DNA of 32,000 nt from Raphidiopsis brookii D9 (GCA_000175855.1 ACYB01000038.1:30001-62000); one strand, 5' to 3'. Numbered from the stretch's first letter, positions 1-32,000 are shown. Program-made: numbers and translations. The notes: a model not told the origin generated them from the sequence alone.

Positions 1-55
1 TTATCTGGACAAATAACTGGTGTTTCCGTACTAAAGTAATAGAAAACTTAAACAG

Positions 56-835
56 GTGATCACCTTGCACTCAACGAGAAACATACAACAATGGTGGATT
101 TTTCGCTGTTTGTCCACAGCATTGCTATTTGGTCAGATTTCCCTGCATATAATTCAAGGAAAAACCTATTATCGGAAAATTCTTGACCATGCACTAAAAG
201 TAGGACCGGGTTCCCTCTCCCCGGTTTTGTTAGTAAGTGGTTTTGCGGGAATGATTTTCACGATTCAAACAGCTAGAGAACTAGTCAGATTTGGTGCAGT
301 CGATAATCTTGGAGGCGCCTTTGCAGTAGCATTCTGTCGAGAACTGGCTCCACTTTTAACCGCTAGTGTTATTGCTGGACAAGCAGGATCAGCATTTGCA
401 GCAGAAATAGGAGCTATGCAGGTAACTGAACAAATTGATGCGCTCTACTTACTCAAAACCGATCCAATTGATTATTTAGTCTTACCCAGAGTGATTGCTT
501 GCGGTTTGATGATGCCAGTAATGATGATTTTTGCACTAATTATTGGTGTCAGTGGTGGAATCTTTGCTGGGTTGGAATTTTATCAGATTCAACCGGAAAA
601 CTTTTTAGAATCAGTGCGAGATTTTTTAACTCCGGGAGACATGATGATGATAATCATCAAAGGTGTGATTTTTGGAATAATAGTTGCTGTGAATGGATGT
701 AGTTGGGGACTAACCACTAGGGGAGGTGCTAAGGAGGTTGGCGAATCCGCAACTACAGCGGTAGTAACCACTTGGGTAGTGCTTTTTATTACAGATTTTT
801 TATTGGCTCTACCAGGGATTACAGTGGGTATTTAG
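56..835 (+). CDS. MlaE/Ycf63-family ABC transporter permease
   Basis: 259-aa ORF with a GTG start, the first start codon after the in-frame stop at 32-34. Polytopic hydrophobic protein with an MlaE-like conserved core (ELVRFGA..GGAFAVAFCRELAPLLTA..VTEQIDAL..DPIDYLVLPRV). Confidence 0.75.
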   Translation: MITLHSTRNIQQWWIFRCLSTALLFGQISLHIIQGKTYYRKILDHALKVGPGSLSPVLLVSGFAGMIFTIQTARELVRFGAVDNLGGAFAVAFCRELAPLLTASVIAGQAGSAFAAEIGAMQVTEQIDALYLLKTDPIDYLVLPRVIACGLMMPVMMIFALIIGVSGGIFAGLEFYQIQPENFLESVRDFLTPGDMMMIIIKGVIFGIIVAVNGCSWGLTTRGGAKEVGESATTAVVTTWVVLFITDFLLALPGITVGI

Positions 836-1017
836 ATTAGATATAGTTAATAGTCCCTTTAACATAAGTTGTCCTGTATTTAAACAGCTTATTCACCAAA
901 AATTCTCCGGTCACTTGGATCAATTTGGCTTTTTGTTTTATTATAACCTTACCATTAACTTCAGTGCATTTACTGTAGAAATAGCCGCTCAAACCAAGGT
1001 AACTTGATACACTAAAA

Positions 1018-2568
1018 ATGAAAATGATTAACACAAGTGTTTTCTTTTTAAAAACATCCTTCTTACTCTGTAGTTTAGTTTGTTTACTCCCCAATTTAGT
1101 CAAAGCTCAAGATGTTCCTAGTCAACAAGACTTACCAAAAGTTAATCCCGATATACAGTTGTTATTAAGTCAACCTAATCAAGACATACCTTTAAAACTA
1201 GTTGATGCGGTTTATCTGGCTTTACAAAATAATCGAGATGTAAAAATAGCCTATCTGCAGCGTATTGTAGATAAGGCGCGGTTATCTGAATCTGAGTCCA
1301 TATTTAGCCCCACTGTGCGACCCCAGCTATCTTTAAATCTGAATGCGAGGGAACCATTAGACTCAAACTCTACAAAAACAGATATAGGGACCGACACAAC
1401 CGCTGGTGTTGGTGCTGGTATCAGTTTGAAACTGCCCACTGGTGCTTCTTTGAATTTAGGATGGAATGGAGCAAATGTATGGGAGGGTAAGTATAGCAAA
1501 GATTCCTCCAGTTATTTATTCGTAAAAGATCCAAATATTCTCCGTCAAGATGTTAGTTTTAGTATTAGTCAACCTTTGTTGAAAAATTTTGGTGTGTATT
1601 TAAATACTTTAAATCTTAGAAGAGCTAGACTGACAGAAAGCACTAATATCTTGAATTTTAGAAATTCTATTGCCCAAACAATTACAAATTCAGTAGTCAC
1701 CTACAGAAATCTCTTGTTAGCACAGGAAAGATTAAAAATTGAGGAGGATTCTTTCGCTAGCGCTAAAGAGGAACTTGAGAAGTCGCAAGTCCTATTTGCA
1801 GAGGGTAAAATTACCAGAAATGATTTGATTCAACGTCAGGCCGATATTGCCCAAAAAGAATTTAACTTAGTTAATGTAAAAACAAATTTAACTGAAGCGA
1901 TTGCTAGCCTAACCAAACTTACAGACCTACCTTTGAAAATGCTAATTGCTATAGAAAAACCTCTTCCCCCAGACAATTTAAATTTGCCAACTTTTGAGGA
2001 AATGATCAAATTGGCTGAGGATAATAATATCAGATATCTTTTTGCTGTTAATGCTGTAGAAAATGCCAAGCTCTCCTTAGCAGAGGCTAAAAATCAGCAA
2101 AGTTTAGACCTTACATTGAATCTGAGTTATGGGTTTAAGAGTTTTTCCTATCAGCGGGACTCAGGTAATTTTTCATCATCTTTGGTGTTAAGTCGTGAGT
2201 TTGGTAATCTTTCTCAAGATAATGCCGTACTCAAAAGTGAAGTGAATTTACAACAAGCTGAATTCTCTTTAACAAATACTAGGGTAGATATTAATGAGCA
2301 GCTAAGGAATAGGATTCGTAATGTTAGGGATAGTTTTACACAAATTCAGTTATCCAAACAGGCAACTAATTTAGCGCAGTTAAGACTGAATAGTGCCAGG
2401 GAAAAAATCAAGTCAGGTGACAATGTTTCCACGACGGATATTATTAATTTTGAAAAAGGTTTAGTTGACGCCAAAAATCAAGAATTGAATGTGACTATAA
2501 GTCATCTGAACAGTATGACTCAACTAGAAGAGTTTTTGGGAATGACGCTAAATAAATGGCTTAAATAG
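1018..2568 (+). CDS. TolC-family outer membrane efflux protein
   Basis: 516-aa ORF with an N-terminal signal peptide (..LLPNLVKA/QD). Length, the LALQNNRDVKIA-type N-terminal motif and long helical segments alternating with beta segments are typical of outer membrane efflux proteins. A hairpin terminator follows. Confidence 0.75.
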   Translation: MKMINTSVFFLKTSFLLCSLVCLLPNLVKAQDVPSQQDLPKVNPDIQLLLSQPNQDIPLKLVDAVYLALQNNRDVKIAYLQRIVDKARLSESESIFSPTVRPQLSLNLNAREPLDSNSTKTDIGTDTTAGVGAGISLKLPTGASLNLGWNGANVWEGKYSKDSSSYLFVKDPNILRQDVSFSISQPLLKNFGVYLNTLNLRRARLTESTNILNFRNSIAQTITNSVVTYRNLLLAQERLKIEEDSFASAKEELEKSQVLFAEGKITRNDLIQRQADIAQKEFNLVNVKTNLTEAIASLTKLTDLPLKMLIAIEKPLPPDNLNLPTFEEMIKLAEDNNIRYLFAVNAVENAKLSLAEAKNQQSLDLTLNLSYGFKSFSYQRDSGNFSSSLVLSREFGNLSQDNAVLKSEVNLQQAEFSLTNTRVDINEQLRNRIRNVRDSFTQIQLSKQATNLAQLRLNSAREKIKSGDNVSTTDIINFEKGLVDAKNQELNVTISHLNSMTQLEEFLGMTLNKWLK

Positions 2569-2626
2569 CAATAAACGGTACTATTTAGCTTTATAGCTGG
2601 ATTTAAATTACAGTGACTAACACCAC

Positions 2627-2670
2627 TGTCCAAAATTGTCTACCCATAGATAATTTTGGACAACTTTTTG
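2627..2670 (+). terminator. Rho-independent terminator downstream of the TolC-like gene
   Basis: Perfect 11-bp inverted repeat: TGTCCAAAATT (2627-2637) and AATTTTGGACA (2652-2662), followed by ACTTTTTGG. Confidence 0.6.
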
Positions 2671-2769
2671 GAGGGGGAATAACGGTCAATGGTTAACAGT
2701 AATGACAAAGAGAATAGTTTAGGGTGGAGAGTGTATGCTGAAAGGAAGAGAAACTAATATGATAAAGCC

Positions 2770-3486
2770 ATGAACAAAAGGGTAGAAATTTTACCGGATC
2801 TGCAAGGTTTGGTAGCACGGGCTCAGGATGCAATATTATCCAGTTTGGCAACTGCTATTCAAGAACGAGGACAATTTACTATTGCTTTGTCTGGTGGTAG
2901 TACACCAAAACCTTTATATGAAGCAATAGGCTCTTTGAATCTAGACTGGGATAAAATTCATGTTTTTTGGGGTGATGAACGTTATGTACCATCCAATCAC
3001 CCTGATAGTAATGAATTAATGGCGCGTATTACCTGGTTAAATAGGGTTCCCATTCCACAGACTAATATTCACGCCATACCTACCTTATCTGGCAATCCAG
3101 TCGCAGATGCTAATAGGTATGAACAGCATCTACAAGAATTTTTCCATTGCTCACGGGGAACCTTTCCTTCCTTGGATGTGGTTCTCCTGGGTATGGGTGA
3201 TGATGCACACACCGCCTCCCTCTTTCCTCATACGGAAGCTCTACAAGTGCGCGATCGCCTGATTACTGTGGGCAATAAGGACGGTAATCCACGTATTACC
3301 TTCACCTATCCCCTAATTAATGCTGCCAGAAGTGTGATCTTTTTAGCTGCTGGTGCTAATAAAAGACCTGCCTTGTCCCAGGTATTTGCTGAAGTAGCGG
3401 ATGATTTTACCTATCCATCTCGCTTGATTAAACCTCAAGGCGAATTATTATGGCTATTAGATGCAGCTGCTGGTTCACAACTCTGA
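2770..3486 (+). CDS. pgl: 6-phosphogluconolactonase
   Basis: 238-aa ORF with the family hallmarks ..FTIALSGGSTPKPLYE.. and ..VFWGDERYVP..DSN.. and ..LLGMGDDAHTASLFP.. Confidence 0.9.
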   Translation: MNKRVEILPDLQGLVARAQDAILSSLATAIQERGQFTIALSGGSTPKPLYEAIGSLNLDWDKIHVFWGDERYVPSNHPDSNELMARITWLNRVPIPQTNIHAIPTLSGNPVADANRYEQHLQEFFHCSRGTFPSLDVVLLGMGDDAHTASLFPHTEALQVRDRLITVGNKDGNPRITFTYPLINAARSVIFLAAGANKRPALSQVFAEVADDFTYPSRLIKPQGELLWLLDAAAGSQL

Positions 3487-3532
3487 TTCCCTATCTTAAC
3501 TATTGTCTTTACAGTGACAAAGGCTTAAATTT

Positions 3533-4165
3533 ATGATCATTTGTCCAAACTGCAATCATCCTAATCCAGACGCTGCTGTTCAGTGTGAAGCTTGCTACAC
3601 ACCATTGCCAAATACCATTACCTGTCCAAGTTGTGGCGCTAATGTACAGGCTGATGCTGCTTTTTGCGGTCAATGTGGTTATAACTTGGTATCCACCCCC
3701 ATAGAGGTACCACCTTTAGTTACTCCTGATCCCTTAGAAATCAGTACCCAGTCCCCTTGCAGTGTGCCACCTACCTTAGTGAGCACAGCACCAGATCCCG
3801 GACCACCGGTAAAAGTATTAAAGACTCAATTACAACAGGTGGTAGGGCGATTATTTCACCTCCAGGGTAACCAGGAAGTTGAATTACCTCAAAATCTATC
3901 TGTAATTCATATTGGTAAGCCCAATGATCGGATCCCCCCAGATATTGATGTGGCTGGATTTTCCAACTCAGAAATCGTTTCCCGAATTCACGCCGATATT
4001 CGGGTTGAGGGAGATGCTTATTATATAGAAGATGTAGGTAGTTCCAATGGCACTTATATTAATAATTTGCCATTGTTACCAGGAAATCGACACCGTCTTC
4101 GTCCAGGCGATCGCATTAGTTTAGGTAAAGGAGATTTAGTAACCTTCTTATTTCAACTCTCGTAA
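3533..4165 (+). CDS. Double zinc-ribbon / FHA domain protein
   Basis: The N-terminus has four CxxC pairs (CPNC..CEAC..CPSC..CGQC), then a Pro-rich linker. The C-terminal FHA signature is ..IGK..D..IDV..VSRIHADI..YYIEDVGSSNGTYINN..L..GDRISLG. Confidence 0.85.
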   Translation: MIICPNCNHPNPDAAVQCEACYTPLPNTITCPSCGANVQADAAFCGQCGYNLVSTPIEVPPLVTPDPLEISTQSPCSVPPTLVSTAPDPGPPVKVLKTQLQQVVGRLFHLQGNQEVELPQNLSVIHIGKPNDRIPPDIDVAGFSNSEIVSRIHADIRVEGDAYYIEDVGSSNGTYINNLPLLPGNRHRLRPGDRISLGKGDLVTFLFQLS

Positions 4166-4319
4166 AATAGAGAAAAGTTTAGGCTATGGTCGATCTGTTT
4201 TTGATTGATTTATAGCCCAGCTGTAAGGTAGGCGAGCCCGTCTCCACAAAACAGCAAGCAATTGACGTTGTTTGACCTTGTTTAACTACGTTATTTGTGT
4301 ATCCCTTGGATAATTTCCG

Positions 4320-5057
4320 ATGAAAGAACTAAAGAACTTGTCAACTTTCCTCCAATCTTCAAACATCGATCCCACAGGTTTAAGCTGGTTATTGGGAGCA
4401 GCAGTCACCACTGCTATTTTGTGGCAATTACCAATGGGAGACTATATTTTATATCCCTTCACCATACTAGCAACCTGGTTTCATGAAATCACTCATGGGT
4501 TGATGTCAATTATTTTAGGAGGCAATTTTCGTGAGTTACAAATTTTTAGCAATGGCTCTGGAGTAGCGATTTACACCATACCCTCATCTTTTATTCCTCT
4601 TGTTCCCGCTCTGATTGCAGCTGCAGGTCCCATGGGTCCACCTATAGCTGGTGCAGGGTTAATCATGTCTTCTCGCAGCTTTAACGGTGCATCATTTAGC
4701 CTAAAAATTTTAGGTGTTGCTCTGTTGTTTTCTAGTTTAGTTTGGGTACGCTCATGGTTTGGTTTGATCACAGTACCACTGTTGGGACTGGTGGTTTTGT
4801 GGATCTCATTAGTAACTAGCAAATGGGTACAGATTTTTACCGTCAAATTCTTGGGCATGCAGGCCTGTATAAGTACGTATCATCAATTGGACTATTTGTT
4901 TAGTTATAATGCTGGGTCTTTAGGAATTTCGGATACGGGACAAATGCAAAAATATTTGCTTTTACCCTATTGGTTCTGGGGTGGTTTAATAGCAGTAGCT
5001 TCCTTTGCTATCATGGCACAAAGTTTAATAATTACCTACCGGAAGAAAAACCATTGA
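4320..5057 (+). CDS. M50B-type integral membrane metallopeptidase (putative)
   Basis: 245-aa polytopic membrane protein with an HExxH motif inside a predicted TM helix (WFHEITHGLMSIILGG), as in the Peptidase_M50B family. Confidence 0.6.
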   Translation: MKELKNLSTFLQSSNIDPTGLSWLLGAAVTTAILWQLPMGDYILYPFTILATWFHEITHGLMSIILGGNFRELQIFSNGSGVAIYTIPSSFIPLVPALIAAAGPMGPPIAGAGLIMSSRSFNGASFSLKILGVALLFSSLVWVRSWFGLITVPLLGLVVLWISLVTSKWVQIFTVKFLGMQACISTYHQLDYLFSYNAGSLGISDTGQMQKYLLLPYWFWGGLIAVASFAIMAQSLIITYRKKNH

Positions 5058-5072
5058 CCTTAATTGATAAAA

Positions 5073-8000
5073 TCAGTTAACCGAAACCAAGGGGCCCAGT
5101 TGCAGAAATTTATCTTGAGCTGATCTAGTTTTGAGATGATAGAGTTGCCAATGATCCCGTTGTTGCCAAATGGCAAATATTTCCTCTCTTCCATCCTTGA
5201 GCATGTCAAAATTAATTTGATAAACCTGATTTATTCGACGTAATTTTAAACCCAATAAACCCAGCAACAGATTGAGTATTTTAATTCCAGAAATAGATTG
5301 TGGTTTTTTAGAAATATCCACACCCAAAGCACGGTTGATATGTTGACTACTCTGAATTGCCACATTTTTCAGCCAAATAATATCATTATCATTTTCTTCG
5401 AATACCCTATCTTGTGATAAAAACTGACACATTCCCAAAGCTCGCAAGGCTTCCACCTTGAGAGTATAGGTTTTTAAATCCGGTAGAAAAACCTTTCCTT
5501 CGCCCCAAAATAACTGTTGTTTCCATTCCTGTTGATCTTTGATGTGAAAATAGTGACTTTCATGAGTCAAATAATAGTGAGTCAATAATTGGGAATAATA
5601 TCCCTGATCATCTCGCATTTTCAACCAAGTGGTCACAGGTACTCCATATCTTGTGTAGAGAATATATTTATGAATTGCATAGCGTTGTTCATCGGTGAGA
5701 GAATGTTTAGTTAGTAGTTGTTGATATTGAACATAGTCAATATTTTTAGCCCCCACCACAGCTTGGGCAATCATCAATTGATTGTGCTCCTTAATTTCTT
5801 TGATATTGCGTTTAATATGCTGAGACTGTTGACGAGTTTGTTCCCAATCCTTTTGAACTTGAACAATTTCTAAAATCAATCTAGTTCGGGTGGCTAGATC
5901 ATTCACAGGAGTTTTTAAAAACGCCGAGCGCAACCCACGAATAATACTATTATAGTCTGTATTATTCCCTATGGTGACTTTGTGACCTTCAGCAATTAAT
6001 CCCTCTTGTAAAGATTGTCGATAAAAGGTAATGGAACTATTGACCCTAGCAGATAGTTTTGCCCAAGTACGTAAATGAATAGGATCATAAACTGCGGGTA
6101 AATCAACATCTATTTTATGTAAAGGACTCAATAAAGCCAAATTTTCTTTTTGATTTTCTTGGTACCAATCAGATAGTAGCTGGTAATTGGTACTACCACT
6201 ACCAATCAAACCTATACCGCGTTTAGCACACCAAACAAAACGGGGAACTGAATCACGCACCCTAGCTAGTGCTTGACGTGCTTCCGAGTCCGGAATGACC
6301 CCCTGAAAAATACCGTAAACTCGGTCAAAATGTTGGACATCAATACTAATTCCCGTTCCTAAACTAGGAGTGACAAATACCATATCATAATCAGTGATTT
6401 TTTCATTGATAGCACTCAGACATTCTATAGCTGGATGTGCGGGTGTATTGGTAGTTTGACTACTCACCACTAAACTATGGGGAAATTGCCTTTTTAACTT
6501 ATACAAGCGATTCTGGAGATAGTCTTCGATGGTTTCACAACTGTAACGTCCTGTGCGACTATCGGTTGTTACATAGCACTTCTTACCTGTGATTAAGTCT
6601 AGCTCCAGTTGATGGATTAAAGGTGTTGGGTTAGGTGAATCATAAAAAGTCACATCCCACCCACGTTTGGGTTTCCACTTATTCACAAGTACCCAAGGAG
6701 TGATTTTGTCTCCTGCTAATCCCTGAAGGTATTCCAGAGAAACATCTGATAAGTCAGCATCTTGAGCAATGACTAAACCCCCGTTTTCACTACCGTGGCT
6801 ATTAATTGTTGGAAAACGCTGAGTATCTTTATCCTCTTGTTTTTACATGTGTTACTATTGAGGAGATGCCATAAAGACTGTTCAACTTCATCTAAGATGA
6901 CTATAGCTCCTTGCCAATCTTGGGGATTGAGCTTCCACAAGGAATCAACACACAACCCAAAGGATTTGATAGGTGAGCAGCTAGATGGTGGTGACTGGTT
7001 TTCAGGGTGGATTCCCCACCTAATACCAATTTTTCACAGAGGAATTTTCCCAAAAGGATGCGATGGGTGATTAATAATATTGGTTGACAACGATTTTTAG
7101 CTTCCTCAACCACTGCTTGTAGTCTGGTGGTTTTACCTGTTCCCTTAGCGGATTTGACTCCCACTAAACCATTGGAGGGTAAACATATTCTATCTAAATA
7201 GCTTTGGTTGATGGTAACACTGGGAGTAACTGTCAGATCTATATGGGGTTTAGTTTGGGCAATATAGACCTCTAGATCCATACTTTGATGATAAATTTGC
7301 TCAAACTCTTTTGCTCCCTTAGCAGTGATAAAATCATCCACACCTTTCTCTTTACCAGGAAGTTTGATGACTTTAACAGAGCAATTTTTCCGCTTAAGTA
7401 AATAGCCTAATTTAGAAATGGCATTATTAATCGCACTAACCTTCCGTGGCTGATTCTCAAAATCAAAACATATATAAAAACTCGGTTGTCTATTAGCGAA
7501 AACTTCCAGATCGGGAATGAGACAACGACGGGTAACTTTACCAAATTCATTTTTGATTACCCGATAACCACTGGTAATTCCAGGTATGCCAATTGCCACA
7601 TATCCTTGTGTTAATAAAGCTGCAGCTTTTTTAACACCTTCACAAATAATAATTGGTATGTTGGATTCTATTACCCATGGCCAAAAGCCCTGGGCTTCCC
7701 CGTCATCATTAATGGTAATGTCTTTTGGCATAGTAACATGATAACGTTGGGAAATTTGATGCCAAATTTCTTCAGTTACCCGCAAACAAAATACTCGCGT
7801 TGCTGTGCTGGGGGGATGTTCATATTTAATGGACTTGCCATTTTTGTTTCTTCGCGGTTGGGTGGGTTTAAAACATCCCCATTCCATTTTTTGCCAATTA
7901 TTTAGCGGGTCTACACCAGAACACCACCAACCACCAGCTGTAATGTGTTCATATCTCTCCAACCACCCGCTTTTAATTATCCCCATATTAGTGCGCGGTA

Positions 8001-8139
8001 AATTATTAGAGATTAATATATGTTGATAAGCATTCACACCCTGAAGGGAATGAAAATTTAATATTGCTAGGTGTAAATTTACACTACTACCATGTACTAG
8101 TTCTTCCAGGTGTTGGGAGTGCAAGTGATCTATAAACAT
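5073..8139 (-). pseudogene. CyRepA1-like plasmid-type replication protein (DUF3854/Toprim-like + P-loop NTPase), interrupted by two frameshifts
   Basis: Three consecutive minus-strand pieces (8139-6901, 6955-6773, ~6780-5073) read as one ~1020-aa protein. It has an N-terminal DUF3854/Toprim-like region (PIIICEGVKKAAALL..GVDDF), Walker A (AKGTGKTT) and Walker B (IVILDEVEQ). One frame change maps to the T5 run at 7030-7034; one extra base gives ..LCEKIGIRWGIHPENQ..SFGLCVDSLWKL. The other maps to the C5 run at 6778-6782; one extra base gives ..VVKTGGLVIAQDADLSDV... The likely ATG is at 8139 (MFIDHLHSQHLEEL..). Confidence 0.75.
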
Positions 8140-8411
8140 GGGCAGATATACTATAAAGAACAGATTAAGGAACAATCAAGGAAATAAAACCTTAGCATGC
8201 ATCCTCTGATTCTACATCGAAAAATTACTGCCATTTTGGCAACTTTTTTCGTGCTTTTTTTTACGTTGTTTATGGAGACACCTGGGTTAATACAACAATC
8301 CTCTATTTTTCCGTCTGAATAGTGTAAATGGTATTTTTGTATTGTGATTTAGGTGCATGATTAATTTTTGTTTTTCAGTATATTTTTGTTTAGTTTATTT
8401 GCACTACATTT

Positions 8412-8443
8412 CTGGGGAAATTTATCCGAACCCATTTCCCCAG
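8412..8443 (-). terminator. Stem-loop just downstream of the DUF1611 gene (no U-tract)
   Basis: Perfect 10-bp inverted repeat, CTGGGGAAAT (8412-8421) and ATTTCCCCAG (8434-8443), 11 nt past the stop at 8454. There is no T-run on either strand, so terminator function is uncertain. Confidence 0.3.
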
Positions 8444-8453
8444 CTTGATGTCC

Positions 8454-9512
8454 CTACTCCTGATAATTGTTATTTATGATGGCATCTAATAGTATTCCCC
8501 CACCAAAGCGTATAGGATCTGTACAAGGTAAGCCAGTTTCAGATGCAGTTTGGGCGATCGCCTCTTCAGCAGCAACTTCATTCAGATCTTTCGTATTCAG
8601 AGCGATCGCCACCACAGGTACTCTAGCAAAAGCGCCAGCAGCACTAGCTACCATTTCATACATTTTAATTACATCCATGAGAGGAGGAATAGGAACATGA
8701 GGATTATTATGGTTATGAGTTTGTCCTGCACGATGGACTAGAATCAGATGGGTAGGTTGGGAACCACGAATCAAAGGCAAAGTTGCTGTTGAACCGGGGT
8801 GTAATAAGGAACCCTGACCTTCAATTTGAAGGATGTCATAGTATTGACCAAAACGCATGACCAACTGCTCCACAGCGCCAGCGGCAAAATCCACTCGGAC
8901 TGCATCCAGTGCTACTCCATCCCCTTCCAACATCAAACCAGTTTGACCAGTAGCTATAAATTTAGAACGAAGTCCCAGCAATTTTGCTGAATGATGTAAT
9001 TCCAGACTAGTAGACATTTTACCAATAGACATATCCGTACCCACTGTTAGTACACGACGACAGGGGAGGTTACATGCTAAACCAGAAGCAATTTGCAAAT
9101 TAGGTGGTTCCTTGCGCACATCCCAAATAGTCTTTCCTGGTTGTATGAGGGAGATTAAATCTGGTATGTTTGCTAGGGGTGTATGTAGCCCATTGACAAC
9201 AGACATTCCCGACTTCAATGCTTCCTTAATCTCACTCCAGTAATGATCAGGAAGAATGCCACCCTTTGGTGCAATACCAATAACTAAAACTTCTGGTTGA
9301 TAGGGTAAGGCTGCACTTACAGATGCCACAATTGGCACGCTTCTTTTAATTCCTGTTAACTCTAATATAGACTGACCTGGACATTCTCTATCTATAACTG
9401 CAACAATAGGTGAGCCACTATAGCGCAAAATGGAAAGACCTGTTTTACCATGGGATTTTGTTAGACCTTCATGTAAGAGAATAGCTATTTTTTGATTAAG
9501 TGGTAAGCGCAC
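8454..9512 (-). CDS. DUF1611-family protein (DgcN-like, putative D-glutamate N-acetyltransferase)
   Basis: 352-aa ORF. Overall sequence pattern (..LLHEGL..GKTGLS..LVIGIAP.GG..VVNGLH..) and the conserved pairing with an enolase-superfamily epimerase gene are typical of DUF1611. It overlaps the upstream epimerase gene by 17 nt. Confidence 0.7.
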   Translation of the reverse strand: MRLPLNQKIAILLHEGLTKSHGKTGLSILRYSGSPIVAVIDRECPGQSILELTGIKRSVPIVASVSAALPYQPEVLVIGIAPKGGILPDHYWSEIKEALKSGMSVVNGLHTPLANIPDLISLIQPGKTIWDVRKEPPNLQIASGLACNLPCRRVLTVGTDMSIGKMSTSLELHHSAKLLGLRSKFIATGQTGLMLEGDGVALDAVRVDFAAGAVEQLVMRFGQYYDILQIEGQGSLLHPGSTATLPLIRGSQPTHLILVHRAGQTHNHNNPHVPIPPLMDVIKMYEMVASAAGAFARVPVVAIALNTKDLNEVAAEEAIAQTASETGLPCTDPIRFGGGILLDAIINNNYQE

Positions 9513-10548
9513 TATATTGTACTCCTAAACCTGGTAAACTATTAGGTATAATTCGTCCTTCTGTGACGGATGCACCAACAAAAGGATCATTGATTAAATT
9601 TAAATGACTGTCTAGGTCCAAATAGTCTGCTAATGGTGCTATGTGAGAAGCTGCGGTATTAGCTAGGGAACTATCGGAATAGCAGCCAAACATTACTTGT
9701 AAGTTATGTGCTTTAGCAGTATTTAGCATTCTCCAAGCCTCCCTTAACCCTCCTGATTTCATCAGTTTAATATTAATTCCATCCACATAATCAGCCAACG
9801 GGGGAATATCAGTGCTAGTGAAGCAACTTTCATCAACAAAAATGGGCAGCGGTGATTGTTTTTTCAAAGATGCTAATTTCTCCTCCTCACCTTTAGGTAA
9901 TGGTTGTTCGAGATATTTAACCCCTAAATCGGCCAGCCAATGGGACATAGCAATTGCATCTGCTAAACTCCAACCCCCATTCGCATCCACAAATAAATCC
10001 ACTTTAGGTGCAGCGTCTTTAACTGCCAATATCATTTTTTTATCCGCATCTATTCCCTCCTTTGCTCCTAACTTAACTTTTAGTAGTTGCACATCCATAT
10101 AATCCAACCATTCCCTCGCTCTAGTTGCAGCACCCTGTGGTGAGTTAATACCAATAGTAACAGAAGTTGGTACTATGGTATTTATATTAAGTCCCCAAAG
10201 TTGCCACAATGGTAAACCCACATTCTTACCCATCCAGTCGTGTAGTGCCATATCTATAGCAGTCTTAGCCGCAGAGGGAATTTGATGTTGTGTTAAAATA
10301 TTACTAATATCATCCCGCTGCCAAGGACTATAGGATTCTAGCACAGCAGACATTTCTTGCAAAGACTGGAAAATTACATCAGTGGTTTCTCGGTAACTTC
10401 CTACACTAAATGGAGATGCTTCTCCCCATCCTTCAATACCGCCTTCCATGATCTTAACCCAGATGTTTGTGGTTTGTGCGGTTGTTCCCCTACTAATTGT
10501 TAGGGCAAACCTCTTATTTACAGTAAAGGTGCTAAATTGTAGTTTCAT
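9496..10548 (-). CDS. Enolase-superfamily dipeptide epimerase / N-acyl amino acid racemase-like protein
   Basis: 350-aa ORF with MR/MLE-subgroup catalytic and metal-ligand motifs: LKVKLG (KxK), VDANGGW, YLEQPL, FVDESC. Confidence 0.8.
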   Translation of the reverse strand: MKLQFSTFTVNKRFALTISRGTTAQTTNIWVKIMEGGIEGWGEASPFSVGSYRETTDVIFQSLQEMSAVLESYSPWQRDDISNILTQHQIPSAAKTAIDMALHDWMGKNVGLPLWQLWGLNINTIVPTSVTIGINSPQGAATRAREWLDYMDVQLLKVKLGAKEGIDADKKMILAVKDAAPKVDLFVDANGGWSLADAIAMSHWLADLGVKYLEQPLPKGEEEKLASLKKQSPLPIFVDESCFTSTDIPPLADYVDGINIKLMKSGGLREAWRMLNTAKAHNLQVMFGCYSDSSLANTAASHIAPLADYLDLDSHLNLINDPFVGASVTEGRIIPNSLPGLGVQYSALTT

Positions 10549-10679
10549 TTTTATTATTACTTTTATTCCTTTGTCATTTTATGCAAAAAAGTTTTTAATT
10601 TTACCATATCAGTGAGTTGTTGCTAAAGCTCCCATAGCTCCACCCCAAATCACCGCTTCTTAGGGAATATTGAAGAATA

Positions 10680-11744
10680 TTAAGCACGCCATCTCAATAG
10701 TACACTTTTTACAGGATTAACAAATTCTCTGTTTTCTGCTGCTGCGCGGCTAAATTCCCGTTTCAATTGAAAATACCATTGTGCTTGCATATCCGAATCT
10801 TTAATTAGACGCAAAATCGGATTATATTGAAGTCCAATTTGTTGCTTTTCCACCACATTTCTATCTTGATACAAAAATTTGCGAGTTAGAATTTGAATCA
10901 AAGGTGTAAATATTTTTAACCAATTTGGTATACCATAAAGAACAAAATTTACTTCCGTTTCCGTGTCAGAAATTGGTGTAACTGCGGTTAAATTACAAAC
11001 TCGATGTTTGCCAAAGGTAATTTCTTCAATCCTCACTCCTGGTAAACGGAAAGAAATTTCCACCTCTGGTATTCCTCCACCCACTAACCAATATAATCGA
11101 CTCATATTTTCCGTGTTATTGGATAATTTATGGCGTCTGACCGTAAACCCATAATCGGAAGGATCAAATTGTTTCACTTCTTCATGCAGTTTTCCACTTC
11201 TCCACCACCACACCTGGTGAACATAGGGAGAATGAGCAGGATCCATTAAACCTGTTACTGCATGATCAATAAAACAGGGAAATTTCATTACTTCCACTAA
11301 ATCTGGTTCTATATTGCTAAAACCTGGTATTTGAGGAATATTACCGATCTCAGCATTAATGGACGCGCCTTCTTTGTCATACATGTATATCCAGATATTA
11401 CCCTGGGTTTCATAAACAGGATATGATTTAACATTAAACTTACTCAAATCTATACTTTGTTCTGGCAAAAGTGATGGAATTTGTGTACACTTGCCTTGAC
11501 TGTCAAAGCGCCAACCATGATAACAACATTCTACCTGTTCACCATCAAATCTACCACAACTCAACGGAACTGCACGATGAGGACAAATATCCTCAATCGC
11601 AAAAACTTGACCATTTTTGTCTCTTGTCAATAGTATAGGTTCTCTCAGTAAAACACGTGATACCATCTTACCTGTTTTTAGCTGACTGCTGGGTAGTGCA
11701 TAGTACCAAAGATTACGCAACAAGATGTTTTTATTATCTACCAT
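10680..11744 (-). CDS. Rieske [2Fe-2S] non-heme iron oxygenase (PaO/Tic55-like)
   Basis: Rieske motif CPHRAVPLSCG..x..CCYHGWRF and mononuclear iron motif DPAHSPYVH. The track ORF begins at a TTG (11762); the ATG at 11744 (MVDNKNILLRN..) is the more plausible start. Confidence 0.85.
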   Translation of the reverse strand: MVDNKNILLRNLWYYALPSSQLKTGKMVSRVLLREPILLTRDKNGQVFAIEDICPHRAVPLSCGRFDGEQVECCYHGWRFDSQGKCTQIPSLLPEQSIDLSKFNVKSYPVYETQGNIWIYMYDKEGASINAEIGNIPQIPGFSNIEPDLVEVMKFPCFIDHAVTGLMDPAHSPYVHQVWWWRSGKLHEEVKQFDPSDYGFTVRRHKLSNNTENMSRLYWLVGGGIPEVEISFRLPGVRIEEITFGKHRVCNLTAVTPISDTETEVNFVLYGIPNWLKIFTPLIQILTRKFLYQDRNVVEKQQIGLQYNPILRLIKDSDMQAQWYFQLKREFSRAAAENREFVNPVKSVLLRWRA

Positions 11745-12047
11745 GGGACAGGAATTAAACAAAAAAATAAGGAAGAGAATTACTAGGAAGTTTTAGTCTA
11801 CTTTTACCCAAAAATCCTCTATTCTAAATTGTACCATTGTGATTAAATTGCATCCAAATTTTATGGTCTCCTGACCATGGAACTTTATGGGCGATCATTG
11901 TGGATGTACGACAACTCCTTCTAGAGGAAGATGGTTTTGACCAGAAGTCAATTTAAACTAGTGCTGGTGTGTCGAATAACTGCTTTCTATGAAGGTTTAG
12001 CACTGCTAAACCTTTTCTTATATTATGATGTATATCTGTCAAAATTT

Positions 12048-12569
12048 TTAAAAAGCTGCCCTCTGCTTTGCTAAAGGAAGGGGCTCCCAGGCTTTTGGTA
12101 AAAACCGGATAAACTCTAATGGTAAGTTATCTATATCGGCAATAAAAGCTACTTCTAAAATGCGATCGCCTATTTGCTGTTGAGTTGGTTCTAAAAGAAC
12201 TTTCAGGGGTGATAGTTCCAAAATCAAAGACATTCTCTGTTGTAATTCTAACAGCCAAGTAGATAAATCTAACACTCGGGAAGTAAGATCAAAGGAAAGA
12301 TGATAATAACCCACATAATTCTCATCCGTAAAAGCATCCGGTGCGGGTTTGGGTTGAGGAATTTGAATCAATTCGATGCGACTATCTAATCCCTCCAACC
12401 AACATGCTAAAGTATAACCGGTCGTGAAGCGAGCGGCAACTGCAAAACCTAGTTCTTGATAAAATGCGATCGCTCGGTGAATATTACTTGTTCTAATAGA
12501 AACATGATGCATAGTTTCAGGATAGGAGATTTGGGAATTGGAGGTTTTTAGGATATAATAGTAACTCAC
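12048..12569 (-). CDS. VOC (glyoxalase/bleomycin-resistance/dioxygenase) family protein
   Basis: The ..MHHVSIRTSNIHRAIAFYQELGF.. beginning is typical of VOC domains. The track start is a GTG at 12569; the ATG at 12512 is an alternative start. Confidence 0.65.
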   Translation of the reverse strand: MSYYYILKTSNSQISYPETMHHVSIRTSNIHRAIAFYQELGFAVAARFTTGYTLACWLEGLDSRIELIQIPQPKPAPDAFTDENYVGYYHLSFDLTSRVLDLSTWLLELQQRMSLILELSPLKVLLEPTQQQIGDRILEVAFIADIDNLPLEFIRFLPKAWEPLPLAKQRAAF

Positions 12570-12611
12570 CTAACTTTGGGGTAGGTGAGAGATTTTGAAA
12601 ACTACAACAAA

Positions 12612-13124
12612 CTACTCAAACAATCGGAAATAGGGGTAACGCACAGGGGCACCTGGTTCCTTATCTAAATCAAAATTAATCACATCCCAGCATGGTTCAT
12701 CCAGCGGGTCTGGTCCAAACTCTACTGGTAACCCATACAATCGAGCATTTCCCGTTTCTGTTTGTTCTGACCGCCAAGAACTGCTCCGCTCCAAATAACC
12801 ACTCATTAACTCTTGATAACGCCGAGCAATAATCACTCTTGTAGCACGATAACCTTGAGTATAGAGCTTATCTAGTGCTTCATGAATTTCAAAGCGTATG
12901 CCATCAGGATGAGTGTGTTGTCGATACCAGTCATTACCCCATTTGCGCCAGTGACGACCTGACTGGAGATGTACTAACTCCTCAGTTTTGGGATCAGCTT
13001 CAAAAGCACCGTGCCGTATGCACAAGTAAGTATCAGTTAAAGTCAGCGCCGGAATGGTCTGGCGACAGTGTGGACACTGTATTTCAGGTCCAAATATTGG
13101 GTACTGTAAGCCTGGATTCATCAT
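12612..13124 (-). CDS. Conserved cyanobacterial hypothetical protein with an N-terminal Cys/His cluster (possibly the TIGR02652 family)
   Basis: 170-aa ORF with CPHC..x16..C.RH near the N-terminus and no hydrophobic segments. The family assignment is from memory of similar cyanobacterial proteins and was not verified. Confidence 0.5.
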   Translation of the reverse strand: MMNPGLQYPIFGPEIQCPHCRQTIPALTLTDTYLCIRHGAFEADPKTEELVHLQSGRHWRKWGNDWYRQHTHPDGIRFEIHEALDKLYTQGYRATRVIIARRYQELMSGYLERSSSWRSEQTETGNARLYGLPVEFGPDPLDEPCWDVINFDLDKEPGAPVRYPYFRLFE

Positions 13125-13325
13125 GAAGTGTGTACAAGCATAGTTTTATATTTAGCAGCACCAATAGGTTGGATTTAACACCCTGGATCAAAAGATAAGG
13201 ATAAGCAATCCCCAGCAGTTATTACTGATTGTACAGGACAAATGACTGTGATATGCTAGTTATGCAACCAATTTCCCAGGTTGAAGTTTTTCCAGTATTC
13301 CTGGTTACCATATCAAAATTCTATC

Positions 13326-13871
13326 GTGTCTACTGTTTCCTATTGGACATCTCCGGATTTTTCTCAAGCCGCTTTTATAGCCACCAATGCCATTGTAATT
13401 GGATCGGTTAAAGTTGCGGCAAAGTCGAGTATTTGGTATAGTGCAGTGGTTAGGGGAGATGTGGAACGGATTGAAATTGGGGAATGCACAAACGTACAAG
13501 ACGGAGCTATCCTACATGGAGATCCTGGTCTAGCTACTATTTTAGAAGACCATGTTACCGTAGGGCATCGTGCTGTGATACATTCCGCCCACATTGAACG
13601 AGGTAGTTTAATTGGCATTGGTGCAATAGTTTTAAATGGGGTTCGTATTGGTCATAGTAGCATCCTGGGAGCAGGTGCGGTAGTAACCAAAGACATACCT
13701 CCCTATTCTCTTGTCGTTGGAGTACCTGGTAAAATAGTCCGTCAAGTAACAGAAACTGAAGCGGCGGAACTTTTTGAACATGCCGAAAAATATCATCAGT
13801 TAGCCCTAGTCCATGCAGGAAAGGGGAAGAACATGGGTTTTATCCCACATTCTGCTCCCTTGGAAAAATGA
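13326..13871 (+). CDS. Gamma-carbonic-anhydrase-like (hexapeptide repeat, YrdA/PaaY-type) protein
   Basis: Left-handed beta-helix hexapeptide pattern and family motifs (..IWYSAVVRGDVERIEIGECTNVQDGAILHGD..VGHRAVIH..IG..GA.V..IP..SLVVGVPGKIVR). The track ORF starts at TTG 13281. The in-frame GTG at 13326 (VSTVSYWTSPDF..) gives the usual ~181 aa. Confidence 0.8.
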   Translation: MSTVSYWTSPDFSQAAFIATNAIVIGSVKVAAKSSIWYSAVVRGDVERIEIGECTNVQDGAILHGDPGLATILEDHVTVGHRAVIHSAHIERGSLIGIGAIVLNGVRIGHSSILGAGAVVTKDIPPYSLVVGVPGKIVRQVTETEAAELFEHAEKYHQLALVHAGKGKNMGFIPHSAPLEK

Positions 13872-14022
13872 CCAACTTGAGGTAAAAATTAAGAAGGGGT
13901 GGATACTTTATTCCCTCCCTTCACAAACTGTTCCGCTGTCACCTTCGGGTTGGCATCCCATCCCTTTAGGGCTGGAAAAGTTACAAAAACTTTAATTTCC
14001 ATATAACAGAGGTTTTCTCGAT

Positions 14023-14148
14023 ATGAACATTGATACCCGCATAGTAATTGTCCTAGCACCCTTAGTTATTGCTGCAAGCTGGGCTGCTTTTAATATAGGT
14101 GCTGCTGCTATCAGACAAGTACAAGCCTTTTTAAGTAAAGAAGCCTAA
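14023..14148 (+). CDS. psbY: Photosystem II protein Y
   Basis: 41-aa ORF missing from the track (under 60 aa): [41 protein letters not shown]. It has a single TM helix and the conserved ..[12 protein letters not shown].. core of cyanobacterial PsbY. Confidence 0.88.
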
Positions 14149-14185
14149 ATTATCCAAGCGGTTGAATGCACCCCATCTATAATTA

Positions 14186-15601
14186 ATGAGTGGTGCGTTC
14201 AATTACCTAACTGTCAACCTGCCATCTACTCCTCACTTAGTTCCCTATTATGCCGTGGATTCTTTACTTCAACCTTTAAAGCACTTTGGTGTTAACTTAG
14301 GACTTAACCGTATTGTCAAGTTACTAGAGACCTTAAATAATCCCCATAGACAGGTACCCATAATTCATGTTGCGGGAACTAATGGTAAAGGTTCAGTTTG
14401 TGCCTATCTATCCTCCATTTTAACAGAGTCAGGTTACAAAACAGGTAGGTACACTTCGCCTCATTTAATAGACTGGAATGAGCGTATATGTATTAATGAA
14501 AAACCCATTGCGAGTGAAGAACTAACTAGACTAATCGAAATAGTGAAAGGTGTGATTAATTCAAATGAAGATCAGCCCACACAATTCGAGATAATTACAG
14601 CAGCATCCTGGCTATACTTTGCCCAGGAGAAAGTGGATATAGCAGTAGTAGAAGTTGGACTGGGGGGGAGATTAGACGCGACAAACGTTTGTGATCACCC
14701 CTTAGTAACAGTAATCACCTCAATTGGTAGGGATCACTGGCAGCAGCTAGGTTCGAGCATCAGTGATATTGCCAGAGAGAAGGCGGGGATCATTAAAGCT
14801 GGATGTCCGGTAGTGATGGGGAAATTGCCAGAGGATGCCAAGAGAGCAGTGATATGTAGGAGTATAGAACTAGAAAGTCCAATTTTTGTTGTATCACCTG
14901 CAAGAGAAATAAGTCCTGGATGGGCAGAATATCAAACCGTAGGACCAGGGGGGCGTATTAAAGCAATTAAATATCCATTACCATTGAAAGGGCAAATTCA
15001 ACTCACTAATTCTGCTCTGGCATTAGCGAGTTTAGGGATGTTGCAAAGACAAGGATGGGAGATTTCCGGTCAAGCTATAATTAGGGGTATGGAGAAGACT
15101 AAATGGCCAGGAAGAATGCAATGGTTTAATTGGAAAAAAGATAATAGTGATTGCCAACTGTTAATTGATGGTGCGCATAATCCAGAATCGGCACAGGTTT
15201 TGAGGAATTATGTAGATAGTATAGGAGATAGAAACAAAAATATAACTTGGGTAATGGGGATGCTAACTACAAAAGACCATAAGGATATTTTCAGAGAGCT
15301 GTTAAAGACAAAAGATAGATTATACTTAGTACCAGTACCGGGGAGTGATTATGCAAACCTGGATTATTTAAAGACTCTGGCTTTAGAAACTTGTCCAGAC
15401 TTAGATTTTTGTGCGATATATGAGGATATATTTTTGGCATTAAATGCCGCCTTTAATAACTTTAATAATACAAATAATAATACAAATAATAATACAAATA
15501 ATAATACAAATAATAATACAAATATAAATGGCCCGGTTATTTTATGTGGTTCTTTGTACTTAATTGGTCACTTCTTTTCTCAGGTTAATCTGGTAAAATA
15601 G
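14186..15601 (+). CDS. folC: Bifunctional folylpolyglutamate synthase / dihydrofolate synthase
   Basis: Mur-ligase/FPGS P-loop HVAGTNGKGS, plus ..YTSPHL..ER.., ..VEVGLGGRLDATN.., ..DGAHNP.., and a C-terminal ..CGSLYL.G... It carries an in-frame Asn/Thr repeat insertion near the C-terminus. Confidence 0.85.
   Translation: MSGAFNYLTVNLPSTPHLVPYYAVDSLLQPLKHFGVNLGLNRIVKLLETLNNPHRQVPIIHVAGTNGKGSVCAYLSSILTESGYKTGRYTSPHLIDWNERICINEKPIASEELTRLIEIVKGVINSNEDQPTQFEIITAASWLYFAQEKVDIAVVEVGLGGRLDATNVCDHPLVTVITSIGRDHWQQLGSSISDIAREKAGIIKAGCPVVMGKLPEDAKRAVICRSIELESPIFVVSPAREISPGWAEYQTVGPGGRIKAIKYPLPLKGQIQLTNSALALASLGMLQRQGWEISGQAIIRGMEKTKWPGRMQWFNWKKDNSDCQLLIDGAHNPESAQVLRNYVDSIGDRNKNITWVMGMLTTKDHKDIFRELLKTKDRLYLVPVPGSDYANLDYLKTLALETCPDLDFCAIYEDIFLALNAAFNNFNNTNNNTNNNTNNNTNNNTNINGPVILCGSLYLIGHFFSQVNLVK
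15464..15523 (+). repeat. Perfect 12-bp tandem repeat (AATAATACAAAT x5) inside folC
   Basis: Five exact head-to-tail copies counted by hand, with degenerate flanks from ~15455 to ~15529. The repeat is in frame and encodes (NNTN)5 within ..NNFNNTNNNTNNNTNNNTNNNTNINGP.. Confidence 0.95.
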
Positions 15602-15608
15602 GTAAGAG

Positions 15609-15658
15609 ATGCCAGAATATTCCCTCAAGGTTTGAGGTATTCTGGCATTTAATTTCTT
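15609..15658. terminator. Bidirectional hairpin terminator between the convergent folC and substrate-binding-protein genes
   Basis: 11-bp outer stem ATGCCAGAATA (15609-15619) / TATTCTGGCAT (15638-15648), with an inner CCTCA/TGAGG stem. It is followed by TTAATTTCTTT on the plus strand. Confidence 0.6.
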
Positions 15659-15667
15659 TAGCAGTTC

Positions 15668-16942
15668 CTATCTACTATCCCATTGTTTAGCAGCATCACT
15701 AACAGCTTGATCTACTGTTTTTTGTCCCAACATTGCTGCTTGAAGATTTTCGTAAATTGCCCTTTGCAGTAATTTAAAATCCTTCATTTTAGGGGTTAAA
15801 ATCTGGGCTTTTTGCATTTCTTGGGCGCTGATAATACGTGCTTTTTCCACAGTAGAAGCATTAGCAGGAACTTCGCGAAAATAACTGTTGGATAATGCTC
15901 TAACAGTTGATGGTAAAACATTAGCTGCTTTTGCAAAAGCTAATTGATTGTCATCATTGGTAACAAACAAGGCAAATTTGAGTGCTGCATCCGGATTTTT
16001 ACTGCTACGAGGAATAACAACATTCATCACAGCCACATTTTTCTTACCCGTATTACCCGTAATTTGGGGAGCTATGGTAGAAGACTTAGCGATTTGTGGA
16101 GCATTGTTAGCAATGGTTTTTAAAAACTCAGCCCCCGATGCCAAAAATGCAGTTTCTCCCGACTGATATAGATCAATAGCGTGACGATGACCCTGAGTTA
16201 AACATTCCTTAGGTAATAGTCCCTGCTGATATAGGTCCACCCAGTATTGAAAACCAGCCCTACCCTCGGGTGTATTAAAAGCCGCCTTTTCTTGCTTATC
16301 CACTAAATTAACACCCATTTGCACAAGAGATTCTAAAACCTCACCTGAGTCTTGAGGAACAAAGGTGGTGAAAAAGGCATACTTGCCCGTTTTATCATGA
16401 ATTTGTCGTGCTGCTTGAGCTAGTTCCTGATAGGTGGCTGGTGGTTTAGAAATACTTGCTTGTTTGAGTAAATCAGTGTTATAAATAGTTAGGCGGGTCG
16501 TCAAATACCAGGGAATGCCAAAACTCTTACCATTAAGAGTGCTGGCTTGCCATATATTTGGCAAATAGGATGAACGAACCTCAGGTGATACCTTGGTATC
16601 CAAATCTAACCAGGCATTTCGTCCCGCTAATTGGGCAGCAAAATCTGGGTTTAAATTAACCACATCTGGTGGGGTTTTTGCGGATACAGCCGTTAAAATC
16701 TTACTTTCCATAGCAGCCCAAGGCACATCTACCCATTTAACCTTGATACCAGGGTTTTGGGATTCAAAAGTGGAAATTAAACCTTGGAAATAACTGGTGA
16801 ATTCCGGTTGCAGTTGCATGGTCCAAAACTCAATACTTGTTCCCACATTCGCTGTGGTGCAACTAACTACCCAGCTGGCTAGTAATCCTACTAGACTTAA
16901 AACAGTGAGCCGTGAAAATTTTGATGATCGGATTTTTGGCAT
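15668..16942 (-). CDS. ABC transporter substrate-binding lipoprotein (family 1, sugar-type)
   Basis: 424-aa ORF with a signal peptide and lipobox (..WVVSC). Overall pattern (..FWTMQLQP..NPGIKVKWVDVPW..PDVVNLNP..WYLTTRLTIYN..) is typical of extracellular solute-binding protein family 1. Confidence 0.8.
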   Translation of the reverse strand: MPKIRSSKFSRLTVLSLVGLLASWVVSCTTANVGTSIEFWTMQLQPEFTSYFQGLISTFESQNPGIKVKWVDVPWAAMESKILTAVSAKTPPDVVNLNPDFAAQLAGRNAWLDLDTKVSPEVRSSYLPNIWQASTLNGKSFGIPWYLTTRLTIYNTDLLKQASISKPPATYQELAQAARQIHDKTGKYAFFTTFVPQDSGEVLESLVQMGVNLVDKQEKAAFNTPEGRAGFQYWVDLYQQGLLPKECLTQGHRHAIDLYQSGETAFLASGAEFLKTIANNAPQIAKSSTIAPQITGNTGKKNVAVMNVVIPRSSKNPDAALKFALFVTNDDNQLAFAKAANVLPSTVRALSNSYFREVPANASTVEKARIISAQEMQKAQILTPKMKDFKLLQRAIYENLQAAMLGQKTVDQAVSDAAKQWDSR

Positions 16943-16979
16943 AAATTTGTTAAAATTTCTACAAAAGTAGCGTAGATCA

Positions 16980-18062
16980 ATGGTGAAAAACTTAGGTTTT
17001 AGTGACTTGTTTAATTACTGGGGTAATTTTCTGGGTAAGTCTACCAGAGGTGTGGGTGTGGAACTAACAGGAGACAGGATAAATATAGCCCAATTGCACA
17101 GGGTGCGTCAGGGTTTAAGAATAGAGTCATTGAGCACATTTCCCGTTCCAGAAGGGATAATAGTCAATGGTGAAATTTGTGATTGTCCCAGGATGGGAGA
17201 AATTATCTCACAAGCAATAGTAGAAAGTAAAATCAAAACCACTCAGATTAGAACTTGTATACCCGAAAAACATGCTATTGTGCGTATAATTCCTGCACCA
17301 TTAGAGTTGGAGGGTCAAGAGTTATATGATTCATTTATCAATCAGGAAGCTGGATTATATTTACCCTATCCACGAGAGGAAGCGGATATAGACTGTCAAA
17401 AATTGGGCTATTTCATAGATCAAGATGGGATAGAAAAAGCACAGATTCTCCTAGTTGCCACCCGGAGGGAAATTACGGACAGTTATATTCATACTTTTGC
17501 TCTAGCTGGACTGAAAATAGAGGTTTTAGAGATTAAAAGTTTTGCTATTATTAGAACTATCCAAAAACAGTTATTAATATTGAGACCTGAAGAAGCGGTA
17601 GTGTTAGTCAATATTGAATTTGACCATACAGAAGTTGCCGTGATTATCAATGGTGTGCCACAGTTTTCCCGTACTATTGGTATTGGTACGTTTCAATTAG
17701 AAACTGCTATATCTACTCCTATATCTAGGGAGATAAGTTTACCTGTACGGGAGATGATGTTAATGACTATTCCTTATAGAGCAGAACCAGAATTAGATAT
17801 GCTAGATAAATTAGGCGCTGAGATAGGTCGTACCATTGATTTTTGTATTAATCAAATTGAGTCTATGGAGGTATCCCAAATTTTCCTAAGTGGTGCTGGA
17901 GGAGGGATGGAACAGCTAGATGAATTTTTGACTGATAGATTGGGTTTTACAACCAGTAGAATTAATCCTTGTCAAGATCTATTATTAGATAGGGATAAAT
18001 TTCCCTCGTCACAGGATCCCAGTTTAGCAGCGGTCTTAGGTTTAGGGATGCGTCAAATATAG
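16980..18062 (+). CDS. pilM: Type IV pilus assembly protein PilM
   Basis: 360-aa actin-like ATPase-fold protein (..GVELTGDRINIAQL.., ..VNIEFDHTEVAVI..G.PQFSRTI.IG.., ..IFLSGAGG..). It is the first gene of a pilM-pilN-pilO series. Confidence 0.85.
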   Translation: MVKNLGFSDLFNYWGNFLGKSTRGVGVELTGDRINIAQLHRVRQGLRIESLSTFPVPEGIIVNGEICDCPRMGEIISQAIVESKIKTTQIRTCIPEKHAIVRIIPAPLELEGQELYDSFINQEAGLYLPYPREEADIDCQKLGYFIDQDGIEKAQILLVATRREITDSYIHTFALAGLKIEVLEIKSFAIIRTIQKQLLILRPEEAVVLVNIEFDHTEVAVIINGVPQFSRTIGIGTFQLETAISTPISREISLPVREMMLMTIPYRAEPELDMLDKLGAEIGRTIDFCINQIESMEVSQIFLSGAGGGMEQLDEFLTDRLGFTTSRINPCQDLLLDRDKFPSSQDPSLAAVLGLGMRQI

Positions 18063-18110
18063 ATCATATAAATCCTCCATTATATATATACTATTTTCCA
18101 CTATTTTCCT

Positions 18111-18875
18111 ATGTACAATTTAGAAATTAATTTTCTCCAGCATCGCTCAAGTAGCAAATTAAAGGTAGAGGATGGGAATGAGGTCAACTCAATAAATCAT
18201 CCAGTCAATCGGAGGAGTTTTATCCCCATATTTGTGGGATTGGGATTGGGTTTATGTTTTCCAGCTTTAGCATGGAGTAGTTTGTGGTGGTTACAAGACC
18301 AAAATAGCAGTTTAGAAGGGGAAATTGCCCAACTAAACAACCACAGTCAAAACTTAGATCAGCAATTAACTCAGATGCAAAAAATCCGGGAACAAACCAC
18401 TACAATTGAACAACAAACTGAGAACTTAGTGACAGTATTTGAGCAAATGAGATCCTGGTCAGCTATTTTACAAGAACTGGGCAATAGGATTCCTAGCAAA
18501 GTTCAGATTGAAAGTCTTGAGCATAAACAAATTACTACCCTATCTACCAAGACAGAGCAATTAGAAATTACGGGTTATGCTCTCAATTTTAAAACTGTAA
18601 ACCAATTCCTCTTAAATATAGGAAAATCTAAACTATTTAATGGCAAAAATAGTCGAATTACTATGGCAGAATTAGTTGATGCGCCCCCGGTAACTGGTGC
18701 TATAGTAACCCAGCAGTCACCCATGGAATTTAAACCACCCCAAGTTGTTAAATATAATATGACAATTAGTCTAACTGATGTACCAGTATCCAATCTAGTT
18801 AGGGAATTAGAAAAAAAAGGTAGCCATGGGGTTAGTGGAAAAAATTCGTCATTTAGAAAGAATAGGAGCTATTAG
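18111..18875 (+). CDS. pilN: Type IV pilus assembly protein PilN
   Basis: Starts MYNLEINFLQHR as cyanobacterial PilN proteins do. It has a single TM helix followed by a coiled-coil, and lies between pilM and pilO. Confidence 0.7.
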   Translation: MYNLEINFLQHRSSSKLKVEDGNEVNSINHPVNRRSFIPIFVGLGLGLCFPALAWSSLWWLQDQNSSLEGEIAQLNNHSQNLDQQLTQMQKIREQTTTIEQQTENLVTVFEQMRSWSAILQELGNRIPSKVQIESLEHKQITTLSTKTEQLEITGYALNFKTVNQFLLNIGKSKLFNGKNSRITMAELVDAPPVTGAIVTQQSPMEFKPPQVVKYNMTISLTDVPVSNLVRELEKKGSHGVSGKNSSFRKNRSY

Positions 18876-18878
18876 TAA

Positions 18879-19628
18879 ATGATATTCAATAGGGATTTAA
18901 ATTTTGCTGAAAAAACCAATTCTAATAATTCTTTATCTTCCTACCCAGTCTCATTTGGTATTACCTTCACACCTATGGTAACTGGGTTAATAATCGGTGT
19001 CTTAGGATTACTGGGGTCTGGTTATATCATACTGAATATGCTCATACCAGAGTTTGAAAAACATAATCAACTGAAAACGAAGATTATCCAAACTGAACAA
19101 GAGCATGAGCAAAAAAATCAGCAAGCTCAACAAATTAATCTCATTCAGAAACGATTGGCCCTATCCCAGCAGCAAAAAAAGTCAAGTCCTATCCTTAATG
19201 GGGATGAGAAAAACCTCAATAATCTACTTCTTAGTATCAACCAAATTATAGAACTTACTAATAGTCAGTCCTTGGGTAATCCCTATATCAAAGCCAAATT
19301 GAAAAAATTTACTCCCCTGAGTGAGAAACCACAAGTTATTACTGATAACAGTCTGGGAGAATCACTAAAAAACCAACTAAAACGACAGATCATCCAAGTA
19401 GAAATCGAAGGCAATTTCTACCAAATTCAAACCATTATGGCAAGTCTAGAAAAATTGCCACCTCTGTTATTAATTGACAAATATAAATGTCAACTCCTAG
19501 CTCCTACCATAGATACTCAACAAATAGTCAGCACAGGTAAAATATTAACCTCCTTTGAATTAGTCATACCCATTTCCCTCTCAGATAAAGAAGCATTAGA
19601 AATAGCTGCTAAAACTCCCCTACAATAA
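18879..19628 (+). CDS. pilO: Type IV pilus assembly protein PilO
   Basis: 249-aa bitopic protein (TM helix ..MVTGLIIGVLGLLGSGYIIL.., then a Q-rich coiled-coil and an alpha/beta C-terminal domain). It begins 3 nt after pilN. Confidence 0.65.
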   Translation: MIFNRDLNFAEKTNSNNSLSSYPVSFGITFTPMVTGLIIGVLGLLGSGYIILNMLIPEFEKHNQLKTKIIQTEQEHEQKNQQAQQINLIQKRLALSQQQKKSSPILNGDEKNLNNLLLSINQIIELTNSQSLGNPYIKAKLKKFTPLSEKPQVITDNSLGESLKNQLKRQIIQVEIEGNFYQIQTIMASLEKLPPLLLIDKYKCQLLAPTIDTQQIVSTGKILTSFELVIPISLSDKEALEIAAKTPLQ

Positions 19629-19631
19629 AAA

Positions 19632-19674
19632 AGAGTGGGAGGAGACATTACCAAGCGTCATTCACTCCCACTCT
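19632..19674. terminator. Strong hairpin after pilO, with a canonical U-tract only on the minus strand
   Basis: 10-bp perfect stem AGAGTGGGAG (19632-19641) / CTCCCACTCT (19665-19674). The plus strand reads AAAAA-stem-ATTTAG. The minus strand reads stem-TTTTT. Confidence 0.6.
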
Positions 19675-20106
19675 ATTTAGTGCTGCTGAAGCGATTAGGG
19701 AACAGACTCATGACCCTGGTCGTTAATTAGGGGGGTAATAAAATTAAACGACTTGGGTATGGAATGAGCATTCCTATTGCAGCAATCGGTCATTTTGTTT
19801 TGAAACAAACCCAGCAGAGTAGCTGTTTTTTGTTTCTCTAATTTAATTTAACTTGCTTCTGAATTGTTAGGTTGCCAATTTGGCATTTTCTAGAAGTCTT
19901 TAAGATAAAGCTTGTAGTGCGAGTTCGCTCTTCCCCCAATCTTCTCAATGGAAATTTTGAGGGTAGTTAGGAAGAGTGAACACTTGTTAAAAACAGTGGT
20001 GATAAAGACTAATGATTTAAGTCTCATCTGGGTTTATACCAAGAAAGCGCAAGTAAGCAGCTTAGTTTTTTTTCTTTCCACATTAAGTTAGACCCGTGGG
20101 GGATCC

Positions 20107-21654
20107 CTAACTGCGAATGACGGTAATAGTGCGTCCCCTTGGACTAATAGCTTCCTCCTTACTAATTCTCTCTCCCATAGGTGGTAATCCGGGACGGTGA
20201 TCAAAAATCACTAACCAACCTGTATCTAACCCTAACCCATCCAGGTATTTATCTAGTTGGGTTAAACCCTTAGTTAGGGGATCTAACTTTTCCCTCCGCA
20301 CCTTTAATTCTATGCCCATCATTACTTTGCCATAGCGTAAACAAATATCCATCCTCCCAGAACCAATGGCATATTCCCGCTCTAAAGTGCCACCACCATT
20401 CACTACTCGATGTAAAAATGCCATTAACACTAAATGGGGAGCAATCTCATGATAGGGCGCACTTCTGAGTAGTGGTTCCCCATGTTGTCGCCAAAATTCT
20501 AGGAAAGCATTTAAGAGTTTGTCAGGATTTAAAGTATTGTCAGTATTTAACCAAGTGGGTTGAATTTGCGGTAGACTATCCTGACTACCCTGGGACAAAA
20601 CACGAGGAATCACTTCCTGGTAAATGGGATTGGCAATGGTCAGTCCACCCAAAGGACTTCGCTTTACCAAGCCTAAATCTAACAAGAAACGGCGATCATC
20701 CTCCGGGGTGTCCGGTAAGTCGGATCCAGACAACATGGGTTGAATAATAGCCTTGACCCGATCTTCCCGCAATCTTTCTGCTAAGCTATCTAAATGAGTA
20801 TCCTGGCGCTGAATCAGAATTTCTTTGGCTTGGTTAATGACTTCAGCAGTAATGGGTTGGGTTACATCTTTAACTAAAACTTGGGTAGCTTGACGAGCTA
20901 GGGCGTTTACTAACCAAGGTTGTCCGTCAGTTAAATAATATGCGCGTTGAATTGCTTCTGTGGCAAAAACTTGTCCCGTAGCTTGTGTATGTTGTAAGTA
21001 AAGTTCTTCTACTTCGGGTAAAGTAAAATTACTTAAAGTTAAGGATTCGGCCTTGATATTAAAGGGACTGGAGGTATTGAATCTTTCACTTCCACCAGAC
21101 TTAACTTTATAGTCCCGCACATCCCGCATACCAATTAACCCCACGGAATGGGGAAAGCTATGGGGACGACGATTATAACCTGAGCGTAATTGTCTGAGAA
21201 CAGAAATTAACGTTTCATCTGCTAAAGCATGAATTTCGTCCAGGAAAACCACTAGGGGACGGGTAGCAACCTTAGCCCAACTGGCTAATGCAGCTCCAAT
21301 TTGCCGTCCGGGTTGAGATGGTGGCCAACGAGGTGGGTGGAGATTAGTTGGTAGGTAAACACAAGCGGATTCTTGCCATTCATCCAAAATTGCACGTTCA
21401 GCCATACCCGGATCCTGGGAAAAGGGTGCCCCTACTTCTAAAGAAAGCATGATAGCAGTATATTCCCCACTATCAGTCAATTCTTGAGCTAGGGCTATCA
21501 TAGCTGTGGTTTTACCTACTTGTCGCGGTGCATGAATGATAAAGTAATTGCGACCATGAATTAGCGCTTTCAAATCCGGTAGGCGAGCAGTGGGGGAGAG
21601 CATATAGTGGATATCAGATTGGCAAGGTCCAGCAGTGTTAAAGTGTTTAGGCAT
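20107..21654 (-). CDS. AAA-type ATPase fused to a C-terminal PD-(D/E)XK nuclease-like domain
   Basis: 515-aa ORF. The N-terminal ..FNTAGPC..HYM.. leader is followed by Walker A (APRQVGKTT) and Walker B (VVFLDEIH). The C-terminal ..GSGRMDICLRYGKVMMGIELKV.. fits a D..(E)xK nuclease core. Hand counts suggest it is more GC-rich than its neighbours. Confidence 0.75.
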   Translation of the reverse strand: MPKHFNTAGPCQSDIHYMLSPTARLPDLKALIHGRNYFIIHAPRQVGKTTAMIALAQELTDSGEYTAIMLSLEVGAPFSQDPGMAERAILDEWQESACVYLPTNLHPPRWPPSQPGRQIGAALASWAKVATRPLVVFLDEIHALADETLISVLRQLRSGYNRRPHSFPHSVGLIGMRDVRDYKVKSGGSERFNTSSPFNIKAESLTLSNFTLPEVEELYLQHTQATGQVFATEAIQRAYYLTDGQPWLVNALARQATQVLVKDVTQPITAEVINQAKEILIQRQDTHLDSLAERLREDRVKAIIQPMLSGSDLPDTPEDDRRFLLDLGLVKRSPLGGLTIANPIYQEVIPRVLSQGSQDSLPQIQPTWLNTDNTLNPDKLLNAFLEFWRQHGEPLLRSAPYHEIAPHLVLMAFLHRVVNGGGTLEREYAIGSGRMDICLRYGKVMMGIELKVRREKLDPLTKGLTQLDKYLDGLGLDTGWLVIFDHRPGLPPMGERISKEEAISPRGRTITVIRS

Positions 21655-21926
21655 GGTGGAGTTTCTAAAAAAATAACTTTATCGATTTTATCGTAGGTTG
21701 ATTTTTACCGCCAGTGTATATGCGGGTTTAATCTAAACAATCACGGTTAATTCCCTAAGGTCGATCTCCCATGGCGAATGGTTCGCAAGCGCATTTCCCC
21801 TTTGCTATGCAGAATCCCATTTTTAAAAACTCACATGTACCCTCCCATACCCGGAAACCCCTTTCAACTAATCCATCATTGATTCCCAAGGTCGTGTAAT
21901 CGGAACCTGTGCGGATGTAACTAATA

Positions 21927-22039
21927 GAGCAATCATGTTGTCGCGTCTGGCTAAGGCGTGCAAGTGTATTGAGGGATAACCGCTAGCTCCCGTTGAAGTA
22001 AAAAGTAAAGTCTAGTTTTGTCTAGGTTTTATATAGCAG
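21927..22039 (+). repeat. Copy A of a ~115-bp repeat (inverted relative to copy B)
   Basis: The reverse complement aligns by hand to 27137-27253 with 8 mismatches and one 4-nt indel. It contains the direct repeat GTCTAG-TTTT-GTCTAG. It ends 120 nt upstream of the GNAT start codon. Confidence 0.9.
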
Positions 22040-22159
22040 CTTTTTCATGGTGTGCAGGAGGTGGTGCTATTGGTGAACTGAAAATCTTTTCTCTCTTGAT
22101 AATGCGCCAAAGAATATGCCATAACGGAAACGAGAATACTAGCAAGTGGCTGTCTATAC

Positions 22160-22624
22160 ATGAAAAATCCTCAAATCCATTTTAGCGATCGCCTGACAGA
22201 AATTGATATATATCAACTTCAATATTTACTTGATTATACTGCTTTTTGGGCTAAAGGGCGTAGTATAGAGGATTTGAGTACAGCTATTGCTAATAGTAAA
22301 CCGGTAATTTCTGTTTGGGAAGGAGAAAAATTAATTGGTTTTGCTAGAGCGAATTCTGATGGTATATATCGCGCTACCATTTGGGATGTGGTAATTCACC
22401 CAGATTATCAAGGAAGAGGTTTGGGAATGAGGTTAGTGAGGAGGATGTTATCTCACCCTCTAATGCAGGTAGAGCGTGTTTATTTAATGACTACTCATCA
22501 ACAAAAGTTTTATGAGAAAATTGGGTTTCAACATAATAATAGCACTACCATGGTACTACATAATAATTCTCAATTAGGTTCTATTGAGTCAGAAGTGCAA
22601 CTTCAGGAATTGAAGTACTTGTGA
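22160..22624 (+). CDS. GNAT family N-acetyltransferase
   Basis: 154-aa ORF with the acetyl-CoA binding motif ..VVIHPDYQGRGLGMRLVRRML.. and a C-terminal ..FYEKIGF.. Confidence 0.85.
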   Translation: MKNPQIHFSDRLTEIDIYQLQYLLDYTAFWAKGRSIEDLSTAIANSKPVISVWEGEKLIGFARANSDGIYRATIWDVVIHPDYQGRGLGMRLVRRMLSHPLMQVERVYLMTTHQQKFYEKIGFQHNNSTTMVLHNNSQLGSIESEVQLQELKYL

Positions 22625-23525
22625 TTTGAGGTAGGGTAATTTGCAATCGGGTGAAATTCGTCGTCTCATTATTGATGGGAGGACAATCAGGTTCAACAAT
22701 TTCTAGTTTTCCTCCCATCATTTCCAGTAATCTTTGATTGATTAATAATTTCATTCCTGGTGAGATATCTCTAATTTCTGAATCATGGTTATCAGTTATG
22801 TGTAAACAGGTATCTAACCTTTCATGGGAAATTACTGTATTGCTAGGAAGATCCAGATAAATATCAAGATGGTTATGGATATCAGTAGTAATATTGCCAT
22901 CGGGGGATTTGATAAAAAGACAAATATATCCCGATTCCATCCTGCTAATTGTGTTATCTATCAAGCTCACCAGGATTTGCCGTAACCAACGTTTATCTAC
23001 TAACACATAAATTTCCGATGGGGGTAAACAGATTTGCAAAGGGAAATTGCGATTAGCGGCTAACATATAAGTCAGTTCTTCAACCTCTCTAAAAACCTCC
23101 CTTATGCCCACTGATTCAATGACCAACTGATTAGTTCCATGTTCTATTCTCGCAATATTTACCATTTCATCAATGATTTTTAAAAACTGTAGCGACCTTT
23201 CGTATGCTTGATTAATAAATTCTCTTTCTTCCTGGGGATTTTCACATAAGTCATGTAAAATTAATTGGTGAAGTCCGATTAATCCATTAATAGGCGATCG
23301 CAATTCATGGCTAATCCGGGACAAAAACCCCGCATGAAATTGGCTCATTTCTCTGGCCATTTCATAAGCCAATTCTGTTTGGTGTAGCTGCTGTAAAATT
23401 TGTGTTTGTGATCTTTCCCAAGTATTTTCATCCGGATTGGATAATAATTTACTCACAAGCAATTTATCAATGGCAATTCCTAGTAAAATTCCGATGGCTA
23501 AATATAAAAAGTTAGTAAAATTCAT
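22581..23525 (-). CDS. Membrane-anchored histidine kinase with a degenerate ATP-binding domain
   Basis: One TM helix, then the H-box FLSRISHELRSPINGL. An N-box-like LIDNTISR is present, but I found no DxGxG (G1) box, and the G2 position reads SPGMKLLI. The likely start is the ATG at 23525 (MNFTNFLYL..) rather than the track start at 23600. The 3' end overlaps the convergent GNAT gene by 44 nt. Confidence 0.7.
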   Translation of the reverse strand: MNFTNFLYLAIGILLGIAIDKLLVSKLLSNPDENTWERSQTQILQQLHQTELAYEMAREMSQFHAGFLSRISHELRSPINGLIGLHQLILHDLCENPQEEREFINQAYERSLQFLKIIDEMVNIARIEHGTNQLVIESVGIREVFREVEELTYMLAANRNFPLQICLPPSEIYVLVDKRWLRQILVSLIDNTISRMESGYICLFIKSPDGNITTDIHNHLDIYLDLPSNTVISHERLDTCLHITDNHDSEIRDISPGMKLLINQRLLEMMGGKLEIVEPDCPPINNETTNFTRLQITLPQITSTSIPEVALLTQ

Positions 23526-23592
23526 GGGTTTTCCATAATCAAAATTAAAGATATAGCACCCAACCTCACCTTTAACTATTAGCCCAACAACC

Positions 23593-24165
23593 TTAACCAA
23601 TTATAATACTACCTTGACGAAGAATTTGCCAATGATTTTCTGTCCATTTGGCTACGGTAGATGGAACACCTAAACCTTTATATTCTATCAATTCTTCAGT
23701 CAGAACATCTGGAAATTCTACAGCTATTTCAGCTTGTGTTTCCAAAGGGGGTTTTCCTGATAAATTAACACTCGTGGTTGCCATAGGTCCGGTTTGTGCC
23801 AAAATTGCCCGAGCTATAGGATGATTGGGAACTCTAATACCAATAGTGGTAGGATCTTGAGGATTCATTACCCTGGGAACCTTATCACTAGCTGGTAAAA
23901 CTAGAGTCAATGCACCAGGCCAATATCTATTCACCACCTCTTGCCAAATTTCATATTCTTGATCACTACCTTTTACATATTCCCACAAACTTTCTGGTTC
24001 AGCTCCCATTAAAATTAAGGGTTTGTCTAAACTACGCTGTTTAGCAACATATATTAATTCTGCTTTTGTGGGTATGGTAGCCATCCCAGGAACTGTATCT
24101 GTGGGGAAACTAATTATTTTCCCCTCCTTAGCACCACGAACTAGACGATCTAGAGAAATGTTCAT
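23593..24165 (-). CDS. tsaC: L-threonylcarbamoyladenylate synthase (YrdC/TsaC type)
   Basis: 190-aa YrdC-domain protein: ..ISFPTDTVPGMA.., ..KQRSLDKPLILM.., ..WPGALTLVLP.., ..IGIRVPNHPIA.., ..TSVNLSG.. Confidence 0.85.
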   Translation of the reverse strand: MNISLDRLVRGAKEGKIISFPTDTVPGMATIPTKAELIYVAKQRSLDKPLILMGAEPESLWEYVKGSDQEYEIWQEVVNRYWPGALTLVLPASDKVPRVMNPQDPTTIGIRVPNHPIARAILAQTGPMATTSVNLSGKPPLETQAEIAVEFPDVLTEELIEYKGLGVPSTVAKWTENHWQILRQGSIIIG

Positions 24166-24191
24166 ACAGTCTTTATTTAAACCACTCTTTA

Positions 24192-25028
24192 TTAACCATC
24201 TATTAATTTAGCTTTAGCTTGTTGCCAAAGCGCCTCTAATTCCGCTAATTTATAATCACTAATTGGACGATCCATAACCTGTTCCATAGTTCTTAAACGT
24301 TGAACAAATCGTAAACTTGTTCCCTCCAAACCTCTAGCAGGATCAAGATTATACCATCTAGCTAGTTGAATAATTGCAAATAATAAATCTCCCAATTCTG
24401 ACTCTTGTCTTTCTAGTGTTTCCTCAGCTAAAGCTTGGTCAAACTCAGCTAATTCTTCGTGAAATTTCCCCCAAACTTCCTTAATATCACTCCATTCAAA
24501 ACCAACTTCAGCAGCTTTTTGAGAAATTTTCATAGCAGCATTTAATGGTGGAAGACTACGACGATAGCGATTTAACTTATCACTGAGTTTTTGGGTTGCT
24601 ATAGTTTGCCCTTTTTCTGCTGCTTTGATTTCATCCCAATTTTGGCGCACTTGCTCTACATTTTCCACTTTCACATCACCAAACACATGGGGATGACGAC
24701 GAATTAGTTTTTGGGCAATACCCTCAGCTACCTCTTTTACGGAAATCCCCTTTTCGCTGGCTATCTGAGCTTGTAATATTACCTGTAATAATAAATCTCC
24801 CAACTCTTCACATATAGCACTCTGTTCTCCTGTACTAATTGCGTCTACTACTTCGTATGCTTCTTCAATTATGTAGGGAGTTAGGCTGCTTGGGGTTTGT
24901 GCCAAATCCCATGGACATCCACCTTCAGGCGATCGCAATTTAGCAACCACATCTATTAACTCTTGTAAAGCCACTAAATGGGAGTTATCAGCTATGTTAT
25001 TTTTGATAAATTTATTCTGTGCTGTCAT
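24192..25028 (-). CDS. mazG: Nucleoside triphosphate pyrophosphohydrolase MazG
   Basis: 278-aa protein with tandem MazG domains: ..GCPWDLAQT..L.PYIIEEAYEV.., ..EELGDLLLQV.., ..RRHPHVFG.., ..ELGDLLFAI.. Confidence 0.9.
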   Translation of the reverse strand: MTAQNKFIKNNIADNSHLVALQELIDVVAKLRSPEGGCPWDLAQTPSSLTPYIIEEAYEVVDAISTGEQSAICEELGDLLLQVILQAQIASEKGISVKEVAEGIAQKLIRRHPHVFGDVKVENVEQVRQNWDEIKAAEKGQTIATQKLSDKLNRYRRSLPPLNAAMKISQKAAEVGFEWSDIKEVWGKFHEELAEFDQALAEETLERQESELGDLLFAIIQLARWYNLDPARGLEGTSLRFVQRLRTMEQVMDRPISDYKLAELEALWQQAKAKLIDG

Positions 25029-25036
25029 AATTAGTA

Positions 25037-25638
25037 TTACTGTTTTTTATCCGGTTTGGGTTTAGAACTGGGAGAACGACGACTGTGAATCTTACGTTTT
25101 CTAATTTTGCTAGTGGGTAGTAAAGCGTGAACACCTTTTTTTTGAAATCGTTTGTGGGTAGAATTTGTCCAATCACTGAGGTAGTGACTCATCGCACCAA
25201 GTTCACAACCCACAAACCAGGCGAAAAATTCCCTGGCGTATGTAGATATATTTTGTCTCACCTTTGCCCAAATATCACCCCAATTCACAGATATGTTAGA
25301 AAAAATGGCGAGTATTAATAATAATAATCCAGTAGTAGCAGCTATAAATACCATTAAATAGACTACCCGGAGAGTAGTACCAATAATTGGTCCGTGGGAC
25401 AAAAAAGAGCGATGACGCAAACTTTGTTGATAGGGTAACCAAATCCAACGGAACCAACCCCATCGCTGGAACTGACGAGAATAAATATCCAAGTCAGGGC
25501 CAAACATCAAACCACCAAACATAAACCCCCCAGCACCACCAAGGTTATATTACCGCTACCAGTAGCAACCAAAGTTACACTAGCAACTACGGGAATAGAC
25601 CAGATGGTAATGCGGTCATGTGTTTGTCCAGAAGGCAT
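25037..25638 (-). pseudogene. DUF2227-family metal-binding membrane protein, split by a 1-nt frameshift
   Basis: A 43-codon ORF at 25638-25507 (MPSGQTHDRITIWSIPVV..LVVLGG) and the 161-aa ORF at 25522-25037 (MFGGLMFGPDLDIYSRQFQRWG..) overlap out of frame. One extra base in the A3/C6 run at 25523-25531 fuses them into ..VVLGGFMFGGLMFGPDLD... This may be a sequencing error rather than a real lesion. Confidence 0.6.
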
Positions 25639-25751
25639 TGGAGAAAACTAACACCTCAAAATTCAAAACTTAACAACTAATACCTGCTCAGTATAGCGAA
25701 TACCCTGCCATTAGGAAAGTCCCAAAATTAAAAAAATTTTCTCTAAACCCC

Positions 25752-25780
25752 TTGCCAAATTTTGAAAGCTTGTGTTATGT
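25752..25780 (+). promoter_or_regulatory. Candidate sigma70-type promoter for tRNA-Val
   Basis: TTGCCA (25752-25757), a 17-nt spacer, then TTATGT (25775-25780), ending about 20 nt upstream of the mature tRNA 5' end. Sequence match only. Confidence 0.3.
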
Positions 25781-25799
25781 TAGTAAGGTGAAAAAACAA

Positions 25800-25872
<73 letters not shown>

Positions 25873-25894
25873 TTTAAAAGAACAACTAGTACGT

Positions 25895-25929
25895 GCAGGA
25901 GTGCCCGGTATTTCACCAGGCACTCCTGC
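25895..25929. terminator. 11-bp perfect hairpin between tRNA-Val and the convergent 167-aa gene
   Basis: GCAGGAGTGCC (25895-25905) / GGCACTCCTGC (25919-25929). An A7 run follows on the plus strand, which places T7 before the stem on the minus strand. No clean U-tract sits directly after the stem on either strand. Confidence 0.45.
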
Positions 25930-25962
25930 GTCCTAAAAAAACTAAATCAAGATAGTGAAACA

Positions 25963-26466
25963 TTAATTGCCTGTTGGTGGTGGTTCTGATCCGGGTTCTT
26001 GTAATTTTTGTAGCTTCATTTCTGCTTCACTAACTTGCTTTTGTAGCAACTGTAGTTTTGCTTCAGCAATTTTTCTTTGTACTTCTAACAACTCAGTTTC
26101 TTTGTTAATCCTATTCATTCTTACCGTGTGAGAATATGTTCTTCCTGGCTGAAAAATTAAGCCTAAATAAACGGTCACATTACGGGAATCTAGAGTATTT
26201 ACACCCATTGATAAATTGAGACCAAAGTCGTTTTCTGTGTTGACTGGGGTATTAATACTATTATCTAAAGGGTAGATATTCGGCACAGTAAATTCATTAA
26301 AGTTCTGATTGGGTGAATTAAAAACATTGTTAGCATCTCCATTATTAACTGTATTAGAACTAGCACTTTGTCTAGACTGTGCTAAAACAGGATTAACTCG
26401 CAAATTTTCAGCAATGAATATTTGCATAACAGTGATAATTAATAAACATGAAATTTTTGGCAACAT
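25963..26466 (-). CDS. Secreted hypothetical protein: N-rich region plus C-terminal coiled-coil
   Basis: 167-aa ORF with a signal peptide (..NPVLA/QS) and an Asn-rich segment. A short beta-like block (FGLNLSMGVNTLDSRNVTVYLGLIFQPG) is followed by a heptad-like helix (ELLEVQRKIAEAKLQLLQKQVSEAEMKLQKLQ). It lies 36 nt downstream of the preceding gene. No recognisable domain. Confidence 0.5.
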   Translation of the reverse strand: MLPKISCLLIITVMQIFIAENLRVNPVLAQSRQSASSNTVNNGDANNVFNSPNQNFNEFTVPNIYPLDNSINTPVNTENDFGLNLSMGVNTLDSRNVTVYLGLIFQPGRTYSHTVRMNRINKETELLEVQRKIAEAKLQLLQKQVSEAEMKLQKLQEPGSEPPPTGN

Positions 26467-26502
26467 AATTTATTTCCTGATGATTCTTGACAACTACAAA
26501 AC

Positions 26503-27021
26503 TTATTCAACGTAAATAGTCAAAGCCCCCTGGATATGTCCACCACCTGAAACTTCTTGAGTAAGTTCTGTATTAGTTGCAATAAACTCAATTTTAATGT
26601 TAGAATTAGCTGGGTCATAATTACCAATTATCTCAATTGTGTTTTTGCCCTTTTGCAATAGCTTAGAAATAAGTATTTCGGTTTTATTTTCAGTGATTTT
26701 TTGTACAAATTTGTCGTTAACTTGAATATATCCCGTAAGATTAACACCTTCATCAGCAATAATTTTCAGAAAACAGTCTTGCTTTAGTTCATCCATACTT
26801 AAATCAATAATTGTTTCCTGTTTGCTTTCTTTCAACTTTGTCACCCCAACCCCAATATTACCCCTAGTTATATTACCTATAGTTGAATTTGCTTGAGCAG
26901 CATTAAAGTTATAGGATAAAACAGATATGGTAACTGCTAAGACCCAATTAGGAGCCAGGGGGATGATAGCAATGGCCAAAGCGAAATAGGAAATACAGCT
27001 AACTACTTTTTTAACATTCAT
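26503..27021 (-). CDS. Secreted/anchored hypothetical protein, beta-rich
   Basis: 172-aa ORF with an N-terminal hydrophobic region and an AQA/N site. It shows alternating beta-strand-like patterns (..LTGYIQVNDKFVQKI..TEILISKL..NTIEIIGNY..IKIEFIAT..GALTIYVE). The RBS is AAGGAAATC-ATG. No recognisable domain. Confidence 0.5.
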   Translation of the reverse strand: MNVKKVVSCISYFALAIAIIPLAPNWVLAVTISVLSYNFNAAQANSTIGNITRGNIGVGVTKLKESKQETIIDLSMDELKQDCFLKIIADEGVNLTGYIQVNDKFVQKITENKTEILISKLLQKGKNTIEIIGNYDPANSNIKIEFIATNTELTQEVSGGGHIQGALTIYVE

Positions 27022-27136
27022 GATTTCCTTATTCCCAGGAGTAAAATCAGGGGATTGCGCTTGTTTGTCGGTAAACTGGAATTTATTTAGTTTATTGACC
27101 CGAGTATGAAGGTTATGAACCGTGTAGAATGCCTTA

Positions 27137-27253
27137 CTGCTATATAAAACCTAGACAAAACTAGACTTTACTTTCTACTTCAACAGGAGCATGGGAGCGT
27201 TTATCCCTCAGTAGACTTGGACGCCTTAGCCAGACGCGATAACATGATTGCTC
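27137..27253 (-). repeat. Copy B of the ~115-bp repeat (inverted relative to copy A)
   Basis: See copy A. It lies between two minus-strand genes, and its promoter-proximal end is 115 nt upstream of the ATG at 27021. Confidence 0.9.
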
Positions 27254-27297
27254 CTTGATGCTAAATAGTGCTAGAACTAGTCACCATTAAAAAACCT

Positions 27298-27672
27298 CTA
27301 AGGATTAAAGTTTTCCGGAGTCTTCACATTCACAGGAACAATTACAGAGTTTCGAACAGTCGGCCCACCCGCTTGATTTCCATTACTTTGACGATCCCTA
27401 ATTTCCTGACGGACTCGTTGATTTTGTCTCACAGGTCCATTGTTATCAGTATTTACTTGCACTGACGTAGAAGAAGAGGTATTCCCCGTACAAGACTGTG
27501 GACCTTGCATTTCTACATTCGATGTTTGTGTCGCTGGATTTCGGGACATATTAGCTTGTATACCAATATGAGACATGACACACTGTGCTAATGCAGGTCT
27601 AGAAAAAAATGTTGCGGGGAATAGACACAAGCAAATGGTTAAACAGCTAAGCGATACAGATTTACATTTCAT
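27298..27672 (-). CDS. Small secreted N/Q/S/T/R-rich protein (paralogue family member)
   Basis: 124-aa ORF with a signal peptide (..SRPALA/QC). The mature part has ..TQTSNVEMQG..TGNTSS.. and ..VQVNTDNNGPVRQNQRVRQ.., which parallel the repeats of the 28354-28710 protein. The RBS is GAGGGGG. Confidence 0.5.
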   Translation of the reverse strand: MKCKSVSLSCLTICLCLFPATFFSRPALAQCVMSHIGIQANMSRNPATQTSNVEMQGPQSCTGNTSSSTSVQVNTDNNGPVRQNQRVRQEIRDRQSNGNQAGGPTVRNSVIVPVNVKTPENFNP

Positions 27673-27760
27673 AAAAACCCCCTCAAGGTTTTAAGTGAGT
27701 GTCCGGGTGCTTGATGAATCTGTGGTCTTTAACCTCAGATTTATTTTTTACCATTGAATA

Positions 27761-28141
27761 CTAACGACAAGACACAGAGGTTTGACTCCTTTTTGTATTA
27801 CTCCCCCTAACAGTGGTTGTTTGTGTTGTCGTTTGACTAACAACAGAGCCTGATTTTCCGCAGTTAGTTCTGATAATTGTTTTTTGGCTTTCTGATAATC
27901 TCGGAATAGGATTGTTAATTCTCCTTGAGCCATTGATATTGTTAGCTCTGGGAGTTCTATTAACAGGTGTTGACTTCCCTGGAAGATTGACATTAGTTTT
28001 GCCAGTGTCTATGTTAACATTTCCTCGAGAGTCTCTATTAATTCTTACACTCCCTGCTCTCATATCTATTTCCTCTGCTTGAGCAACAGGTAGAAATAAA
28101 GTTAATAAAATTAGCAGGGAACAAACCCGGTAAATATACAT
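27761..28141 (-). CDS. Small secreted N/R/T-rich protein (paralogue family member)
   Basis: 126-aa ORF with a signal peptide (..LPVAQA/EE). There are no aromatic residues after cleavage. The C-terminal unit VSQTTTQTTTVRGSNT matches VSQESDQTTVITGDGNT of the neighbouring protein. The RBS is GGAGGTACTCA-ATG. Confidence 0.5.
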   Translation of the reverse strand: MYIYRVCSLLILLTLFLPVAQAEEIDMRAGSVRINRDSRGNVNIDTGKTNVNLPGKSTPVNRTPRANNINGSRRINNPIPRLSESQKTIIRTNCGKSGSVVSQTTTQTTTVRGSNTKRSQTSVSCR

Positions 28142-28353
28142 TGAGTACCTCCAACAAATGCAAGACGGTTGTCAAGGGTAGCAAACAGTAACTCAGTTCC
28201 AGATGGAGTATAAACTAAGCATCTGTTTGCTGTTTGGTACTAACTATCTGTTATATAAAAGCCCAGACGTAAGCAGATTTGAGTACCTCCAGTTTCAACT
28301 GCAACCCATGTCAATCCGACAAATATGGTGCTGAAACTACGGTAAAAAAAGGA

Positions 28354-28710
28354 CTAATTGCCGTTGTTAATATTAATGTTAGTTCTTCTCCTTCGTCCAG
28401 ACTCGTTTACACCTTGGTTGTTTTGTTCAGCTCGGTTAATGGAAGTATTATTATTACCTTGCACATCGGATGTTTGATTAACACGTTGGATTGTAGCATC
28501 ATCACCATCAGTACCTCTACCCCTGCGTACACGTTGGTTATTTTGGCGGGCTTCATTCACTACAGTGTTACCATCCCCAGTAATAACTGTGGTTTGGTCG
28601 CTCTCTTGGGAGACACCCGTATTACCACTCTGAGCATGGGCAGGAATAACTTGTGAAAGACCTAGTGTTAAAAAGCCTGCAGCCAATAAATTGACGATAA
28701 ACCTGTTCAT
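28354..28710 (-). CDS. Small secreted Q/N-rich protein with two ~31-35-aa imperfect repeats
   Basis: The likely ATG is at 28710 (MNRFIVNLL..), preceded by GGAGGAG; the track start at GTG 28722 is less likely. Signal peptide is ..IPAHA/QS. The repeats SQESDQTTVITGDGNTVVNEARQNNQRV and IQRVNQTSDVQGNNNTSINRAEQNNQGV share 13 of 31 positions by hand alignment. Confidence 0.55.
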   Translation of the reverse strand: MNRFIVNLLAAGFLTLGLSQVIPAHAQSGNTGVSQESDQTTVITGDGNTVVNEARQNNQRVRRGRGTDGDDATIQRVNQTSDVQGNNNTSINRAEQNNQGVNESGRRRRTNININNGN

Positions 28711-29012
28711 AATCTCCTCCACTCGAATCTAATCTTCTGCATTCAATTCTACAAAACTAATTCGGAGTCGGCCAAGATAGATTTACATTTCTTTACAATT
28801 TCATTCAGTAGATACGCTTAATATTTGGTTGGTTGATATACGGTTGTTAAACAGTTGTTAAAAATCGCCCATTTCAATAGGATCAAGCAATACCACAGGT
28901 AGTAATATATATTAGCCATATCCATAAATATAATTGTGGGTTCACTATTGGGAGTAGTCATTTATCAGCAAACATAAATATGGGTACCTCAATTGCTAGC
29001 ACTTTAGCTTTG

Positions 29013-29963
29013 TTATTTTGTTAACTCCGTTAGAGGTGCGCCAAGAGGGGTTTTATACCAATTCTTCTGATAAACGGGTAAACGTGGTAGTAGAGTCCAT
29101 CCACCAGATAGCAAAACTTCCCTAAGTCTATTTACTTCCCGATGAGGATAATCAGGATTAACTTCATCCTTAGGACCAATTCCTCCCAAATCCCTAGCTC
29201 CCGCATCCAAACAAGCCAATAACCAGTTTTCCTCGGGAACTAAATTGGGGGGAATTTGAATGGTGATATCCGATGGTAAAATCTCCCGCGCTTGAGCTAT
29301 GACCCCGGGTAGCTGATAAGGATCAAAAGCGACTTCATCAAAAGTTTGTTGAGATCCTGGACTATGGGGTTGTAAAATAACTTCTTGTATGTTTTGATAT
29401 TTTAAATGTAAGTCAGCAATAGCCATGAGGGTTTGTCGTCTATCATCCTCATTTTCACCTATTCCTAATAATAAACCAGTAGTAAAGGGAATTTGTAATT
29501 CTCCGGCCCATTGTAAATGTTGTAACCGTAATTCTGGAATTTTACTAGGTGCATGACGGTGAACAGTATGTAATAGTTTAGGGGTTAACTGCTCCAACAT
29601 TAACCCCATGGAAGCATTAACACTTTTGAGCTTTTGCATTTCTGAAAAACTGAGAATTCCAGCATTAGTATGGGGTAGAAACCCCATGGAAAGAGCTAGG
29701 AGACATAGGTCATAAATCAGTTCCAACCATTCCTGACGTCTAGATGATGAAGAGTGAACTTCACCGCTGAGAATTAGGATTTCACAAACACCTTGACCTT
29801 TGAGGGAAAGTAAAATTTTCTCTGCTTGCTCTAAGGTCATCCAAGGACGGGAACCTATATCAGAGCGAAAGTTGCAATAGGTGCACCTATTAAAACACTC
29901 GTATGTAGGAACAAGAGTGTATGCAGGGCTATAAGTGACTATCTGGTTGAGGAGTGGTAACAT
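29013..29963 (-). CDS. cofG: 7,8-didemethyl-8-hydroxy-5-deazariboflavin (FO) synthase subunit CofG
   Basis: 316-aa radical-SAM protein with a CxxxCxxC cluster (YECFNRCTYCNF). Also ..ILILSGEV.., ..GFLPHTNAG.., ..QIPFTTGLLLGIGE.., ..QEVILQPH.., ..GARDLGGIGPKDEVNPDYPH.. as in cyanobacterial CofG. Confidence 0.82.
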   Translation of the reverse strand: MLPLLNQIVTYSPAYTLVPTYECFNRCTYCNFRSDIGSRPWMTLEQAEKILLSLKGQGVCEILILSGEVHSSSSRRQEWLELIYDLCLLALSMGFLPHTNAGILSFSEMQKLKSVNASMGLMLEQLTPKLLHTVHRHAPSKIPELRLQHLQWAGELQIPFTTGLLLGIGENEDDRRQTLMAIADLHLKYQNIQEVILQPHSPGSQQTFDEVAFDPYQLPGVIAQAREILPSDITIQIPPNLVPEENWLLACLDAGARDLGGIGPKDEVNPDYPHREVNRLREVLLSGGWTLLPRLPVYQKNWYKTPLGAPLTELTK

Positions 29964-30188
29964 TATGAGAAATCACCAGAAAATGGTGTAAAGTCTGTAA
30001 TACTTAATATATATGGGTTTTTACGTCTGGATATCAAAATATAAAGAAATTTTAGTAGAGTATCTTTACAGGTATTATAAAGATGATACTGTTGGTTGGG
30101 AAATGATTATTTTTGGTAGCAAATGCATGTAATTTTCCCACATAAGCAACACTACTAGAAAATTTGACAATTCACTGACGCATTCAAT

Positions 30189-31421
30189 ATGTTAAACAAA
30201 ATACGTAATCTTTTTAGTAAATTTTTCAATAATACTGGAACGCTTAATCGAGAACCCCTAAATAAGGCAAGCTTGATAGTTATTATCATAATAGACGTTT
30301 TTATTCTAATCAATGTATTTACAGGATTGGACAGTATTGGTAGATGGCATCTTAGCCCTGACGACACTTATCCCTGTTATAACGAATGGAAAGGTTATCA
30401 AGAGCAAACCTCAGCAACTAAAGATTATGGAATAATTACTAATTCATTAATAGAAAATAATCAGCCCAACTTTAACACCCAATATAAACAGCAAGAACAA
30501 GGAAGATTGGGGAAAGTGTCAGAAATATGCCTGACCTATGGGCTATTAAAAGACAATTTAAATAGTGTTCAAAATCGGCAAGTTTTACAAACCATTAATC
30601 AGACTCAAGAAAAAATCAATGGGTTGGAGCAACAAAATGCCAACATTCGTAGTCAATACGATTCCACCCTTTTGGAAAAAATAGCTCGTCAACCTGATGG
30701 CAAGTCTATCAACCAAGTAAAAGCTGAGGAAGCTAGACAAAACCTAGATAGGAATACCAGGCAAATTGCCCAACTTAAAGAGGAAAATAAAAAGAGTAAA
30801 AATCAGCTACTCAACCAACCAGCAAGTGTCAAGTTTCTCTCGGTTTTGCAGGATAAAACCCAATTTTATAACTTAGTTAATGGCTATAAAACAGCGTCAT
30901 TTTGGTATCCCAGCATTCAAGTAACCCTGCAAGCTATATTCCTACTACCTTTAATTTTCATCGCTTCATTTATTTATGGTAAGTCACAACGCCAAGGGTA
31001 TGGATTAGTATCTCTAATTAGCTGGCATTTGCTAGTTATATTTGTGATTCCCCTAGTTATCAAAGTTTTGGAGTTTCTGCAAGTTGGTGTCGTATTTAAA
31101 TTCTTACTGGATATTATCAGTAACTTATTAGGAGGTTTACTATTCTTAGTTAGTTATGTTTATATTATAGTGATTCCCCTACTTGGTTTTGCGATTATAA
31201 AGTTGTTGCAAAGGAATGTAGTTTTTAATAGCAAAATTCAAGCTGGTAAAAGAGTACAGAACTCCCAGTGCATCAACTGTGGAAGAACCCTCAGGTCTCG
31301 TGAGGCCCATTGTCCCCATTGTGGTTATTACCAGTATGTGGAATGTCACCATTGCCATAACTTGACCTATAAGAAGTTACCCTATTGTTATCATTGTGGT
31401 ACTGAGCAAATTTCTCTATGA
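30189..31421 (+). CDS. Membrane protein with a Q/N-rich coiled-coil and a C-terminal double zinc ribbon (hypothetical)
   Basis: 410-aa ORF with one N-terminal TM helix, a ~200-aa polar/coiled-coil region, and a cluster of ~3-4 TM helices. It ends with CINC..CPHC..CHHC..CYHC. Its stop codon overlaps the next start codon (ATGA). Confidence 0.6.
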   Translation: MLNKIRNLFSKFFNNTGTLNREPLNKASLIVIIIIDVFILINVFTGLDSIGRWHLSPDDTYPCYNEWKGYQEQTSATKDYGIITNSLIENNQPNFNTQYKQQEQGRLGKVSEICLTYGLLKDNLNSVQNRQVLQTINQTQEKINGLEQQNANIRSQYDSTLLEKIARQPDGKSINQVKAEEARQNLDRNTRQIAQLKEENKKSKNQLLNQPASVKFLSVLQDKTQFYNLVNGYKTASFWYPSIQVTLQAIFLLPLIFIASFIYGKSQRQGYGLVSLISWHLLVIFVIPLVIKVLEFLQVGVVFKFLLDIISNLLGGLLFLVSYVYIIVIPLLGFAIIKLLQRNVVFNSKIQAGKRVQNSQCINCGRTLRSREAHCPHCGYYQYVECHHCHNLTYKKLPYCYHCGTEQISL

Positions 31422-32000
31422 CTGAATCCCTATTGAATATTCAAAATCTTTGTGTAGCTTATCCCCAAGATTATGACCAAGCTCCAATCTGGGCGGTTAA
31501 TGATGTATCCTTTAGTCTAAAACCAGGAGAAAAGATTGGTTTGGTGGGTGAGTCTGGTTGTGGTAAATCTACTATTGGTCGGGCAATTATGCGATTATTG
31601 CCTGACCATAGTCGGGTTCAAGGTCAAGTAAATTTTCGTGAGAGTTTAGTATTAGATTTAACTCCTGCTCAAATGCGACAGTTTCGAGGTGAAGCGGTAG
31701 CTTTGGTGTTTCAAGATCCCATGACCCGATTAGACCCATTAATGACTATTAGTGAACACTGTTTGGAAACCTTGGCTGCACATTCACCACAACTGACTAA
31801 AAAACAAGCTAAGGAAAGAGTTTTAGCCACCTTAGAAAAGGTAAAAATTCCTGGAAGTCGTTGGAGTCAGTACCCCCATGAGTTTAGTGGAGGAATGCGT
31901 CAAAGAGTGGCTATTGCTTTAGCTTTGTTGCTCAATCCCAAGTTAATTATTGCGGATGAACCAACAACCAGTTTAGACGTAACTGTTTCTGCCCAGATTT
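31418..32000 (+). CDS. ABC transporter ATP-binding protein, DppD/OppD-like (3' end outside the window)
   Basis: Open frame from ATG 31418 to the window end: MTESLLNIQNLCVAY... It has Walker A GESGCGKST, the signature FSGGMRQRV and Walker B LIIADEPTTSLD. It is absent from the ORF track because no stop is reached. Confidence 0.85.
   Translation, partial: MTESLLNIQNLCVAYPQDYDQAPIWAVNDVSFSLKPGEKIGLVGESGCGKSTIGRAIMRLLPDHSRVQGQVNFRESLVLDLTPAQMRQFRGEAVALVFQDPMTRLDPLMTISEHCLETLAAHSPQLTKKQAKERVLATLEKVKIPGSRWSQYPHEFSGGMRQRVAIALALLLNPKLIIADEPTTSLDVTVSAQI

Follow-up and report, generated by a model that had tools for sequence, protein, structure and literature searches.

A conserved five-gene module of small exported proteins in cyanobacteria with a repeat design suggestive of a cell-surface fibre system

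A gene module with the arrangement [P5]n-P4-P3-P2-P1 was conserved, with fixed strand and order, in approximately 40 cyanobacterial loci from several orders. In Raphidiopsis brookii D9 it comprised five consecutive minus-strand ORFs within the 32,000-nucleotide stretch analysed here (GCA_000175855.1 ACYB01000038.1:30001-62000; hereafter the window). A preliminary description made from the window alone had seen in these ORFs a candidate extracellular system; their co-occurrence and order proved to be kept in Nostocales and beyond, with loci from Nostocales, Coleofasciculaceae, Chroococcales, Prochloron, Altericista, Aerosakkonema and others. Using tblastn upstream of P1 homologues we found P2, P3, P4 and P5 in the same order in 31, 26, 9 and 17 loci, respectively; with iterated HMMs the counts were 37, 38, 27 and 39 of 59 evaluable loci, 24 of which had all four. 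The cluster in the window was flanked by tRNA-Val and cofG, as initially described, and these flanking genes were common to none of the other module loci, nor was any other widely conserved neighbour family found among 67 loci. The recurrence of the same order and strand in about 40 loci without shared flanks supports the five genes acting as one functional unit. P1 lacked P2 to P5 nearby in 18 of the 59 loci, mostly in Chamaesiphon and Synechococcales, so its function cannot strictly depend on neighbouring copies of the other four. A divergent XRE-type regulator adjoined P5 arrays in nine loci, and one copy of a partial module was plasmid-borne. The repeat design described below suggests a cell-surface fibre system not previously described, and we tentatively favour a reading in which the module encodes a Sec-exported, cyanobacteria-specific envelope or surface assembly forming a cross-β (amyloid-like) fibre or matrix, unrelated to curli and anchored or nucleated by P1.

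ORF calling reproduced the coordinates and lengths of the preliminary description: P1 at 25963-26466 (167 aa), P2 at 26503-27021 (172 aa), P3 at 27298-27672 (124 aa) and P4 at 27761-28141 (126 aa), with P5 in an open frame at 28354-28722. The ATG at 28710 is the most probable start of P5 (coding sequence 28354-28710, 118 aa), because GGAGGAG lies 4 nt ahead of this ATG and the gene of the nearest relative is called at 118 aa. Each ORF had its own purine-rich ribosome-binding site (RBS), and the gap between P2 and P1 was 36 nt. Each also opened with an n-h-c leader (cleavage sites VLA|Q, AQA|N, ALA|Q, AQA|E and AHA|Q for P1 to P5), and the translations of all five read as type I Sec signal peptides, defined by a basic n-region, a hydrophobic h-region of 12-18 residues, a small-x-small cleavage site and no lipobox; the leaders were kept in the family alignments. 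None of the five could be assigned to a known family, with no match in Pfam or NCBIfam, and searches against PADLOC, PHROGs and PDB sequences likewise returned nothing. In the nearest relative all five gene lengths were identical and pN/pS ranged from 0.24 to 0.48 per gene (0.35 overall), showing purifying selection on the five ORFs. Together with homologues in dozens of genomes, the identical lengths and pN/pS below 0.5 indicate that these ORFs are more than chance open frames.

The spacers carried two insertions. The previously noted copy B of a 115-bp repeat is real (27137-27253, approximately 92% identical to the copy at 21927-22039) and lies within an insertion at 27105-27254 in the P3-P2 spacer; the insertion is absent from the spacer of the nearest relative and does not belong to the ancestral module. 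The P5-P4 spacer contained an insertion of approximately 126 nt (28141-28290) that is absent from locus L068. A direct duplication of the 12-nt sequence GGAGGTACTCAA borders it (28279-28290 and 28141-28152), and the P4 RBS is provided by the proximal copy. A GC-rich 16-bp hairpin on the minus strand (25895-25929; minimum free energy -34.2 kcal/mol, z = -5.5 relative to shuffles), lying after the stop codon of P1 and before the convergent tRNA-Val, is likely to mark the end of the transcription unit; it had no canonical U-tract and a consensus terminator scan made no call there. A minus-strand promoter-like sequence, TTGGCC-18-TAGAAT, at 28746-28775, 36 nt upstream of the P5 start, is a low-confidence candidate for the P5 promoter, as shuffled sequence is expected to contain equally many sites of this kind.

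P5 is a candidate for the major, polymerising subunit. In the window (28354-28710, minus strand) it consisted of a Sec leader, two Q/N-rich repeats of approximately 33 aa with G-D-G-N and G-N-N-N turns, and an Arg-rich tail. Its internal repeat score was 71, compared to 32.8±6.0 in shuffles, and across the family (n = 92; 57% N/Q/G/S/T) the median internal-repeat z was 9.9, with z above 3 in 97% of members. The family unit could be written Q-x3-Q-x5-G-x-G-N-x7-Q-x3-Q, some 26-33 aa long, with Q positions symmetric about the turn. In the 92 proteins, G.GN was observed 82 times against 16.8 expected (z = 16.9), GN.{7}Q 66 times against 16.4 (z = 12.9) and Q.{5}G.G 59 times against 12.7. Two P5 subfamilies were linked by profile comparison with a probability of 90, for which the shuffle control was noisy. 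In other genomes P5 occurred in tandem arrays of up to seven copies. The preliminary description had taken P3, P4 and P5 for three paralogues; pairwise BLASTP between them gave E values of at least 0.07, and Smith-Waterman scores did not exceed those of composition-preserving shuffles. What they share is composition (42-48% N/Q/S/T), and they belong to three separate conserved families, whose sequence pattern suggests a β-arch fold. Q/N-rich low-complexity proteins can also be intrinsically disordered instead of amyloid.

P1 (25963-26466, minus strand), which had been described as an Asn-rich segment fused to a coiled coil, does contain both, and between them lies a conserved β-hairpin that had been missed. 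After the leader came a disordered Q/N-rich segment with one P5-like unit, the motif N-T-E-N-D, a nearly invariant amphipathic β-hairpin (residues 81-90 and 97-106) and a coiled-coil helix of 48 residues (109-156) with an a/d/g hydrophobic stripe. P1 had 188 homologues. In the family 19 residues were invariant, including the acidic and amide residues of N-T-E-N-D and D93, and the hairpin strands alternated strictly between hydrophobic and polar residues (F-G-L-N-L-S-V-G-V-N / V-T-V-Y-L-G-L-I-F-Q). AF2 modelled residues 2-21, the leader, as a helix, the Q/N-rich part as disordered, and the hairpin and helix with pLDDT above 87, yet confidence in the hairpin was only approximately 60. The link between P1 and P5 came from profile comparison (hhalign probability 83; Smith-Waterman z 3.2), and the P5 unit aligned to the P1 N-terminus with an hhalign score of 14.4 against 4.8±0.9 for column shuffles, about 10 sd above. 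No true fusion protein of P1 was present in 31 matches from 1.84 billion representatives. In length and alternation the strands fit outer-membrane β-strands, with only one hairpin per chain, and one of 74 P1 members matched OMP_b-brl weakly (E 0.012). Foldseek searches of PDB chains with the P1 model, and profile searches, returned nothing beyond coiled-coil noise and no close solved precedent for an outer-membrane barrel with two strands per protomer and a coiled coil. P1 is the candidate outer-membrane anchor, nucleator or pore.

The β-rich domain ascribed to P2 (26503-27021, minus strand) exists and is shorter than the approximately 150 aa first proposed: behind the leader and a variable linker, AF2 predicted a C-terminal nine-strand β-sandwich of approximately 105 aa (residues 67-172) with pLDDT of about 90. 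No PDB fold matched significantly in Foldseek (E of at least 0.03). The CBM-like assignment of P2 stayed below the Pfam threshold (23.1 bits against 28); sub-threshold matches were to Glyco_hydro_2_N in four of 24 family members and, in others, to CBM-like, CE2_N and CBM9 families, which hints weakly at a similarity of the sandwich to carbohydrate-binding modules. P3 (27298-27672, minus strand) opened with a leader; its family showed the cysteine pair C31/C61, a C-T-G-N motif and a conserved C-terminal V-x-V-P-V-N-V-x-T-P segment, with a mean column identity of 38% in the family alignment and C31, C61 and Q83 invariant. Behind its leader, P4 (27761-28141, minus strand) had an N-terminal motif conserved in the family alignment ([DE]-I-D-x-Q-x-G-N-x-R-...-G-x-[IV]-x-[IV]), then a highly basic linker (net charge +12) and, towards the C-terminus, a Cys...Cys segment; the median net charge of the family was +9. 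The N-terminal motif resembled the N-terminus of long-form P2 (hhalign 15.7 against 7.1±1.9 for column shuffles). Cysteine pairs occurred in 93% of P4, 90% of P3 and 67% of P5 proteins, compared to 1% of P1 and 5% of P2, and their conservation is consistent with export of P3, P4 and P5 to an oxidising compartment.

If the module builds a fibre or matrix, the precursors of P1 to P5 would cross the inner membrane via Sec and have their leaders cleaved, an export that the cysteine pairs also support. P5 would then polymerise, each unit folding as a strand-turn-strand arch and the arches stacking within and between subunits, and the tandem paralogues of other species would provide more or varied subunits. 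P1 would sit in the outer membrane as an oligomer driven by its amphipathic hairpin and C-terminal coiled coil, with the P5-like unit at its mature N-terminus templating or anchoring P5 polymerisation in a manner analogous to CsgB/CsgF. Since the module contains no other conserved channel gene, the P1 oligomer might also serve as an outer-membrane conduit. The CBM-like sandwich of P2 could, on weak grounds, link the fibre or matrix with sheath, EPS or LPS polysaccharide; the strongly basic P4 and disulfide-bonded P3 may be adaptors or minor subunits. The full version of this scheme, a cyanobacterial amyloid machinery that arose independently of curli and Fap, in which P5 assembles on, and is perhaps exported through, a new kind of outer-membrane P1 oligomer with a single hairpin and coiled coil per protomer and P2 couples the fibre to the polysaccharide sheath, we consider unlikely as a whole.

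A competing possibility, to which we give some weight while thinking it on the unlikely side, is a non-fibrous periplasmic or outer-membrane complex, with P1 as an outer-membrane coiled-coil tether or scaffold and the Q/N-rich proteins as disordered hydrophilic fillers or protectants (desiccation, osmotic, cold) or as peptidoglycan- or polysaccharide-associated factors. It would suit the ability of P1 to occur without the other four genes, the disorder of its Q/N-rich part in AF2 and the lack of a conserved dedicated secretion channel in the loci, and the cationic P4 family and CBM-like P2 would be well matched to anionic envelope polymers. However, a filler needs no precise two-fold repeat, G-x-G-N turn and symmetric Q such as those of the 92 P5 proteins, and homotypic assembly is indicated both by the unit resembling P5 that P1 carries and by the amplification of P5 genes in tandem. 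The five ORFs could also be unrelated exported neighbours, or partly spurious, given their lack of annotation, their low-complexity composition and the two mobile-element insertions in the spacers. That explanation is effectively refuted by some 40 loci that keep the genes on one strand and in order amid unrelated flanking genes, and by the pN/pS values, besides the identical gene lengths in the nearest relative and the invariant Cys and motif positions.

The tandem arrays of diverged small secreted paralogues, with their positive net charge, disulfides, adjacent divergent XRE-type regulator (the nine loci above) and one plasmid-borne partial module, might alternatively indicate that P5, P4 and P3 are antimicrobial, allelopathic or signalling peptides, with P1 and P2 as export, immunity or receptor components. 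We think this improbable: the leaders are ordinary Sec leaders, and no leader-processing peptidase, ABC exporter, modification enzyme or recognisable immunity gene was found in any locus. Conservation of five families in order over deep cyanobacterial divergence would moreover be unusual for bacteriocin loci, the net charge of P5 in the window is just +1, and PADLOC and PHROGs gave no matches. Slightly more improbable still is a non-amyloid surface layer, adhesin, or mineral- or ice-interacting coat, anchored by P1 and perhaps presenting a β-solenoid-like ligand surface (e.g., for Ca2+/carbonate nucleation or adhesion). Regular T/N/Q-rich arches do resemble those of ice-binding and adhesin β-solenoids, listed as non-polymerising in PMC10192328; the invariant N-T-E-N-D and D93 of P1 could bind cations, and P5 copies are most numerous in benthic sheathed cyanobacteria. 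Nevertheless, a solenoid surface standing alone would need more than two repeats per protein, no homology supports such a coat, and the module is also retained by planktonic bloom formers with reduced genomes, including that of the window.

The preliminary description had likened the cluster to fibre or matrix systems such as curli, Fap and TasA. The type of organisation is supported in part, in that there is one unit with a repeat subunit and an accessory protein bearing a subunit-like unit, but homology to these systems was absent. Membership in curli, which occurs in Enterobacteria and other phyla, was rejected, with no Curlin_rpt match, no enrichment of Q-x-G-x2-N and no CsgG, CsgE or CsgF. 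Pfam Curlin_rpt (PF07012) matched neither the window P5 at E ≤ 1 nor any of 27 P5 family members; hhalign of the P5 family profile with Escherichia coli CsgA aligned only five columns (probability 0.85%); Q.G..N occurred 14 times in 92 mature P5 proteins against 16.8±3.8 in shuffles; and CsgG, CsgE and CsgF had no Pfam match in P1 to P4 and their family members. The curli minimal repeat X6-Q-X-G-X2-N-X10 (PMC3521004) could be fitted, by eye, only in the Phormidium tanganyikae paralogues (L018). The likeness lies in Sec-exported, Q/N/G/S-rich subunits with imperfect strand-turn-strand repeats, a G-x-G-N-type turn and N/Q at strand ends, as in the curlin strand-arc-strand repeat, where N and Q also occupy the strand ends (PMC10192328). 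Both also place a subunit-like unit, able in principle to nucleate or anchor polymerisation, on another protein (CsgB/CsgF for curli, P1 with its N-terminus for the module). Small periplasmic accessories are co-encoded, and there is a small β-sandwich accessory (CsgC and, by analogy only, P2). In contrast to curli, the P5 unit is approximately 26-33 rather than 23 aa, each P5 has only two units, P5 genes form tandem arrays, and no CsgG, CsgE, CsgF or CsgD homologue accompanies the module.

Fap was likewise rejected, as P1 to P5 matched no Fap protein in Pfam or NCBIfam; no homology to TasA was detected. FapA-F of Pseudomonas and, on the reading favoured here, the module both combine small secreted proteins, a repeat major subunit and a minor or nucleator subunit in one operon, together with a coiled-coil-bearing component of the outer membrane (FapF in the former). 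FapF is a monomeric 12-strand barrel of approximately 400 aa that trimerises via an N-terminal coiled coil, whereas P1 has one hairpin per chain; the module also lacks a FapD-like peptidase. EbfG proteins have a double-glycine leader and a peptidase-type exporter, whereas the module uses Sec leaders, and they have no described P1-, P2- or P3-like partners. Compared by description, they are otherwise similar in being cyanobacterial, small, secreted and encoded in tandem: among the matrix proteins EbfG1-4 of Synechococcus elongatus PCC 7942, the first three assemble into amyloid fibrils, and EbfG4 occurs both at the cell surface and within the matrix (PMC9981879). The cyanobacterial tubular (CT) pilus of Microcystis is also a cyanobacteria-restricted surface filament of a small protein with β-hairpins and C-terminal helices, its pilin MrpC having two hairpins and a helix-turn-helix, and its gene cluster, which includes an O-GlcNAc transferase and an FkbM methyltransferase, also occurs in bloom-forming Nostocales (PMC12397347). 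It was rejected as no glycosyltransferase or methyltransferase was conserved in the module loci and the P1 profile and model matched no solved chain. With its alternating hairpin, strands of about 10 residues and adjoining coiled coil, P1 is reminiscent of trimeric autotransporter anchors, TolC and α-haemolysin-type stems, but only by analogy, since its order is hairpin then C-terminal helix with one hairpin per chain; no sequence or fold match to few-strand oligomeric barrel families was found.

Were the module to build such fibres, it would be a third non-homologous route to extracellular cross-β fibres in Gram-negative bacteria, after curli and Fap, and the first in cyanobacteria for which a multi-gene module is defined. 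P1 would then represent a new minimal outer-membrane anchor or pore design, and the very short, two-unit P5 would lend itself well to use as a scaffold in engineered living materials. Even without fibres, five orphan families gain a genomic association, clear sequence hallmarks and testable predictions of localisation. As the module occurs in bloom formers and is expanded in sheathed benthic genera, it could influence how cells aggregate, how the sheath is built and how biofilms or mats form; the bloom formers carrying it were Raphidiopsis, Dolichospermum, Aphanizomenon and Nodularia, and P5 copy number peaked in Calothrix, Rivularia, Fischerella and similar benthic sheathed genera.

Five minus-strand ORFs for small exported proteins lay between tRNA-Val and cofG in the window from Raphidiopsis brookii D9. 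We numbered them from the tRNA-Val side as P1 (25963-26466, 167 aa), P2 (26503-27021, 172 aa), P3 (27298-27672, 124 aa), P4 (27761-28141, 126 aa) and P5 (28354-28710, 118 aa), the last being read from the ATG just downstream of a GGAGGAG ribosome-binding site (RBS), and P5 of the closest relative was likewise called at 118 aa. ORF calls recovered all five genes of the preliminary description, each with its own purine-rich RBS and each encoding a leader with a basic n-region, hydrophobic core and small-x-small site, as well as the 36-nt spacer between the two distal genes, P2 and P1. Both of the flanking genes that had been named, tRNA-Val and cofG, did border the cluster, to which mazG must be added as a further flanking gene. 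The region was also flanked by a 161-aa membrane protein (25037-25522, minus strand) and by a membrane protein of 410 aa whose C-terminal tail is Cys-rich and zinc-ribbon-like (30189-31421, plus strand), neither of which had an NCBIfam match or a link to the cluster in other genomes. Scans of P1-P5 and their family members against Pfam, NCBIfam, PADLOC and PHROGs gave nothing above threshold, in keeping with the view that none belongs to a known family. The proposal that three of the proteins are N/Q-rich paralogues did not hold: P3, P4 and P5 were similarly biased in composition (42-48% N/Q/S/T), pairwise BLASTP among them gave E-values of at least 0.07, and Smith-Waterman scores were no better than those of composition-preserving shuffles. 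They are three separate conserved families. A profile-profile match between P5 and P4 (probability 93) covered mostly the signal peptide and a short N-terminal stretch, and a comparison of the P5 repeat unit with the N-terminus of mature P4 did not reproduce it (z about 1).

We evaluated conservation of the cluster in 67 loci found by searching one genome of each GTDB species for the P1 motif. In tblastn searches, homologues of P2, P3, P4 and P5 were present in 31, 26, 9 and 17 loci, respectively, always just upstream of P1 and in identical order, and mazG, the 161-aa membrane protein, cofG and the 410-aa protein had no match in any of them. When every ORF in these loci was searched with iterated HMMs, the layout was [P5]n-P4-P3-P2-P1, hereafter the module, and the counts among 59 evaluable loci rose to 39 for P5, 38 for P3, 37 for P2 and 27 for P4. 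All four partners of P1 were present in 24 of the 59, and P1 was solitary in 18, mostly in Chamaesiphon and Synechococcales or as second copies. No other neighbour family was common to the loci beyond lineage-specific synteny. Carriers included Nodularia, Anabaena/Dolichospermum/Aphanizomenon, Fischerella, Westiellopsis, Calothrix, Rivularia, Brunnivagina, Caldora/Symploca, Aerosakkonema, Phormidium, Cyanosarcina, Aphanothece, Prochloron and Altericista. The single locus with a non-cyanobacterial label, a contig from an "uncultured Chromatiaceae" MAG (CAYOXI010000065.1, 55.6% GC), carried the module with phycobilisome-linker-like and CpcT-like ORFs; it almost certainly comes from a cyanobacterium and was misbinned. 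The closest relative, a metagenomic contig (L068), had the same five genes at lengths identical to those of D9, with pN/pS between the two of 0.24-0.48 per gene and 0.35 overall. A P3-P2-P1 trio, all annotated as hypothetical and with no obvious P5 or P4, was situated downstream of a vWA-domain protein on the 108-kb plasmid pSTA7437.02 of Stanieria cyanosphaera PCC 7437 (NC_019749.1, 48536-49907). Nine loci (L026, L034, L035, L037, L039, L042, L043, L045 and L065), from heterocytous and related lineages, had a candidate regulator upstream of their P5 arrays, an XRE-type helix-turn-helix gene of about 115 aa in divergent orientation, which was absent from the window.

P5 was the repeat protein of the module. 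The mature D9 protein showed two-fold internal repetition (score 71; shuffles 32.8±6.0), and across 92 family members the internal-repeat z had a median of 9.9 and exceeded 3 in 97%. Motifs G-x-G-N (82 observed, 16.8 expected), GN.{7}Q (66 and 16.4) and Q.{5}G.G (59 and 12.7) were enriched, and the positional profile around the turn placed Q at -13, -9, +8 and +12, giving a unit of Q-x3-Q-x5-G-x-G-N-x7-Q-x3-Q that is predicted to form a symmetric strand-turn-strand in a protein that is 57% N/Q/G/S/T. Tandem P5 arrays were common, with a maximum of seven copies in Calothrix NIES-4101 and Fischerella PCC 9431. The family comprised two BLAST-level subfamilies, which hhalign aligned in register across 81 columns (probability 90, with a noisy shuffle control). 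A search with a fused P5 and P2 profile yielded P2 relatives for the most part and just two close relatives of P5.

Of the five proteins, P1 is conserved best and occurs most widely, with 188 homologues in a set of 5.8 billion proteins; among 1.84 billion cluster representatives there were only 31 matches, none of which was a true fusion protein. Its leader is followed by a disordered Q/N-rich segment, an N-T-E-N-D motif, a hairpin and a helix with hydrophobic residues at a, d and g positions, and 19 residues were invariant across the family. The Q/N-rich segment aligned to the P5 unit (hhalign probability 83; pairwise z 3.2), and the P5 unit scored 14.4 against the P1 N-terminus, compared with 4.8±0.9 for column shuffles. 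The hairpin alternates strictly (F-G-L-N-L-S-V-G-V-N / T-L-D-S-S-N / V-T-V-Y-L-G-L-I-F-Q). An AF2 model showed the same elements, with pLDDT above 87 in the helix and about 60 in the hairpin, the latter as would be expected if the hairpin needs partner chains. Profile sequence searches of the PDB with P1 gave coiled-coil noise or nothing, and the model had no fold match there. The coiled coil accounts for the erroneous GenBank name of the D9 protein (25963-26466, 100% identical), "ATP synthase B chain (Subunit I)", and one JGI homologue was labelled "opacity protein-like surface antigen".

In P2, a variable linker preceded a C-terminal nine-strand beta-sandwich (AF2, pLDDT about 90), for which profile sequence searches of the PDB were empty or noise and Foldseek found nothing significant in the PDB. 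The GH2 sugar-binding domain was matched below threshold by four of 24 family members (best 8.1e-5 and 23.1 bits, where the cut-off is 28), and CBM-type domains, also sub-threshold, by others; a putative fold of the carbohydrate-binding-module type is a reasonable reading. In the P3 family one pair of cysteines was invariant and several motifs were conserved; P4 proteins had a conserved motif at the N-terminus, a linker that is strongly basic (median net charge +9) and a pair of cysteines at the C-terminus. The P4 N-terminal motif resembled the N-terminus of long-form P2 proteins (score 15.7 against 7.1±1.9), which occurred chiefly in loci without a separate P4, a resemblance that hints at domain exchange between the two. 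Paired cysteines were found in 93% of P4, 90% of P3 and 67% of P5 proteins and would fit an oxidising compartment.

The grammar of the P5 repeat recalls that of curlin, a strand-arc-strand whose strands have N and Q at their ends (PMC10192328). As homology, the curli-type organisation suggested earlier was not borne out: none of 27 P5 members matched Curlin_rpt, CsgA did not align, and the minimal curli motif (PMC3521004) was not enriched. Two P5-position paralogues of Phormidium tanganyikae (L018, 4645-5115 and 5208-5705), with three repeats each, matched the curli Q-x-G-x-G-N spacing by eye, unlike other P5 members, and had no Pfam Curlin_rpt match. In layout the module was closest to curli or Fap but is a member of neither, and in biological setting it was closest to EbfG (PMC9981879), compared by description, of which it is likewise not a member. 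The recently described CT-pilus (MrpC) cluster (PMC12397347) differed from the module and was rejected on gene content. We found no earlier description of the module in the literature; it is built from five orphan families and is putatively a new form of bacterial extracellular fibre or functional-amyloid operon.

Five Sec-type precursors in conserved order, a tandemly amplified two-arch P5, a P5-like unit on P1 together with an amphipathic hairpin and coiled coil, a beta-sandwich accessory and disulfide-capable cysteines lead us to infer, tentatively, a cross-beta assembly at the cell surface or envelope. P5 would be its polymerising subunit, P1 would anchor or nucleate P5 assembly in the outer membrane and possibly also act as a conduit, P2 might tie the assembly to polysaccharide, and the putative role of P3 and P4 is that of adaptors or minor components. 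The main rival, an envelope complex that forms no fibre, is favoured by the solitary P1 genes, and we consider it rather unlikely. Less likely are a bacteriocin-like system, an adhesin or mineral coat, and a chance neighbourhood of the five ORFs, the last contradicted by the gene order kept across loci.

A perfect 16-bp, GC-rich hairpin (25895-25929; MFE -34.2 kcal/mol, z -5.5), likely a bidirectional terminator without a canonical U-tract, separated the stop codon of P1 from the convergent tRNA-Val. It was not called by the consensus terminator scan; consensus promoter and terminator scans of the region were uninformative, and an Rfam scan returned tRNA-Val only. The first 109 nt of L068 match window positions 26491-26598, so that the junction of the P2 end and P1 start is repeated upstream of its P5, which could mean that the module is duplicated in tandem or that the assembly is at fault. 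Relative to L068, D9 had two intergenic insertions. One, in the P3-P2 spacer, was the copy of a 115-bp repeat already placed inside the cluster by the preliminary description (27137-27253, minus strand); the other copy (21927-22039, plus strand) was about 92% identical, also intergenic and in opposite orientation. The element had no Rfam match, and absence of the cluster copy from the P3-P2 spacer of L068 shows it to be a small, MITE-like mobile repeat that inserted recently. The second insertion (28141-28290, about 126 nt), in the P5-P4 spacer and also absent from L068, was flanked by a 12-nt direct duplication, GGAGGTACTCAA, whose proximal copy comprises the P4 RBS and the A of the P4 ATG; the P4 RBS is thus preserved, and the insertion may separate transcription of P5 from that of P4-P1.
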